The notes beneath the pieces are model-generated. The model was not told where the DNA came from. It ran no database searches and was given only the letters and a program-made list of their open reading frames with translations. This document shows positions 1 through 64,000 of a DNA stretch of 64,000 nt, piece by piece; within the stretch, counting starts at the first letter, position 1, and the number at the start of each line of letters is the position of its first letter. The position numbers and the translations under genes are program-made. The stretch is from Nitrospirales bacterium (GTDB lineage: Bacteria > Nitrospirota > Nitrospiria > Nitrospirales > UBA8639). Location of the stretch: assembly GCA_965223295.1 (NCBI GenBank), contig CBDCWC010000002.1, positions 544,001-608,000 on the forward strand, read 5' to 3'.

Positions 1-1
1 A

Positions 2-400
2 AAAGAACAATTGCATGCTGTCTTGGAACGCGCCACAGAAGTTTGGGGTGGGAAAGGACATTGGCTGCAAATCAGTGGTTTTGCGTACAAACATGATCCG
101 CGAGCCCCCAAAGGTTCCCGTGTCGATGAGATTCGATTATTTCAACATGGAAAAATAAGTGAGTTGCCGGATCGACCGCTACAGGTGATTACGAGTAAAT
201 TTCTTATAGAAGGTGGTGATGGATATTCCATGTTGAAATCTTTGAAGTGGATTTCAGTGGAACGATCGCTTAAAGGCCTGCTTCTCACTACTCTTCGCAC
301 AAGTCCTCATGCGATACAACCCCGCCTAGATGGTCGAATTTGTAATGTGGCTGCAACACCAAATAGGCCTTGTGCCTACGACATAATTTCTCATAATTAA
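2..400 (+). CDS. 5'-nucleotidase family protein, C-terminal domain (5'-truncated by the window)
   Basis: The frame is open from the window edge. Motifs WLQISGFAY..D and ITSKFLIEGGDGY are typical of the 5'-nucleotidase C-terminal domain. Confidence 0.75.
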   Translation, partial: KEQLHAVLERATEVWGGKGHWLQISGFAYKHDPRAPKGSRVDEIRLFQHGKISELPDRPLQVITSKFLIEGGDGYSMLKSLKWISVERSLKGLLLTTLRTSPHAIQPRLDGRICNVAATPNRPCAYDIISHN

Positions 401-474
401 CAGTCGATATTTGGATATGCCGGCTTCCTTTGTGTTATAATAGTTATCTAATTTAATTAACTTAATGGTGTTTT

Positions 475-939
475 GTGCGGTTTTCCAAAAAAAGTGAATA
501 TGGCCTTCGAGCAATGATTGAGCTCACTCAGCAATATGGGCAGGGGATGGTGCAACGAAAAACCTTAGCTGATCGCCAAAGGATTCCGTTGGGTTTTCTA
601 GAAATGATTCTTTTATCGTTAAAAAATGCTGGACTGATAGGGAGCCGCCGTGGCTTGAATGGTGGAGTGTTTTTGATACGGTCTCCTCAGGAAATTACCT
701 TGGGACAAATTATTCGTACTCTAGATGGCCCCCTTGCGCCGATTGCGTGCGTAAGTCAAACCGCCTATCAAAAATGTTTAGACTGTCCACATGCAGAGAC
801 AGCCACTTGTCCCATTCAAGGAATCATGTTGGATGTGCGGAACGCCATTGCGTCTATTTTAGATCATTATTCGTTGGAAGATTTTGTAAAGACCCAAAAC
901 GGTTCTCGCTTAAAAGGCCTATCTAAAAAACAGAAATAG
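475..939 (+). CDS. Rrf2-family transcriptional regulator (CymR/IscR-like)
   Basis: SKKSEYGLRAMIEL, SRRGLNGG and ITLGQIIRTLDGPLAP motifs; Cys cluster C-x8-C-x2-C-x7-C. Confidence 0.92.
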   Translation: MRFSKKSEYGLRAMIELTQQYGQGMVQRKTLADRQRIPLGFLEMILLSLKNAGLIGSRRGLNGGVFLIRSPQEITLGQIIRTLDGPLAPIACVSQTAYQKCLDCPHAETATCPIQGIMLDVRNAIASILDHYSLEDFVKTQNGSRLKGLSKKQK

Positions 940-999
940 CATTTTTGAAATTCTAATTATTTTTATAGTGAAATATTTACATGAGGCAAGAGGGAAGAT

Positions 1000-1221
1000 A
1001 TGGATACGCATTTACGCAGTGTAGTCAAGGGGCTTAGCTGGCGAGTCATTGCAACTTTGGTGACTACAATCGTGGTTTTAGTGATTTCCGGGGAGGTCTC
1101 CATGGCCCTCTTTGCAGGCTTCAGTGATTCATTGATAAAGATTGGGTTATTTTGGGGGCATGAACGTCTCTGGCAGACCGTGGCGTGGGGGCGACAGATG
1201 CCGCCCACAAGTTCTCCATAA
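1000..1221 (+). CDS. DUF2061 small membrane protein
   Basis: RSVVKGLSWRVIAT...HERLWQTVAWG signature; purine-rich RBS upstream. Confidence 0.85.
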   Translation: MDTHLRSVVKGLSWRVIATLVTTIVVLVISGEVSMALFAGFSDSLIKIGLFWGHERLWQTVAWGRQMPPTSSP

Positions 1222-1251
1222 CGTAGGATATTGATACCTGAAGGGAATGCT

Positions 1252-1638
1252 ATGGCTAATCGAATTCTATGTATCGGGGCTATCTTGGCGGGAATCGGGG
1301 TGGCAGCCGGAGCCTTTGGAGCACATGGCCTGCGCCCGATTCTCTCGGAAAAAATGATGGCCGTGTTTGAAACAGGTGTGCGGTATCATTTGTTGCATGC
1401 TCTAGCGATGCTGATTGCCGGATTAAGCACACATTGGTTTAGCCATAGAAAATTTGTGAAAGCGGGCTGGAGTTTTTGTCTTGGCATCCTCATTTTTTCA
1501 GGCAGTCTATACACGTTAGCTCTCACTGATATTCGTATGCTGGGTATGCTCACACCTTTGGGTGGGCTGGCTTTCCTCATTGGCTGGGGGTTCATGGCAG
1601 GGGGATATTGGTCTAACTTGCATAGCTCCAAGTCCTGA
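1252..1638 (+). CDS. DUF423 (YgdD/TMEM256) membrane protein
   Basis: GAFGAHGL, FETGVRYHLLHAL, FSGSLY and TPLGG motifs; ATG at 1252 after GAAGGG. Confidence 0.9.
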   Translation: MANRILCIGAILAGIGVAAGAFGAHGLRPILSEKMMAVFETGVRYHLLHALAMLIAGLSTHWFSHRKFVKAGWSFCLGILIFSGSLYTLALTDIRMLGMLTPLGGLAFLIGWGFMAGGYWSNLHSSKS

Positions 1639-1755
1639 ATCTTTTTCTTGCTTTCTTGAATCCGCATCATCAAGCTTCTACTAATCCTGCTATTACATCG
1701 GTTTAAGCGTAGTTTTTCGCTGACCTACCTTCGGGGTTCAACATCATTTGGTCAA

Positions 1756-1945
1756 CGGACTGTTGAATGATGAAGATATCAACGACCAAATTTGATCTCT
1801 ACAATGTGACATGTTTGAAGCCTCGGGTTGTTCAAAAAGGTCCGTCCACTAAGGCTGCAGCCATTTTTGCGTGCGGAGCGTCCTGGTATTACGTGAGCAC
1901 GGGAAAATGGCGAGAACACTGCTGGCGGCTTTTTTCAACAGACCT
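1756..1945 (+). mobile_element. MITE-like element, family A, copy 1
   Basis: Ends GGACTGTTGAA...TTCAACAGACC; 190 bp; aligns with five other copies in the window. Confidence 0.85.
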
Positions 1946-1957
1946 TAAATGTATAGT

Positions 1958-2878
1958 TTAAGGTGTGGATTGAGAAAGAGATCCCGTGATGTGGAATGCT
2001 GGGCTGGCTTCGCCCATATAGAGAGTTCTGTGGGGAAAAGGGATTTCAATCTTTTCGCGATCAAAGGCCTTTTTCAGGCGCCGTCGATATTCTCGTCCTA
2101 CCGACCATTGTTCAATGGGGCGTGTCTTGATTCGAGCCTTGATCGTGACTTCTGATTCTCCGAATGCATCCACCCCGAGGATTTCAATGGGTTCAAGGAT
2201 TTTCTTGCGCCAGAGCTCATCCTGTTGTAATTCCGCTCCCACCGATCGCATGATGTCCGTGACATGGTCTGTATCTTCTTTGTATGCCACGCCAATATCC
2301 ATGACATAGGCTGACCAATTCTTGGTCATATTGGCTAATGTCGTCACGGTCCCATTTGGAAAAATATGGACGGTTCCGGATAAGTCACGCAAGGTAATGG
2401 TGCGAAAGCTAATGGCTTCGACTAGGCCGCCTGTGCTGTTGACAACGGCCACATCACCGACTCGGACTTGGTTTTCTAGGATCATAAAAAATCCGTTGAT
2501 GACGTCGCGTACCAAATTTTGTGCACCAAATCCTACGGCTAATCCGACGATACCCGCTCCTGCTAAAACCGGGGCGATGTCCAAGCCTAATTGATCCAAC
2601 CCCATGACCACTGCAATGACCCAGATCAAAGTAAGGCAAATCGTGCGGACTAAACCTATAAGCGTTTTAATTTGTTTTTCATTGGCAAGGCGTTCTTTGT
2701 CGTCATCTTCACGCCAGAGAAGCAAGAAGTGTTCGAGTTTATTGAGTCCAAAGCGAGCTGCCCTAATGGCCATATAGGCGACGATTCCAATCAACAGAAT
2801 TCTGAAGCTTGTTTCCATGATGACCATGGAATTTTTGGCGAGAAATGGCGAGAGTTGTTCGGTGAGAAATTGATCCAT
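1958..2878 (-). CDS. mscS: Small-conductance mechanosensitive channel (MscS/YbiO type)
   Basis: LAGAGIVGLAVGFGAQNLVRD, VGDVAV and IEIPFPHR motifs; AAGGAG RBS. Confidence 0.9.
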   Translation of the reverse strand: MDQFLTEQLSPFLAKNSMVIMETSFRILLIGIVAYMAIRAARFGLNKLEHFLLLWREDDDKERLANEKQIKTLIGLVRTICLTLIWVIAVVMGLDQLGLDIAPVLAGAGIVGLAVGFGAQNLVRDVINGFFMILENQVRVGDVAVVNSTGGLVEAISFRTITLRDLSGTVHIFPNGTVTTLANMTKNWSAYVMDIGVAYKEDTDHVTDIMRSVGAELQQDELWRKKILEPIEILGVDAFGESEVTIKARIKTRPIEQWSVGREYRRRLKKAFDREKIEIPFPHRTLYMGEASPAFHITGSLSQSTP

Positions 2879-3100
2879 CACACGTACTCCTTTTTCCTGT
2901 TTGTTATACAACTTTGAGGTTGCTTCATCTTGTCAAGACGCATTTCTTTGTTATTCTTACAAGTGTCAGGGCCAATGCCAAGTCGATCACTCTGATAAAC
3001 TGTTTCTCCCAGCGCTCAAAAAAGAATATCTCAGGCGGAGAGTTTCTTGATTCATTTTCATGAACGGAGACAAGACTCTACGGTTGGGACAAAATTTCTC

Positions 3101-3129
3101 TTGACACATTATCATTTCAATGGTAAAAA
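3101..3129 (+). promoter_or_regulatory. Putative sigma70 promoter of the porin-PII-amtB-glnA region
   Basis: Perfect TTGACA, 17-nt spacer, TG-extended but imperfect -10 (TAAAAA). Confidence 0.5.
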
Positions 3130-3150
3130 AATATTTACAATTGATGAGTT

Positions 3151-3238
3151 GAAACAACGACGTTTTAACTCTCAAACCAATAGAAGCCGGACGATGAAGT
3201 CCTCAACCAGCGAAAATCTGGGTGAGGGCTTTTTTTTT
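3151..3238 (+). promoter_or_regulatory. ANTAR-type dual-hairpin antitermination leader with overlapping intrinsic terminator
   Basis: P1 AAAC-AACGAC-GTTT (3152-3165); P2 GGAC-GATGAA-GTCC (3189-3202). P2 overlaps the 5' arm of terminator AAGTCCTCA...TGAGGGC followed by a T9 tract (3197-3238). Confidence 0.72.
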
Positions 3239-3278
3239 GCTGTTTCAATCTATCGTTGATACAAGTTTTTGACATTTA

Positions 3279-3468
3279 GGGACTGTTGAATAATTTAATT
3301 TCAAGATACGAAAACGCTTTCAGTGCAGTGGAGACTTCGATGCGACGGGAATGGTCAAAAAAGTCCGTCCAGCAAGGCCGCAGCCACTGTTGTGCGCGGA
3401 GGGTACTGGTCTTACGTGAGCACGAAACAATGGCGAGAACGCCGCTGGCGGCTTTTTTCAACATTCCC
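3279..3468 (+). mobile_element. MITE-like element, family A, copy 2
   Basis: GGGACTGTTGAA...TTCAACATTCCC; 190 bp; lies between the ANTAR-like leader and the porin gene. Confidence 0.85.
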
Positions 3469-3570
3469 TTTTAGAATGTGAGATTAGCAGGTCAGGAAAA
3501 AGGTATATGGCGCATGCCTCTACATTCAGATGGCAGCATGGACGTGGCTATCGTAACCAAGGAGAGATGA

Positions 3571-4713
3571 ATGAAGAATCATGGTATGAATCGAGCAACC
3601 AGTGACGGCATGATGCGGAAAATAAGTCATCTGGGCTTGTTCACTATGATGGCAGGAATGCTCGTTCTGGGGGCTGCGATGGTAGGCCAGGCTGCTTTAT
3701 TGACGAAAGAGGATTTTAATTTTTATGGGTATGTGGAAGCCTCCTACACGCATAATTTCAAAAATCCAAATTCACAGACGAATAATCTGCGTATCTTTGA
3801 TGTGGATGCCAATTCATTTCGGCCGCATCTGGCGCAATTGGTATTTGAAAAAGAAGCAAAGTCAGATGGTGAATTGATCGACCGTGCAGGTTTTCGCACG
3901 AAACTTAATTTTGGTAGAGATGCCCAACTGACTGGAGGTTCAGGGTCGGATGATGTGGATTTTCAGGAAGCTTATATTCAGTACATAGCCACGATCGGTA
4001 ATGGCTTGGATCTACGTATTGGCCGGATGAATACGTTAATTGGCTATGAAGTGATTGAAAGCCCATTGAATCCAAACTTTTCTCGGTCCTGGCTTTTCGG
4101 CCTGGGTGAACCTTTTACCACAACAGGCATTCGAGCTTCCTATCAGTTTACCGACATGGTCGCACTTTCCGTTGGTTTGGTGAATGCGTGGAATGGCGCC
4201 ACTTCAGATTTTAACCGTAGCAAATCGGTTGAAGCCCTACTCGGTCTGACGCCGATGGACTGGCTGAGTGTATCGCTCTTTGGGTTCTGGGGCCCAGAAG
4301 GCGCCGTGGGGGCAAAGAACTCTGATCTTGGTCAAGCAGGTGGGATTATCACAGCCCAGGTTTCAACGCAAACTTCTCTCGTTCTTGAAGGCTACTGGGC
4401 TGAACAGGAAAATGGAGTGGCGGGGAGAGATGCGCAATGGCATGGGATAGCGGGGTACGTGATCCATGATTTTGACGATCAATGGGGGATGCGGCTTCGT
4501 ACGGAATGGTTTAAGGATGCTGATGGGTTTCTCACTGGAAGGGATCAAAAACTTTGGGAGGGAACCATCACCGCTCAATATAAACCTGTTCCCTATTTAA
4601 TTACACGTTTAGAATTTCGTTATGACAAATCAAATCGCAAGTCTTTTCAATATGGAGCGCGTCGGGTCGATCATCAAGAAACGCTCGCCACTGAAGTGAT
4701 TTTTCTTTTTTAA
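3571..4713 (+). CDS. Outer-membrane beta-barrel porin (BBP2/DUF3138-like), nitrogen-locus associated
   Basis: Signal peptide; FYGYVEASY, QEAYI, IGYEVIESPLNPNFSRS and RLEFRYD motifs; C-terminal Phe. Exact start uncertain. Confidence 0.8.
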   Translation: MKNHGMNRATSDGMMRKISHLGLFTMMAGMLVLGAAMVGQAALLTKEDFNFYGYVEASYTHNFKNPNSQTNNLRIFDVDANSFRPHLAQLVFEKEAKSDGELIDRAGFRTKLNFGRDAQLTGGSGSDDVDFQEAYIQYIATIGNGLDLRIGRMNTLIGYEVIESPLNPNFSRSWLFGLGEPFTTTGIRASYQFTDMVALSVGLVNAWNGATSDFNRSKSVEALLGLTPMDWLSVSLFGFWGPEGAVGAKNSDLGQAGGIITAQVSTQTSLVLEGYWAEQENGVAGRDAQWHGIAGYVIHDFDDQWGMRLRTEWFKDADGFLTGRDQKLWEGTITAQYKPVPYLITRLEFRYDKSNRKSFQYGARRVDHQETLATEVIFLF

Positions 4714-4817
4714 GATCAGAGGAAAAGCGCACCTGAGGCTTTTTAATCAAATTTGAGGAGCATGAGGTTTTGAAATGACAGAGGATGTGGCGACTCAAGC
4801 TGCCCATGATTCTGTAA

Positions 4818-5225
<408 letters not shown>

Positions 5226-5279
5226 TGAGTATTATTTTTTCTATCTAATCGTCATATGTGATTGTTTGAAGGAGACAGT

Positions 5280-6584
5280 ATGAAGGTATCTCGCGTATTT
5301 CTACAGATAGGGTTGTTCCTAATATTAGTCCTGAGTATAGGGGAATCCTCTCTGGTGTTTGCAGAGGGAGTCGGATTAAAAATTGATACGGGTGATACGG
5401 CCTGGATTTTAATGTCTTCTGCATTGGTCTTATGCATGATGCTCCCTGGATTGGCGTTATTTTATGGAGGATTAGTTCGGAGTAAAAATGTGTTGGGAAC
5501 TATCATGCATACGGCAGTGATCTTATGTTTGATTACGCTAGTTTGGGTGATTTGTGGATATAGTCTCGCGTTTGGTCCTGATATCGGCGGCGTGATTGGA
5601 AGCTTAGCTTGGGTAGGGTTGCAAGGCGTTGGTATGGATCCCAGCCCAGATTATGCTTCAACGGTTCCTCATCAAGTATTCATGGTGTTTCAGCTCATGT
5701 TTGCAGCGATTACCGTTGCTCTTATGACAGGGAGCTTTGCTGAGCGCATGAATTTTAAAGCATTACTTATATTTTCAGTTGCATGGTCCGTGTTTATTTA
5801 TTCGCCATTAGCGCACTGGGTATGGGGTGGAGGTTGGTTACAACAAATGGGGGCTTTAGATTTTGCGGGAGGGGCGGTTGTACACATTAGTTCTGGGTTC
5901 GGTGCTTTGGTTGGTGCCCTGATGGTTGGTCCTCGCAAAGGATTTGGAAAAGAGCCGATGCCACCACATAATTTACCTATGACTGTATTGGGAACTGGTT
6001 TATTGTGGTTTGGATGGTTTGGATTTAATGGGGGGAGCGCCTTAGGTGCCAATGGCGGAGCCGGAGTGGCCTTTATTGCCACGCATATCGCAGCAGCGGC
6101 TGGTGGGTTAAGTTGGATGGCGGCTGAATGGGTGCATCGAGGCAAACCTACTGTTCTGGGAATCGCCAGTGGGATTATTGCTGGGTTGGCCACCATTACT
6201 CCAGGAGCCGGATTCGTCGGGCCCATGGCAGCGATCATCATTGGTCTTGTTGCTGGGACGATGTGTTATGTCGCGGTTGTCTGGAAAATGAAGTTAGGCT
6301 ATGACGACTCGTTGGACGTCGTGGGCATTCATGGGGTCGGCGGTCTAATAGGTATTCTGGCAACAGGGCTCTTTGCATCTGTAGGGGCAACAGGTCTGTT
6401 TTTTGGGAATGCGGACTTGTTCGGTATACAAGTCTTTCTGGCTTTGGTAACCTTAGCGTTTTCAGTTGTGGGTACCTATCTTATTCTCAAAATTGTTGAT
6501 CTGACAATTGGTCTTCGCATATCCCCGCAAGACGAAGAAATGGGCTTGGATTTGAGTCAACATAGCGAACGAGCCTATTCTTAA
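5280..6584 (+). CDS. amtB: Ammonium transporter
   Basis: GDTAWIL, PGLALFYGG, DFAGGAVVH, LWFGWFGFN and DDSLDVVGIHG (twin His); GAAGGAG RBS. Confidence 0.96.
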   Translation: MKVSRVFLQIGLFLILVLSIGESSLVFAEGVGLKIDTGDTAWILMSSALVLCMMLPGLALFYGGLVRSKNVLGTIMHTAVILCLITLVWVICGYSLAFGPDIGGVIGSLAWVGLQGVGMDPSPDYASTVPHQVFMVFQLMFAAITVALMTGSFAERMNFKALLIFSVAWSVFIYSPLAHWVWGGGWLQQMGALDFAGGAVVHISSGFGALVGALMVGPRKGFGKEPMPPHNLPMTVLGTGLLWFGWFGFNGGSALGANGGAGVAFIATHIAAAAGGLSWMAAEWVHRGKPTVLGIASGIIAGLATITPGAGFVGPMAAIIIGLVAGTMCYVAVVWKMKLGYDDSLDVVGIHGVGGLIGILATGLFASVGATGLFFGNADLFGIQVFLALVTLAFSVVGTYLILKIVDLTIGLRISPQDEEMGLDLSQHSERAYS

Positions 6585-6672
6585 TTGAAGAAATTGTAGT
6601 TGGGCTAAGCCACAGATATGAACAAGAGTTGAGTTTTTATAAATGACTATTTCAGACGAAGGAGGTATGTGA

Positions 6673-8082
6673 ATGACCCCGAAAGAAGTATTGGATTTTG
6701 CCAAAAAGAACAAGGTAGAAATGGTTGACCTGAAATTTATTGATTTGGTTGGAACATGGCAGCATTTTTCAATACCAACCTCAGAATTATCCTTGGACTT
6801 ATTTAAAGAAGGGTCCGGTTTTGATGGTTCATCAATTCGTGGATGGAAGGCGATTCAAAACAGCGACATGTTGATGGTGCCGGATCCAAATACCGCTCGT
6901 TTGGATCCCTTTACGGAGATTCCCACGCTCAGTATGGTTGGAAATGTTCAAGATCCCATCACCCGTACGATTTATGAACGCGATCCCCGCGGCGTGGCTA
7001 TGCGAGCCGAGCAATATCTTAAGAGCACCAAGATTGGTGATACTTCCTACTGGGGGCCTGAAGCTGAATTTTTTATTTTTGACCATGTGAGTTTTGAACA
7101 AAATAGCCATTCCGGTTATTACTTTGTGGATTCGGAAGAAGGTATTTGGAATTCAGGAAAGGATGGAGAAAATTTGGGGTCTCGACCTCGGCACAAGGAA
7201 GGGTATTTTCCTGTTTCCCCCGTGGATTCCCAGCAAGATATTCGTTCAGAAATGTGCCGAGAAATGGAAAAGGCGGGTATTCGAGTTGAAAAACATCATC
7301 ATGAAGTGGCCACGGCGGGTCAAGGGGAAATTGATCTCCGCTTCGATACGCTCCTCAAAATGGCGGATCAGATGATGATGTATAAATACATTGTCCGCAA
7401 TGTGGCTCGTCGTCATGGGAAAACAGCCACGTTTATGCCGAAACCCGTTTTCGGAGACAATGGCACAGGCATGCATACTCACCAAAGCATTTGGAAAGGA
7501 GGTAAGCCAAATTTTGCTGGAAAAGATTATGCCGGTGTGTCACAACAATGCTTGTATTACATTGGTGGGATTCTCAAGCATGGTCCAGCCTTAGCCGCGT
7601 TAACGAATCCAACAACAAATTCCTATAAACGGTTAGTGCCAGGGTTTGAAGCTCCCGTGATGCTGGCCTATTCCAGCCGTAACCGTTCAGCGGGGATTCG
7701 AATTCCGATGTACTCCCCAAGCCCCAAAGCCAAGCGGATCGAAGTGCGATTCCCCGATCCTTCTTGTAATATGTATTTGGCGTTTAGCGCGATGTTAATG
7801 GCAGGGTTGGATGGCATTCAAAATAAAATTCATCCGGGTGAAGCCATGGATAAGAATCTTTACGATTTAGAGCCTGAAGAATTAGGCAATATTCAAACCT
7901 TGCCGTCGAATTTAGAAGATGCTTTAGATAACCTTGCCAATGACTATGAATTTCTCTTGAAGGGTGGAGTCTTCAGTGAAGATTTAGTTGAGGCGTGGAT
8001 TACCTATAAACGAGACAATGAAGTGGATCCCATGCGTCTCCGTCCGCATCCCCATGAATTCTTCATGTATTACGACGTGTAA
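6673..8082 (+). CDS. glnA: Glutamine synthetase type I
   Basis: [42 protein letters not shown]; adenylylation motif DKNLYDL. Confidence 0.98.
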
Positions 8083-8087
8083 ATTAC

Positions 8088-8172
8088 AGTAAAGAGTGAG
8101 GAGTAAGGGGGTTAGGAGAAATTCTGAGTTCCTTTCTCCTCCTCTGCTTCCTTTCTCCTCTTTATTTCTCAC
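8088..8172. repeat. Purine-rich/pyrimidine-rich imperfect hairpin built from ~7-nt units between convergent glnA and glnE half
   Basis: GTGAGGA GTAAGGG GGTTAGG... followed by TTTCTCCTCC...TTTCTCACT; may act as a terminator. Confidence 0.45.
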
Positions 8173-10424
8173 TGTTGACTTGAGAATCGCCAAAGAAACC
8201 GTTCATGAATCTGCTTCATTCGTGAATGCGTCGTTTTTTCAAACGCTTCCGCACTTTTTTGCCAGTCTCTTGACGTCATGCCCAAACGGCGAGCCAAGAA
8301 TACCATTTCATCAGATCCCGAAGGAGGCAGCACTAAGTCTTTGGCATGTCCCCGCACAATTCGCAAGCCATCAATGAGTTGCCGAAGAAAGATATAGTCA
8401 TCATGTAACGTTTCTCTCTCTGATAATGTGAGAATGGATTCGTGACAAAGTTGTTCAATGGCTTCTAGTGTATTGGGTGTTCGAATTGAAGGATGAGCAT
8501 GGCCATGTATCAGTTGGAGATATTGAACGGTATACTCCACATCGATGAGCCCGCCAGGGCTGTACTTGACATTCGTCGCACCAGGTTGAACTAATTCGGT
8601 TATTTGGCGTTGACGCAGATTGAGCGCAAGACCTAAATCCCACGGGTCTGGCCCATACACGAACTGATTTCTATGGGTTTCAACAGCTTTTCCGACGCGA
8701 GAGTTTCCAGCAATGAAACGAAGCTTGATGAAGGCTTGCCGTTCAAATGGGGCGGCCCCTCCCTGACTGCGATAATACTGTTGAATTTCTTCTACGGTGT
8801 TGGCCAATGTGCCTTTGTCACCATTCGGACGAAGCCGGGTATCGATATGAAAAATACCTTCCTGTTTGGCTTCGATCCATTGCAGAAATTCTTGTGCCCA
8901 TCGTTCAAAAGTATCGGCGGACATTCGAACAATGTTCCGTTTCTCAGTGCGTTGAGGATTGGCGTAGACAAATAAAATTTCAATATCTGACGCATACCCC
9001 AGTTCGCCTCCACCTAATTTCCCTAACCCAAAGATCGCCATGGGAATCGAAGAGGTCCGTGAGGCTTTAGGCTGAATCACTCGATATGATTGTTCGAGTG
9101 CATGATTCAGGATGACATCAGCCAAATTTGTTAAGGCCTGGGAAAAATCGTGAAGAGAACTATTTTCTAAAAGGTGCCGCATATCGATACGAAAAAGTTC
9201 TTCATCTTTCACTTGATTTAAACGCTGCTTTCTTTGCGCAATGGTTTTTGCCGGCAGCAAAGCTTTTTCGAGACTTTTGCTTAAAGTCGTTTTTGAGCGA
9301 ACCAACGATCCTTTTTGATACCGCTGCATCATAGGCAATAGGTTGTCATGCTGACGGCGTAGTAAGTCTTCCCACAGATAGTCGCTGCTTCCAAACAGTT
9401 GAGCCAGGTTTCCCATAGTGGATCCTTTACTCAAAATGGCAAGGGTAGCCCCCTTTTTCGGTTGCTCTAATAATTGATCGAGAAATTGATCAAAATGATC
9501 CAGAGCTTTTCCGGGGTCAGGAGCCCAACTTAAATAATGCGTGAATTCTTTTAATAAGACGGCAGCCGTTCGTAGTTCTTGTTGTTCCTGTTTACGTAAA
9601 ATTCTTCTTCCATGGCGGTCGTGAATGTAGAGACGATTCAAGACTTGTGTGCCTTTGACTTCAATTTTTGCTTTCACCAAGTAAATGCCTCGCATGGCCA
9701 AGGCATTTGCAAATGTATATAAAAAGGCAGGCGTATCAGTTGAGCGAATATCCAAAATAGTATTCGGAGAAGATGCACTGTTCGAAAAGGTAAGATGAAC
9801 GGGATGGAGTAAATCAACGGTTTTTCTTTTTCCTTTTTCCATATGTTCAATGAGTCGGCGGTTAACAGAACGACGAGCCTGGCGTACCTGATTCTTCTGT
9901 AACAAGAGGAGAAGAGAGACCAACATCTGTTGGAAGTCTTGTTGAACAGATCTCTCAAATGGAGAATCTTTTTTCGCTTGGACTTCAAAGACGTCGACTG
10001 CGATTTTCCGAGATAATCGTCCTGATGACCGTCGTACAGGGAGGGATTTCCAGGCCTGCAAGGTTTTTGATCTGTGAATGGGTACAGGTGGTGCGGCAGA
10101 GGTTGGAGTAGAGGTAAAAATGGCTGCCTCTCGTATGTCCAGCCCAAACGAGGCAAGTATGCCGCAGAGAGTGGCAAACTCAGAAAAATAATCGTAGGCG
10201 ACGATGTGAATATGATAGCGCCGCGATGGAAGTGTGTTGATGGTCAACGCACAAGTTTGTTCGAACGTGAGTTGATGGACCATGTTTGCATGTTGGCTTA
10301 TGACCTCAGAAGAAAATTGCTCTAAATAATCTTGGTCCATTTGCGTGATATAGTCTTGGAGAAAAGAGGAGGGTAAATGAGGAGACAGTTGTTCGAGGCG
10401 TTCAATGAGGACAGAGGAATTCAT
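8169..10424 (-). CDS. glnE: GlnE half-protein: two GlnD-like ACT domains plus adenylyltransferase (AT)-type nucleotidyltransferase domain
   Basis: ACT-like IVAYDYFSEFATLCGILASFGLDIREAAIFT and LDIRSTDTPAFLYTFANAL; NT motif GKLGGGELGYASDIE; IDTRLRP, FERQAF and KYSPGGLIDVEY. Confidence 0.85.
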   Translation of the reverse strand: MNSSVLIERLEQLSPHLPSSFLQDYITQMDQDYLEQFSSEVISQHANMVHQLTFEQTCALTINTLPSRRYHIHIVAYDYFSEFATLCGILASFGLDIREAAIFTSTPTSAAPPVPIHRSKTLQAWKSLPVRRSSGRLSRKIAVDVFEVQAKKDSPFERSVQQDFQQMLVSLLLLLQKNQVRQARRSVNRRLIEHMEKGKRKTVDLLHPVHLTFSNSASSPNTILDIRSTDTPAFLYTFANALAMRGIYLVKAKIEVKGTQVLNRLYIHDRHGRRILRKQEQQELRTAAVLLKEFTHYLSWAPDPGKALDHFDQFLDQLLEQPKKGATLAILSKGSTMGNLAQLFGSSDYLWEDLLRRQHDNLLPMMQRYQKGSLVRSKTTLSKSLEKALLPAKTIAQRKQRLNQVKDEELFRIDMRHLLENSSLHDFSQALTNLADVILNHALEQSYRVIQPKASRTSSIPMAIFGLGKLGGGELGYASDIEILFVYANPQRTEKRNIVRMSADTFERWAQEFLQWIEAKQEGIFHIDTRLRPNGDKGTLANTVEEIQQYYRSQGGAAPFERQAFIKLRFIAGNSRVGKAVETHRNQFVYGPDPWDLGLALNLRQRQITELVQPGATNVKYSPGGLIDVEYTVQYLQLIHGHAHPSIRTPNTLEAIEQLCHESILTLSERETLHDDYIFLRQLIDGLRIVRGHAKDLVLPPSGSDEMVFLARRLGMTSRDWQKSAEAFEKTTHSRMKQIHERFLWRFSSQQ

Positions 10425-10431
10425 GATGCGA

Positions 10432-10482
10432 AGTATACTGAAAAAAATTGTCGTTGTAAGGTCTAAAAGAGTCTCGTATAAT
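10432..10482. promoter_or_regulatory. Overlapping divergent sigma70-like promoters for the two glnE halves
   Basis: Plus strand: TTGTAA (10454)-17-TATAAT (10477). Minus strand: CTTACA-17-TATACT (10432-10437), 7 nt before ATG 10424. Confidence 0.55.
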
Positions 10483-10493
10483 CTGCTTTCTTC

Positions 10494-12137
10494 ATGAAAT
10501 CCTCATCGACTCGGCACATCTCAAAACACACCAGTAAAAAGGTAAAAACGCAGGTCATTTTTCCTGATCCAACTCCAATCCTCCTGGCCTCTGATCTTGC
10601 TCCACAAAAGGTCGCACAGTTGCTACAAGCTTTCGGGATTCAGGATTGGAAACGGGCCGATTTGAATCTTCAAGCGATGGCCGGCGAACCGAATACACGC
10701 AAGATCTTAGCAGATTTTCTTCCTTCTCTTTTGGCGACCGTGGCGAAGACCGCTGACCCTGATCAAGCTTTGAATGAATGGGAACGGTATGTGGATTCTG
10801 GCATTCACCGCCTCCAATTGTTTCAGTATTTGATAGCGGTCCCTCATCTTGTTGAGGTGTTAGGGACGGTGTTTGGCAACAGTCAAGCGATGGCACAGAC
10901 GCTCATCCGAGATCCACTCTTAGTGTATTGGATTGAAGATGACCGAGTCTTAGTCCGACGGCAAACACGATCAAATTTGTCAGGGTCGATACAAACGGTA
11001 CTGGCAGGAGTGAAGAGCTTTGAGGGTAAATGCGAAGCCTTGAGACGATTCAAACGACGGGCAATGCTTCGCCTTGGCATTCGTGATCTGCTTGGTATTG
11101 CTACTCCCATTGAAACGTATACAGCACTATCGGATGTAGCCGCAGGGGTGATTCAGGCCGCGTATGAACTTGTGGAGCAAGAGCTCCAGCGGCAGCATGG
11201 GGACTGGGGGGAGCAAACCCCTATGAAAAGGAAAAAACGAATAGGTTTTTCTGTGCTGGCCATGGGAAAACTTGGTGGGTGGGAATTAAATTATAGTTCA
11301 GATGTTGATCTGATTTATGTCTATCAGGCTCCAGAAAGCAATACGAACGCAGGAATAGGGCAGCGGTCTCTCTTAGGTTCAGATTATTTTCATGCTGTAG
11401 CCAGAGAACTGACGAATGTGTTGTCTGCTTCAACGGCCGAGGGAGCTTTGTTTCGAGTAGATATGCGTTTGCGTCCGGAAGGGCAGGTCGGGGCATTAGC
11501 CTGTTCGGTAGAAGATGCCTGTCATTATTATCAAACACGGGGGCGAACTTGGGAACGTTTAGCATTCTTAAAGGCCAAGCCTATTGCAGGGGATATTCGA
11601 ATAGGGCAATCACTCATCCGAAAATTGGGAAAATTTGTGTATGGAGGCCCTGACACCGCTCCTCAGGTCTTCTCAGAGATTCGTGTTCTTCGTTCTCAAA
11701 TGGTGTCCAAAATGACTCGTAAAGGAGAGCTGCAACGCAATGTAAAGTTAGGCACGGGCGGTATTCGGGAAATTGAGTTTATCGTGCAAAGTCTTCAGTT
11801 GCGGTGGGGCTATCGGTATAGCAGTATTCGTGACAGGCAAACGCTCAAAAGTTTATTGAAGTTGGTGAAGGTTGGAAAACTGAAAACGGAGGTCTTTCAG
11901 CAATTGAAGGAGTCTTATATATTTTTGCGAAATCTTGAGACAAAAATTCAAATGGTTCACGAGATTCAAACGCACTTGTTACCTGCGAAAATTGAAGAGA
12001 TCGCTAAATGTGCCATTCGAGTGGGCTACCCCAAAGAAGATAACGTCAAACAGACCGCTGAGCATTTACTGATAGATTACCGTGGGCATACCCTAAGAGT
12101 TCACCAGCTTTACCGACAAATTGTCAAAGCGTCTTAG
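10494..12137 (+). CDS. glnE: GlnE half-protein: adenylyl-removing (AR)-type nucleotidyltransferase domain
   Basis: AMGKLGGWELNYSSDVDLIY, FRVDMRLRPEG, GRTWERLAFLKAKP and NVKLGTGGIREIEF; only one NT domain. Confidence 0.85.
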   Translation: MKSSSTRHISKHTSKKVKTQVIFPDPTPILLASDLAPQKVAQLLQAFGIQDWKRADLNLQAMAGEPNTRKILADFLPSLLATVAKTADPDQALNEWERYVDSGIHRLQLFQYLIAVPHLVEVLGTVFGNSQAMAQTLIRDPLLVYWIEDDRVLVRRQTRSNLSGSIQTVLAGVKSFEGKCEALRRFKRRAMLRLGIRDLLGIATPIETYTALSDVAAGVIQAAYELVEQELQRQHGDWGEQTPMKRKKRIGFSVLAMGKLGGWELNYSSDVDLIYVYQAPESNTNAGIGQRSLLGSDYFHAVARELTNVLSASTAEGALFRVDMRLRPEGQVGALACSVEDACHYYQTRGRTWERLAFLKAKPIAGDIRIGQSLIRKLGKFVYGGPDTAPQVFSEIRVLRSQMVSKMTRKGELQRNVKLGTGGIREIEFIVQSLQLRWGYRYSSIRDRQTLKSLLKLVKVGKLKTEVFQQLKESYIFLRNLETKIQMVHEIQTHLLPAKIEEIAKCAIRVGYPKEDNVKQTAEHLLIDYRGHTLRVHQLYRQIVKAS

Positions 12138-12375
12138 ACCGATTCATTCGCAATTACATATTGGGGTCGTTTTAAGTGCGCTGTACTCAACGACAGCTTT
12201 CGACCTATAGCGGACACAATTAGGAGTAATAAAAGTGCGCCGATCCCGCTGTATTCCGATTGTTCTAGCATCTGTTGCCTCTCGTTTGTGGTTCTTCTCA
12301 TCAGTTGATTTCGCTTTAGAAAGTTCTCATCGTAGCTAATGAACAGCAAATCCTTGAATCTGCCGATGAGGAGGC

Positions 12376-12753
12376 ATGTATTGGAAGGGATATAGCTGGA
12401 GCCTATTGGGTATTCTTAGCGTTCTCATGGCGATTTGCTTCGACCGTTCACCTGAGCATATTTTCACCTGGCTCAACGGGTTAATGGCCTTGCTGTGGAT
12501 CTTTGGACTTTGCGGAATCTTTGCATTTGCTTATGGGATTGAACTATCCACTTCGTCTTTCTGGAAATATATCTTTTGGGGGTTTATGGTCCGTGAGGGT
12601 ATTGTGACGTGGTTATGTTCCACTCCTGATGTGTGGAATACATGGAACACTGGAATATTCTTTGTGGAAACAATCCTGTCGTTAATGATGTTTTTCCCTT
12701 TGTATTTAGCACTGTATAAGATGGCCTACGCGAATGACCACGATGGTCAATAA
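12376..12753 (+). CDS. Orphan small multi-pass membrane protein
   Basis: GAGGAGG RBS; several hydrophobic segments; FWKYIFW and PLYLALYKMAY. Confidence 0.6.
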   Translation: MYWKGYSWSLLGILSVLMAICFDRSPEHIFTWLNGLMALLWIFGLCGIFAFAYGIELSTSSFWKYIFWGFMVREGIVTWLCSTPDVWNTWNTGIFFVETILSLMMFFPLYLALYKMAYANDHDGQ

Positions 12754-12774
12754 TCCGAAGAATGATAGTGTGGA

Positions 12775-13014
12775 ATGTGTGGAGCCACTGGGGTGAGGAA
12801 GCGCAGCATTAACATCCCATTGTTAGCCTTCAGTCTCCTTATGATTGGAGCTGATATTTATGCCGTGAACATCGAAGAGTTGACGCTTTACTCCAGTAGA
12901 CCCTATGCCACCCAATGGTGGACGATTGCCAATCCTTATAAAGACATATTGGGATGGATCTTGCTCTTAGTAGGTAGCTATTTTTGCTATCGTTCAGTAT
13001 ATAAAATTAACTAA
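12775..13014 (+). CDS. Orphan small membrane protein (2 TM)
   Basis: Two hydrophobic segments; start uncertain. Confidence 0.4.
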   Translation: MCGATGVRKRSINIPLLAFSLLMIGADIYAVNIEELTLYSSRPYATQWWTIANPYKDILGWILLLVGSYFCYRSVYKIN

Positions 13015-13234
13015 GGGTATTGGGGCAATATGTCTACCGTTCCACCGAAGGCATTCTGCGCAATGAGATTACAAAATTACGCGCGAAGCTCGAAAGTGCG
13101 AATGTGAATAGCAATATGCTTACCATGGAAGTGAAGCCTTAAAGGGGAGTAAGCCGTCTACTCAACATTTTCGAGACTTCCCCTTTCGATCCAAAGAGTG
13201 ACTTTCACATGGGAGTTCGATTTGCGAATATAGT

Positions 13235-13495
13235 GTGATGAGGCTTCGCGGAAAAATCGAAATCGTTGCCGCTGTCGGTTTGTTGCTCGTAGCTCTCGAC
13301 GGATATCTATGGGTCATTTCGTCGTCTCACTTAGCACACCAATTCTGCCAGGGTGATTTTTCATTGTTTCATGAGCACTTTCGCTGCCGACAGCCTTACC
13401 TCGGGCTGGTACTGAGTATTGCTGCATGTCTACCATCCTTCGTGCTGTTCGTAATTGGCTGGCGACATTTGAAGTTGGCGAGAAGAAACGGATGA
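13235..13495 (+). CDS. Orphan small membrane protein (2 TM, Cys pair in loop)
   Basis: TM-(HQFC...HFRCRQP)-TM; flanked on both sides by the ~29-bp motif. Confidence 0.55.
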   Translation: MMRLRGKIEIVAAVGLLLVALDGYLWVISSSHLAHQFCQGDFSLFHEHFRCRQPYLGLVLSIAACLPSFVLFVIGWRHLKLARRNG

Positions 13496-13716
13496 ATGAC
13501 TACTTCTGGTCGATGCCGGACATTTGGACTGCACCAAAAGGTTCCCTTTTATATTCTCGGTTTTAACCCAACCCTCACTTTCTGGCCGAGCATTAGCTGC
13601 CTTTTCCTCATCGTTGAGCCCAATGAACGTCCTTCCAATTTCCGTCCGACCAATCCTCTGCTGGAAGATTTTGAATATTTGTGTTTGATCATATAGGTAA
13701 AAATTTTAAACAAGGA

Positions 13717-13744
13717 CTTGAAATCTATAAAAAAATGGTTATCT
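13717..13744 (+). promoter_or_regulatory. Putative RpoH-type promoter of clpB
   Basis: CTTG-N17-GTTATCT; same architecture as the site upstream of groES. Confidence 0.6.
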
Positions 13745-13843
13745 CGGTGGTAGATCATAAGAAGGGAAGATTGAGATGTCCATCGAGTGATTGAAGAAGT
13801 TTTGTGAATAAAAAAAGACGAAAATAAAGAAAGAGGTGCTCCA

Positions 13844-16444
13844 ATGAATCCTAATGAAATGACGATAAAGCTCCAAGAAGCCTTACAAACCGCCTCGGGG
13901 TTGGCGATGCGGCGGAATCATCAGGGCATCGACGTTGAACATTTGTTGGTTGCCTTATTGGAGCAAGCTGATGGTTCGACCATACCGATTCTTGAGCAGG
14001 CAGGAGTCTCTCCAAAATCTGTCGGTAATGCAGCAGAACAAGCCCTTCAAAAAATTCCTCAAGTTCAGGTCAGTGGCTCGGCGCCTGGTCAAGTCCATTT
14101 GACGCCCAGACTCGGCAACGTTTTGAGCCAGGCCGAAAAAGAAATGAAGGAGCTTAAAGATGAATACCTCAGCGTAGAACACATCTTGTTGGCTATGGTT
14201 GAAGAAGGCGGTGTATTTAAAGCCTTAGGGCTCAAGCGGGAAAAACTATTAGCGGGTCTTCAGCATGTGCGAGGCAATCAACGCGTAACAAGTCAAGACC
14301 CTGAAGGCACCTACCAATCTTTAGAGAAGTATGGACGAGATCTTACGCGATTGGCCAGTCAAGGGAAGTTGGATCCTGTCATTGGCCGTGATGAAGAAAT
14401 TCGTCGAGTGATTCAAATCTTGTCCCGGCGTACCAAGAATAATCCAGTCTTAATCGGTGAACCTGGCGTAGGGAAGACGGCGATTGTTGAAGGTTTGGCC
14501 CAGCGAATTATCAAAGGTGATGTTCCTGAGGGCCTGAAACAAAAACGTGTCGTGGTCTTGGATATGGGAGCTTTGGTAGCAGGTGCAAAGTTTCGAGGAG
14601 AATTTGAAGAACGTTTGAAAGCCGTGCTGAAGGAAGTGCAAGCTTCGCAAGGCCAAGTGTTACTCTTTATTGATGAATTGCATACCGTGGTCGGAGCTGG
14701 TGCAGCGGAAGGAGCCATGGATGCTGCTAACCTTTTAAAGCCCATGCTCGCTCGTGGCGAAATGCATTTAATTGGGGCGACTACTTTAGATGAATACCGT
14801 AAGCATATTGAAAAAGACGCGGCGTTGGAGCGGAGGTTTCAGCCGGTTGTGGTCGATCAACCTTCGGTAGAAGACACCATTTCAATTTTACGGGGCTTGA
14901 GAGAGCGCTATGAAGTGCATCACGGGGTACGTATCAAGGATTCGGCGTTGGTCGCCGCGGCCAGGTTGTCTCATCGATATATCAGTGACCGATTTTTGCC
15001 AGATAAGGCCATCGATTTGATTGATGAATCGGCGGCTCGATTAAGAACGGAGATCGATAGCATGCCAGCTGAGATGGATGAGATCTCCCGAAAAGTGTTG
15101 CAGCTAGAAATTGAACGAGAAGCCTTAAAAAAGGAAACAGATTCTGGAAGCCAGACGCGTTTAGCGAATTTAGAACAAGAACTCGATAGTAAACAACAGA
15201 CCTTGGCTGACCTGAAGGCTCAATGGGATGCTGAGAAATCTTCAGTCGGCAAACTACAAGAGTTGCGGCAGTCCATTGAAGAAATAAAGCAGAGCATTGA
15301 ACAGGCTGAACGAAACTATGACCTCAACAAAGTAGCAGAATTGCGGTATGGAGAATTGCCGCGTTTAGAAAAGGAAATGCAGGAAGAGGAAGAGCGCCTG
15401 ACCAATAAAAATCAGGAAAATCGCTTGTTGAAAGAGGAAGTCGACGAAGAAGATATTGCCGAAGTCGTGAGTCGTTGGACAGGTATTCCGATGAATCGTC
15501 TGATGCAGGGGGAGATAGAAAAGCTCCTTCATTTAGACGACCATTTACATCAACGTGTCGTAGGTCAAGACGAAGCCGTCCGAGCTGTGGCGGATGCCGT
15601 ATTACGCGCCAGATCTGGCATAAAAGACCCGAATCGCCCCATTGGCTCCTTTTTATTCCTAGGTCCGACTGGAGTAGGGAAGACGGAGTTGGCGCGTTCG
15701 CTTGCCCATACACTTTTTGATGATGAATCTAATTTGGTGCGGATCGACATGTCCGAATATATGGAAAAACATACGGTGGCCAGATTGATCGGCGCACCTC
15801 CAGGGTATGTGGGCTATGAAGAAGGCGGCCAGTTGACCGAAGCCGTTCGACGGAAACCCTTCTCAGTCATTTTGTTTGATGAAATCGAGAAAGCGCATAA
15901 TGATGTATTTAATGTGCTACTTCAAGTTTTGGATGATGGGCGTTTGACAGATTCTCAAGGACGAACAGTGGACTTTAAAAATACCGTGCTCATCATGACA
16001 TCTAATTTAGGCAGTCAAGAGATTTTGGAAGCGCAGCAGCGTGATATGGATTATGAAGGAATCCGCGCAGTGGTGCTTCGAGAAATCCAACAACATTTCC
16101 GCCCGGAATTCTTAAATCGAGTTGACGAAGTCGTCGTCTTCCATCCCTTGACACAGAAAGAGTTGGGACCAATCGTAGAAATTCAATTAGAGCGATTACG
16201 ATCTCGTTTGGCAGATCGGCAGATGACCTTAGAGCTGACTCCGGCAGCGGTCGCAGAATTGGCCGAGCGAGGATATGACTCGGTCTATGGTGCCAGACCC
16301 TTGAAACGGTTGATCCAACAGGAGATCGAGACGCCCCTGTCGCGCCTGATTATTCAAGGCAAAGTTGTGGATGGTCAAACCATCATAGGCGATCTCATCG
16401 ATAGCAAGTTTGTGCTGCACGCCAAAGAGACCACTGAAACATAA
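13844..16444 (+). CDS. clpB: ATP-dependent chaperone ClpB
   Basis: Two AAA+ modules ([16 protein letters not shown]), coiled-coil middle domain, [12 protein letters not shown]; 866 aa. Confidence 0.98.
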
Positions 16445-16620
16445 AACCTTAACGATTTCAGGCTCAGCGTCAGTAGAAGCTTATCAAGCCGCCTTACGGT
16501 CACTGACATATGAAAATCGTTCACCGGCACCGACCGTCGCTCCGCGTGTGATCACGGTCCTGACTTCCGACGGCATGCTCACGAGCCAACCGTTCACGAC
16601 AAGAGTCATGATTGAAGGAT
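16443..16620 (+). pseudogene. Relic fragment of a cadherin-like adhesin repeat
   Basis: [44 protein letters not shown] resembles repeats of large secreted adhesins; no credible start or RBS. Confidence 0.65.
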
Positions 16621-16702
16621 TTCATGCTACCCAACAGATTGTGAAAAATACAGGATTTTTGTTGATACAGTTCTACGAAGTTGATAGAAGACTCAACCTT
16701 GC

Positions 16703-16766
16703 AAGCTTCCCTTTCTTCGAGAGAAGTTCCTTCTTTAACAAAGGAGGAGGGGAAGATGGGAAGCTT
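16703..16766. terminator. Nested inverted repeat between clpB region and convergent protease gene
   Basis: Outer AAGCTTCCCTTTCTTC / GAAGATGGGAAGCTT; inner TCCTTCTTT-AAC-AAAGGAGGA. Confidence 0.5.
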
Positions 16767-17868
16767 AATTAACAGCTTGGAGAGTGATGGTAACAGTGCG
16801 TTTTTTGTTATTACGGCGAAGCCCAACTTTGATTCTGTCACCAACATTGTGACGATCCAATATAGTCGCGAGATCGTCGAAATTGTTCACTGGAGCGCCA
16901 TCTATTGAAACAATGATGTCTCCTAATCGAATTCTTCCAGAGCGAAGTTCTTCGAGACTTTTCAAGCCTGCTTTTTCTGCCACGCTGCCCGGTAGGACAC
17001 GGGCGATGATGATTCCTTTGACTCCCCAACGATTGGCAATGGAGTCTGGTATGAGAGAAATGCCCAGGCCGGGTCGAATGACTTTTCCATATTGAATGAG
17101 TTGCGGCACGATGCGCTTGACGATGCCGACAGGTACCGCAAAGCCAATTCCTGCAAAAGCTCCGCTAGGACTCATAATTTGGGTGTTGACGCCAATCAGT
17201 TTTCCCGAACTATTGAGGAGTGGGCCACCGGAATTGCCGGGATTGATTGCAGCATCGGTTTGAATCGCACCTTCAATAGTACGATTGTTTACCGATTTAA
17301 TAGAGCGGCCTAGGGCACTAACCACTCCTGTGGTTAGAGTATGATCCAGCCCAAATGGATTCCCTATGGCTAAAACTTGTTGGCCCACGAGCAGATCGAT
17401 TGAGTTACCAATGTCGAGGGGTGTGAGTTGATTTTTAGGAACCTTGATCTGTAAGACCGCTAAATCGTGATCGGGATCTGCGCCAATGACTCGAGCGGCA
17501 TGTGTGGATTGATCGTCTAGAATGACTTGAATAGAATCGGCCCCATAGACAACATGATAATTTGTGACAATGTGCCCTCGAGTGTTCCAAATAAATCCAG
17601 AACCAGAACCTTGAGGTACTTCAAATGTATTTAAAGACCAGAAATCCCTTCGAAGGGCGGTGTTGGTAATATACACAACCGACTTTGCGGCTTTTTCAAA
17701 GACGGCAATCGTATTGCGTTCTTCGGTGCTCAGCGATTGATTGGCAGCCAAGTGCACAACGGAGGAAAGCTCTTTATCCAGTATTGAAGGTGTTTTAGCA
17801 TTGGCGGGGAAGCATATAAATCCCATAAAGAGGATAAGAATATAACATTGGGGAGTTGGAGTATTCAT
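16765..17868 (-). CDS. HtrA/DegP-family serine protease with one PDZ domain
   Basis: GSGSGF, IVTNYHVV, DLAVL, IQTDAAINPGNSGGPL; signal peptide. Confidence 0.93.
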   Translation of the reverse strand: MNTPTPQCYILILFMGFICFPANAKTPSILDKELSSVVHLAANQSLSTEERNTIAVFEKAAKSVVYITNTALRRDFWSLNTFEVPQGSGSGFIWNTRGHIVTNYHVVYGADSIQVILDDQSTHAARVIGADPDHDLAVLQIKVPKNQLTPLDIGNSIDLLVGQQVLAIGNPFGLDHTLTTGVVSALGRSIKSVNNRTIEGAIQTDAAINPGNSGGPLLNSSGKLIGVNTQIMSPSGAFAGIGFAVPVGIVKRIVPQLIQYGKVIRPGLGISLIPDSIANRWGVKGIIIARVLPGSVAEKAGLKSLEELRSGRIRLGDIIVSIDGAPVNNFDDLATILDRHNVGDRIKVGLRRNNKKRTVTITLQAVN

Positions 17869-17936
17869 AGTAAGGGTTGCGTGAAACTGAGGTAGAAAAT
17901 GTGATCGGGTGCGAGTGTTAAACGATTTTCTTTTTG

Positions 17937-18359
17937 TCAGCCTCCCATGACCTGTATGACGAGTTCCCGGGTGCGCGCACGGGTATCAAAATCAATTAAC
18001 ACAATCTGTTGCCAGGTGCCTAATGTCAGCGATCCTTGAACAATGGGAATGGTGAGGGAAGGGCCTTGCAATTGCCCGCGCAAATGGGAATGGCCATTGT
18101 CTTCTCCGTGATTCTGAACATTATGCTCCCATTCGTTTTTGGGGGGAATGAGGTTAGTCCAAAAGTTTTTCGTGTCCGCTCGGATGCCTGGTTCGTCTTC
18201 GATAATCATAACGCTCGCAGTGGTATGTTTCACAAATACTGTCAAGGTTCCATTTAATATACATGATTTCTTGAGTATGTTGTTCATCATGAGAGTGAGA
18301 TTCTCTATAGAAGAATCCCCTTGCATGGCAATTTGTAGAGAATGAGTTTTAACCGTCAT
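17937..18359 (-). CDS. yjbQ: YjbQ/UPF0047 family protein
   Basis: HTTASV, DNGHSHLR and LGTWQQIVLIDFD motifs. Confidence 0.9.
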   Translation of the reverse strand: MTVKTHSLQIAMQGDSSIENLTLMMNNILKKSCILNGTLTVFVKHTTASVMIIEDEPGIRADTKNFWTNLIPPKNEWEHNVQNHGEDNGHSHLRGQLQGPSLTIPIVQGSLTLGTWQQIVLIDFDTRARTRELVIQVMGG

Positions 18360-18365
18360 GATACT

Positions 18366-19220
18366 TTAGGCCGCTACCGAGGTCAGATAGCGTTGCTCGG
18401 CAGTCGAAAGTTTTCCGCCGCGGGATTGTCGCAATGTCGTGGTAAAGCATCCTTCACGGGTTAACTGACAAATGGTTGCTAATACCTCTCGACTGATGAT
18501 GTTTTGTTTGGTGAGTTGACGGAGATAGGTAAATGCCGTCTGAAAACTCTCTTCGGACCGGGCATAATAATCTTTCCCACGTCGATGATTGCTATAGGCT
18601 TCGAGCTGTTCGCAGGCGACGAGGATCTCTCCCAATTGATGCATCCAAGCTGGGGCCGTATCTAATTTTTCTGGGTAATAGTAATACAACATAATCCGTT
18701 CCATCCAGGGGGCCCATGTGATGTTCAGAGTTGGTAATAGAGTTTTGACCGGACGAAGACATTTCTTGAGTCTCCTGGCAAAGCCCAAGCGCATGTCAAT
18801 ATGGTCTTTGACTGCTGCGGTGATAGGGAGCCCGAGTTTCATCAGCTCGTTCTTATAGCGTAAGATAAAGGCTTGTGATTCTTGCCCATATGGTGTCTGG
18901 GGATATTTCGCCCGCCATTCTCGTGGTCTTGTGGGTATACCTTTTTGCTTCGCCCATGACCAAATAGTGCCAAAAACTTTTGGGTCCAGGCCAGCTCGTC
19001 CCATATCATGTAGCAGACAGGCAACTTCAAATTGTTTAAGCCGAGAGAGCGGATGGCCTAATGTCTCGGCAACGGGTACACACATGCGAGCAGTGCGATG
19101 GGCATGGGCCTTATCATAGCCTGAAAGCATTTTTTCAGGATTAACTGGATGTGGTACATCATATAATGTCAGGAGGGATGAAACCTGAAATCTTGTGAGA
19201 AAGGTGTGCGATGGCTTCAA
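18366..19220 (-). CDS. HD-domain protein, unknown function
   Basis: H...ACLLHDMGR motif; TTG start uncertain; 6-nt gap to yjbQ. Confidence 0.7.
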   Translation of the reverse strand: MKPSHTFLTRFQVSSLLTLYDVPHPVNPEKMLSGYDKAHAHRTARMCVPVAETLGHPLSRLKQFEVACLLHDMGRAGLDPKVFGTIWSWAKQKGIPTRPREWRAKYPQTPYGQESQAFILRYKNELMKLGLPITAAVKDHIDMRLGFARRLKKCLRPVKTLLPTLNITWAPWMERIMLYYYYPEKLDTAPAWMHQLGEILVACEQLEAYSNHRRGKDYYARSEESFQTAFTYLRQLTKQNIISREVLATICQLTREGCFTTTLRQSRGGKLSTAEQRYLTSVAA

Positions 19221-19391
19221 GGCTGAGCAAGGCTTTAATCTAGGGTGAGGAATTCTGTGGATTAAAAGATTCAGGTATAGCCAATCTATGGTACTCTTCT
19301 AGAGTATCTCACCTTTGCTGAAAGGGTCAATCAATCTTTACTCACAGTGAAGATGTTTTGTGAAGATAAAGCACTTCGCCTATTCGTCTAG

Positions 19392-19406
19392 TACATACTG
19401 TATGTA
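19392..19406. promoter_or_regulatory. Palindromic putative operator
   Basis: TACATAC-T-GTATGTA in the divergent intergenic region. Confidence 0.35.
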
Positions 19407-19557
19407 TGAGCTATCGACGTTGAGTTGGAAGTACTGCCCCATCTTTTTATCTTTGAATTAAAATTCAGTAAGATACTCAAGCGAAATCTGTCGTACTAAT
19501 GTTTCAGGCTTTTCTCAACTGCCGTATTAATCGTCATGGCATAGTGGAGTTTATGGC

Positions 19558-22500
19558 TTGAGGGTTGCGCGAAAAAAGATCATGATATGGGGAGGTCTTG
19601 GACTCCTTCTCCTGACGAGTCTCTTACTCATTCTTCCCCGACTTTTGAATCCCGAATATTTACAGGAGTTGGTGCTTGAACATATCCAGCAAACCGTTGG
19701 GTCGCAAGTGACGGTAGGATATACATCGCTTGCGTTGTTTCCGTCTCCTCATTTTCTTGTTTCAGATATTGTTGTCAAAGAGCAGCCAGATTCTCATGCT
19801 GTTTTTCGTGCACAGTCAATGAGTCTAGAATTAGGTTTGGGGCAGTTGCTGCAGAAAAAGCTTGTCGTGAAAGAATTTTTTCTTGATAGTCCCGAAATTG
19901 AAATTCATCGAGATTCGTCGGGAAAATGGTGGGTATTAGGCCACTCTGATGAAAATTCATCCCTTTCCTCTCTTGCCTCTTTTTTAGTGCTTGGCAAACT
20001 CGTCGTCGCGAATGGAAAGATTATTATTATCGATGAATCCCCATCTGATAGTGTGAGAGGCATTGTATTAGACAATGTTACCTGTGAGACCGAAACCTCG
20101 TATGAAGGTGTCAACGTTGACTCAAGCCTGACCGTATCAGGGAACCTCCGACAAGGCCAAGATACTGCCCCGATTCAACTATCTGGCACATTGGTGGGTC
20201 AAACCAATGCTTCACCTTCTCTAGATAGGCAATTTATATATTTTGACCAGTTAGCCTTCAATGGACAATTTGAGACCAAGAATATTGTTGTGAGTCAGTT
20301 AGCCGAATATGTTCACAATGGTGGGCTTCTTGCTAAATTTCCTGGAAATTTAGAAGTCACATCTCAAATCAAATGGGTGAAAAAAGGGAAGGGTTCTCAA
20401 CTTCATCTATCTAATATTGCACTGGCTAATTCGGCCATGACCTTAGCGGGTAACGTGAATGTTGAGGGTTTGGAAGATGGCCATCAAATGATGTCAGTAT
20501 CGATGCGATCCGCTAGTCTTGATCTTAAAATGATTCGACAGACGGTGTCTCGAGCTTGGCTCCCTGATCCTCTTGTGGATATTTGGGACAAGGCAAAATG
20601 GGGCGGAGAATTAGAGTTGCTTGAAGCACGGGTTATCGGTTCAACGCGGTCAGATGTGGAGACTTCTGTGACAGGAACCTTTCGCCTCAATAACGGATTT
20701 CTGAACGTGCCGGAAATTCCTCAAACTGAACATGTTACTGCTACTGTGAGTGTGGAACCTGATCGGATTCAAGTTTCTGATGCGCGGGGGGTCTATGATG
20801 GCATACCTGTTAACGTCAATCAGGGGGTCTTGTTTTTTAAGGAACTGGGTCCTTGGGGTGAGGTGGAAATTCAGGGTCAAGTTCCCGCCAAAAAAGTGTG
20901 GGATTTTGTCAGTCATTTAGGCGATTCTAGTGATAGCGCAAATCCAATGCAGTCTTGGACGGTGTCCGAAGGTGATGGAATGTTACGCTTGCGATTTGCA
21001 GGGTATGTGTTGGATGAAGACGGTCTCGTATTTCAACAAGGCGACTATCAGCTTCAACATGTGACATTCACGATTCCTGGCTTACCCTATTCGTTGAGTC
21101 ATGCTCAAGGGACCATTCAATTTTCTCCGGATAGTACGGTCTTAAAAAACATTCAAGGAACAGTAGGAGTCTATCCATTAACGATGGACGGGACTATTCT
21201 CCACCAAGGAGATCTTCGCTTGGAACCATTGCGGGTGCATGCGGGGTTTGATGGACAAGATATTTTTTCCAATAAAGGGCCAGTGAGACAGCAATCCGGG
21301 ATTAAAGTTCGAGGGCCTTTACAGGCCTCGGTTACGATGCGGGGTCCCGTAAATCGTTTGCAGGCGAAAGGAAAAATTGATGGAGAAAAAGCTTCATTGT
21401 CGATTCCCTTCCTTTTAGAGAAAGAGGCAGGTCAGCAGGGAACATTGACATTCGATGGTCAGGTGCGTTCCGAAGGAACGATTCGTGTTGAACGAATGGA
21501 ACTTGCCATGTTGCCTCTGCGTCTTCAAGGTCAAGGTGTCATACGCTATCAATCAACATTGGCATGGGAAGGACGTCTTAATTCAGGACCAATTTCGATC
21601 GGGTTACTCCCAAACAAAGTGCACATGTTTGGGAATGCCATGGAAACAGGAATTTTTGAATTGCAATTGGGTGGGAAGGGGGTTGGCCAAGATTGGAAAA
21701 AGTGGGACGTTAAAGGGTGGATGGCGATGACGGATGGCGTGGCGAACATTCCTGGCATCGAAGAAACCATTGAAAATGTGTTTGTGCGATTGCGGATTGA
21801 TCGGGATCTGCTTGATTTAAAGCGAATGGAATTTCGTATGCGAGAAAGTGAAGCGGTGGTAAAGGGATTTATGAGAAATTGGCATACGAATCCACAAGTC
21901 AGTCTGATGTGGGAGTCGCCGCGATTTGATATTGATTTACTGATTCCTAAAGAAGAGCGATCAATCTTACGTGATGGATTTGAATGGCTCGCCGATCATG
22001 GAAAGTTGGAAGGGTCCATTTTAGTTGATCGCCCAATCTATAAAGCCTTTTCTGGTCAAAAACTATCAGCTGCCATAAGTATTCATGACAACTTAGTTTC
22101 AATCGATAAAATCCAAACAATGGTAGAAAAAGAGGGAAGTCTCAAAGGACGAGTGTTTGTGCTTCTTCCTCCTGGGAAACCAGCAGCGATGCGTGCGTCC
22201 TTTGATGGAAATAATCTGCCGTTTGAAAAATTTTTATTGGTGTTGGGCGATGAACGGCGTTTCGTGTCAGGAAGCATGAACATTCGAGGTATGTTGCAGG
22301 GCCATGGACGAAATCCGAGAGGAGTCATTCCGTCATTACATGGAGGAATCCAACTCTCGTTGCGTGATGGCTACGTTCGGAAAGAAACCATCCTGCCGAA
22401 AATTCTGGGTATTTTAAACCTTCCTCATGTCCTGCGAGACAAAGTGAGCTTTGAAAAAACTGGATTTCCTTTTGAAGCGATCAGCACGTCTCTGAAAATT

Positions 22501-22932
22501 GAAGAAGGAAGCTTCTCAACTAAAGATTTTCTCTTACGAAGTCCCATTATGAAAGCCACGGCAGCGGGAATGTATGACTTAGACAGAGATGACTTGAATG
22601 CAGTCGCGGCGGTGAGTCCATTTGGAGCCTATTCTGATACGCTGCAATCTATTCCGCTGTTTGGAAAAATATTTTCTGGAGATCGGAAAGGTATTGCGAC
22701 AGCGATGTTTGCCATGGGTGGGCAGTTAGCTGAACCGCAAATTGCCTATATGCCAAAGGAATCGTTAAAGAATGGATTAACGGGACTTGCGCAATTAGCG
22801 TTTGATGTCTTGAAAAATACCGTGCTGGTCCCTGTTGAGGTCCTGAATGGATCAAATGCAGAGAGGTCATCCTCTACCTCCGAATCGTCAAATCTGACGC
22901 CACAACAATCAAGTGAAACGACGGCAAAATAG
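19558..22932 (+). CDS. AsmA/YhdP-like periplasmic bridge protein
   Basis: N-terminal TM anchor, repetitive beta-rich body, AsmA-like C-terminus (LQSIPLFGKIFSG). Confidence 0.8.
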   Translation: MRVARKKIMIWGGLGLLLLTSLLLILPRLLNPEYLQELVLEHIQQTVGSQVTVGYTSLALFPSPHFLVSDIVVKEQPDSHAVFRAQSMSLELGLGQLLQKKLVVKEFFLDSPEIEIHRDSSGKWWVLGHSDENSSLSSLASFLVLGKLVVANGKIIIIDESPSDSVRGIVLDNVTCETETSYEGVNVDSSLTVSGNLRQGQDTAPIQLSGTLVGQTNASPSLDRQFIYFDQLAFNGQFETKNIVVSQLAEYVHNGGLLAKFPGNLEVTSQIKWVKKGKGSQLHLSNIALANSAMTLAGNVNVEGLEDGHQMMSVSMRSASLDLKMIRQTVSRAWLPDPLVDIWDKAKWGGELELLEARVIGSTRSDVETSVTGTFRLNNGFLNVPEIPQTEHVTATVSVEPDRIQVSDARGVYDGIPVNVNQGVLFFKELGPWGEVEIQGQVPAKKVWDFVSHLGDSSDSANPMQSWTVSEGDGMLRLRFAGYVLDEDGLVFQQGDYQLQHVTFTIPGLPYSLSHAQGTIQFSPDSTVLKNIQGTVGVYPLTMDGTILHQGDLRLEPLRVHAGFDGQDIFSNKGPVRQQSGIKVRGPLQASVTMRGPVNRLQAKGKIDGEKASLSIPFLLEKEAGQQGTLTFDGQVRSEGTIRVERMELAMLPLRLQGQGVIRYQSTLAWEGRLNSGPISIGLLPNKVHMFGNAMETGIFELQLGGKGVGQDWKKWDVKGWMAMTDGVANIPGIEETIENVFVRLRIDRDLLDLKRMEFRMRESEAVVKGFMRNWHTNPQVSLMWESPRFDIDLLIPKEERSILRDGFEWLADHGKLEGSILVDRPIYKAFSGQKLSAAISIHDNLVSIDKIQTMVEKEGSLKGRVFVLLPPGKPAAMRASFDGNNLPFEKFLLVLGDERRFVSGSMNIRGMLQGHGRNPRGVIPSLHGGIQLSLRDGYVRKETILPKILGILNLPHVLRDKVSFEKTGFPFEAISTSLKIEEGSFSTKDFLLRSPIMKATAAGMYDLDRDDLNAVAAVSPFGAYSDTLQSIPLFGKIFSGDRKGIATAMFAMGGQLAEPQIAYMPKESLKNGLTGLAQLAFDVLKNTVLVPVEVLNGSNAERSSSTSESSNLTPQQSSETTAK

Positions 22933-23017
22933 AAAACACGAAAATACTCTAGAGAACAGAATACAGATCAAGATTGACATTTCTTGGTCTGACAGGTTGC
23001 TATGAAAGGTCAATGCC

Positions 23018-24034
23018 ATGGTTCCAACCGTAGAATGGAAGAATGATCAAGTCCGTATTTTAGATCAAAGTCTGCTACCTGAAGAAGTGTGTTTTTTGAA
23101 TTGTTCTGACTATGTCTGTGTGGCTGATGCTATTCGGGAGTTAAGAGTGCGCGGAGCGCCTGCCATAGGAGTGACGGCGGCTCTGGGTATCGCTTTGGGT
23201 GCGAGACAATATAGAAAAGTGAGTCTTGATGGTTTTCATCGGCATATGGCAAATGTGTGTGACACGTTAGCGACGACTCGTCCTACGGCGGTTAATCTTT
23301 TTTGGGCTGTGAAGCGCATGAAACGAGTTCTTGGTGGAACTTCGTTTCATGATGTGACGGCCCTACAAGAATCTTTGTTAAAGGAAGCCTTACTGATACA
23401 TCAGGAGGACATTCAGATTAATAAAGCTTTAGGAAAGTATGGTGCCGCGATTATTCAGGATGGAGACAATATCTTGACACATTGTAATGCTGGGGCGTTA
23501 GCCACTGCCGGCTATGGTACGGCGTTGGGTGTCGTGCGAGCGGCGTGGGAAGAAGGCAAGCAGCTTCGTGTCTATGCGGATGAAACGCGGCCTGTGCTTC
23601 AAGGTGCGAGGCTTACGGCCTGGGAACTTCATCAAGATGGGATCCCGGTGACATTGATTACAGATAATATGGCAGGAGCCCTGATGAAAACCCAAAGTAT
23701 TCAATGTTGTGTGGTTGGTGCTGACCGCATCGCAGCTAATGGAGATGTGGCCAACAAAATTGGAACCTATTCGGTTGCTGTGTTGGCAAATGCCCATGAG
23801 ATCCCTTTTTATGTTGCCGCCCCTTTTTCAACAATTGATTTAGAGACTCCAAATGGACACGGCATCCCAATTGAAGAGCGAAATCCGTTAGAAGTGACTC
23901 AAGTGCATGGAAGCCGGGCGATTGCTCCTGCTGGCATTTCAGTATGGAATCCCGCATTTGATGTGACACCAGCACATTTAATTACTGGGATTATTACAGA
24001 ACGAGGTATATTAAAGCCCCATGAATTACGGTAA
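23018..24034 (+). CDS. mtnA: S-methyl-5-thioribose-1-phosphate isomerase
   Basis: [38 protein letters not shown] and NPAFDVTP motifs. Confidence 0.96.
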
Positions 24035-24072
24035 GAACAGGGGAGATAACCAGACAGGCGGTATGGAAAACG

Positions 24073-26511
24073 TTAGAGTATTTGACTCAGGACTCTGGAG
24101 AGATCCAAGAGGTTATAGGGTTTGGCAATGACGCCGGAAAATCCAAACTCTTGAAAACGTGACATCACAGGGTCATTGGAATAGCCACTTGAGACAATCA
24201 CAGCAGCGTTGGGGTCTAACGCCTTAATTTTTCGAAGAGTTTCTTGGCCACCCATTCCACCTGGAATGGTCAAGTCTAAAATGGTGGCGACATAAGAAGC
24301 ATTACTTTCTAACGCCTGTGCATAGTAGCTCACAGCGGTTTTGCCATCATGGGCCAGATCGATGTCAAAGCCAAGATGTTCAAGCATTTTTCCCAACACA
24401 TCTTGGATTTCTTCTTCATCATCCATAATGAGAATTCGCCCCTTCCCCTGGATCAACACGTCAGAGGATTCGGGAGGCGGAGCCTCTTGAAGAGAGGAAG
24501 CTGGAAGATAGAGCGTAAAACAGGCTCCTTTTCCCAGTGCTGAAGAGACAGCAAGGTGTCCCTCATGCCGTTTAATAATCGAATAAGTGGTGGCTAAGCC
24601 CAGCCCGCTGCCTTTTTGTTTGGTCGTAAAATAAGGATCAAAAATCTTAGAGAGATGATCTTCTGGAATGCCGATGCCTTGGTCGGTCACTGACACGCAA
24701 ACATAGTTCCCTGGTTTCAAGGGAAGGTCAGCAGGGGAAGGTATAGAACAATTTTCAGCTTCGACTGTAATTGCACCGCCCTCGGGCATAGCCTGATCGC
24801 CATTGATCACAAGATTTTGTATAACTTGGCTAATCTGGCCTTCGTCGACTTCAACTGGCCAAAGATGCTCCGGAATAGACAGGTGACAACGAACTCTCGA
24901 GCCTCGTAACGCAAATTCCACTGTATCGGTGATAATCGAGGCAATCGAGGTCGTACTCTTCACCGGAGCTCCACCTTTGGCAAATGTTAAGAGTTGTTTG
25001 GTCAGATCGCGAGCTCGCAAACAGGCTTTTTCAGCAGCGGTCAGTCGTTCAACAACAGATTCCTTACTTGAGGAAGCTCCTTTCCCAGTAATCATTTTGG
25101 CTAACCCAATGTTGGCAAAGACCGAGGTTAAGATATTATTGAAATCATGTGCGATACCTCCGGCCAGTAACCCCACAGATTCCAATTTTGTAGCGCGTAG
25201 GCGCTCTTCCTCCAATCGTTTTTGCTCCGTGATGTCACGTGTCACAATGACACCAATGATGGTACCGACACTTGTTCGAAATGGATGAATATGGCTTTCG
25301 AACCATCGCCATTCAGCTTGTTTGGTTTGAATACGGCAGATCATGTCAATTTCTTCAAGCGAATGTATTTGCCGATGAAATGACTTCAAGAGCTCTTGCC
25401 GTTCCTCTGGATGGACGAAATCAAAAAAACTTTTCCCTAACATGTCTGTGGAATCATATCCCAGGACTGCCCGACAGTTGGGACTCACATAATTGCAGTG
25501 ACTGTGATTGTTAATTTCAACAATTAAGTCATAAGCATTTTCCATGATGGCTCGATACCGTTGCTCACTGTCGCGCAAAGCGTCTTCGGTCTTTTTCCGT
25601 TGAAGTTCGCTCGCGGCTCTGGCAGCAAACAATTGGATGATGGATGTTGCCACGTGAGTTTGTGCGATTGGTTCGGGACTGAGTACTAACAGTAAGCCAA
25701 TGACTTGTCCTGCCTGTCCCCGCAACGCGCTACCTAAATAACTTGTGACTGGCCATGCCGAGAGGAGAGATGTTGGAGGAAAGAGCGGCGTGGAAAGAAT
25801 ATTGCCTGTGCAACCTTTGATGTGTATCAGATCTTCAAAGACCAATGGGGGTGGGGTCCATGCGATGTTTTCCGCAAAAGATCCATTTGCCCAAATAGCG
25901 ATCGTTTGTGTGTTGGGATGGGGAACGTGTTCAAGCTCAGCAAGAATCGCATAGGGGGCATTCAGAGCCTGACATAAATCTTTGACTAATGATCGTAAAA
26001 AGGCAATGCTGCCTGGCGCCGGATCGTTCTGCGCAATTTTGCGCAAAGCTTCTTCGAATCGCTTGGAATCAGTAATATCTTTGACGACCGAAATCGCACC
26101 CCATTGCGTCCCTTGAGTATCAAACAGTGGATAACACGATACGAGAAAATAGCCGGACAGAGACGGAAAAGAGGTTTCAACAACAGCTGAAAGCGCGCCC
26201 GCTAATACCGTGTCCCATGGAGGAGGATGTTGTGGATTGATGTTCCCATAATAGGGCAAGCGGTAGTGTTGGCCAACAATGGGGCCGATGTCGGGCTCAA
26301 CCTGATCACGCAGAGCTCGGTTCGCCCAAACAATGTTCCCAGAATGATCCAAGATCATGACATGATCGGTGAGTGCATCAAACGCTTGCTCCCACTTCTC
26401 GGTCATATGGGATTGAGGTAATTCAGTCATGTGTGACATTATCTTGTCCATACGGTGAGAAATGGATGCCGTGGTCTTGTGAAAGGGTCCGTGACGAATA
26501 GTTCTTACCAA
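24073..26511 (-). CDS. Hybrid sensor histidine kinase (PAS-GAF-PAS-HisKA-HATPase-REC)
   Basis: LAGGIAHDFNNILT, DPYFTTK..GSGLGL, C-terminal receiver. True start may be ATG 26451 or later. Confidence 0.92.
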   Translation of the reverse strand: MVRTIRHGPFHKTTASISHRMDKIMSHMTELPQSHMTEKWEQAFDALTDHVMILDHSGNIVWANRALRDQVEPDIGPIVGQHYRLPYYGNINPQHPPPWDTVLAGALSAVVETSFPSLSGYFLVSCYPLFDTQGTQWGAISVVKDITDSKRFEEALRKIAQNDPAPGSIAFLRSLVKDLCQALNAPYAILAELEHVPHPNTQTIAIWANGSFAENIAWTPPPLVFEDLIHIKGCTGNILSTPLFPPTSLLSAWPVTSYLGSALRGQAGQVIGLLLVLSPEPIAQTHVATSIIQLFAARAASELQRKKTEDALRDSEQRYRAIMENAYDLIVEINNHSHCNYVSPNCRAVLGYDSTDMLGKSFFDFVHPEERQELLKSFHRQIHSLEEIDMICRIQTKQAEWRWFESHIHPFRTSVGTIIGVIVTRDITEQKRLEEERLRATKLESVGLLAGGIAHDFNNILTSVFANIGLAKMITGKGASSSKESVVERLTAAEKACLRARDLTKQLLTFAKGGAPVKSTTSIASIITDTVEFALRGSRVRCHLSIPEHLWPVEVDEGQISQVIQNLVINGDQAMPEGGAITVEAENCSIPSPADLPLKPGNYVCVSVTDQGIGIPEDHLSKIFDPYFTTKQKGSGLGLATTYSIIKRHEGHLAVSSALGKGACFTLYLPASSLQEAPPPESSDVLIQGKGRILIMDDEEEIQDVLGKMLEHLGFDIDLAHDGKTAVSYYAQALESNASYVATILDLTIPGGMGGQETLRKIKALDPNAAVIVSSGYSNDPVMSRFQEFGFSGVIAKPYNLLDLSRVLSQIL

Positions 26512-27506
26512 ACAACTGTGGCAAACAGGTTAGCTAGTTCTGGGTCGAGGCTTTTTCCAGCTTCTTGTCGAATGGTCTCTCGTGCTTCAGGTACCGGCAT
26601 GGTTTGGTGAGTACTTTGCCCTGTGCAGTAATTGTCAAAGACATTGGCTAATCCTACTATCCGAGCCGGAAAGGGGATTTTGTCTCCAGCCAGGCCATCG
26701 GGGAAGCCCGATCCATCGAACTTTTCATGATGAGAACGAATAATCTGTTCAACAGCGGGATGAAAGGGAATGTTACTGATGAACTGCGCTCCAATCGTCG
26801 GATGACATTTCATGAGTTCCTGTTCCTGTTCCGAAATGGATGTATGTCCGGCAATTAATCGATCATGGATGCCAACCTTGCCAATATCGTGCAAATAGGC
26901 ACCAAGGTGAATGGCTTCCCGTTCATCTTGATTTAGTTGAAGATGTTCCGTGAGTAAGGATGAATAAAAGTTGACTCGGCTGGCATGTTGGACCAGCTCA
27001 GGATGTTTGGCGCCTAATAGGGTATCAATATTGGTCATGGCGGTTTTGACATCAATGCCTGAAGTCCAGAGGTTTCCCAGGGCTTGGAGAGCGCCCTGGA
27101 GTGAGGAGAGGCGTGTTCGACGCTCTAAAGCTTTTTTGATAATTTCTAGCAGGTCGGAGACATTGAACGGCTTCAGAACATAGGCCGCGACCCCAAGTCG
27201 TATCGCGTCAATGGCTGATTGTAATGTGCCATACCCTGTAATGATCACGACATCAACATCGTGTCCATTTTCGCGGATTTTGGCAAGAAGGTCGGTGCCT
27301 GGTTGATCCGGGAGCTTTAAATCAAGGGTGACCAGATCGATGGGGTGAGTGGCAAGGATTTGCAACGCAACTTCGGCCCGGTCGACCGTATACAGATTGA
27401 AATACGGTGAAAGAATAAGTTTTAACGCTTCTCGTGGGCCATGCTCATCTTCAACGATGAGAATGTTCGATTGAGGGAGAGAAGATCCGGTAGGCTCTCG
27501 ATTCAT
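26505..27506 (-). CDS. Response regulator with REC and HD-GYP-type domains
   Basis: ILIVEDE, LDLKLP and KPF receiver motifs; LHDIGK and HHEKFDGSGFP. Confidence 0.9.
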   Translation of the reverse strand: MNREPTGSSLPQSNILIVEDEHGPREALKLILSPYFNLYTVDRAEVALQILATHPIDLVTLDLKLPDQPGTDLLAKIRENGHDVDVVIITGYGTLQSAIDAIRLGVAAYVLKPFNVSDLLEIIKKALERRTRLSSLQGALQALGNLWTSGIDVKTAMTNIDTLLGAKHPELVQHASRVNFYSSLLTEHLQLNQDEREAIHLGAYLHDIGKVGIHDRLIAGHTSISEQEQELMKCHPTIGAQFISNIPFHPAVEQIIRSHHEKFDGSGFPDGLAGDKIPFPARIVGLANVFDNYCTGQSTHQTMPVPEARETIRQEAGKSLDPELANLFATVVW

Positions 27507-27732
27507 TCACAACTCCTTTTCCAGTGATTTCGCCTCATGAAAACGGAAAAAATGAAAAATCGTTCAAGAGTGAAAAAGCAATACGAATTCTGGAGAAGTT
27601 GCTCGAAAGTTCCTCAATTCATTGCAAGGTGAGTTTGTTTATTCGATAAAACCTCCTGATAAAAAAGTGGATTTCTAAATTAACATAAATCTCTCGTATA
27701 TCTAGAGTCTGGCATATTTCAGACAAGAAAGG

Positions 27733-28389
27733 CTATGGGTTTAACCCATAGCCAGATTGCAAGCGAAAGGCTTTGTCTTTGACAATCAGATCTTGAAATA
27801 ACTGTTGGTACAAGTCTTTCGCGACCACATTAATAAGATGGTCGACATCGGATGGAGAAAAGGTTGCAACCCTATCTGAGCCGTTAGCTCCTAACACCAT
27901 TCGAACGGTACTTCCATCCACCTTATTATTGGCCTCAAAGCGGACCCTCATATCCACGGTGATATCTGTAAAGCCAAATCCACTTTTTGCGTTGGCATTT
28001 AAGGATAACACTGTTCCGGTTAAGGTCACATCTTGATAGGAGTCTTGTCCTGATTGGTTTTCGCCTTGTTGAGAGGCACGCCAATTCCGTTCGTGAAGAT
28101 ACTCTAGCGCCAGATCCGCCATGCCTTCGCTGATATTGCCATTCCAGGCATTGAAATGGGTTTTCCCGCCCCAGAAATGTGTTCGAGACCCTAGTCGATG
28201 TTTTTGGGGACGTGCATCCTGAAAAGGCTCGACCAAAATCGTTAAGTCTTCATGGACGGCTTGTGCTCTATTGGAGGGAAGTGCATGTGGGTCAAAATTT
28301 ATCGTATTCCCTTTCCCTTGGCAGCTACTAAGTAACATGCTGAGTCCTAGGCAGCAAAATAATGTAAGGCGCATAGATCGTATGGTCAC
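27733..28389 (-). CDS. Lipoprotein (YajG-like)
   Basis: Lipobox LLSSC; VEPFQDARP motif; AGGAGG RBS before GTG. Confidence 0.7.
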   Translation of the reverse strand: MTIRSMRLTLFCCLGLSMLLSSCQGKGNTINFDPHALPSNRAQAVHEDLTILVEPFQDARPQKHRLGSRTHFWGGKTHFNAWNGNISEGMADLALEYLHERNWRASQQGENQSGQDSYQDVTLTGTVLSLNANAKSGFGFTDITVDMRVRFEANNKVDGSTVRMVLGANGSDRVATFSPSDVDHLINVVAKDLYQQLFQDLIVKDKAFRLQSGYGLNP

Positions 28390-28648
28390 AAATGTCTCCT
28401 CCTAACTCATTTTAGTGAATATCTATAATGTATGGTCCCGTTTTGCTGGGATAGTCCCATGACTAGAGAGGGCAAAAAAGAGGAATACTTGACGAAAAGT
28501 CTCTAATTCTAACTTAAAAGGATGGTAAATTTAAACCGTAAAGTCTCTCCCTATGAGCAAAAACTCTTCTTCCTTGACTTTCTTCTAAATCCCTTGAGAC
28601 TATCGTTTCCGTTATTCCTTCGTAGCTTTTGATAAAGGATAAGTCGCG

Positions 28649-29023
28649 ATGTGGAAGAGAAATTTTTTATTTCGAGCAGAAGACGCGGTGCCATTAGAGC
28701 AAACCGAAAATGAGTTATTTCACGAAACGGATCCAGCTTTAGATAGCTCGGGGCTGCACATGGATAAATATATATCAGTTTGGCTCCAAGGAGATGGGGA
28801 CGAGCAGAGGCCTTCCGTGTATACCAATATGTATGTACGTACCGCTACTCTAGATCCTGTCAAAAAAGTTGGATTTCTCCAACCACTCCAGGGGCGGTCG
28901 CACCAAATACGATCCATGCTCTCTGGCCCACAAAAGGTCTACCTTCGTGATTGGTTATCTCATTCATTTCCGCAAGCATGGCAAGAAGCGGATGAACATT
29001 TTCAAGCCATTCTTTCAGACTAA
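28649..29023 (+). CDS. Hypothetical protein
   Basis: 124-aa ORF with AAGGA RBS and globular composition. Confidence 0.7.
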   Translation: MWKRNFLFRAEDAVPLEQTENELFHETDPALDSSGLHMDKYISVWLQGDGDEQRPSVYTNMYVRTATLDPVKKVGFLQPLQGRSHQIRSMLSGPQKVYLRDWLSHSFPQAWQEADEHFQAILSD

Positions 29024-29110
29024 CGCATCGGACTTTGGTGTCAGTCCGTTCCTGCATGGGAGCATTAACTTTAAGTATTATATGAGTATTTTTTGTCGAT
29101 AGAGTAAAAG

Positions 29111-30370
29111 ATGGATCTTGCCACTGAAGTGTTAATCGTTGGAGCTGGTGGAGGAGGGGCGGTTCTTGGCATTGCCTTATCTAGAAAAGGGATTCCAAGC
29201 CTTACCTTAGAGCAAGCGGCTGGGCCTCCTCAAGGATTGCGGGGAGAAATTCTTCAACCCAATGGTCAAGCATTACTTCAAAATTTAGGATTGTTAGATG
29301 CACTCTCTCCTTCGGCCTCCAAGCCTGTCAGGTTTTTTCACTTTCGTAAAAGCGGTGGGCAGAGACTCTGTACAATCGATTATGGCATGCTGCCTGCTCC
29401 ATTTAATCGTGCTTTGGTCATGTTTCCGAATATCGTACATCGTACGATTCTTGATTGTCTGCAACAAGAAAACCCTGACGGGATCAAATTCAACGCAAGG
29501 TTTAAGTCCTTTTTTTTGGAAAAGAATAAGATTGCGGGTGTTCATGCCGAAATTGGTGGTGAACCTGTTCGTATTCGCGCTCAGGTCATTGTGGGGGCTG
29601 ATGGTCCTTTCTCGCACGTTCGAGATGCCATGGGAATTTCAGCGTCCTTGTATCGCTACAAAGAAAGTTATTTGGTCGCGGCTTTAGATTCATCGCAAGA
29701 CTTTGATGACGGACAATATTATGTTGGACAGAAAACCATTCTCAGTCTGTTCCCGGCTCCCGATAAAAAGGTCTATGCACTCTATATGGTATCTTCAGAC
29801 TCTCTTGGGCAGATGAAATCTGAAGGGGTATCGGCTCTTCGTGAAAAATGGAAAAAGATTGCTCCCGAAGTCGGCTCTCTGTTCAATTCATTGATTGATT
29901 GGACACAAACCGCGTATATGGGCACGGGACGAGTCCGGGCTAAGACATGGGTCATTGACCGTGCGGTGGTAATAGGTGATGCAGCGCATGGAATGAATCC
30001 CCATGCCTCCCAAGGTAGAATGCAGGCCATGGTGGATGCCATCACCCTTGCCGATATTCTTGAAAATTGTCATCGGAAGCAAGATTGGTCAGTGAAGTCC
30101 CTCAAACCTTTTGAAGTAGCTCGGCGCCCTCAAGTCACGATGTTACAACGGTTGGCTGATGAAGAAGTCTTTTTTTGGAATACAGGAAATCCTCTTTTAG
30201 CCAGGCTCCGGGATCGCGTATTTTGCAAAATGGATTCAAATCGGCGTTTGCAATATCAAGTTCTTTCAGCTACTGCTGGGCTGCGAGCTGCGGCCCCATT
30301 CGGATGGCTCGATCGTTTTCAAGCCGCAGGGTTCTTGCCTGATCCAAGAGCGAATCACATACCCGCATAA
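29111..30370 (+). CDS. FAD-dependent monooxygenase (UbiH/PHBH-like)
   Basis: LIVGAGGGG, VGADG..S.VR and IGDAAHGMNPHASQG motifs. Confidence 0.9.
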   Translation: MDLATEVLIVGAGGGGAVLGIALSRKGIPSLTLEQAAGPPQGLRGEILQPNGQALLQNLGLLDALSPSASKPVRFFHFRKSGGQRLCTIDYGMLPAPFNRALVMFPNIVHRTILDCLQQENPDGIKFNARFKSFFLEKNKIAGVHAEIGGEPVRIRAQVIVGADGPFSHVRDAMGISASLYRYKESYLVAALDSSQDFDDGQYYVGQKTILSLFPAPDKKVYALYMVSSDSLGQMKSEGVSALREKWKKIAPEVGSLFNSLIDWTQTAYMGTGRVRAKTWVIDRAVVIGDAAHGMNPHASQGRMQAMVDAITLADILENCHRKQDWSVKSLKPFEVARRPQVTMLQRLADEEVFFWNTGNPLLARLRDRVFCKMDSNRRLQYQVLSATAGLRAAAPFGWLDRFQAAGFLPDPRANHIPA

Positions 30371-30403
30371 TCTTCAATCACTTTTGGCTATTCATAAAGT
30401 ACC

Positions 30404-31162
30404 ATGTCCATTCCTCGTACCCTAGATCTGCCTGAAGACGTTCAGGACGTGTTGGCCCAGTATGTCTGTCAGATTACGCAAACGTGGGCATCTGATGTAA
30501 GCAGCCTCATTCTTTTTGGAAGCGTCGTACGGGGTGATTATATTGTTGGCCGTTCGAATATCAATCTTCTTCTGGTGGGAAGTAAAATATCTATTGACCA
30601 ATTACAACATGCAGCCCGGTTGCATAAAGAATGGGGGAAACATCAAATTGTCGCACCTTTACTAATGGGAAAAGACGATTTTGAGAAGACTGCTCGAGTA
30701 TTTCCGTTAGAATTCTTCCTCATGAATCAGCATCATATCGTATTGGTTGGCCAAGGCCCGTTTGGAAAAATTAACTTGGATAAAAACAAATTAAGTTGGC
30801 AATGTGAACAAGAATTAGTAGCTAATCTTTTGCGGTTACGACAGCGGTTTATTGAAGGCGAGGGTCGGATTGAGGCTATTCAGGCATTACTCATTCTTTC
30901 CATAACTGCTGTTATTCCTTGTCTTCGTGGTGTGTTGCATTGTCTAGGGCAGTCTTCACAGGAAAAAGATCTACGCATTCTTGAAGCTCTTCCAACGACA
31001 CTGCAGTTTGATTCGGCTGTTTTTGTCGAAATTTTGAATATTAAAAAAGGGCTGAGTAGCCCTGGTTCATTGGAATGGCCAAAAACTTACCAGCGATATC
31101 TCCAGTGCTTAGAAAGAGTTTTGGAAAGGGTCAGGGTGATTCGGCAAGAGGGGCATCTATGA
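30404..31162 (+). CDS. Nucleotidyltransferase-fold protein (TPM-associated)
   Basis: LILFGSVVRGDY..GRSNINLLLV; FPLEF motif. Confidence 0.75.
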   Translation: MSIPRTLDLPEDVQDVLAQYVCQITQTWASDVSSLILFGSVVRGDYIVGRSNINLLLVGSKISIDQLQHAARLHKEWGKHQIVAPLLMGKDDFEKTARVFPLEFFLMNQHHIVLVGQGPFGKINLDKNKLSWQCEQELVANLLRLRQRFIEGEGRIEAIQALLILSITAVIPCLRGVLHCLGQSSQEKDLRILEALPTTLQFDSAVFVEILNIKKGLSSPGSLEWPKTYQRYLQCLERVLERVRVIRQEGHL

Positions 31163-31890
31163 TCTCCCTCTATCGCCTCCTGATTGTGCTGATGTTCAGT
31201 AGTATACTGCTTGTCTGTTCGAAAGCTTGGGGTGGGTCTCAGGAAAACGAACAACTTCCAACTCCACTTGGCTATGTGAGTGACTATGCCCAGGTCTTGA
31301 GTGAAGAATGGTATGCCCAAATTCGGGCTGTCTGCAAAGACTTAGAAACCAATACGGGCGTTGAAATGTTAGTGGTGACTGTCGAGACGATTCATTCATT
31401 TTCTCATGCACAAGACTATGCCAAGCGGCTGTATGAAGCCTGGCGAATAGGAACGGCTCAACAAGAACGAGGCCTCCTGTTGTTAGTTGCCATGCAGGAG
31501 TGGCAGGCTGTTGTCGTTGTTGGGAAATCGCTTATCACGGTGGTTGCTCCTCAAGTGTTAGATGATATTTCGTTAAAGTATTTACAGCCGATGTTTCATT
31601 CCGAAGAATATGGGATGAATGTGTATCGTTCGTCACTGGCCTTGGCCTCTATTGTCGGGCAAGCTCCTCTTCCAAAAGAAAAAAGTCGTCCGACCAGAAA
31701 AGCTGGTTTTTGGATGAACCTGACTGTGGTGTTTCTTATGCTGTATGCATTGTGGCGGTTTACCCGTCCTGAAAGGCAGCACCCATTTCCACGTTGGAAG
31801 CGTGGAGAATATTGGGGTATAGGGCAGGGAGGTTTTGGCGGAAATTTTGGTGGTTTTGGCGGAGGAATTGGAGGTCAGGGTCTACGTTAA
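31159..31890 (+). CDS. TPM-domain membrane protein (YgcG-like)
   Basis: GYVSDYAQVLS, TGVEMLVVTV, WRIG..GLLLLV; TM helix; Gly-rich tail; ATGA overlap with upstream gene. Confidence 0.88.
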   Translation: MISLYRLLIVLMFSSILLVCSKAWGGSQENEQLPTPLGYVSDYAQVLSEEWYAQIRAVCKDLETNTGVEMLVVTVETIHSFSHAQDYAKRLYEAWRIGTAQQERGLLLLVAMQEWQAVVVVGKSLITVVAPQVLDDISLKYLQPMFHSEEYGMNVYRSSLALASIVGQAPLPKEKSRPTRKAGFWMNLTVVFLMLYALWRFTRPERQHPFPRWKRGEYWGIGQGGFGGNFGGFGGGIGGQGLR

Positions 31891-31958
31891 CGCTTCAGAA
31901 GTCGTGTCTTCACTAGAGCGAAGACAACGTCTCTTCTTTTCTTAGGCTAATGAAAAAT

Positions 31959-32004
31959 AAGGCGGAGAGAGAAGATTTTCTATCTTCTCTCCCTCTCGCC
32001 TTTT
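31959..32004. terminator. Probable terminator hairpin between convergent genes
   Basis: AAGGCGGAGAGAGAAGA...TCTTCTCTCCCTCTCGCCTTTT. Confidence 0.55.
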
Positions 32005-32073
32005 GGTCTTCTGTCCAGGGTTGCTTAAGCTGACTCAAGTCGAACATTCGATCGACTGAAAACCAGTCTGCGT

Positions 32074-32751
32074 TTAAGAAAGCATAGCGTGGTTTTCAAA
32101 GGTTAAGGTTCGCGCCGTGACTTCTCCATCTTCATACGAAAGAATACGCCGCGTTGCTGGAAGGTCAGACTTTCCTATTCGAACATGCGTATCCGAGAAG
32201 CTGTCAACGTTTTTCAGTGAGCGATCTTTTGGGGAGAAATAGTAAACCGTATATCGCGTCGTCAGATGCTGGTTATCCTGAGTCATTGCGCTATCTTCTA
32301 CGTTGATAGTAAATGCGGCTTGAGGCATGTTTCGATTGATTTGAGTAATGCGGTTGTCTTTGATTCTATACCAAGAACCCATCCCGTCTCCATGAATGTT
32401 AATCCGCTGTCCAAGTGGATGTGTTTCTTCCCCGCCTAACGTCAAGGTGTATTTCCCATCAGACTCTTGAAAGTTTCTGGGACCGCGATGGACGGCGATC
32501 ATCCCAATTTGGTTTTGGGCCCAGGCTTGGAGATCGGCGTCATCAATTGCCACGACGACATCTCGCGGCCCTTTCACCGTAACCGTGCCCTTGGTTTCTT
32601 TTCCGTTCACATTGACTCGTAAATCAGCTTGAAACCCTTTGAAGTCCTGTTGCCAACGAGACGTCTTGGCAAAGGCCGTTTGAAGGAGGTCTCGAGCTTT
32701 TGGGTCGTCTTGAATGTCCGTATGTTGTTCTTCCTGGATGTCTGTTTTCAT
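32074..32751 (-). CDS. DUF3386-like protein
   Basis: ARDLL..AF...W..DF.GF.AD and SWYRIKDNRITQINR; AAGGAG RBS. Confidence 0.7.
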   Translation of the reverse strand: MKTDIQEEQHTDIQDDPKARDLLQTAFAKTSRWQQDFKGFQADLRVNVNGKETKGTVTVKGPRDVVVAIDDADLQAWAQNQIGMIAVHRGPRNFQESDGKYTLTLGGEETHPLGQRINIHGDGMGSWYRIKDNRITQINRNMPQAAFTINVEDSAMTQDNQHLTTRYTVYYFSPKDRSLKNVDSFSDTHVRIGKSDLPATRRILSYEDGEVTARTLTFENHAMLS

Positions 32752-32948
32752 GATTCCTGCTCCTTAACTGCAAAAATGTGGAAGAGAGAATGAAACGTTA
32801 GCACGTTAAAAATTTGTGAATGCATTATAGGGAAGTTCTTTGGGATGAACAACAAGCTCGGGGCACAAGATGATGGCATTAACTTTGCTCGGTTTGCTGA
32901 CAGGGTTATCTCTTTGACATCGGGTTGAATTTGAAAGAGGGGAACACT

Positions 32949-33869
32949 ATGCGTGTTTTGGTCACGGGTGGCGCTGGTTTTATCGGGTCACATTCGGTCG
33001 AACAACTCCTTGCTGCAAATATTCCTGTCAGAGTGTTGGATAATTTTTCTGCCGGATCTCGGCAGAATTTGCCGACTCATTCTCTTTTAGAAATTCAAGA
33101 GGGTGATATCCGTGATGACCAAGCGGTGCAGAGAGCCATGGAGGATATTTCGCATGTCCTGCATTTGGCGGCTCAGGTATCTGTTCAGGCCTCTGTCGAA
33201 AGCCCTACTCTGTCTTGTTCCATAAACATTGGAGGTTTTGTGAATGTGCTTCAAGCCGCACGTACCTTTCGCGTACAACGAATGGTGTATGCCTCTAGTG
33301 CTGCGGTCTACGGCCAGCCCCAACGGTTACCACTCTCCGAAGACGATAATGCCTTACCTTGTTCCCCCTATGGTTTAGAAAAACTTATCAATGATCAATA
33401 TGCCGCATTATTCGCACAAGAGTTTGGATTATCATTGTTAGGGTTACGGTATTTTAATGTGTTCGGCCCACGGCAAGATCCTCGATCCCATTATGCCGGG
33501 GTCATCAGTAAATTTATTTCCATGATTGAGCAGCATCAACCCCTTGCAGTTTTTGGAGATGGTGAGCAAACACGGGACTTCATTTTTGTCAAAGATATTG
33601 CGAATGCCAACGTTCAGGCTCTTCAACACGAGATGACGGGCGTGTGTAATGTCGCAACGGGGAAAAGTCTCAGTTTGTTAAATCTCATTGAGGTACTGGC
33701 TCATTGTGTCGGACGTCCTTTAGAAATTGTGCAACGACCGGCCCGCTTGGGTGATATTCCTTTTTCAGAAGCTCATGTTGCCCGGCTAGACTCATTAATT
33801 GATATGAAGAAAATGACTGACCTTAAAGATGGTTTGCAAGCTTTACTTCAAGAAGCCATGAGCCTTTAG
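32949..33869 (+). CDS. NAD-dependent epimerase/dehydratase
   Basis: VLVTGGAGFIGSH, ASSAAVYG, SPYGLEK, LRYFNVFGPRQDP and GDGEQTRDF. Confidence 0.95.
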   Translation: MRVLVTGGAGFIGSHSVEQLLAANIPVRVLDNFSAGSRQNLPTHSLLEIQEGDIRDDQAVQRAMEDISHVLHLAAQVSVQASVESPTLSCSINIGGFVNVLQAARTFRVQRMVYASSAAVYGQPQRLPLSEDDNALPCSPYGLEKLINDQYAALFAQEFGLSLLGLRYFNVFGPRQDPRSHYAGVISKFISMIEQHQPLAVFGDGEQTRDFIFVKDIANANVQALQHEMTGVCNVATGKSLSLLNLIEVLAHCVGRPLEIVQRPARLGDIPFSEAHVARLDSLIDMKKMTDLKDGLQALLQEAMSL

Positions 33870-34147
33870 ACCTTTGAAAACTCCTCATTGGCACACATCT
33901 GCATGTCCTTAGATATTCTGAATTCTAATAGTCTCTCTCAATCTACCAGTCTTTCAAATTGATTTGAACCTTTAAAATTAGCGTACTGCGATGTATTTTC
34001 TATCTATCGAAGCTAGTGCTGAGGATCGCGGCGTAGGTCCGTGGGTATCTACTTCGAAAGATTTTCGTAGAGACAAAAACCTCGGAGATCAAGAACGTTT
34101 TGCTAGGAACGGGCTCGTAGAGGAAACAAAAAAAAGGAAAATTTATG

Positions 34148-34348
34148 CTACGTTTCGAGATAGAGGCGAAGGGTATTTTCTTGGCCTAAGGTGACATGTC
34201 CGGTTTTACATTCTCCGCTAAGAGAGCAGGTTCGTTTAATAGCCAAGACGACGGCAGGGCTTTCATCGGATCGATAAATCACATCTTCTATGCGAATTTC
34301 TACCGCTTTTTCTTCGTCTTCTGGATCTAGGTAATCGGCATCATTCAT
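34148..34348 (-). CDS. Small hypothetical protein (66 aa)
   Basis: GGAGAGG RBS 6 nt before ATG 34348; sigma54-like site upstream. Confidence 0.45.
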   Translation of the reverse strand: MNDADYLDPEDEEKAVEIRIEDVIYRSDESPAVVLAIKRTCSLSGECKTGHVTLGQENTLRLYLET

Positions 34349-34399
34349 GGAAAACCTCTCCGTATTTGAAGCGAGTGTCTCTGTTAGGCCTAAGAATAA

Positions 34400-34414
34400 C
34401 CAAGAATTGTGCCA
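34400..34414 (-). promoter_or_regulatory. Sigma54-like promoter
   Basis: TGGCACAATTCTTGG: correct -24/-12 spacing, but the -12 reads GG instead of GC. Confidence 0.4.
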
Positions 34415-35028
34415 TTTGAAGACTAAAAGATTTTTGAGAAAACACTCAAAAAATCGAGCTTTTTTGAGTGAAAATTTTAGAGTATGTCGAGTACTCGGCA
34501 AGGTCTACCGAGTTGCGGAAAAAATTGAATGCAGACGGAATAGTTCGAAAAACTCCTCTAGGGGGTTTCTGATAATAATGATAAGCGAATGAGAGGTCTG
34601 TATTGAGTCAAGCGCAATCATTGGATGAAAAGCTGAGAGAAACTCTTGCGTCCTGAAGTTAGGTAAGCTCTTGTAGCGGATTTTCCTATGTAGGTTTATC
34701 TGGAAACCTGATCATTTTTTCAAGAAAAAACCGAAGATTCTTGTTTAATCCTCCATGCATTCGTTTGCAGTGCAGAAATATTCTTTTGCATAAAAAGTCT
34801 AGGCAGGAATAGGGCTTGGCAATATCCTCGTAGTATCCACCGTACCAATTTGTAATCGTTTTTTTACAGTTTCTGCCCTTTATATCTCTTCTCATACTTT
34901 TTATCTTTTCATCAAGTTTTAGCTGGTTCTGTAACAAAAATTTAATTTGCATCAAGTTGTGCTTTGTTACTGATAGGGCATAAGCGTAATCATCCGTTTG
35001 GTTCTTAGTGTTTTAGAAAAATTAGGGG

Positions 35029-35139
35029 GTAAAGCCAGTAAACAAGTCGATATATTTTACATTTGTAGTGCCATTAAGCCGAGAAATTTGTAAATTCCTG
35101 CTTAAATCAAAAGAAAAAGCGGTGGGTATAAGTTATGCA
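35029..35139 (+). promoter_or_regulatory. Sigma54 promoter with upstream enhancer-like site for the PEP-CTERM gene
   Basis: GG-N10-GC at 35125-35138 (GGTATAAGTTATGCA); GTCGATATATTTTACA at 35046-35061. Confidence 0.6.
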
Positions 35140-35207
35140 TTTTCTTTAGTGATGCTTTAATTTTTGCCATTAATAATATTGTTTATTCTAGAAAGGAGAG
35201 AATAAGC

Positions 35208-35819
35208 ATGAAACTGTCGCACTCCAAAATTTATCTCAGTGGTCTCTTTGTCTTATTACTGGCTCTGACTCCAGTTTATGCACTCGCAGACTTTATTGGG
35301 CCCTATGACGTCAGTAACTGGACGGCGTCCACCGAATTTGACGGCATCATTGATACGAGCGGTGCACCAAATTCTATTACAATAATCAGTACAGACGATG
35401 ATCCGGCTGATGGGGAGGGTTCTAGTAATCAGGATTTCACGATTATGGCTGTAGCCAATGGTCAAGTGCGGTTCACATGGGAGTCCATAACAGATGATGA
35501 CGATTTTAGTTTTGATCCTTTTGGGTATCTGTTGAATGGAAATTTCACAGAACTCACCGATTCATTTGCATTTGAGGACAGTGGAACAGCTTCATTTAAT
35601 GTGTTGACGGGAGATATCTTCGGTTTTCGTGCGCACTCCACTGATTCATGCTGTGGTGCCGCAACGACTATTATTTCCGGTTTTTCAGGCCCAATTGGAG
35701 ATACTGATCCAGGGCCTGGCCCCGGCCCGGCGATTCCTGAGCCATCGACCATTCTGCTATTGGGTTCGGGTTTGATTGGACTTGGTGCCTGGCGCATGAA
35801 GAATAGCTCTTCAGTCTAG
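35208..35819 (+). CDS. PEP-CTERM sorting-signal surface protein
   Basis: Signal peptide, acidic body, PGPGPGP linker, IPEPSTILLLGSGLIGLGAWRMK; AAAGGAG RBS. Confidence 0.93.
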   Translation: MKLSHSKIYLSGLFVLLLALTPVYALADFIGPYDVSNWTASTEFDGIIDTSGAPNSITIISTDDDPADGEGSSNQDFTIMAVANGQVRFTWESITDDDDFSFDPFGYLLNGNFTELTDSFAFEDSGTASFNVLTGDIFGFRAHSTDSCCGAATTIISGFSGPIGDTDPGPGPGPAIPEPSTILLLGSGLIGLGAWRMKNSSSV

Positions 35820-35858
35820 TGCTTCGTTAACCCTTTCAATTGTTCTTATAAAGACGAT

Positions 35859-35894
35859 AAAACCCGTTTTCCTAATATTAGGAAAACGGGTTTT
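35859..35894. terminator. Bidirectional terminator (36-bp perfect palindrome)
   Basis: AAAACCCGTTTTCCTAAT|ATTAGGAAAACGGGTTTT between convergent PEP-CTERM and trpA genes. Confidence 0.85.
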
Positions 35895-35938
35895 TCATAT
35901 GCGGAGATAGATCTTTTTCGCAACTACCAAATCTACCA

Positions 35939-36748
35939 TCAATTCTTTGAAGAAACCGCTGCTTTGAGGTTCCTGATAAGCCTTTTGATATTGAGGAGAA
36001 AATTATTATCTTGATGCTGTTCAGCAATGGTGCGAACGAGAGCGCTGCCGATGATTACGCCATCGGCAAATTGCGCGACGTTGCGGGCTTGCTCTGGAGT
36101 TGAAATGCCAAAGCCGACAGCGACAGGCTTTTTCGCTATTTTTTGAATAGCGGACACATTCTTTTTGACTTGGTTGAAATTGGTAATTTGCGAGCCGGTA
36201 ATACCAGTCAGGGACACATAATATATAAACCCATGTGTACGTGAGATGACGTCTTTTCGTCGCTGAGGAGTGCTCGTTGGCGCCAAGAGAAAAATGATTG
36301 TGGGACCACCCGTTTCCATTGTTGCCTCATAGAGCGCATCAGATTCCTCCGGCGGAAGATCTGGCACAATCACCCCGTCTACTCCTACCGCAACTGCCTC
36401 ATCGCAGAACTTCTCTAAACCCATATTAAGAATGGTGTTGTAATAGGCCATGAAGATAAGGGGGACTTGGGTCTTGGTTCGCAGCGATCGAACAGTCGAA
36501 AAAATTTTCTTGAGAGTTGTTCCTGCATGAAGCGAACGTTCAGCCGCTTGTTGTATGACCGGACCATCGGCGATAGGATCTGAAAACGGCACGCCCAGTT
36601 CAATGAGATCCGCCCCACCATCGGCCAATGTCAAGACGAGTGATTCCGTCATCTCTAAAGAAGGATCTCCTGCCATGATATACGGGATAAGAGCTTTTTC
36701 TCCTTTAGTTTTTAAAAAGTCAAAGGTATGTTGAATGCAATTAGTCAT
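35939..36748 (-). CDS. trpA: Tryptophan synthase alpha chain
   Basis: IELGVPFSDPIADGPVIQ and VGFGISTPEQA motifs. Confidence 0.97.
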   Translation of the reverse strand: MTNCIQHTFDFLKTKGEKALIPYIMAGDPSLEMTESLVLTLADGGADLIELGVPFSDPIADGPVIQQAAERSLHAGTTLKKIFSTVRSLRTKTQVPLIFMAYYNTILNMGLEKFCDEAVAVGVDGVIVPDLPPEESDALYEATMETGGPTIIFLLAPTSTPQRRKDVISRTHGFIYYVSLTGITGSQITNFNQVKKNVSAIQKIAKKPVAVGFGISTPEQARNVAQFADGVIIGSALVRTIAEQHQDNNFLLNIKRLIRNLKAAVSSKN

Positions 36749-36778
36749 GGTAATTGTTTAGTACCTTGAGGCTTCTAC

Positions 36779-36811
36779 CTTGCCTCAATCCTCTCCTTAC
36801 AAAGGAGAGGA
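36779..36811. repeat. REP-like hairpin between trpB and trpA
   Basis: TCCTCTCCTT-ACA-AAGGAGAGGA preceded by a C-rich tail. Confidence 0.45.
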
Positions 36812-36815
36812 AGTC

Positions 36816-38009
36816 CTAGAGAGGGATGCCGCGCATCCTAGCGATTTGCTGCACGTCTTTATCGCCACGGCCAGAAAGATTCACTAAGAGAATCTGATTT
36901 TTCTTCATGGTTGGAGCGAGTTTGATCACTTCTGCTATCGCATGTGAGCTTTCTAACGCAGGAATGATGCCTTCTTCCTGAGACAACAAGTCAAACGCCA
37001 CAAGAGCTTCCTTATCAGTCACCGAGGTATACTGGATGCGTCCGGAGTCATGATAGAAGCTATGCTCTGGTCCTACCGCGGGATAATCCAAGCCTGCCGA
37101 AACAGAATGCGTTAAATTGATTTGGCCATCTTGATCTTGCAGGAGATAGGTCATCGTGCCATGCAACACTCCTGGCCGTCCTCCAGAAAAACGGGCGGCA
37201 TGCTTGCCGCTCTTGATGCCATGTCCGCCAGCTTCCACTCCCACCATTTTTACCGTCGTATCTTTTACGAAAGGATAAAAAAGTCCCATACTATTGCTTC
37301 CTCCGCCCACACAGGCTACCAGACAATGAGGAAGCCGCCCTTCTTGCTTGATAATTTGTTTCCGGGCTTCTCGGCCAATAATCGATTGGAAATCACGAAT
37401 CATCATGGGGTAGGGATGGGCTCCCAGCACAGAACCCAAGAGATAATGCGTCGTCGCAACATTGGTTGTCCAATCCCGCATGGCTTCGCTAATCGCATCT
37501 TTTAATGTTCGGCTGCCAGCATCGACACCTGTTACTTTTGACCCGAGTAATCGCATTCTGAATACATTGAGCGCCTGGCGCTCCATATCTTCCGTCCCCA
37601 TATAAATTTCAGCGTCGAGGCCAAACATCGCGGCAACTGTTGCCACAGCCACGCCATGCTGTCCAGCCCCTGTTTCGGCAATAACCCGTTTCTTTTTCAT
37701 ACGGCGTGTAAGCAGCGCTTGGCCAACCGTATTATTAATTTTGTGTGCTCCCGTATGGCAGAGGTCTTCTCGTTTTAGATAAATTTTAGCGCCACCCAAA
37801 GTTTTTGTGAGACGTTCGGCAAAATAGAGAGGCGTGGGACGGCCCACAAAATTTTTCAGACAGGTCTGAAACTCTTCTTGAAAACGTTTGTCGCGCTTAA
37901 TCTTGTGATACGCCTGATCAAGCTCATGAATAGCAGGCATCAGGGTTTCGGGGACATACATGCCGCCGAATTGCCCAAAACGCCCATATTTATCTGGAGA
38001 GGTTGCCAT
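36816..38009 (-). CDS. trpB: Tryptophan synthase beta chain
   Basis: [31 protein letters not shown] and VGGGSN; start set at MATSPDK. Confidence 0.97.
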
Positions 38010-38061
38010 GTTGAGGAAAAAATCGAAAATTAGAAAAGAGGAGAGTATAGCGACGCCATGG

Positions 38062-38691
38062 CTAACACTCAAGACGAACTGCTTGAGTGAATGCGCGAAT
38101 TTTGTTGTGATCTTTTTTGCCTGGACGTACTTCCACACCGCTGTTCACGTCCACGCCATACGGCTGCACCTGTTGAATGGCTTCTTGGACATTGTTTGGC
38201 GTGAGACCTCCTGCCAGGAGAATGGGGACGGTTTTCGCGACTTCGCGGGCCAAGGACCAATCCACGGTTTGCCCTGTGCCTCCATAGGCTTCTGATGAAA
38301 AAGCATCGATGACAAATCCTCTGATGCCCATTCGGCCTTTATATTCTGCGAATGCAAGCAAACTTCCATGATCCCGTAAGCGAAGGGCTCGTAACACTGG
38401 TCTTCCGAGTGACTCGCAAAATGCGGGTGCTTCATCGCCATGGAGTTGGGCAAAGGCTAAACCGCATTCATCGACGATTGCTCTGATCGTGTTCGGATCG
38501 TGATTGACAAAAACCCCAATAGCTAAGACAAACGGCGGAAGTTGAGCAATAATTCGCCGAGCGACAGCAGGTTCTATATAACGGGGACTTTTCGCATAAA
38601 ATACAAAGCCCAACGCATCGGCTCCTGCGTCAATGGCCACTGTGGCATCGTCCAGATTGGTAATCCCGCAGATTTTAATTTTCATGGACAT
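38062..38691 (-). CDS. trpF: Phosphoribosylanthranilate isomerase
   Basis: [23 protein letters not shown] and LAGGLTP motifs. Confidence 0.96.
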
Positions 38692-38712
38692 GGAGCGATT
38701 ATTCATGAAATA

Positions 38713-38972
38713 GGTATTCCCATAAAAATGGGAATCCAGGATTATCTTTTTGGGGAGTGTTGAATAATGACTATATCAAAAGCCATATTTCGTCAGGAAG
38801 CTCTTGACGATCAACAATGTCGGGGCTGTTCAAAAAGTCCGTTCAGCAAGGCCGCAGCCGTTGTTGCGCGCGGAGCGTACTGCCAGTACGTGAGTACGGA
38901 AAAATGGCGAGAACGCCGCTGATGGCTTTTTTCAACAGACCCTTTTTGCATACCCGCCTTCGCGGGTATGAC
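38713..38972. repeat. Inverted REP-like doublet (GTCATTCCCGCGAAGGCGGGAATCC type) interrupted by a family A MITE
   Basis: Left arm GGTATTCCCATAAAAATGGGAATCCAG (38713-38739); right arm, reverse complement, GTCATACCCGCGAAGGCGGGTATGCA (38947-38972). Confidence 0.65.
38753..38942 (+). mobile_element. MITE-like element, family A, copy 3
   Basis: GGGAGTGTTGAA...TTCAACAGACCC; 190 bp; between trpC and trpF. Confidence 0.88.
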
Positions 38973-39033
38973 GTGAAGATAAAAGTAAATCTTGAACAAT
39001 GGATTTCTTATCGATTGATGCTGAAAGGAACAA

Positions 39034-39879
39034 TCACACCCAACGAGTTTCAGTAGGTTGCTTGTTTGAAGTCGTTGGCATGGGGAGTAACTCCTTGATT
39101 TTTTCTTCAATGGAGTGAGCCCGAAGCAGAGATTCGCCAATGAGCATGGCCTGCGCGCCGGCTTCTGAAATTCTCACGACATCTTCACGTTTATGAATGC
39201 CGCTTTCACTCACGATAAGTTTGTCCGCAGGAATCCTTTTGCCTAATCGTTCTGTCACGCCCAAATCAGTAGAAAATGTTTTAAGGTCACGATTATTGAT
39301 ACCGATTAGCTTAGCTTGAGGAATTCGTTCAAGGACAATGTCTAGCTCTTGTTCATTATGCGTTTCAATGAGAACATCCATGTTGAGCTCTGTCGCCAGA
39401 ACAAAAAAATCTTCAAGCTGAATGCGATCCAACCCTGCCACAATCAATAATACACAATCCGCGCCATAAGCGCGGGCTTCGTAAAATTGGATGTCCCCTA
39501 CCATAAATTCTTTATTAAGGGTGGGAAGATTTACCGAATCTTTGACTGATGTTAGAAATTCCAAGCTGCCTTGAAAGAATTCCTGATCGGTAAGGACAGA
39601 AAGAGCATGAGCCCCAGCGTCACGGTACCTGGTCGCAATAGCGACCGGGTCAAATCGACCCTGAAATTCTTGACGCATGAGACCCTGACTGGGTGAGGCT
39701 CTTTTGACTTCGGCAATTAAGGCTGGGCTTCCTGTTTCACTGTGAGCTTCGAGGGCGTTGATGAATCCTAAGGAAGCCGGTTGATCGGCAATACGAGTTT
39801 TCATACTTGACAGATAGCCACGGCTTTGCTTCCGGCGCAATTCTGCTTTTTTATGTTCTAAAATTCGTGAAAGAATCAT
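39034..39879 (-). CDS. trpC: Indole-3-glycerol phosphate synthase
   Basis: LIAEVKRASPSQG, LSVLTDQEFFQG, IGINNRDL and VSESGI motifs. Confidence 0.96.
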   Translation of the reverse strand: MILSRILEHKKAELRRKQSRGYLSSMKTRIADQPASLGFINALEAHSETGSPALIAEVKRASPSQGLMRQEFQGRFDPVAIATRYRDAGAHALSVLTDQEFFQGSLEFLTSVKDSVNLPTLNKEFMVGDIQFYEARAYGADCVLLIVAGLDRIQLEDFFVLATELNMDVLIETHNEQELDIVLERIPQAKLIGINNRDLKTFSTDLGVTERLGKRIPADKLIVSESGIHKREDVVRISEAGAQAMLIGESLLRAHSIEEKIKELLPMPTTSNKQPTETRWV

Positions 39880-40901
39880 GTCGCAAGTTCTTTGGTGTAG
39901 GAAATAAGTTTTTCCAGTTTTTCAAATGGGGCGCCACTATCCAGAATTCGGCTCGCTTCTTCATAGCCAGCTTTCAGTGATGTTGCTTTATTGCAAGCGA
40001 CTAACGCCGGTGCGGCATTCATCAAAACAATATCTCGTTTAGGACTATGGCTTCCTCGTAAAATGTCTTGAATAATTGCCGCGTTGTCTTTTGGTGTTCC
40101 GCCCAAGAGTTCTTGAGGAGCCACTGGTTTCAATCCAAAATCTTCAGGTTTCACGACATAACTCGCGACTCGTCCATTTTTACCTTCAGCAATTGTTGTG
40201 GGGCCAGTGAGTGAAATTTCGTCTAATCCATCCATGCCATGTAAAACAAAACAATGCTGTGTTCCCAAACGCACAAGGACTTGTGCCAGCTTTTCTGTGA
40301 GGGAAGCCTCATAGACGCCTAAGATTTGAATGGTGGCACCCGCTGGATTCGATAAGGGGCCCATGATATTCATTAACGTTCGAATACCCATGTCGGCTCG
40401 GGGTTTTGCGCAATGTTTCATGGCGCCGTGGTAGAGCGGGGCAAATAAAAATCCAATGCCCACTTCATTGATGCAGTCTCCAATTTTTTGGGGAGAGAGA
40501 TCAATATTCACACCGAGGGCCGCCAATACATCGGCGCTCCCTGAACGTGAGGACACCGAGCGATTCCCATGTTTAGCTACTGTAATGCCAGCACCGGCCA
40601 CGATAAATGCCGTGGCGGTGGAAATATTAAAGGTGTGGCTGCCATCACCTCCTGTTCCACAGGTATCGACCACTTGGGGATCAGAAATAGGAACCCGGAT
40701 GGCCAGGCTTCGCATGGCTCGCACGGAACCGCTAATTTCTTCGATGGTCTCCCCCTTCATGCGCAATCCCATTAAATAGGCGGCGATCTGAGCATCAGTG
40801 GCATTCCCCGCCATGATTTCCCGCATGACCTCCTCGGCTTCTATTTCCGTCAAATCTATCCGATCGGGAAGTTTTGAGAGAATGTTTTTGAGAGCACTCA
40901 T
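39876..40901 (-). CDS. trpD: Anthranilate phosphoribosyltransferase
   Basis: DTCGTGGDG..TFNIST and KHGNRSVSSRSGSAD motifs. Confidence 0.97.
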   Translation of the reverse strand: MSALKNILSKLPDRIDLTEIEAEEVMREIMAGNATDAQIAAYLMGLRMKGETIEEISGSVRAMRSLAIRVPISDPQVVDTCGTGGDGSHTFNISTATAFIVAGAGITVAKHGNRSVSSRSGSADVLAALGVNIDLSPQKIGDCINEVGIGFLFAPLYHGAMKHCAKPRADMGIRTLMNIMGPLSNPAGATIQILGVYEASLTEKLAQVLVRLGTQHCFVLHGMDGLDEISLTGPTTIAEGKNGRVASYVVKPEDFGLKPVAPQELLGGTPKDNAAIIQDILRGSHSPKRDIVLMNAAPALVACNKATSLKAGYEEASRILDSGAPFEKLEKLISYTKELAT

Positions 40902-40941
40902 AAATTGATATTCCTTTGGCGTACTCGTTGTCGAAATCGAC

Positions 40942-41529
40942 TTATCTGTGGAGAGACGTGGGAGTAGGAAAGGTTAAAAAATTTTTCAGCAGATTCATTC
41001 CGGCTTTCGTCAAAATGGATTCGGGATGGAATTGTACGCCTTCTGCTCCAGTGGGCAAGTGCCGAAGTCCCATGATCTCGCCTTCCACTGTTTCCGCAGA
41101 GACTTCGAAGTCATCTGGCAATGTTTCTGGGTTTACGATGAGTGAATGATAGCGCGTGGCTTCAAACGGATTCGGTAAACCGTGAAAAATTGTCTTGCCG
41201 TCATGATGGACCATGGAGGTTTTGCCATGCATGAGGCGATCAGCCTGCACAATTTGTCCGCCGAACGCATAGGCCAATGACTGATGCCCGAGACACACTC
41301 CAAATAACGGAAGTTTCCCTGCATACTGTTTAATAGCTTCAACCGAGATCCCTGCCTCTCGAGGGGTGCAGGGTCCGGGAGAAATCAAGAGTTGGTCTGG
41401 TGCCAATCGTTCAATATCCTCAGTCGTGAGCTTGTCATTGCGAATGACCTGCACGTCGGCACCCAGTTCCCCCAAATATTGTACGAGGTTATAGGTAAAC
41501 GAATCGTAATTGTCGATGACTAGAATCAT
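40942..41529 (-). CDS. trpG: Anthranilate synthase component II (glutamine amidotransferase)
   Basis: [23 protein letters not shown] and QFHPES motifs. Confidence 0.95.
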
Positions 41530-41647
41530 GGTAAAAAGTTAGGTGTGAATAGTAGGGGGAGAGGGGTAGAAAAATCTCAGAGTCTTATGATCGTTCGAAT
41601 CAGAGCTGTTCTTTACCTGACTCCTTACTTTTTACTCCTCACGGATT

Positions 41648-43144
41648 TTATTCTAAGCCGCATACGGCCATTTCTAGAGCTTTCATGACGGCACCGGCTT
41701 TATTGCGGGTCTCCTCGTATTCCCGTGCGGGATCGGAATCTGCCACGATTCCACCGCCTGCCTGGATATACGCCTTCTTGCCATGTATCACAACCGTTCG
41801 AATATTGATGCCCGTATCCATATTGCCTGAAAAGCTAAAGTATCCTACTGCGCCGCCATAGGGACCTCGTTGTGTGGGTTCTAATTCTTCGATAATCTGC
41901 ATAGCCCGAATTTTGGGCGCGCCAGATAAGGTGCCGGCAGGGAAACAAGCCTTTAAGACATCATAGGATGTATATTGGGAATCTAGGATTCCTGTCACTT
42001 GAGAGACAATATGCATGACATGGGAATAACGCTCAATCGTCTGAAATTTTTCGACCTGGACCGTTCCAGTCTGAGCCACGCGGCCAACATCATTGCGTCC
42101 GAGGTCGACCAACATGAGATGTTCAGCCAGTTCTTTTTGATCTGCTAGAAGATCTTGCTCGAGGGTTTGATCTTCTATAGATGTCTTTCCTCGAGGACGT
42201 GTGCCTGCAATGGGACGAACCACAATTTTGCCATTTTCACAGCGTACTAACGTTTCAGGTGAGGCCCCGACAAGTGTGGTGTCGCCAAGCCGGAGATAAT
42301 ACATATACGGCGAAGGATTGATCACCCGCAAAGCTCGATAAATTTGCAGAGGATCGACCCGGAGGCTGGTTTCCCACCGTTGTGACATGACGCCTTGAAT
42401 AATGTCTCCAGCCTGAATATATTCCTTCGTACGTAGCACCATCTTTTCGTAGTCTGTCGGAGTCATATTGGATTGAAATTTCAGAGCTGCTCGCCCCTTT
42501 CGGACAGGTTGCCGAACCTTTGTTCTGTGCAACTTGGCAATAATGGCCTCAATACGATCACGGGCATCACGATATATTTTCCGCAAGTGGGTTTTGTTTT
42601 TCTTAGTCACATGCACATTGGCGACCACTTTGATCGTATGGAGCACATTGTCAAAAATTAATAAAGTGTCCGTGATACAAAATACGAACAAGGGTGTCAT
42701 GGCTTTGGACTTGACATAGGCCGGGATCGGCTCAAAGGATCGCACAATATCATAGCCGATAAATCCTACAGCCCCTCCGGTAAAAGGAGGTAGCCCTTGA
42801 ACTGGCACGGGATGATATGGCGCCATAGCTTCTTGTACATGATCTAAAGGATTCGCTTTTAAGGGAATTCGTGACCGTTTTTGCCCCTGCTGGGTAATGA
42901 CCTGGCCGTTTTCCTCCCATAAGACAACTGATGGTTGGCTGCCCAAAAACGAGTACCGTGCCCAACTTTCTCCACCTTCCACACTCTCGAATAAGAAAGC
43001 ATGTGAACCCGTATTGATCTTTGTAAAAGCTGAGACGGGTGTATCAAAATCTGCCAAGATTTCTCGGTAGATCGGAACCAAATTCCCCCGGGCTGTCAAA
43101 GCGCAGAAATCTTCAAAACCCACTGAATAATAAGCACTTTTCAT
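41648..43144 (-). CDS. trpE: Anthranilate synthase component I
   Basis: LFESVEGGE..ARYSF, NPSPYM, PIAGTRPRG, EHLMLVDLGRND and GTLSGAPK; start ATG 43144. Confidence 0.96.
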   Translation of the reverse strand: MKSAYYSVGFEDFCALTARGNLVPIYREILADFDTPVSAFTKINTGSHAFLFESVEGGESWARYSFLGSQPSVVLWEENGQVITQQGQKRSRIPLKANPLDHVQEAMAPYHPVPVQGLPPFTGGAVGFIGYDIVRSFEPIPAYVKSKAMTPLFVFCITDTLLIFDNVLHTIKVVANVHVTKKNKTHLRKIYRDARDRIEAIIAKLHRTKVRQPVRKGRAALKFQSNMTPTDYEKMVLRTKEYIQAGDIIQGVMSQRWETSLRVDPLQIYRALRVINPSPYMYYLRLGDTTLVGASPETLVRCENGKIVVRPIAGTRPRGKTSIEDQTLEQDLLADQKELAEHLMLVDLGRNDVGRVAQTGTVQVEKFQTIERYSHVMHIVSQVTGILDSQYTSYDVLKACFPAGTLSGAPKIRAMQIIEELEPTQRGPYGGAVGYFSFSGNMDTGINIRTVVIHGKKAYIQAGGGIVADSDPAREYEETRNKAGAVMKALEMAVCGLE

Positions 43145-43151
43145 GGATTCG

Positions 43152-43180
43152 ACGGTAGCATACGCCCTATAAGGTGTCAA
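43152..43180 (-). promoter_or_regulatory. Sigma70 promoter giving a leaderless trpE transcript
   Basis: TTGACA-17-TACCGT with TG extension, 7 nt before the ATG; no SD sequence. Confidence 0.65.
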
Positions 43181-43213
43181 CGAACTGGGGGAATAGAAGA
43201 TATGAGTGGCAAC

Positions 43214-43259
43214 AAAAAAGCGAGAATCCAAAAGGGCTTCCCCTATGGACTCTCGCTTT
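43214..43259 (-). terminator. Intrinsic terminator of the LysM gene
   Basis: AAAGCGAGA.TCCA...TGGA.TCTCGCTTT stem with a T6 tract on the minus strand. Confidence 0.7.
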
Positions 43260-43290
43260 GAGTATGTTCTAGGAGGTGAAGAAGGAGTAA

Positions 43291-43947
43291 CTATTTACTG
43301 ACGGTAATTTCTTGGCCCACGTGAATGGTGTTATCGATCAAATTATTCCAGACTTTGAGATCATCGACCGTCACACCATACTGTTTAGAAAGGCTATACA
43401 GGGTCTCTCCCTTCACCACTGTATGTGTGCCGCCACCCATGGCCATGCTGGACGATTCAGCAACAGAATCTAGTGGAACATCATTGCCGTCTAGGTCCAG
43501 GTCTGATTCAAGCTTTGCCAGATCGGAATCTTTAAAATCGAGGTCTTCAAGTCCAAATTCCGATATAGAAGGTTCGGAAAGTTTCAGATCATCGTTATTA
43601 ACCATGCTGCCATCACGAGCGCTAGACAGTTCGTCATGAGAACGGCTCAATTGATCACGAAGTGCCTCTAACTCGGCGTTGAGATCACGAGTTTGAGACT
43701 CAAGGGAGCCAAGTTGTCGTTGGGTATCTTGATATTTGACGTTCAGTTCGCCCGTTCGTTTTTCTTCCTGAGCAAGGAGTCGTTGAAAGTTTAACGCACG
43801 AGCTTTCTCGGCTTCATATTTTTCTGTGCTTACGCACCCCGACAGTAGCCCGCTACAGACGAAAAGGCCAGCTGCAATTTTTAGATAGGTCATCCCAGTA
43901 GATGAAATGTGAGTGACCTGACCTGCTGTAAACGTTGGTAGCGTCAT
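43291..43947 (-). CDS. Lipoprotein with coiled coil and C-terminal LysM domain
   Basis: LSGC lipobox; heptad coil; HTVVKGETLYSLSKQYGVTVDDLKVWNNL...IHVGQEI. Confidence 0.88.
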   Translation of the reverse strand: MTLPTFTAGQVTHISSTGMTYLKIAAGLFVCSGLLSGCVSTEKYEAEKARALNFQRLLAQEEKRTGELNVKYQDTQRQLGSLESQTRDLNAELEALRDQLSRSHDELSSARDGSMVNNDDLKLSEPSISEFGLEDLDFKDSDLAKLESDLDLDGNDVPLDSVAESSSMAMGGGTHTVVKGETLYSLSKQYGVTVDDLKVWNNLIDNTIHVGQEITVSK

Positions 43948-44168
43948 GTTGCGGATTCCTCCTCCATTGAGTGTCGTTTATGTCCCTTTCTCCAATGGTT
44001 ACGTTCGGACTAAAAGGGTAGATGCAGAAAACATCCAGTTATCTTTTCCTACACAATAATTCGGATTCAGGGTAATGTCAAACCAAATAGTCCACCATTT
44101 TTGACAGACGAACCGAACACGTCTCTTCATTGACCCTTGAAAAATTGGTGTGCTAGTTTTTCTGCGCC

Positions 44169-45125
44169 ATGCCGTCAGATTTTTCTCTTCCACAGGAACC
44201 AACAACCTATCAAGTGGACCAAGTCTCTCTTCGTTTAGCTCGTCCTATCATACGGCAACAGCAGTGGATCGGGGGCCATGAAATTTTACAACAACTTCTG
44301 GCCTGTTGGTTGGTCGTTGACCAGAATGACTATCCGCTTTCTCCACGCATTATCGGACAACCCGGCGTTGGAAAAACAACCTTGGCGATGGCAGCCACGC
44401 AGACGAGAAAACAAGACCTGTATATTTATCAATGTACGGCAGATACACGTCCAGAAGACTTGCTCGTTTCTCCTGTCATTACAGAGGGAGGAAGCATTAC
44501 CTATCAAGCCTCGCCATTAGTCACGGCTATGGTGACCGGCAATATTTGCCTACTCGATGAAGGCAATCGAATGAATGAAAAAAGTTGGGCCTCGCTCGCC
44601 TCGCTCTTGGATCATCGCCGATTGGTTGAATCCATTGTAGCCGGAGTCCAAATCGCAGCACATGAAAATTTTCGTTGTTGCGTGACCATGAACGAAGATG
44701 CCTCAACATACGAAGTTCCAGATTATATCTTATCCCGCTTACAACCGACTTTAAAAGTTGACTTTCCATCTAAAGAGCATGAGTTGGCTATTTTGCACTA
44801 TCATTTGCCCTTTGCGTCTGCCGACTTACTAAACCTGACGGTGGACTTTCTCCAAAAAGCCCATCAACTTGATTTGGCGTTTTCGGTGCGAGATGGGATT
44901 CATATGGTGCAATATGCCATGAAACGGATGGCGCAAGATTCCACACATCCGTTAGCCCATGATGAAGCCTGGCGGGAAGCCTTAATTAAGGTGCTGGGTG
45001 ATGAGGCCATGGATTTAGGTGCTCTGGCCAAACGCCGCTCACATGCTCTTGGTAGCCAAGGTCTTCCCAAAGGATTAGGTGATTTCTTTTTTGAAGAAGA
45101 TTCGCCTCTGCATCCTGACCACTAA
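44169..45125 (+). CDS. MoxR/AAA_5-type AAA+ ATPase
   Basis: Walker A GQPGVGKT, Walker [16 protein letters not shown] and FSVRD motifs. Confidence 0.88.
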
Positions 45126-45219
45126 TTGACGAGTAGGTCTTGCAACTAGACAACGTCTCGTGTTTTCTTAGCTAGCTATTGCAGAGAGCTGTTTGAGTAA
45201 CTTCGATGCTCTATACCTC

Positions 45220-45410
45220 GGGACTGTTGGGTAATGATGATAACGTTGGCCATATTTCGTGTCTGAGACGTAATATGTCAAAGACCTCGGGTATGTTCAA
45301 AAAAGTCTGTTCAGCAAGGCCGCAACTCTTTTTGCGCGCGGAGCGTACTGGCACGACGTGAGCATGGGAAAAGAGCAAGAACGCCGCTGACAGCTTTTTT
45401 CAACAAACCC
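45220..45410 (+). mobile_element. MITE-like element, family A, copy 4
   Basis: GGGACTGTTGG...TTCAACAAACCC; 191 bp. Confidence 0.85.
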
Positions 45411-45434
45411 CATATCTTAAGTTTCTTTTTCAAC

Positions 45435-47318
45435 GTGTCTCAATCGCATCATATCTTTTCACTGTCTCCCAACATCACGATTTTGCCCATTGTCCATGGA
45501 AGTGGCGATATGGCACAAACCGTTCGGGATTTTATCATTTCTCATGAAGTGGATTGCGTGGCTGTGCCGCTTCCTCCTTCCGTTGAACCATTTCTGGAAG
45601 AAGGCGTTGCAAGCTTGCCAGTGGTAAGCGTGGTGGTATGCCCGGAACAAAACGACGAAGATGCTCCCTGTTGTTCGTATGTTCCCATTGATCCATGCCA
45701 AGCCGTTATTATGGGCATACGGGTGGCAATGGGAGAGGGCATAACACGAGCCTATATCGATCGTGAGGTCTCAATGTTTCAGGCAACGCCATGGAGCGGC
45801 CCCGATCCCTATGCGCTCAAGATGGCTTCGTTGGAAAGTTTTTCCGCAGCCGCGATTCCATTTTTGCCTTTGCCGGAACTAGACGGACAGCGGCAATCCC
45901 GCATCGCCTGGATGGCCTTTCGTCTGCATGAACTGGAACTTGACTATCAAAAGATTGTATGCCTCTGTCCCCTGATGGATTGGCCGTGGTTACGTCAGGC
46001 TTATCATGATCGTGCACCCTATCGTGGGTCGGAGTCACTCACTGAGCGCCCAGTGTGGTGGAATGTAGAGCCAGCCTCTCTTTATTTTCTTTTGGGTGAG
46101 CTGCCCTATGTGACGCAGCTCTATGAGCAGCGACGCGAGGAAGCTCGATCTGATAAGCATTTGTCGATTGATGGGATCAAAGAATTGGTTTTGGAATCTC
46201 GGTCGCGATGGCTGGCCTCCCGATCTTCGGCTGTTGCACAGGAGTCCAATTGGGTCACGCCTCAGTTACTTCAACGATATTTTCGTTATGTCCGCAATCG
46301 CACATTGCTGGAGCAGCGCCTGACCCCCGATCTCTTTACGCTTGTTCATGCTGCGCAGCAAATGGCCGGAGATGCGTTTGCTCTGACTCTGTTAGAAACG
46401 GCCAAGACCTATAGGTATCAATACGAATCGTCAAGTCTCGGAACAAGACCTACCGTAACCATGGGAATTGGCCAATTACAGGATCCTGGAGGAGAGCTTC
46501 TTCCCGCTGTCAATCGCTTGCAGGGTCATCCACAACAATGGCGCAGTCTCACACTCCGTCCCAAACCGCCAACTCCAAAGAAACAAGCATGGGCCTATCA
46601 ATGGAACCCTTATCGACAATGTTCTTGGCCCCCAGAAGATGAAAGGATTGAATCTTTCGCTGCCCATGTCCGGCAGCAATGTAAGCAGATATTAGGAGCT
46701 GATTTGGCGAAGACCGAAAAATTCAGTACATCATTAGAGGATGGTATTGATCTACGGGAGACGCTACGACATTGGACCAGGCCGTCTCAGCGTTCGGTCT
46801 TTGATTTGCGCGTCAAAGTTATTCCTCCAGCCAGAGGGACCATAGAAGTCCTCGTTTTTCTCTTTGATGTGCCAGCCGATCCGAATGTCTATACCTGGCA
46901 AGCCACTTGGTATGGGGAACACTATGAAGAATCGACCTTAAGCTTTTATGCCACTCCGTTTTCCACACAGATGATTGGGCCTGGAATTGGTCAGGCGAAG
47001 TATGGTGGTGTCATGTTTTTGTATCCCCCACGACCTATTCCTGATATTTGGGAACATCCTTTATTTGGCTTTACGGCCACGTTAGAGGAGCGGTTGTTGG
47101 CAGGAGCCTGTGCCTATTCGCAAGAACCCTACGTAGCTGTGGTCTCCCCCGTTCCCATGAAAAACACCTGGCGACAAGTTGCCCGTCGATTCGGTCGTAA
47201 GTTGGTGCCGTTGCCCTTACATCGGTTTTCAGGGCAAACGGTTGCCCGCTTGCGGCAGTTTCATGTATTAAACGGTCATGAAATCCGTAGTTATGCCTCT
47301 CGGTTTATTCGGGAATAA
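45435..47318 (+). CDS. Conserved hypothetical protein, probable MoxR partner
   Basis: 627-aa ORF; N-terminal ILPIVHGSGD...DCVAVPLP; GIDLRETLR motif. Confidence 0.8.
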   Translation: MSQSHHIFSLSPNITILPIVHGSGDMAQTVRDFIISHEVDCVAVPLPPSVEPFLEEGVASLPVVSVVVCPEQNDEDAPCCSYVPIDPCQAVIMGIRVAMGEGITRAYIDREVSMFQATPWSGPDPYALKMASLESFSAAAIPFLPLPELDGQRQSRIAWMAFRLHELELDYQKIVCLCPLMDWPWLRQAYHDRAPYRGSESLTERPVWWNVEPASLYFLLGELPYVTQLYEQRREEARSDKHLSIDGIKELVLESRSRWLASRSSAVAQESNWVTPQLLQRYFRYVRNRTLLEQRLTPDLFTLVHAAQQMAGDAFALTLLETAKTYRYQYESSSLGTRPTVTMGIGQLQDPGGELLPAVNRLQGHPQQWRSLTLRPKPPTPKKQAWAYQWNPYRQCSWPPEDERIESFAAHVRQQCKQILGADLAKTEKFSTSLEDGIDLRETLRHWTRPSQRSVFDLRVKVIPPARGTIEVLVFLFDVPADPNVYTWQATWYGEHYEESTLSFYATPFSTQMIGPGIGQAKYGGVMFLYPPRPIPDIWEHPLFGFTATLEERLLAGACAYSQEPYVAVVSPVPMKNTWRQVARRFGRKLVPLPLHRFSGQTVARLRQFHVLNGHEIRSYASRFIRE

Positions 47319-47336
47319 GCGGATGCCTAGCTCTAG

Positions 47337-49370
<2,034 letters not shown>

Positions 49371-49566
49371 CTCTAGATTCTTTTGTTTTCTTGGCCTAAC
49401 AACAGTCATGTTGATGTGCAGGCCATACTGAGTATGATGTGATCGTGGCGAAATGGAGAGAACACCGATCCCGGTTTTCGTAGTTAATCGAGTGACTCCG
49501 ATGGAATAGACGGGCGTTTTTTCAGTGGTAGAAGTAACTCACTTGGATAGCCGTGAAGGAAAATCT

Positions 49567-50526
49567 ATGAAAATCATATTAATGACAGCCGTGCTCCTCT
49601 TTTCTGTGCTTTCTGCGGTGTATGGAGAGGAGAATTTTGAAAAGTGGGTGAAAGAGTTTAAAGATGAGGCGACAAAAGCGGGAATCTCCTCTTCTCTGTT
49701 GGATAAAGGCTTTAAGGGCGTCGTTCCTATTCCGCGCGTTTTAGAATTGGACCGAAAACAGCCTGAGTCTACTATGACGTTTGCAGAATATCGTAAAAAA
49801 ATTGTCTCTCAACTACGGATTCAGCGTGGACGTCAGATGATGGCCCAACATCGTAATCTATTGAATAAAATTGGCAAGGAGTATGGTGTCCAACCCCGGT
49901 TTATTGTGGCTCTGTGGGGCATTGAAACGTTTTATGGAAAAAATACAGGGGGATATTCCATTGTGGAGGCTCTGGCCACGCTAGCCTTTGATGGGCGGCG
50001 AAGCCAATATTTTCGCACCGAGTTGTTGAATGCCTTCAGGATTTTAGAGGATCAACACATTTCTTTAGAGGCTATGAAAGGATCATGGGCAGGGGCGATG
50101 GGACAATGCCAATTTATGCCTTCTAGCTTTTTACGTTTAGCCGTTGACTATAATGGTGACGGACGTAAAGATATTTGGAATACCCTGGCCGATGTCTTTG
50201 CCTCAGCTGCAAATTATCTAGCTCAATCAGGTTGGCGCGGTAAACAAATTTGGGGACGGCGCGCCAAACTACCCGCCGAATTTAATTTCCAACAAGCAAG
50301 TTTAAAAATTTCTAAGCCCTTACGAGTCTGGCAAAAGATGGGGGTTCGCCGTAGTAATGGGCGAAATCTTCCCGTGGCCTCCATGAATGCCTCCGTGGTC
50401 TTGCCAGATGGAAAGGGCGGCCCAGCCTATCTGGTATATGACAATTATAGAGTAATTATGAAATGGAACCGATCCACCTACTTTGCCACAAGCGTAGGCT
50501 TACTAGCCGATGCGTTGGCGAAGTAG
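49567..50526 (+). CDS. mltB: Lytic murein transglycosylase (MltB family) with peptidoglycan-binding domain
   Basis: ALWGIET.YG, GSWAGAMGQCQFMPSS, DYNGDGRKDIW and WNRSTYFA; ATG 49567 after GAAGGA. Confidence 0.92.
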   Translation: MKIILMTAVLLFSVLSAVYGEENFEKWVKEFKDEATKAGISSSLLDKGFKGVVPIPRVLELDRKQPESTMTFAEYRKKIVSQLRIQRGRQMMAQHRNLLNKIGKEYGVQPRFIVALWGIETFYGKNTGGYSIVEALATLAFDGRRSQYFRTELLNAFRILEDQHISLEAMKGSWAGAMGQCQFMPSSFLRLAVDYNGDGRKDIWNTLADVFASAANYLAQSGWRGKQIWGRRAKLPAEFNFQQASLKISKPLRVWQKMGVRRSNGRNLPVASMNASVVLPDGKGGPAYLVYDNYRVIMKWNRSTYFATSVGLLADALAK

Positions 50527-50553
50527 GAGAAGGATAGTAGGGCGTCTACTTTT

Positions 50554-51825
50554 CTAAGATTCGGTAGCGACGGGAGAGGGTTCTTCAGTTTCGGTTTCAG
50601 GAATGACTTCTTCTTTGATGATCTGGACGCTTTTAATGGAACGTTCGTCGGCTTCATGAACTATAAGAATACAATTGTCGGTGTTCACTTTTTCCCCAAC
50701 GGCTGGAATGTGTCCCAGCTCTTCAAGAATGAGCCCACTGATGGTATTTTGCTCATCGTCTAATTCAACATTCAAAAATTCATTGATACGGCGCACTTCG
50801 GTCCGGCCATCAACCAGGATTTGATTTTTCCCAGTCCGGCGAATCCATTCTTCATGCAGGTCACCTTCATCTAATATTTCTCCAACCACTTCTTCCAGTA
50901 AGTCTTCGACCGTGACGAGGCCGATGACGCCGCCAAATTCGTTCACGACCAACGCTATATGTCGTTTTTCTTTTTGAAATTGCTTTAAAAGTTCATCGGC
51001 CGGTTTAGTGCCAGGAATGAACAGAGTGGGTTTGGCTAATTCATTCAGCTTTCGTTGGGCGTGGGATTGAGCCAGCTCCATGAGAGCATGACTACGATAA
51101 AGAATGCCCGTAATGTTATCGGGATTTCCGTCGTGAATGGGAATGCGAGAATGTTTGGCTTTATACAAATCTTGCCGTGCCCCTTCTAAGGTCTGTGTCC
51201 CGTCTAGCATGAACATGTAGATGCGCGGGGTCATGACATCTTCGGCGGTCACATCATTGAACTCGAACACATTTTTAATCATTTTGACTTCATCTGTTTC
51301 GAGAACTCCGGCCTTGCCGCCGGCATCTAACATGATTTTGAGTTCCTCTTCGGTGATAAAGGGTACGGTTAATCCGCGCCCGCCAGTGAGTTTCAAGATA
51401 AACGGTTCCAGGAAATAGAGAAATGGGGAAAACGCTTGTTCCAGCCAATAGATGGGATAGGACAGAATTTGGACGGCGGTTTCAGCGTATTTGGCGCACA
51501 GGGTTTTGGGAACAATTTCCCCAAATAATAAAACCATAAAGGTTAAGAGCCCGGTAGCCACGGCCACGGCTTCGGATCCAAATAGGCGAATGGCAATTAA
51601 GGTAGCCATGGAAGCTGCCATGATATTTACCAGATTATTGCCAATCAGAATGGTAGACAGTAGTCGTTGGGGATTAGATCGAAGTTTGAGAGCCATTTTG
51701 GCCCCTTTATGGCCTTCGTCCACTAACGTTTTCAAGCGGGATTCTGTAATGGAGAAGAAGGCGATTTCCGCACCGGAGAAGAATGCCGACAACCCTAGAC
51801 AGATAAAAACAGCAATAAAATCCAT
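50554..51825 (-). CDS. CNNM/DUF21-CBS-CorC (hemolysin-family) transporter
   Basis: [26 protein letters not shown] and [23 protein letters not shown]. Confidence 0.93.
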
Positions 51826-52082
51826 GGGTGGATTAGCGAGCTCCGGCAGGACGGGTGCAGACGGAAATGGCGCTCAACGTGGAGACTTGAGATGCAGAAC
51901 GGAATATGAGGGAGAAAGGAATCAGAAGAATTAGAGAGGGATTGATAGTTTGGCCAGCAGAGGATCCATCAGAGATGTGATCATGTGACCCATCAGTTTC
52001 CATGTAGAAAATAGGCTACCACAAGGTTGAGGATTGTTGCAATTATTTCAAGGAAATATTCGAAAATTCAAATAAAAATCAA

Positions 52083-52745
52083 CTAGTTAGGAGAAATGAT
52101 CCAGGCATCCAGGTCATAGTCTTTTTTTAACTGTTTGGCGGTGTTCTCGGCTGTAGTTTTGGACTGAAATGATCCGATTTGCACACGGTGCTTTTCTCCT
52201 GAGGCGAGTTTCACCGTGTTGACTCGCACATGAGGATATTGACGCGCCAAACGTTCACGCAGTGACATGGCTTCCCGCAATGTCCTAAAGGCTGCAGCCT
52301 GTACCCAGAACTGTTGAAGAGGTTGTGGAGGGAAAGAGGTAGTTGATGGATGTGTAGGGTTGACGATCGTGACCACTACCTCTGCAGTCCCTTCACCAAT
52401 CATTTCCAACTCACGGGCACCAGCATAGGATAAATCAATAATTCTTCCCTCAATAAATGGCCCCCGATCATTGATTCTCACTGTCACTGTTTTTCCTGTC
52501 TTGACTTTTCTAACTTGGACCCATGTGTTAAACGGCAAGGTCTTATGCGCTGCGGTGAGCGCCCACATATCGTAGGGTTCCCCATTAGCGGTGGGTTTGC
52601 CGTGAAAGCTGGGACCATACCAAGAAGCAATGCCGCGTAAGGTATCCTTTTGATTAAGATGTGGAGATTTTTGGGAGGAGCTGATACAGCCTGCAACGAG
52701 CAAAACTCCAAGAATGAAAAAAATATTCCATGATAGACGAAACAC
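52083..52745 (-). CDS. rlpA: Septal ring lytic transglycosylase RlpA lipoprotein with SPOR domain
   Basis: VAGC lipobox; GIASWYG..FHG, TAAHKTLP and VRINDRGPF; SPOR domain. Confidence 0.93.
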   Translation of the reverse strand: MFRLSWNIFFILGVLLVAGCISSSQKSPHLNQKDTLRGIASWYGPSFHGKPTANGEPYDMWALTAAHKTLPFNTWVQVRKVKTGKTVTVRINDRGPFIEGRIIDLSYAGARELEMIGEGTAEVVVTIVNPTHPSTTSFPPQPLQQFWVQAAAFRTLREAMSLRERLARQYPHVRVNTVKLASGEKHRVQIGSFQSKTTAENTAKQLKKDYDLDAWIISPN

Positions 52746-52802
52746 AAATGGGCTCCTTGCCAGTGGTGTGAATGATTCACATGAGCTCAGACACTAGATT
52801 TA

Positions 52803-52992
52803 AGGTCTGTTGAAAAAAGCTGTCAGCGGCGTTCTCGCCATTTTTCCGTGCTCACGTCGTGCCAGTACGCTCCGCGCGCAGAAATGGCTGCGGCCTTGCT
52901 GAACGGACTTTTTTGAACCGACCTGAGGCTTCCCGTACTCAACGGGTCCCTGGAGAAATGTCCCCCTTGATATCTTCAGTCTTCGAGAACCC
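52803..52992 (-). mobile_element. MITE-like element, family A, copy 5 (inverted)
   Basis: AGGTCTGTTGAAAAAAGC...; degenerate far end TTCGAGAACCC; 190 bp. Confidence 0.85.
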
Positions 52993-53030
52993 TATTTAGG
53001 ATACCACAGAGAAAAGGGTGTGGAGCGAAA

Positions 53031-54266
53031 CTAAGGAGTTTGATCAATCGTATGGCGATCAATGTAACGGTAACATTGTCGATTTAACACGGGAAACACT
53101 GAAAAAATTGGGGTTCCAGTCGGAAGGAGTGCTGTCTCAATGCCCGGATTGAGGGCAAGGTGCAAATTGACAAAATTAAAACTCAGCCCTTCCTGCCAAG
53201 GCTGCGAAAGGTTTTCCACATAGGACTCAACCTTATCCGAAGCATACGAACGGGTCATGAGTCCGGCGCCACCTTGCAGGCCGTACTCGGCCAAGTCAGG
53301 TGCTCCCTGGATAAGGAGTGAGACGATGGCGGCATCAAACCAAATTTTGACATTGCAGCTCACTTGGATAAAGGGGCCCAAACTTCCCGTATGTTCCAGG
53401 ATAGCCATGGGGTAGGCCAACTCTGGTGGAATTGAACCTTCGCTTCCGGAAGGCTGGAGAGGAAATTCTGGATCTTTTACCGCTGAGACTGAAACGAAGA
53501 TAAGATTAGGATCTTGAAGATCCACATCCAAGACTTGTCCATCATGATAGCTGCACAATTTTCCCATTTCATAGCGCAACGGATAGGAGTAGCCCATCTT
53601 TCCGTAAAAAATTCGTATGCCTCCTTCGAGCGGCTCTTCAGGGCTTCGGCTGATTTTCAAATCAAAAGGCAGCAGCAAATGTAATGGGTTTGACCGTGCA
53701 TTCATGAAAGGGGCACAAGCCCCAGGGAATTCTTTGTGAATTGAGGCATTGTCTGGTTCGAATTTTTTCGGGGTGCCGCCAAAATGTTGGGCAGTTTTTG
53801 CCTCCTTGGTCAGTCGATATTTCTCCTGGTAATAAGTGGATGCACGTTTTTGAGCAATTTCTAAAAAGTATTCAGGAAAATCTGTTTCGACAATGAGGTT
53901 TTGACGCTCAAGGCTTTGAGCACGAGACACCTTCATAGCCTCGCTATAGCGCTGTAAGTCGCTTTGAGTTTTCTTGATGAGATGTTCGAGGTCTCGAACC
54001 AGTTCTGGATCGTCGTATCGTGTTTGGGGTAATAACTGGCGAGCTTTTTGCAGCAATTCCAGCTTCATGGTATAGCGTTTGGGCTCAGCCGAAAATACCG
54101 TCGCGGTGGCCATCATTAAGTTAAATTGTTCCTCAGGAAGAAGACCCAACTGCCCAAGATCGTGGTCTTTGACAAAAGCCAACGCCAAGGGGCCAAAGGC
54201 TTCCTCTTGCCGGAGATTTAGCGTGAGAAGGTAGTTGAGATAGGCCCGTGCATCTTCTTGTGTCAT
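53031..54266 (-). CDS. Hypothetical protein: helical N-terminus plus DUF6065-like C-terminus
   Basis: 411 aa; GACAPFMNA...LLLPFD and LLPTGTPIFSVFPV motifs. Confidence 0.75.
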   Translation of the reverse strand: MTQEDARAYLNYLLTLNLRQEEAFGPLALAFVKDHDLGQLGLLPEEQFNLMMATATVFSAEPKRYTMKLELLQKARQLLPQTRYDDPELVRDLEHLIKKTQSDLQRYSEAMKVSRAQSLERQNLIVETDFPEYFLEIAQKRASTYYQEKYRLTKEAKTAQHFGGTPKKFEPDNASIHKEFPGACAPFMNARSNPLHLLLPFDLKISRSPEEPLEGGIRIFYGKMGYSYPLRYEMGKLCSYHDGQVLDVDLQDPNLIFVSVSAVKDPEFPLQPSGSEGSIPPELAYPMAILEHTGSLGPFIQVSCNVKIWFDAAIVSLLIQGAPDLAEYGLQGGAGLMTRSYASDKVESYVENLSQPWQEGLSFNFVNLHLALNPGIETALLPTGTPIFSVFPVLNRQCYRYIDRHTIDQTP

Positions 54267-54470
54267 AAAGAACTTCCTAGTAAAAGGCTGGCATTTTAAG
54301 ACAAGCTTTTCAGTGGAGCAAGTGCTATGGGCGCTTTTCTTGAGCGAGAATAAATTAGATGGACCAATATTCCTTCATTGGTCAACAATGGCTTTCTAGG
54401 CGAGATAGGCAAGAAGATAGACGTGTGATAGGATGAAAATAAGGATGAGATGGTGAACGGGAGGGCTTCT

Positions 54471-54866
54471 ATGCGACATACGCTTCTACAAAAATTGATG
54501 CGCCAATGTGCTATAGGGATAATGGTTGGTTGTCTGTGGTTAAGTTTTGGTACTGCTCCGGCTTTGGCTGAGGGAGGTGATGTGAAGAGTAATTCGGAGC
54601 AGGGAACCGACAATCTGGCAAAACAAATCACTGATTTAGATGGTCAGATTCAGAAACTACGTGAACAAAGCTTGGCTCTACAAGAAAAAACCAAGGCCAA
54701 ACTCCAGCAACAATTAGAGATCTTAAAAAAACAGCGAGATACCTTGGTTCCTCGAATTGAAAAGTTGAGGGACAACAGCGAACTGGCTTGGCAGGATATT
54801 AAGGAGAATATTCAAAGAGCCATTCAAGATCTGAAGACCTCTGTTGAGACGATAGAGAAAAAATAG
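54471..54866 (+). CDS. Exported coiled-coil protein
   Basis: GGAGG RBS; signal peptide ending APALA; heptad-rich body. Confidence 0.7.
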   Translation: MRHTLLQKLMRQCAIGIMVGCLWLSFGTAPALAEGGDVKSNSEQGTDNLAKQITDLDGQIQKLREQSLALQEKTKAKLQQQLEILKKQRDTLVPRIEKLRDNSELAWQDIKENIQRAIQDLKTSVETIEKK

Positions 54867-54956
54867 GGTTCTCGCTCCTTACGCAATTTCCCTTGCCTTT
54901 TGCCTTCTTCCCGTTATGCTTCGTGGCTAACGTGCCACAGACCTAATTTCTCTTTA

Positions 54957-55095
54957 GGGCACCTCTAAAAACCGATGATTTTTTCCGAGGGCAAGGAAGC
55001 GGCGCGCGGAAAACCGCAGTGTATGGGCCAATACATGAGGATTTGAGCACGCGGCTGACGCGGCCCTCGGGAAAGGACAGTTTTTAGAGGTGCCC
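54957..55095 (+). mobile_element. MITE-like element, family B, copy 1 (RPE-1-like core)
   Basis: Perfect 16-bp TIR GGGCACCTCTAAAAAC / GTTTTTAGAGGTGCCC; 4-bp TSD TTTA. Confidence 0.92.
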
Positions 55096-55155
55096 TTTAG
55101 TATTCCTCCCTCTCAGGGTTGCGCTCTCTCTTCACTCTTTTTACACTCCGCATCT

Positions 55156-57564
55156 ATGGCCGACCATTCTCTTATTCAACAGACTGAACAAGTCTTGGAA
55201 TGGCAGCAGTTACTTGATGCTGTTGCTAAAGAAGCAACATCAGGCATGGGAGCCGAACTCTGCCGAGGGCTTGTTTGTGTGCGTGACCTTGAATCCGCAC
55301 GGGCACAACAACAAGAAACATTTGAAATGCTTCAGAGCTTTGAACTGACTTCTTCCCTTCCAGCATTGAATTTCCCAGATGTTCGTCCTCTTCTGGCACG
55401 TGTCGCCAAAGGTGGTTTCTTGGAAGGTTTGGATTTGCGAGATATTTCTGTTGTGTCAACTATCAGTCAACATGCGAAGCAATGGTTAGACGGACATCAG
55501 GAAGCGTATCCGACGATGTGGAAACGGTTTGCTCAATTCCAGGATCTGTCCTTCGTGCGCCAAACCATTGATCATTGTATTGATGCTCAAGGACATTTGC
55601 GAGAATCGGCTAGTCCACTACTGAACGAATTAACACAAAAAAGTCAAAATCTTCGTCAGGCTATGCGCCGGCGCTTGGAACAATTGCTGGCTGGCCAACA
55701 ATATGAAGAGCAACTGCAAGGTCAGTATTTTGCTGAACGTGAAAACCGGTATGTCATTCCCGTGAAATCTGAACGGCAGCACGAGGTGGATGGCATTATC
55801 CACGATATTTCTAGTAGTGGCGCGACGGTTTTCATTGAACCACGAAATTTAATCGAATTGAATAATGCCATTAAGTTTGCTGACTTGCAAGTTGCTCAAG
55901 AGACACGTCGTATTCTTCAGGACCTTTCAGATATGGTCTCAGGATCTGTTGCACCTATTCAGGAAAACTTTGAATTACTGGCTGAGTTGGATTGTCTCGT
56001 CGCCAAAGCGCGGCTCAGTCGAAAAATTGAAGGAGTACCCGTTCATCTGAACCAGGAGAATAAGATACACCTGATTCAAGCCAACCATCCGCTCTTGCGG
56101 TTAACGAAAGATGGAGTGGTAGCCAATACCATCCATATCGATGAAAATGTCCATACACTTATCATTTCGGGCCCGAATGCTGGAGGGAAAACGGTTACGC
56201 TGAAAATGGTGGGGGTCGCAGCTTTGATGGTCAAAGTTGGTTTGTTGTTACCCTGCGCACCCCATTCTGATATGGCTTTTTTTGATCGAGTGTTTGCGGA
56301 TATTGGCGACACTCAAGACTTAAGCCGTGACCTCTCTAGTTTTTCAGGCCATATTCTCTCTCTCATTACTCTCTTGGACAATCTGCGATCCTATCATCAT
56401 GATGCGCAGCATTCTTCGTTGGTTCTGTTAGATGAAGTGGGGAGTTCGACGGACCCAATCGAAGGCGCTGCCCTGGCAGAAGCGATCTTACGCCGTTTAA
56501 GTGATCTTGGGTGTATCAGTTTGGTGACGACCCATTATCCCTCTTTAAAAACATTGGCCTATCGGAATTTGCATGTGCGTAATGTTAGTCAGGAATTTGA
56601 TATGGAGCGTCTTTTGCCCACCTATCGATTGATTGATGGGATTCCAGGCGGGTCTTCGGCACTAGATATTGCCGATCGATTGGGATTAGAAGCCGAGATT
56701 CTTCTCCATGCGCGAGGACTAATTGAACGAGATGATCAGGATCTTGACCATATTCTTCAACAACTTCAACATAGTTATGCTCAGTTAGAGGAAGAGCGTT
56801 CTGACGCTCAGGTGCGCCATCAAGAAGCGCAACGGTTGTTTGATGAAGCGCGGAACATTCGGCAGCAATTGGCCATTCAGGAAAAAGAAGACCGGCAACG
56901 TTATCGTAAACAATGGCAGCGCGAATTTGCAAAAGCCCAACGCGAAGTGAATCACATTGTCGCAACACTCAAAAAAGAAAAAAGCGCAACACAAGTACAA
57001 GCCAGACGTCGGTCGTTGACGCATATTGATAACCATATGAAAGGGCAGTTACCTATTGAGGGTTCTTCCTCCTTCATTCCTCCGAAGTCAGGAGATCGAG
57101 TGGAAATTGACGAACTGGGCACCGTGGGTACTTTACAGGAAGATCCAGAGGGGAAGAAACTTGTCTCGATTCGTGTCGGTGCGCAAACCATAAAAATTTC
57201 TCCCTCGGCAGTCCGTGTGATTTCTTCTTCTCACACAACATCCAAGCACCGATCTCAATCTCAACGAAGCTTTCCCTCCCAGTCTCAGAGTTCAACCGCA
57301 TCTTCAGTGGCAACTGGAGTGTATCAACATGAGCATGATCTGCGAGGCATACGACTTGAAGATGCTTTAGAGAAGACACTGGCGGCCTTGGATCAGGCGC
57401 TCATGGCTGAAGCCAAATACGTGAAAATTATCCATGGGCAGGGTTCTGGTGCCTTAAGAACTGGCATTCGAAAGCTCTGCCAAACCTCACCCTATACTGA
57501 AAGTTATCGAGCGGGCGATCCGGCTGAAGGCGGAGATGGCGTGACAATCATCGAGTTGCGGTAG
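55156..57564 (+). CDS. mutS2: Endonuclease MutS2
   Basis: HDISSSGATVFIEP, ISGPNAGGKT, LSSFSGH, LLDEVGSSTDP; Smr domain (DLRG...IIHGQGSG). Confidence 0.95.
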   Translation: MADHSLIQQTEQVLEWQQLLDAVAKEATSGMGAELCRGLVCVRDLESARAQQQETFEMLQSFELTSSLPALNFPDVRPLLARVAKGGFLEGLDLRDISVVSTISQHAKQWLDGHQEAYPTMWKRFAQFQDLSFVRQTIDHCIDAQGHLRESASPLLNELTQKSQNLRQAMRRRLEQLLAGQQYEEQLQGQYFAERENRYVIPVKSERQHEVDGIIHDISSSGATVFIEPRNLIELNNAIKFADLQVAQETRRILQDLSDMVSGSVAPIQENFELLAELDCLVAKARLSRKIEGVPVHLNQENKIHLIQANHPLLRLTKDGVVANTIHIDENVHTLIISGPNAGGKTVTLKMVGVAALMVKVGLLLPCAPHSDMAFFDRVFADIGDTQDLSRDLSSFSGHILSLITLLDNLRSYHHDAQHSSLVLLDEVGSSTDPIEGAALAEAILRRLSDLGCISLVTTHYPSLKTLAYRNLHVRNVSQEFDMERLLPTYRLIDGIPGGSSALDIADRLGLEAEILLHARGLIERDDQDLDHILQQLQHSYAQLEEERSDAQVRHQEAQRLFDEARNIRQQLAIQEKEDRQRYRKQWQREFAKAQREVNHIVATLKKEKSATQVQARRRSLTHIDNHMKGQLPIEGSSSFIPPKSGDRVEIDELGTVGTLQEDPEGKKLVSIRVGAQTIKISPSAVRVISSSHTTSKHRSQSQRSFPSQSQSSTASSVATGVYQHEHDLRGIRLEDALEKTLAALDQALMAEAKYVKIIHGQGSGALRTGIRKLCQTSPYTESYRAGDPAEGGDGVTIIELR

Positions 57565-58579
57565 GTGATGTCGGAGGTGGTTGATTGTTGAGGGCGATTG
57601 CGATGTTCCGTTGAAAGCCCTCATACTTTGGCCGACGGATCGGACTGCCTTTCGTCATGTTACGGAATTCTTCAGGAGTCTGCGTGGTTAACGTCGACAA
57701 TTGAGGATGAAGGGTCCAAGCAGATGGTTGAAAGCTTGGTTCAACAGTTGGTTGTGCATGGACATTAAACGGGCAAATATCCAGACAATCATCACATCCA
57801 AAAATACGATTCCCCATTTTTTGACGGAGTTCGGCTGGAATGTCGTCAAGCGCACCACGATATTCTATCGTCAGATAAGAAATGCATCGCTCGGCATCGA
57901 CTCGATAGGGTTCAACTATGGCTTGGGTTGGACAGGCTTGAATGCACAATGAACATGATCCACAGAGATCGGTCGCAGGTTCGTCAGGTTCAAATTCCTC
58001 TGTCGTCAGGATTTCGCCTAATAGAAGCCAGGATCCAAACGTGGTCGACACTACATTGGTATGTTTCCCAATCCATCCGATTCCAGCTTCTTGTGCCCAG
58101 GCTTTTTCCATAACAGGTCCTGTATCGACATAACTTCGTGTTTGGATGTCAGGGATCTGTTTGTGAAGAAATTTTTCTAATTGATGTAAGCGGGCTTTCA
58201 TCACATCATGATAGTCCTGTCCCCAGGCATAGCGTGCGATCCGACCAGTATGCAGAGATTCATCAGGATCATGGCCAGTGTAGTAATTCATGCCCACCAT
58301 AATTATGGAACAGCACCCCGGAAGTATTTTAGTTGGATCTGAACGTCGCTGAGGGTCTCGCTCCATCCACGTCATGGTTCCGTGAAAACGTTGTTCCAAC
58401 CAATGTGTTAACCAATTCCAGAGTCTAGAGGGAAGGGGGGCGTCGTCGTGACTAGCCGTAATGGAATCTAATGGCGCAATGGGCTCAAGATTAGGAATAC
58501 GAGCGATGCCGACGGCATCAAAACCTAATTCTCGTGCATGAGCTTTTATTTGGCTGACGAGAGTCGACGTGTAAGCCAT
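57548..58579 (-). CDS. queG: Epoxyqueuosine reductase
   Basis: IARYAWGQDYH, VDTGPVMEK, CGSCSLCIQACPT and FGCDDCLDICP motifs. Confidence 0.96.
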   Translation of the reverse strand: MAYTSTLVSQIKAHARELGFDAVGIARIPNLEPIAPLDSITASHDDAPLPSRLWNWLTHWLEQRFHGTMTWMERDPQRRSDPTKILPGCCSIIMVGMNYYTGHDPDESLHTGRIARYAWGQDYHDVMKARLHQLEKFLHKQIPDIQTRSYVDTGPVMEKAWAQEAGIGWIGKHTNVVSTTFGSWLLLGEILTTEEFEPDEPATDLCGSCSLCIQACPTQAIVEPYRVDAERCISYLTIEYRGALDDIPAELRQKMGNRIFGCDDCLDICPFNVHAQPTVEPSFQPSAWTLHPQLSTLTTQTPEEFRNMTKGSPIRRPKYEGFQRNIAIALNNQPPPTSPTATR

Positions 58580-58615
58580 GAGTAAGTCGACTGGCTAGTG
58601 TATGTGGAGGAAATT

Positions 58616-59059
58616 TTAGGGTTGCTGAGGAAAGGCAGGGCTTGCAGATGGCACATTACCCGTGCAATTAAACATGACCGTAAATCTTCCCGTACATTGT
58701 TTGGTTTGACAGGCTTGGCAAGTCCCCACAATAGACGTTTTCCAATCGGTCTTTTGGGTATCAAATTGACACGATGTGGCCCCTCCTTTAGAGGCTTCTG
58801 CCCAGGGTTCGTCATAACCTGGAAATTGGGCCACGGTACATCCATCTAAAATCGGGACTTTACATTCGGCATGTTTATCACCTTTGGCCATTCCAATTGT
58901 GCAATTGGATTCAGTACGTGACTGAGATTCAGCCATACTGATTGGTTGTGTCAGAAACCAAGAGGCACATGTTAATGACAGTCCTAATATGACAGGGTGA
59001 ATAAAGCATGTACGAATGCAATATCTTATAGACTGTATGCAGTGGGATGTTTTAGACAT
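58616..59059 (-). CDS. Secreted Cys-rich hypothetical protein
   Basis: Hydrophobic signal region followed by 8 Cys in about 95 aa. Confidence 0.65.
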   Translation of the reverse strand: MSKTSHCIQSIRYCIRTCFIHPVILGLSLTCASWFLTQPISMAESQSRTESNCTIGMAKGDKHAECKVPILDGCTVAQFPGYDEPWAEASKGGATSCQFDTQKTDWKTSIVGTCQACQTKQCTGRFTVMFNCTGNVPSASPAFPQQP

Positions 59060-59161
59060 GGTGACCTATTGAAGATAAAAAGAAAAAAATAAAGCCTGTT
59101 AATGATTTGTGAAAAATCGTCTTCACTTATACCATATTATCAAAGCGTGCTGTCAAAAATT

Positions 59162-59740
59162 CTATGACTCTTCATCTTTCATGAAAGGCGCAGGGAGGGC
59201 AGGGGATTTGCTCAGGTCTTGAAACTGACTCATAACCTCTCTTTCCCAAGATTCTTGCGCATCAAAGTCTAACCCATGCTTGGTGTCGGTATCATATTGA
59301 AGATTCAATCTTTGCGCGACCAATTTCGTCAATCGTAACATTTCCCACAAATCATCTTCCTTGCTCATGGAAAGATTGGCTTGACGAACAACCAAGCAAC
59401 TAATGAAATAATGGAGCTGTTCGTGAGCTAAGAGATGTTCTGACATACGCCAAATGCTGCGATTTTTAGGATCAACTAGATCTGGCTTAACCCAGGAATG
59501 GTCGGGATCAAAGGCTATCGACAATCGATGCTCTGCAGGATGTTGATGAAAGCGAATGGCTGTTTCGGCGCCTCGCTGGTCCGTTGGGACTCTTGGGGTA
59601 AAATCGCTCCATTGCAACAATCGATCTGGCTGGCAGGAGGGTATAGGCGACGGGTCAGACACCCAAGTAAGAGTGGGTGTGCAACTTATCGAAATGAGGC
59701 ATAAGGCTAGAGGAGCTATGTGAAGAAATTTTCTAAACAC
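59162..59740 (-). CDS. DUF922-like putative Zn-dependent protease lipoprotein
   Basis: LISISC lipobox; LQWSDF, SWV, LLAHEQLHY (HExxH) and YDTDTKHG. Confidence 0.75.
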   Translation of the reverse strand: MFRKFLHIAPLALCLISISCTPTLTWVSDPSPIPSCQPDRLLQWSDFTPRVPTDQRGAETAIRFHQHPAEHRLSIAFDPDHSWVKPDLVDPKNRSIWRMSEHLLAHEQLHYFISCLVVRQANLSMSKEDDLWEMLRLTKLVAQRLNLQYDTDTKHGLDFDAQESWEREVMSQFQDLSKSPALPAPFMKDEES

Positions 59741-59779
59741 TATCGAATCTATTGTTTTGCGATTGCCTGTTTAAAATTC

Positions 59780-59968
59780 GGGGCTGTTGAAAAAAGCTGC
59801 CAGCAGCGTTCTCGCCCTTTTCCCGTGCTCACGTCATGCCAGGACGCTCCGCGCGTAAAAATGGCTGCGGCCTTGCTGGACAGCTTTTTTAACCGCCCCG
59901 AACCTGTTGATCGCCCTCGGCTTCTTGGCGAAATATGACTTTCGATATCGTCATGATTCAACACTCCC
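59780..59968 (-). mobile_element. MITE-like element, family A, copy 6 (inverted)
   Basis: GGGGCTGTTGAA...TTCAACACTCCC; 189 bp; AATTC on both flanks. Confidence 0.88.
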
Positions 59969-60010
59969 AATTCAGAAAAATCTGTCGATGAGCTTGTCGA
60001 ACAGATGAAC

Positions 60011-60046
60011 AAAAAAACCCTGGAGAGCAAGCCCTCCAGGGTTTTT
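60011..60046 (-). terminator. Intrinsic terminator of groESL
   Basis: AAAAACCCTGGAG...CTCCAGGGTTTTT stem; A7 run reads as a U tract on the minus strand. Confidence 0.85.
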
Positions 60047-60073
60047 GGTTTCTCAAGATTTGAAATCTGAGAA

Positions 60074-61741
<1,668 letters not shown>

Positions 61742-61794
61742 TCATCTGTAAATGGATATCAATCTTCAATTGGTTATTGAGAATATCAGCACAC

Positions 61795-62106
61795 TTAGTT
61801 TTCAAAGACACCCAAGATATCTTCTTCTTTCAAGATCAAGCAGTCATCGTTTTCAATCTTGATTTTGGTTCCAGAATATTTGTCAAACAGAACTTGATCT
61901 CCGATTTTGACATTTTCCACATCGGCACCAGCGGCTTCAATGGTTCCCCGTTGAGGCTTTTCGCGAGCTGAGTCTGGCACGTAAATGCCACCTGCCGTCC
62001 GCTCTAATTCTTCTGTATACGTCACAAAGACTCGATCTCCAAGGGGACGGAATCCTTTGGCGCTGCTTCCGGCTTTCGTGTCCTTTTTTTCCTTCGTGGC
62101 TGCCAT
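61795..62106 (-). CDS. groS: Co-chaperonin GroES
   Basis: FRPLGDRV, TAGGIYVPDSAREKP and EEDILG; AAGGAGG RBS before ATG 62106. Confidence 0.97.
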   Translation of the reverse strand: MAATKEKKDTKAGSSAKGFRPLGDRVFVTYTEELERTAGGIYVPDSAREKPQRGTIEAAGADVENVKIGDQVLFDKYSGTKIKIENDDCLILKEEDILGVFEN

Positions 62107-62241
62107 GCTTACCTCCTTCAATGGTTTGTGAGCAAATAAATAGAAAAGTGTAGTGAAATGTGAATTGGCATTTTGTTATCGACAAGAACGATCTAACCTG
62201 CGAAATGACTGAAGAGTCTGCTTTCTCGTTCGACGGAGGAA

Positions 62242-62269
62242 AGATAAGTCGAGATGAAATGAAGTCAAG
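62242..62269 (-). promoter_or_regulatory. Putative RpoH-type promoter of groESL
   Basis: CTTG-N17-CTTATCT. Confidence 0.62.
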
Positions 62270-62390
62270 AGGGCGCAGAGAGTTTTTTACCTGGAACCCG
62301 GAAAAAATTGAAATTCTGGGGTTTCTGAGAGAGAAGTCTGCTATAAGAAAAATCGTCCATAATTGAAAATTACGTACTAATAGCTAGGAC

Positions 62391-63449
62391 TTACTTCCTG
62401 AGGTTTTCAAAATCATGAATATCGTTTTTCATAAACTCACGTAATTTCTTAATAATTTTCGTCTCAATCTGACGGCTTCGCTCTTTGGTAATTGAATATT
62501 TTTTGCCTAAGTCTTCTAAGGTGACAGGGGTTTCTGACAACATGCGGTTTCGCAAAATATCTTCTTCCCGCTCTGTGAGACTGCGAGCAAACTCGGCAAG
62601 TTTCTGTCGAAAGAGCACTCTGAGCTGGGTATTTGCCAATTGATCATCCACAGGAGTCTGAACGGCCGGTAGCAAATCATGAAACGTCCCTTCCCCTTCT
62701 TCCGTCATAGGCTGATCTAAAGAAAGTTCCCAACTGCCCAAACGTTGATCCATTTCCACGACATCCCGTTCACGGACATTAAGGCGATCGGCCAAGAGTT
62801 TTGGGTCAGGGATATACCCTTCACGTTCAAGTTTGGCTTTTTCCTTGCGCAAATTATAGAACAGTTTGCGTTGCTCTTGAGTGGTGCCGATTTTGACCAA
62901 TCTAAAGTTATTGAGAAGATAGCGGAGAACAAATGCCCGAACCCACCAGGCGGCGTAGGCGTAAAATCGAACATTTTTTGTGGGGTCAAATTTTTTCATG
63001 GCTTGGAGCAAGCCCACGTTGCCTTCTTGAATCAGGTCCATTTGATCCAGCCCTGCGAGTCCATATTCAGACGCGATTTTTACGCTCACACGTAAATTGG
63101 CTAAAATGAGTTTCACGGCAGCTTCGCGGGTCCCAAGGTATTGATATTCATAAAACAGTTGTAGCTCCTCTTCCTTTGTGAGAAAGGGGTAGCGTCTGAC
63201 TTCTGCTAAGTAACGGCTTAATGTGGTTGTCGGGGTGAGAGCTGTGGACAAGCTGGCCCATGTTGAGGCATCCTTGGGTTCCTGCTTGTCCTCACTTTCC
63301 GAATCTTCCCCGTCGGGGGAAATGTTAACAGGCAAGAGTTCTTCTGTTTGAAAATCTAATTCTTCTAGAGAATCTGAAGATTCATTGCCATTGACCGGAA
63401 CATCAATAACTTTAGGCGAGTCTTTTTTTGAATGTTTTTTTATCTGCAT
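62391..63449 (-). CDS. rpoH: RNA polymerase sigma factor, RpoH/sigma-32-like
   Basis: DLIQEGNVGL, YAAWWVRA; RpoH-box-like VKIGTTQEQRKLFYNLRK; ITKERSRQIE. Confidence 0.85.
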   Translation of the reverse strand: MQIKKHSKKDSPKVIDVPVNGNESSDSLEELDFQTEELLPVNISPDGEDSESEDKQEPKDASTWASLSTALTPTTTLSRYLAEVRRYPFLTKEEELQLFYEYQYLGTREAAVKLILANLRVSVKIASEYGLAGLDQMDLIQEGNVGLLQAMKKFDPTKNVRFYAYAAWWVRAFVLRYLLNNFRLVKIGTTQEQRKLFYNLRKEKAKLEREGYIPDPKLLADRLNVRERDVVEMDQRLGSWELSLDQPMTEEGEGTFHDLLPAVQTPVDDQLANTQLRVLFRQKLAEFARSLTEREEDILRNRMLSETPVTLEDLGKKYSITKERSRQIETKIIKKLREFMKNDIHDFENLRK

Positions 63450-63540
63450 CGGTTGAGATTACTTTTTGTTCAAAAGGTTCTTAAGATATTGTAATGAATT
63501 TTTTGTCCATGACCAAATGTCTCCTGTGAAGACGATTAAA

Positions 63541-63681
63541 GGGCACCTCTAAAAACTGAAGATTTTTTCTGAGGGCAAGAAAGCAGCGCGCGGAAAACCG
63601 CAGTGTATGGGCCAATACATGAGGATGTGAGCACGCTGCCTACGTCGCCATCGGGAAAAAGAACAGTTTTTAGAGGTGCCC
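63541..63681 (+). mobile_element. MITE-like element, family B, copy 2
   Basis: Same TIR GGGCACCTCTAAAAAC; 4-bp TSD TAAA. Confidence 0.92.
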
Positions 63682-63851
63682 TAAAGACAGAATATGGGAA
63701 CCGCAAAGTGTATGGGAACTCCCCCTATTCCCTATATTTATGGAAAAATTTTAAAAAAATAGCTGATTTTTGCTACTGACTAAATGCTATAGCGATTGGT
63801 TAGTCAATCATGCCTTATTATTTCATCACATACTTTAAGTTCTGATCGAAT

Positions 63852-64000
63852 ATGTTGAAAGAGGGATTACATGCCTTACGAGCAGGTCATTGGCCTAGTC
63901 TACTTGGTGCATGGCTGCATTTTGAAGTAAGTTTTATGGTTTGGCTCCTGATTGGAGCATTGAGCATTCCCATCTCAGAAGATTTTGGGCTTTCTGCTTT
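63852..64000 (+). CDS. NarK/NasA-type nitrate/nitrite MFS transporter (3'-truncated by the window)
   Basis: Manual translation MLKEGLHALRAGHWPSLLGAWLHFEVSFMVWLLIGALSIPISEDFGLS matches the NasA-type N-terminus; not in the ORF track. Confidence 0.78.
   Translation, partial: MLKEGLHALRAGHWPSLLGAWLHFEVSFMVWLLIGALSIPISEDFGLSA

Follow-up and report, generated by a model that had tools for sequence, protein, structure and literature searches.

In the 64,000-nucleotide window analysed here, the modules of GlnE are divided between two genes, each coding for a one-module protein with intact catalytic carboxylates, and one of these proteins carries an N-terminal tandem ACT region like that of GlnD. We consider it probable that this is a lineage-wide two-gene version of this glutamine synthetase (GS)-modifying enzyme, in which the ACT pair gates the transferase half. 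The original prediction of a GlnE divided between two head-to-head genes holds as to the separate encoding, the single modules and the ACT region; its naming of the ACT-linked protein as the adenylyltransferase (AT) is only moderately supported.

The locus

The two divergent genes adjoin glnK-amtB-glnA (Table 1). The pair begins directly 3' of glnA, and 69 bp lie between the two start codons; the two head-to-head frames described beside glnA, each with one GlnE-type domain, agree with both the coordinates and the PF03710 matches (cut-off 24 bits). In this complete genome these are the only two GlnE-type genes. A full-length GlnD (718 bits), which it had been proposed to look for, is also encoded. 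The listed PII frame starts at TTG 4821, but the P-II profile begins at its residue 23, which is ATG 4887; numbered from there the protein has Tyr51, which we take to be the uridylylation site as in E. coli PII.

Table 1. Coordinates within the window of the features of the glnK-amtB-glnA-glnE locus
Feature	Coordinates	Strand	Evidence
PII protein (GlnK/GlnB type)	4887..5225	+	PF00543, 109.9 bits
Ammonium transporter AmtB	5262..6584	+	PF00909, 425 bits
Type I glutamine synthetase GlnA, presumed substrate	6673..8082	+	TIGR00653, 680.9 bits
751-aa ACT-ACT-nucleotidyltransferase protein, putative GS adenylyltransferase half	8169..10424	-	ORF, profile matches, homologues
GlnD_UR_UTase helical (HEPN-type) domain, residues 617-742 of 751-aa protein	8199..8576	-	PF08335, 59.7 bits
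GlnE nucleotidyltransferase domain, residues 339-582 of 751-aa protein	8679..9410	-	PF03710, 139 bits
Second ACT-like unit, residues about 207-298 of 751-aa protein	9531..9806	-	Identity to GlnD ACT2; PF01842 in homologues
First ACT-like unit, residues about 55-176 of 751-aa protein	9897..10262	-	Predicted model and structure matches
N-terminal four-helix segment, residues 1-50 of 751-aa protein	10275..10424	-	Predicted model (helices 3-50, pLDDT about 87-96)
Shared 69-bp intergenic region, two predicted back-to-back sigma-70-like promoters	10425..10493	.	Consensus scan, conservation
Predicted promoter: CTTACA 10460-10455, 17-nt spacer, TATACT 10437-10432		-	Consensus scan
Predicted promoter: TTGTAA 10454-10459, 17-nt spacer, TATAAT 10477-10482		+	Consensus scan
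547-aa single-module GlnE protein, AR (adenylyl-removing) type	10494..12137	+	Profiles, trees
GlnE nucleotidyltransferase domain, residues 122-373 of 547-aa protein	10857..11612	+	PF03710, 217 bits
GlnD_UR_UTase helical domain, residues 409-543 of 547-aa protein	11718..12122	+	PF08335, 85.1 bits

GlnA Tyr397 (7861-7863) aligns, in comparison with PDB GS chains, with the Tyr of the KNLYDLPPEE loop of GS 7w85; the Tyr of this loop is the adenylylation site in enterobacterial GS. The loop is no proof of adenylylation, because the Synechocystis GS 3ng0, the best PDB match of GlnA, has it too.

The 69-bp region probably holds two back-to-back promoters. Their predicted -35 hexamers overlap, and 8-12 nt separate the end of each -10 from the corresponding start codon; nine aligned relatives show little or no variation in the two -10 boxes and the shared TTGTAAG, although the consensus scan finds no more sites in the region than in shuffles of it.

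A divergent pair could in principle be a misassembled inversion, a frameshift product or a pseudogene. We give this reading next to no credence, and no points in its favour were found. Neither frame is interrupted, both are conserved across the order (43-85% identity), and 78/80 related Nitrospirales loci have the 547-type gene as divergent neighbour (at locus L068 the 2.8 kb upstream is without it). Among relatives' genomes in which the 751-type match is full-length, the same holds for 27 of 29; in the remaining two a contig end cuts the locus. The junction (10424/10494) is bridged without a joint by Logan contigs of four runs, which are short-read assemblies from one study of a strain about 98-99% identical. 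Conservation across loci and genomes together with these independent contigs thus shows that the pair is no misassembly; its divergent orientation had already been taken to rule out a simple frameshift or nonsense artefact. A full-length ACT-module protein is present in 51/53 genomes of the same class; the phylum's other classes carry two-module frames of about 1040-1080 aa that lack ACT domains. In 29/80 loci, among them 14/14 of the closest, glnA is found no more than 6 kb downstream; it is not adjacent in 51/80.

Architecture of the 751-aa protein

The N-terminal tandem ACT fold of the 751-aa protein, as seen in profile matches and a predicted model, is homologous to the GlnD C-terminus. 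Residues 19-286 match positions 617-843 (of 850) of the GlnD profile TIGR01693 (E 5e-24) and positions 781-918 of NF003467 (E 1.6e-26). The N-terminal model (pLDDT 83.7, pTM 0.81) has two ACT-like units, so that model and colinearity with the GlnD profile agree on the two ACT-like segments that had been read ahead of the nucleotidyltransferase domain. The first unit has a low-confidence loop at residues 110-135 and resembles the ACT-like domains 9c7o/9c7n (Z 7.2, rmsd 1.8 over 79 residues, model range 52-173). The second is 27% identical to ACT2 of the genome's own GlnD (E 3e-8). The proposed profile scan gave a divided result: PF03710 passes on both proteins, but the ACT units of the 751-aa protein stay below the Pfam ACT cut-offs (PF24931 on the second unit 17.8 bits, cut-off 27), while its homologues do pass PF01842. 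As a whole the N-terminal model matches the tandem-ACT region of aspartate kinase 3l76_B (Z 11.8, rmsd 3.2, 147 aligned) and the regulatory domain of threonine dehydratase (Z 9.3), and its best Foldseek match is the ACT-like region of M. smegmatis L-GDH180 (E 1e-5).

The catalytic carboxylates of the 751-aa protein, D480 and E482 (8979-8987) and D528 (8841-8843), are invariant in 27/27 and 22/22 aligned homologues; those of the 547-aa protein, D270 and D272 (11301-11309) and D323 (11460-11462), are invariant in 22/22.

Given its N-terminus, the 751-aa protein might be GlnD-like, nucleotidylylating PII or another protein rather than GS and leaving the 547-aa protein alone to act on GS. We judge this unlikely. 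It draws on the homology of the N-terminal 290 residues to the GlnD C-terminus, on one homologue's NCBI name, '[protein-PII] uridylyltransferase family protein', and on the long stem of the D-x-E clade (0.9-1.1 changes per site). The catalytic module, however, is GlnE-type by its PF03710 match, and the best NCBIfam matches are three GlnE equivalogs (153-197 bits), against 84.5 bits for TIGR01693, confined to the ACT region. A profile search found no HD domain, the genome already holds a complete GlnD, and an AR enzyme without an AT enzyme would have nothing to remove from GS. Furthermore, fused forms always pair a D-x-E module with an AR-type one, as the AT domain is paired in canonical GlnE.

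Assignment of the two modules

For the 547-aa protein the AR label is well supported by the trees: its module falls in the clade holding the E. coli N-terminal AR domain (support 96* in one tree, 93 in others), as had been predicted, and the N|DxD signature is found in 50/50 AR-type modules, this one among them.

The motifs on which the roles had been assigned are present (...GGWELNYSSDVDLIY in the 547-aa protein, ...GGGELGYASDIEILF in the 751-aa protein), but the argument from them fails. ELN is invariant in AR-type modules, yet it also occurs in 9/16 canonical C-terminal modules; D-x-E, taken as AT-like, marks the ACT-linked clade (44/44 modules), whereas canonical AT domains have D-x-D (16/16).

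The case that the 751-aa module takes the place of the AT domain, an identity moderately supported, comes instead from trees and profiles. The module belongs to a DxE clade of its own, on a stem of the length given above from both canonical GlnE clades; the unrooted trees have three clades and cannot tell which two are sisters. Rooted with GlnD, a mixture-model (PMSF) tree groups the ACT-linked clade with the C-terminal domains of canonical GlnE (support 82), while an LG+G4 tree leaves its placement unsettled and the AU test does not reject the 'ACT-linked plus AR-type' alternative (p 0.076). The best-matching NCBIfam stretches lie on the AT half in two of the three GlnE equivalog models; the actinobacterial model PRK14109 aligns the protein to its N-terminal half. 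Against the ACT-less GlnEs of Nitrospirota, the C-terminal module is the better match in 14/18 listed genome pairs and the N-terminal one slightly better in 4/18.

Of the two E. coli domains, the AR domain 1v4a gives this module a stronger match than the AT domain 3k7d, both in sequence (98.7 and 78.6 bits) and by Foldseek (E 9e-17 and 5e-15). With the AU result, this better match in sequence and fold is what would favour reversed or redundant roles, the ACT-linked module being AR or AR-derived and the 547-aa protein adenylylating or doing both. We regard that as improbable. The score gap does not discriminate, because the 547-aa protein shows the same preference for 1v4a; it is the 547-aa module, not the 751-aa one, that lies inside the AR-type clade with its invariant signature, and the rooted mixture-model tree places the ACT-linked clade on the AT side.

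Fused forms and other known systems

The fused AR-ACT-ACT-AT form that it had been proposed to survey for exists, and so does a second order, ACT-ACT-AT-AR (43 NT-ACT-NT and 70 ACT-NT-NT among the 150 best representative clusters). In 28/28 sampled fused proteins a single AR-type module (N|DxD) is paired with a single ACT-linked one (G|DxE); the ACT pair is always directly upstream of the D-x-E module, as here, and in other phyla modules of the D-x-E clade invariably share their chain with exactly one AR-type module, which may stand on either side. Examples, of about 1200-1300 aa, come from Anaerolineae (P0124) and Desulfobacterales / delta proteobacterium NaphS2 (P0497). Automatic database names for the fused proteins are 'glutamate-ammonia-ligase adenylyltransferase' or 'ACT domain-containing protein'. 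No characterisation of fused ACT-containing GlnE proteins was found. The 751-aa module nests inside the clade of fused ACT-linked modules (100*), whereas the nearest relatives of the 547-aa module are the N-terminal halves of ~1050-aa ACT-less GlnEs (95*-98*), not the AR modules of the fused proteins, which carry all parts in one chain rather than two.

Canonical GlnE (E. coli glnE b3053, 946 aa; 1v4a is its N-terminal AR and 3k7d its C-terminal AT domain) shares with the pair the PF03710 and PF08335 modules, the catalytic carboxylates and a genome context of type I GS with the Tyr397 loop, PII and GlnD. It differs in that the modules here are separate proteins from divergent genes, and in that the module in the AT position has D-x-E, sits on its own long branch and is preceded by a GlnD-type tandem ACT; neither protein reaches the GlnE equivalog cut-offs (197 vs 625 bits, 397 vs 724 bits). 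The 751-aa protein differs from GlnD in lacking the HD domain and the GlnD-type N-terminal nucleotidyltransferase, in its whole-profile TIGR01693 score (84.5, cut-off 519.4) and in having the ACT pair N-terminal rather than C-terminal to the catalytic module.

The N-terminally truncated Herbaspirillum seropedicae GlnE (residues 438-928) is a stand-alone AT that AMPylates GS and responds directly to glutamine, with glutamine sensing in the ACT-less central/AT part, cooperative with MgATP (bioRxiv 10.64898/2026.09.02.748916). This single polypeptide was made by engineering and serves as a counterpart to a natural monofunctional AT; unlike the 751-aa protein, it is without ACT domains. No paper on a two-gene or ACT-bearing GlnE design was found.

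Biological meaning

The 751-aa protein probably AMPylates GS at Tyr397, and the 547-aa protein, with somewhat greater likelihood, would strip GS of its AMP by phosphorolysis, like the N-terminal domain of the E. coli enzyme. The ACT pair would gate the D-x-E module in cis through a small nitrogen-status metabolite.

Glutamine is the likeliest ligand by analogy with GlnD, whose ACT domains are reported to be needed for its glutamine response, although we hold this at less than even confidence. An AT enzyme that senses glutamine directly would have a precedent, because the ACT-less C-terminal part of H. seropedicae GlnE already does so, and for the same reason the pair may sense something else. 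That it responds to another metabolite, or serves oligomerisation or docking only, is possible but the less likely course. In its favour, ACT domains have a wide range of ligands, amino acids and others; the effectors of the proteins nearest in structure are Asp-family amino acids, isoleucine and arginine; and the usual ligand-loop glycine is Ala or absent (STDTPAFLY and AYDYFSEF). Against this stand the colinearity with the GlnD C-terminus and the constant position of the pair beside a module thought to respond to nitrogen sufficiency.

Control of either half by PII is possible, because PII and GlnD are present. More speculatively, the AT/AR activity ratio could also be set by expression, because the genes are separate and their back-to-back promoters overlap.

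The two-gene GlnE with an ACT pair is a real, uncharacterised variant of a known system. In a bacterium of nitrite-oxidiser type, the enzyme that switches GS off and on is encoded by two back-to-back genes, the likely off-switch half bearing the ACT pair, and the same uncharacterised ACT-GlnE design occurs in fused form in other bacterial phyla.

Two single-module GlnE genes beside glnA

Two adjoining ORFs of the GlnE type lie beside glnA, as the original prediction had proposed from the sequence; the ORF list, Pfam and whole-genome scans all confirm them. In the 751-aa protein PF03710 (139 bits) is followed by the helical PF08335 (59.7 bits), and in the 547-aa protein the same two domains score 217 and 85 bits, all above the Pfam cut-offs; each ORF thus has one GlnE domain and one GlnD_UR_UTase domain, far over their cut-offs. 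The genome is complete (3.78 Mb in 3 contigs), and a whole-genome scan with PF03710 found only these two genes above cut-off and no two-module GlnE gene. Neither protein reaches the cut-offs of the GlnE equivalogs (PRK11072, PRK14108, PRK14109), the best scores being 197.2 against 625 for the 751-aa protein and 396.9 against 724 for the 547-aa protein. Taking D-x-D/E plus a third D as the criterion for a pol-beta-type site, we find the catalytic carboxylates at D270, D272 and D323 of the 547-aa protein and at D480, E482 and D528 of the 751-aa protein, all invariant in the family alignments. The source names of the closest homologues are Nitrospirota, Nitrospirales and Nitrospira.

Genes and predicted promoters of the glnA region (window coordinates)
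Feature	Position	Strand	Remarks
PII	4887-5225	+	112 aa; P-II profile and homologues start at ATG 4887 (MKLIQAII...), mechanical ORF at TTG 4821
amtB	5262-6584	+	from the ORF list
glnA	6673-8082	+	type I glutamine synthetase (GS)
751-aa ORF	8169-10424	-	convergent with glnA
Predicted sigma-70-like promoter	-35 CTTACA 10460-10455	-	in the 69-bp intergenic region
Predicted sigma-70-like promoter	-35 TTGTAA 10454-10459	+	in the 69-bp intergenic region
547-aa ORF	10494-12137	+	divergent from the 751-aa ORF, 69 bp beyond its start

The other components of the pathway are also present. A full-length GlnD, for which the original prediction had suggested a check, is encoded on another contig (718 bits in the TIGR01693 scan). 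The 751-aa protein itself is not a second GlnD: it scores 84.5 against the TIGR01693 cut-off of 519.4, matches profile positions 617-843 only, and no HD domain was found in it. The PII sequence has Tyr at position 51, which we take to be the uridylylation site. A ten-residue loop of the GS aligns with KNLYDLPPEE of GS 7w85, placing a Tyr at position 397; this is a permissive feature only, because a cyanobacterial GS that is not adenylylated keeps the same Tyr.

Two neighbouring loci deserve mention. An OmpL-like beta-barrel porin (3571-4713; PF07642 BBP2, 223.6 bits) is encoded on the same strand directly upstream of glnK-amtB-glnA, and may be an outer-membrane partner in ammonium uptake. Farther away, at 24073-27506, a hybrid PAS histidine kinase with a receiver domain adjoins a response regulator with an HD (HD_5) domain; this is a two-component pair unrelated to the GlnE finding.

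The split is conserved in Nitrospirales

A possible objection is that the divergent gene pair is an artefact, for instance of misassembly. First, among the genomes of 41 relatives, 29 have a full-length match to the 751-aa protein, and in 27 of these it adjoins, on the same contig, a divergent gene for a homologue of the 547-aa protein (547-type); contig ends cut the other two. Second, the 547-type gene is directly upstream and divergent in 78 of 80 loci, which were the best 80 of 564 confirmed stretches and were all from Nitrospirales; one of the two exceptions, L083, ends 261 bp upstream of its 751-type gene. Third, four sequencing runs, all of one study and representing a strain that is ~98-99% identical, yielded Logan contigs that each span the junction and show no joints. 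We conclude that the split is not an artefact.

The other exception, L068 (1-2851), is the only one of the 80 loci in which an upstream stretch of 2.8 kb contains no 547-type gene; it has SLT-domain, DUF1501 and DUF1800 ORFs instead, and could reflect a rearrangement or a chimeric MAG contig. Conservation is also uneven across a single locus: between the window and the homologous locus L039 (OZ245007.1, 8327-11513), GlnA and PII are 100% identical as proteins, with 70% identity for the 751-type protein, 83% for the 547-type protein and 88% for AmtB.

Of 201 genomes drawn from the phylum, 53 belong to the window's class, and 51 of these have a full-length ACT-bearing protein. A further 110 genomes, from other classes, match only residues ~290-745, inside open frames of ~1040-1080 aa; we parsed six such frames, and each is a two-module GlnE that lacks an ACT region. 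No match at E 1e-20 or better came from the other 40 genomes, which include all of families f15 and f20.

A GlnD-type tandem ACT region

The original prediction placed two ACT-like segments on the putative adenylyltransferase (AT) half, and both profiles and structure modelling bear this out. Residues 19-286 of the 751-aa protein match GlnD profiles (TIGR01693 positions 617-843 of 850, E 5e-24; NF003467 positions 781-918, E 1.6e-26). The second ACT domain of the genome's own GlnD aligns with residues 207-283 (27% identity, E 3e-8), and the first shows a weak alignment to residues 83-104. Residues 1-295 were modelled with AlphaFold2 from a 19-row alignment (pLDDT 83.7, pTM 0.81); the model has four helices and then two beta-alpha-beta-beta-alpha units, and residues 110-135 form a disordered loop.

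When this model was compared with 48,161 chains by VIA-align, it matched the tandem ACT of Synechocystis aspartate kinase (3l76_B; Z 11.8, rmsd 3.2, 147 residues aligned), the regulatory domain of E. coli threonine dehydratase (9d2s_A; Z 9.3), plant ACT-like domains (Z 7.2, rmsd 1.8), CASTOR2 (Z 6.9) and the stand-alone ACT protein 1zpv (Z 5.2). In Foldseek the top matches were to M. smegmatis L-GDH180, in its N-terminal, ACT-like region (E 1e-5). The 751-aa protein does not reach the Pfam ACT cut-offs (PF24931 17.8 against 27; PF01842 no match); homologues of the same clade do pass them (P0126 with PF01842 at 38.6 bits, P0144 with PF24931 at 33.6 bits). On the predicted fold, a tandem of the beta-alpha-beta-beta-alpha-beta ferredoxin-like type, and the profile matches, the N-terminal region is a GlnD-type tandem ACT.

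Assignment of the two activities

The original prediction read the 547-aa protein as adenylyl-removing (AR) and the 751-aa protein as AT from their ELN/ELG and DxD/DxE motifs, and this reasoning fails. Column counts gave N, DxD and D in 50 of 50 AR-type modules and G, DxE and D in all 44 ACT-linked modules (those directly behind an ACT pair), but DxD with N, G or S in the 16 rows that carry the label canonical C-terminal; of these rows, two are the second modules of the ~950-aa proteins P0257 and P0269, and they group with the terminal AR-type modules of proteins in which the ACT region precedes two nucleotidyltransferase (NT) modules. We therefore rejected these residues as AR/AT markers on the column counts. 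Scoring against the two E. coli domains is not discriminating either, because the AR domain scores higher for both proteins.

For trees, 112 modules were extracted. Both FastTree and IQ-TREE PMSF (46 modules) give a two-way split with support of 96*-99*. On one side are canonical N-terminal modules including E. coli AR, the partner modules of fused forms and the 547-type proteins; on the other are canonical C-terminal modules including E. coli AT, together with all ACT-linked modules, the latter forming a 100* clade on a long stem. The 547-aa module falls in the AR-domain clade with support of 96* in the PMSF tree and 93 in later trees. Because three clades can always be separated when a tree is unrooted, that tree does not show the ACT-linked and canonical C-terminal modules to be sisters. 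When the N-terminal regions of five GlnDs served as outgroup in a PMSF tree, the root was placed on the AR side, and a clade with support of 82 united the ACT-linked modules with the canonical C-terminal ones. The base of a 27-row LG+G4 tree is unresolved, and in an AU test the alternative that joins ACT-linked with AR-type modules was not rejected (p 0.076). Architecture bears on the same question: all 28 fused proteins sampled have one AR-type and one ACT-linked module, so that the ACT-linked module stands at the canonical AT position.

The proposal of separate AR and AT halves thus holds up well for the first half, with its consistent AR placement, and less firmly for the second, whose AT placement has support of 82 and an unrejected alternative. 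Judged from these sequence comparisons, the 547-aa protein is probably the AR enzyme, and the 751-aa protein, with somewhat less confidence, the AT enzyme. On this assignment the 751-aa protein would AMPylate GS, and the 547-aa protein would take the AMP off again by phosphorolysis.

Fused and permuted relatives

A HMMER search of 1.84 billion representatives returned 9076 matches at E 0.001 or better, and the best 150 of these were parsed with our own module and ACT profiles. The fused NT-ACT-ACT-NT form, about which the original prediction had asked, does exist (43/150, with 2/150 more that are probably N-truncated versions), and so does the permuted order ACT-ACT-NT-NT (70/150); ACT-ACT-NT alone accounts for 30/150 and other forms, fragments or ACT-less, for 5/150. 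The ACT pair directly precedes the same kind of module in every parsed architecture.

By source names, the NT-ACT-NT forms occur in Anaerolineae and a split form in Abditibacteriales; Deltaproteobacteria, Desulfobacterales and Thermodesulfobacteriota, with delta proteobacterium NaphS2 among them, have ACT-NT-NT forms. The Atlas clusters extend the list, as no more than leads, to Planctomycetota and Chloroflexota; the phylum breadth of the ACT forms rests on source names and on these cluster taxa.

P0257 (949 aa) and P0269 (956 aa) have two modules and canonical GlnE length, the first module being of the ACT-linked D-x-E type. An ACT region is not detectable in these two proteins; either they are derivatives without one, or their gene calls are truncated at the N-terminus.

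Origin of the gene pair

In a tree that included L118-L123, the 547-type proteins group, with support of 95*-98*, with N-terminal modules from GlnEs of ~1050 aa that have no ACT region, among them GlnEs from other Nitrospirota classes; the AR modules found alongside ACT-AT in fused proteins lie apart from this clade. The 751-type proteins nest in the ACT-linked clade. These placements hint at a mosaic history of the gene pair: the AR half of an ancestral ACT-less GlnE would have survived in a gene of its own, the AT role passing to an ACT-AT unit.

Regulation

The two predicted promoters stand back to back at 10432-10482 with overlapping -35 hexamers, and each -10 box ends 8-12 nt before the start codon of its gene. 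A promoter consensus scan yielded no more sites than shuffles (4 against a mean of 6.0), so it is conservation, both sites being retained in 9 relatives, that speaks for them. We may speculate that the arrangement yields near-leaderless mRNAs, with predicted starts at about 10425-10430 (-) and 10488-10493 (+), and possibly competing promoters.

As a hypothesis, the ACT pair might sense glutamine, the effector of the ACT domains in GlnD. A preprint reports that a C-terminal fragment engineered from H. seropedicae GlnE, in which ACT domains are absent, AMPylates GS and senses glutamine directly, cooperatively with MgATP (bioRxiv 10.64898/2026.09.02.748916). The ACT pair of the 751-aa protein may add to such a sensing route or replace it. 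We consider it rather unlikely that all the elements hold jointly, namely that in Nitrospiria GS is modified by separate opposing enzymes, with AT switched by an ACT glutamine sensor independently of PII, AR derived from an ACT-less GlnE, and overlapping promoters that may be mutually exclusive. If they did, the locus would offer a natural, dissectable AT/AR switch in which sensing has moved from the PII cascade into the enzyme.

Significance

In the main text of openly accessible papers, our full-text search met no account of a GlnE that is split or bears ACT domains. 'GlnEB (NITMOv2_1289, NITMOv2_1290)' is only listed in PMC6131200, and Great Lakes Nitrospira are said to lack glnE (PMC9239080). 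The variant of the GlnE system described here is real, conserved and uncharacterised; the split and the ACT module are solid, and the AR/AT assignment is likely.

GlnE is a textbook example of a single chain with two opposing activities, which PII, PII-UMP and glutamine coordinate; how signals pass from one half to the other remains a matter of debate. With AR and AT proteins that are separate by nature, the AT half having a recognisable sensor module, it would be possible to assay each activity and its effectors alone. The fused relatives in several phyla show a widespread regulatory design known from automatic annotation only. The design occurs in Nitrospira-type nitrite oxidisers, key organisms of the nitrogen cycle, and should glutamine be the ligand of the ACT pair, the modifying enzyme would itself read their nitrogen status, which would then not be sensed solely via GlnD and PII.

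Follow-up and report, generated by a model that had tools for sequence, protein, structure and literature searches.

A putative acquired mosaic within a 28-nt palindromic junction site between glnE and clpB of a Nitrospirales bacterium

Introduction

What has come to lie between glnE and clpB in this Nitrospirales bacterium, and how did it get there? In the window (the whole 64,000-nucleotide stretch analysed, positions 544,001 to 608,000 of contig CBDCWC010000002.1), the two genes are separated by three small ORFs (Table 1). An initial annotation, made from the letters alone, read these as a decayed gene-capture array, its units delimited by six copies of a degenerate 29-nt motif in one orientation. 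For stacking and swapping single genes at short sites, bacteria have two established routes: integrons and the dif modules of Acinetobacter. The array is not of the attC kind, as the annotation had held: short non-attC sites mark the unit boundaries. The explanation favoured here, as reasonably probable, is that a 1.3-kb acquired mosaic lies in a palindromic junction site at which modules are cut and rejoined by an agent acting in trans.

Three small, apparently lineage-restricted genes

The three co-oriented hydrophobic ORFs are present as annotated (hydrophobic segments called by Kyte-Doolittle, 19-residue windows, ≥1.6) and are orphans, with no Pfam match for ORF1, ORF2 or ORF3. They are predicted small membrane proteins that appear restricted to the lineage: among 5.8 billion proteins searched, the ORF1 family has 7 clusters, all without a name, the ORF3 family 4 clusters, and the ORF2 family 3 clusters with the G052 form as query. 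ORF1 and ORF3 are under purifying selection and look functional, judged by a dN/dS of 0.14 for ORF1 against the copy in the relative G018 (74/125 residues identical) and of 0.19 for ORF3 against that in G009 (63/81 identical). ORF2 may be decaying. Its dN/dS against G052 is 0.18–0.22, its comparison with G018 gives 2 synonymous and 14 nonsynonymous changes, and its start is uncertain (compared with G018 there is a 1-nt indel, and the G018 ORF starts within the SRAP relic described below).

In the rest of the interval, a simple promoter and terminator scan found no more than shuffle level, and Rfam at E≤1 returned nothing beyond one chance match to a snoRNA model. Outside the insert, the conserved element upstream of clpB may be a heat-shock-type promoter; it also occurs in the short intergenic regions of relatives, and G016 is alignable from window position 13700 onward.

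Table 1. Features of the glnE–clpB region, in window coordinates
Feature	Position	Strand	Details
GlnE-family gene	10494-12137		left neighbour of ORF1-3
Junction site, copy 1	12190-12217	+	outer arm ACGACAGCTTT 12190-12200, spacer CGACCT 12201-12206, inner arm ATAGCGGACAC 12207-12217
Strain-specific inserted block	12203-13510		loose ends of sister-strain contigs at 12202, 13511
ORF1+ORF2 block	12295-13186	+	77% over 930 aligned columns to G018:C41:142502-143425
ORF1	12376-12753	+	125 aa, two hydrophobic segments, orphan family
Relic of SRAP (PF02586) gene 3' end	12735-12790	+	…TMVNNPKNDSVECVEPLG, then stop
ORF2	12775-13014	+	79 aa, one hydrophobic segment
Decayed junction site (copy 5)	13176-13203		ACTTCCCCTTT CGATCC AAAGAGTGACT; between ORF1-ORF2 unit and ORF3 unit
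ORF3	13235-13495	+	86 aa, two hydrophobic segments, orphan family
Junction site, copy 6	13496-13523	-	minus-strand reading: outer arm ATGTCCGGCAT, spacer CGACCA, inner arm GAAGTAGTCAT
Conserved clpB upstream element	13713-13750	+	CTTGAA, ~15 nt, GGTTATCT; outside insert
clpB	13844-16444		right neighbour of ORF1-3

A 28-nt palindrome at the edges of the insert

The five motif strings quoted in the annotation each occur once, at 12189, 12733, 13029, 13176 and 13495. The 18/29 match between copies 1 and 6 had been counted correctly, but it is not significant: 200 of 200 dinucleotide shuffles of 12160-13524 reach at least 18/29, pairs at or above 18/29 number 25 in the real interval against a shuffle mean of 32.1, and in each of the remaining 21 chunks of 1365 nt in the window the best pair scores 18-21 of 29. 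A repeat search of the sequence did not recover the motif as a family.

The junction site is instead a 28-nt imperfect palindrome, with 11-nt arms around a 6-nt spacer and the consensus ATGTCCGCTTT CGGCCA AAAGCGGACAT. With a 28-nt position weight matrix (PWM), trained on relatives alone (50 sites) and scanned over 7,569,514 genome positions, copy 1 scores 21.3 on the plus strand (rank 5). Copy 6 reaches 19.9 (rank 6) when read on the minus strand but only 0.9 on the plus strand. About 0.002 matches per 1.7 kb are expected at each of the two scores. A 17-kb nhmmer search gives E-values of 0.019 and 0.02 for copies 1 and 6, and in an independent nhmmer scan of the genome they come 13th and 14th. 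The two outer junctions are copies 1 and 6, in each of which a host-side outer arm is paired with an insert-side inner arm. By the PWM and by their spacers they are mutually inverted, contradicting the single orientation first described. The inversion counts against simple circle integration, which leaves direct repeats when carried out by a tyrosine or serine recombinase.

Copies 2–4 are noise, with PWM scores of -19, -6 to -11 and -17 to -21, respectively. Copy 5 scores -2.6, which is not significant alone (about one such match is expected per 1.7 kb). It aligns with a good site that closes the homologous G018 block on its right, and it is by homology and breakpoints, not by score, that it can be recognised as a decayed internal junction. 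The two 'empty' units of 147-150 bp find no support. What the annotation picked up is thus a decayed example of a widespread, putative gene-shuffling site. There is next to no probability left for the reading in which all motif copies are accidents and none of the ORFs is a real gene. Copies 2–4 and the 18/29 match do lie at chance level, but the genome ranks of copies 1 and 6, the purifying selection on ORF1 and ORF3, and strain polymorphism exactly at the sites refute it for those two copies and those two genes.

A strain-specific insert built of separable units

In 18 of 18 relatives the glnE–clpB gap is only 138-331 nt and holds no site at E≤50, and the interior of the block has no similarity to the gaps of G064, G059, G065, G016 and G063. 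Sister strains are seen in assembled contigs of public runs (labelled X) that may include the source sample. These contigs break at 12202, 13186, 13504 and 13511, all within copies 1, 5 and 6. Contigs of X1 and X5 match the window until 12202 or 12205 and pick it up again at 13511 or 13518, their loose letters being the two inverted ends of an IS1182/IS5-like element. These strains lack ORF1-3; copy 1 and copy 6 keep their outer arms, and the insertion sequence (IS) lies between the two. The dinucleotides beside the IS in X1 contigs are GT and AC, which is not a direct duplication and counts against the favoured explanation. One X3 contig matches only from 13186, with unlike DNA before it, and a match in X3 also begins at 13504, again after unlike DNA; X7 has only a 211-nt piece of ORF2. 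A single X1 contig of depth 2 apparently joins 12216 to 13504.

The ORF1+ORF2 block, ORF2 and ORF3 recur separately elsewhere, which bears out the proposal that the interval is acquired DNA of separable gene units. The G018 block is flanked by two sites (E 1e-6 and 7e-7) in a different neighbourhood, where it adjoins FG-GAP and AAA_13 genes. ORF2 occurs without ORF1 in G014 and G052, and ORF3 occurs without ORF1-2 in G009 (82% nucleotide identity to G009:C1:2263603-2263851, over the ORF only). No site is found within 1.5 kb of the ORF3 homologue in G009, and this counts against the favoured explanation. An 'empty' allele of the G018 island was sought in 50 genus genomes, and the island flanks are conserved in none.

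The SRAP relic overlaps the ORF1 stop and the ORF2 start, and it underlies what had been annotated as copy 3. Over 21-39 nt it shares 87-96% identity with the 3' termini of SRAP genes from G000 (C3:1692766 and C2:875242; the G000 paralogue has a SRAP Pfam match) and from four relatives. The relic also precedes ORF2 in G018 and G052. In G052 the gene upstream of ORF2 encodes an isochorismatase, and SRAP is present only as a relic of ~30 codons. The presence of this relic within the ORF2 unit implies that at least one capture event was imprecise.

On the favoured reading, the glnE–clpB spacer would be a mosaic of two or three acquired units, first ORF1 with the SRAP relic and ORF2, then ORF3, sitting mid-palindrome in a 28-nt junction site. 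DNA would have been cut and rejoined at the site during the gain, loss or shuffling of modules, by an agent encoded elsewhere that may be a site-specific recombinase or a transposase recognising the palindrome. The array in the window would be a partly decayed product of such events, and no active integron.

The site in relatives and in other phyla

Across 50 genus genomes, at most one mismatch being allowed, there are 108 site matches against 16 for a reversed control, some of the matches being coding look-alikes. Exact core copies number 2 in G000 and 0-8 per genus genome. The same 28-mer occurs in many phyla, in single-gene arrays, and in relatives it bounds modules of one to three genes. 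Arrays are found in G018, G014, G059 and G024, and also in a gammaproteobacterial MAG, a Pseudomonas and a Nitrospinaceae chromosome. The sites lie just 3' of stop codons, with spacers of two types (CGGCCA and CGACCC) that often form inverted doublets. Among the 1225 pairs of 50 sites, 12 share the upstream flank only, 3 the downstream flank only and 0 both; as far as these alignments indicate, homology between genomes always breaks at the site (15 one-sided pairs, 0 two-sided).

The left arm goes with the upstream DNA. The asymmetry between a conserved and a variable arm is partly due to how the sites were found, but the counts from a single 276-kb set (47 right-arm against 31 left-arm matches) speak for a real difference. 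A 71-nt doublet searched against plasmid and phage collections gave one chance-level match and none, respectively. Four 14-mers of the site are absent from the 8.1 million PMC papers and 0.36 million preprints covered, and Nitrospira literature on repetitive extragenic palindromic (REP) sequences or integron gene cassettes yielded nothing on it. In three site-rich loci Rfam found nothing beyond an unrelated c-di-GMP-I riboswitch.

Hot spot, transposon or recombination site

Three unrelated IS families have entered the site at its spacer: IS1182/IS5-like (with a 2-bp duplication), IS30-like and IS3-like. IS-type insertion into a palindromic hot spot accounts for much of the same data as the favoured explanation. 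Of the proposed gene-capture array, the acquired, separable units hold up; the site-specific recombinase is a candidate only.

Taken further, this view would make the 28-mer a REP/BIME-like palindrome, a structural hot spot (hairpin or cruciform) served by no cassette enzyme, where IS insertion and illegitimate recombination pile up boundaries passively. REPs are documented as IS targets (PMC1525189), and the inverted doublets of CGGCCA and CGACCC spacers resemble the alternating REPs of BIMEs (PMC2817692). The position of this short extragenic imperfect palindrome just 3' of genes, its use by several IS families, the lack of a co-localised recombinase and the imprecise capture seen in the SRAP relic all fit as well. 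However, REPs number more than 100 per genome (PMC2817692), whereas the present site has 2-10 copies per genome, far fewer than the REP norm, lies only in variable regions and keeps the same sequence in unrelated phyla. Spacer and arms that are identical across phyla, with both flanks different, are difficult to account for unless the sequence is specifically recognised. Most changes in the left arm have no compensating partner, so that selection on a hairpin is not clear; the covariation check found few compensated changes, and G-T versus A-C mismatches favour no consistent strand. A link to REP-associated transposases is likewise missing. No site at E<1 was found in 66 kb around 17 Y1_Tnp loci (none within ~3 kb of any locus), so that the HUH candidates of the initial annotation find no support as far as Y1 enzymes go, and the RAYT-like gene of the genome (C3:407786-408470) is flanked by a different palindrome, of the GGGGTCAGACTCGA type, with 57 copies. 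The REP/BIME-like reading is rather unlikely on this evidence.

A transposase could also act on the cassettes themselves. They would then be non-autonomous transposon-like units with the inner half-sites (…CCARAAGCGGACAT) as terminal inverted repeats, and a DDE transposase acting in trans would insert them into the centre of existing sites, much as into abutted end-to-end junctions. IS30 favours both palindromic hot spots and end-to-end junctions, and an IS30-family transposase gene stands beside a site in three distant genomes. Inverted sites with their conserved arms toward the cargo bound the single-gene units of the Pseudomonas (L242) and the Nitrospinaceae (L244) and the cytochrome c unit of G059 (L053), as they do the window block. 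Adjacent units abut as doublets, and ISs go in at the same central dinucleotide. On the other side, all sites are direct in the arrays G457:C59 and G024:C241, and the window block has no target duplication at its edges. No transposase turned up with ends that match: between site pairs there are only ISs with unrelated ends of their own, as for the IS30-like and IS1182-like elements. Such units are accordingly quite improbable.

A third alternative takes the sites as attC and the array as a CALIN that depends on an integron integrase; it is more improbable still, at the level of a small residual chance. The attC of integrons has R'' (RYYYAAC) and R' (GTTRRRY) boxes around an imperfect inverted repeat of ~55-140 nt. 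The likeness is in architecture: the accessory genes are promoter-poor and mostly stand singly, with a short imperfect palindrome after each, cassettes are shuffled between genomes, and arrays occur far from any integrase. In four cross-phylum matches, moreover, the 28-mer is followed 10-25 nt downstream by what is presumably an aadA-type attC. The site itself, in contrast, is 28 nt (11-6-11) without either box, occurs in both orientations and as doublets, and is conserved across phyla in sequence and not only in fold. Only one box pair occurs in the interval, at 13565-13618; it comes without an extended inverted repeat, and the mean over shuffles is 0.36 pairs. The integrase model TIGR02249 gives no match above cut-off in any of 50 genus genomes or 5 distant carriers, Xer-like partial matches only. 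In favour of the attC reading, IntegronFinder 2.0 reported 2 CALINs in Ca. Nitrospira inopinata (PMC9024848).

Candidate enzymes

If the favoured explanation of a junction site served in trans is followed, its enzyme has to be sought away from the arrays: no recombinase gene lies within or beside any array examined, which counts against that explanation. The complete genome G041 does so too. It has intact sites, and a Pfam search gives only two full-length tyrosine recombinases, both Xer-like, plus a single serine-recombinase match that an in-frame stop interrupts. This is at most suggestive of Xer as a candidate enzyme. A serine recombinase, an idea suggested by the TGTCYNNT-like outer arms and the central 2-bp IS duplications, was rejected, as PF00239 is absent in G000, G453 and G457 and none lies near a site in the others. 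A small tyrosine recombinase of 167 aa (C2:760489-760989) proved to be a C-terminal integrase fragment adjoining a transposase fragment.

A parallel in geometry is offered by the Acinetobacter dif modules, accessory modules bounded by 28-nt 11-6-11 pdif (XerC/XerD) sites (PMC6449649, PMC13141974, PMC10132070). In both cases, the sites surround small accessory modules, in inverted orientation too, one arm is better conserved and ISs insert at or beside them. The enzyme of the dif modules is a housekeeping one encoded elsewhere, and dedicated ISs insert next to their sites; here Xer is a candidate only. The sites described here differ in being chromosomal, in occurring in many phyla and in parting modules by doublets and not by one shared site. 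A candidate dif of the genome itself (AATGTCGCATAATAAATATTATGTCAAAT) is found at C2:633717, 1.8 kb from the cumulative GC-skew maximum, and the junction-site arms (ATGTCCGCTTT / AAAGCGGACAT) are unlike it. Host dif sites have the consensus arms …ATAA N6 TTATG….

Shufflons provide a further comparison. The R64-type sfx is an asymmetric core site with a conserved spacer and one conserved arm, the other arm being free, and shufflons invert single-gene segments beside the recombinase gene rci. One conserved arm plus spacer, and sites of both orientations in one region, are thus shared with the junction site, whereas the junction site bounds entire genes, with no recombinase gene next to it.

The boldest form of the recombination reading, that the 28-mer is the site of a pan-bacterial cassette system without an integron integrase, its enzyme in trans being Xer-type or of an unrecognised kind, can be put forward only tentatively and is on the doubtful side. 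In that case glnE–clpB would be a live docking site, with cassette, IS and near-empty alleles in one sample.

Significance

By the tests run, the junction site is neither attC, dif-like nor RAYT-linked, and would represent a third kind of site, 28 nt long and conserved in sequence across phyla. If an enzyme can be attached to it, a widespread route of gene exchange will have been overlooked. If there is none, the site is a clear case of a palindrome alone channelling IS insertion and mosaic evolution. Either way, it provides a concrete marker of accessory-gene hot spots, with at least one cultivable carrier, a Pseudomonas isolate.

Gene content of the glnE–clpB gap

The window carries acquired gene units delimited by three copies, two strong and one decayed, of a real, widespread 28-nt site. 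In this stretch the gap between glnE and clpB spans 1706 nt and houses three co-oriented ORFs encoding putative small orphan membrane proteins (table).

Genes, sites and relic at the window locus. Hydrophobic segments were counted by a simple hydropathy scan.
Feature	Position	Strand	Pfam	Hydrophobic segments
glnA	6673-8082			
GlnE-family gene, 751 aa	8169-10424	minus	GlnE + GlnD_UR_UTase	
GlnE-family gene, 547 aa	10494-12137	plus	GlnE + GlnD_UR_UTase	
Junction site, copy 1	12190-12217	plus		
ORF1	12376-12753	plus	no match	2
SRAP relic	12735-12790			
ORF2	12775-13014	plus	no match	1
ORF3	13235-13495	plus	no match	2
Junction site, copy 6	13496-13523 (profile match 13528-13503)	minus		
clpB	13844-16444			

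The three ORFs are genes. ORF1 shares 74 of 125 residues with its homologue in the relative G018 (dN/dS 0.14, with dS saturated) and ORF3 shares 63 of 81 with that of G009 (dN/dS 0.19), the nucleotide similarity in the latter case being restricted to the ORF. ORF2 gives dN/dS values of 0.2-0.5 against G052 and G014; against G018 it shows 2 synonymous and 14 nonsynonymous changes, a ratio suggesting that the copies of G018 and of the window genome, G000, may be relaxed. Among 5.8 billion proteins searched, the families comprise 7 (ORF1), 3 (ORF2) and 4 (ORF3) clusters, all unnamed.

Upstream of the gap (6673-12137), two divergent GlnE-family genes lie downstream of glnA in place of one two-domain glnE; each combines a single GlnE with a single GlnD_UR_UTase domain, and the 751-aa product has a weak ACT-like match. 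A dif-like site, AATGTCGCATAATAAATATTATGTCAAAT, is found at 633717-633745 of the same contig (C2), ∼26 kb past the window end. At 1.8 kb from the point where cumulative GC skew peaks on this contig, it places the window ∼30-90 kb from the likely terminus.

Definition of the junction site

The initial annotation had delimited the ORFs by six copies of a degenerate motif in a single orientation (copies 1-6, at 12189, 12339, 12733, 13029, 13176 and 13495). All five of its quoted strings are found in place and the 18/29 match of copies 1 and 6 is confirmed, but that match carries no weight. In 200 of 200 dinucleotide shuffles of 12160-13524, a same-strand pair of 29-mers reaches at least 18/29; such pairs average 32.1 per shuffle versus 25 in the real sequence, the remaining 21 window chunks all reach 18-21 matches of 29, and a repeat search of the window did not return the motif.

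The site is defined from relatives. Searched at the DNA level in 50 genus genomes, window 12295-13186 (ORF1 and ORF2) has 77% identity to G018, where the neighbourhood differs, with FG-GAP and AAA_13 genes, and a direct repeat with a 13/14 core flanks the block. The reverse complement of this core, CGGCCARAAGCGGACA, has 108 matches at ≤1 mismatch in these genomes, compared with 16 for its reversed control; some of the matches are conserved coding look-alikes, which were then taken out. The unit proper is an imperfect 28-nt palindrome of 11-nt arms around a 6-nt spacer, consensus ATGTCCGCTTT CGGCCA AAAGCGGACAT.

A profile and a PWM (50 sites), both built solely from relatives' loci, establish copies 1 and 6 as real sites: they rank 14th and 13th in the whole genome by profile, and 5th and 6th of 7,569,514 positions by PWM, at scores with a chance expectation of ∼0.002 per 1.7 kb each. 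Copies 2, 3 and 4 score at noise level; copy 5 is not significant alone by PWM, but in alignment it falls on the good site that closes the G018 block on the right. The proposed uniform orientation is not supported: copy 6 is placed on the minus strand by its spacer (PWM score 19.9, versus 0.9 on the plus strand). The outer sites are thus inverted, with the better-conserved arms of both pointing toward the insert. Outside the insert, in DNA common to a contig of the public sequencing run X5, the minus strand of 13572-13599 has a perfect CGGCCA spacer and poor arms (PWM −11), and could be one more site in a fully decayed state.

Polymorphism of the locus

Throughout the genus, glnE and clpB are neighbours. 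Their gap measures 138-331 nt in 18 relatives, none with a junction site there at E≤50. Longer gaps occur in G065 (564 nt, including an unrelated high-copy repeat), G059 (1433 nt) and G064 (9071 nt, with genes for CheR and two hybrid histidine kinases), and none of these shares interior sequence with the window. G064 is the closest relative by glnE; its 9-kb insert (L055, G064:C1:425000-438000) has no junction site, and its kinases are large. The repeat inserted in the G065 gap (L056) is of the …GCCGCTGGCGGCTTTTTTCAACAGACCC… type, with ∼50 copies across G000, and is distinct from the junction site.

The locus is polymorphic exactly at the site, as seen in assembled contigs of public runs, which may include the source sample and show the presence of forms, not their frequency. 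Run X1 carries the window form (12176-13244, 13357-13556 and 13527-13728, zero differences) and a diverged form: one contig matches to 12202 and continues with GTCCAGGCTGTGTGAAAACTC…, and another reads …GAGTTTTCACACAGCCTGGAC before matching from 13511 onward. These letters are the two inverted ends of an IS1182/IS5-like element (DUF772 + DDE_Tnp_1) present in G014 and G000, and the same IS end follows 12205 in X5, a separate study. The ends indicate sister strains with the copy-1 outer arm, the IS and the copy-6 outer arm, without ORF1-3. In X1 the IS is flanked by GT (left) and AC (right), which are reverse complements and not a duplication; the two contigs may derive from different strains, or an inversion may have occurred. 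In further contigs the match begins only after a stretch of unlike DNA, at 13186, where arm meets spacer in copy 5, or at 13504. A single X1 contig, at low depth, has 12216 on one side of a joint and 13504 on the other.

Mosaic junctions and IS targets

In relatives, the sites are concentrated in variable regions and divide modules of one to three genes (Lcl_C, PEP-CTERM, GNAT, SIR2_2, AAA_13, cytochrome c, glycosyltransferase), as well as ISs. The site is a mosaic junction: among 1225 pairs from 50 sites, 12 share only the upstream 200-nt flank, 3 only the downstream and 0 both (local score ≥45; background maximum 25). In one-sided pairs, the left arm travels with upstream DNA and the final one or two right-arm bases with downstream DNA. 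Many sites are paired in inverted doublets, one unit being of CGACCC type and the other of CGGCCA type.

The site is also an IS target, its spacer being occupied by three families (IS1182/IS5-like, IS30-like and IS3-like). The first duplicates the 2-bp central dinucleotide in G000 (C3:870632-872262) and in G014 copy B; the IS30-like element (HTH_38 + rve) occupies the spacer in G014, G059, G052 and a Pseudomonas; the IS3-like element adjoins a G000 SRAP paralogue with a Pfam SRAP match.

The SRAP relic of the window is the 3' end of such a gene, 87-96% identical over 21-39 nt to SRAP gene ends of G000 and four relatives, and recurs upstream of ORF2 in G018 and G052. Both G000 paralogues have a site or half-site within ∼30 nt downstream, so the relic is a record of imprecise capture beside such a site. 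In each of two G000 islands (C2:856000-880000 and C3:1680000-1697000), a tyrosine integrase of ∼400 aa is 8-14 kb away from a split SRAP paralogue, after which comes a junction site or half-site; the islands have several rearranged segments in common, including an IS3-like element.

The G018 island has three further short sequences of ∼68, 122 and 105 nt (L005:8696-8764, 9274-9396, 9934-10039) repeated in many genus genomes, in some cases multicopy, and the G059 island has a c-di-GMP-I riboswitch (Rfam RF01051, 46.7 bits; L053:1709-1793) beside small ORFs.

Distribution beyond the order

Exact cores are not above control overall in a 401-genome phylum sample; true palindromic sites are present in two further genera of the family and in one sister family. 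Scanning one genome per species (185,579 species) with TTCGGCCARAAGCGGACAT returned at least 124 stretches, against a chance expectation of ∼9 estimated at equal base frequencies. The matches listed include Gamma-, Beta-, Alpha- and Zetaproteobacteria, Nitrospinota, Planctomycetota, Terriglobia, Gemmatimonadales and Bacteroidetes records; among them the whole 28-mer is conserved with both flanks different, and many lie at contig ends. A 6.8-kb contig of a gammaproteobacterial MAG has at least 10 sites in uniform orientation with single genes between them (amidohydrolase, ChaN, DUF3185, alpha/beta hydrolase), and one-gene units between inverted sites occur in a Pseudomonas and a Nitrospinaceae chromosome. 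In four matches the 28-mer lies 10-25 nt upstream of a sequence that we take to be an aadA-type attC. In the gammaproteobacterial arrays of G457 (L240, L241), many 28-mers have a second conserved motif, TATTAACNGTTAAC, 2-3 nt away on one side, toward the start of the neighbouring gene; the related GGTAACCGAC adjoins the site in Nitrospirales doublets.

Candidate enzymes

No genome among 50 of the genus or among 5 distant carriers has an integron integrase (TIGR02249) above the cut-off, and serine recombinases are absent from G000 and the distant carriers G453 and G457. The canonical dif candidate on C2 is unlike the site; however, a Pfam search of G041, a complete genome with intact sites, finds two Xer-like full-length tyrosine recombinases only. 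The plasmid collection, the phage collection and Rfam yielded nothing for the site, and four of its 14-mers are printed nowhere in the searchable literature. No RAYT lies near a junction site. A RAYT-like Y1 transposase gene at G000:C3:407700-408540 lies between GGGGTCAGACTCGA-type palindromes (57 copies in G000); together they form a REP/RAYT pair of the conventional kind and have no relation to the junction site.

Objections to a simple recombinase model stand: there is no co-localised enzyme, the outer sites of the window are inverted, and the SRAP relic does not fit. A purely passive, REP-like hot spot is nevertheless given less weight than action at the spacer by a recombinase or transposase, whether dedicated or housekeeping, because sequence conservation across phyla extends to the spacer, copy numbers are low and the sites are confined to variable DNA. 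On the preferred enzymatic reading, DNA would be cut and rejoined within the spacer by an enzyme acting in trans.
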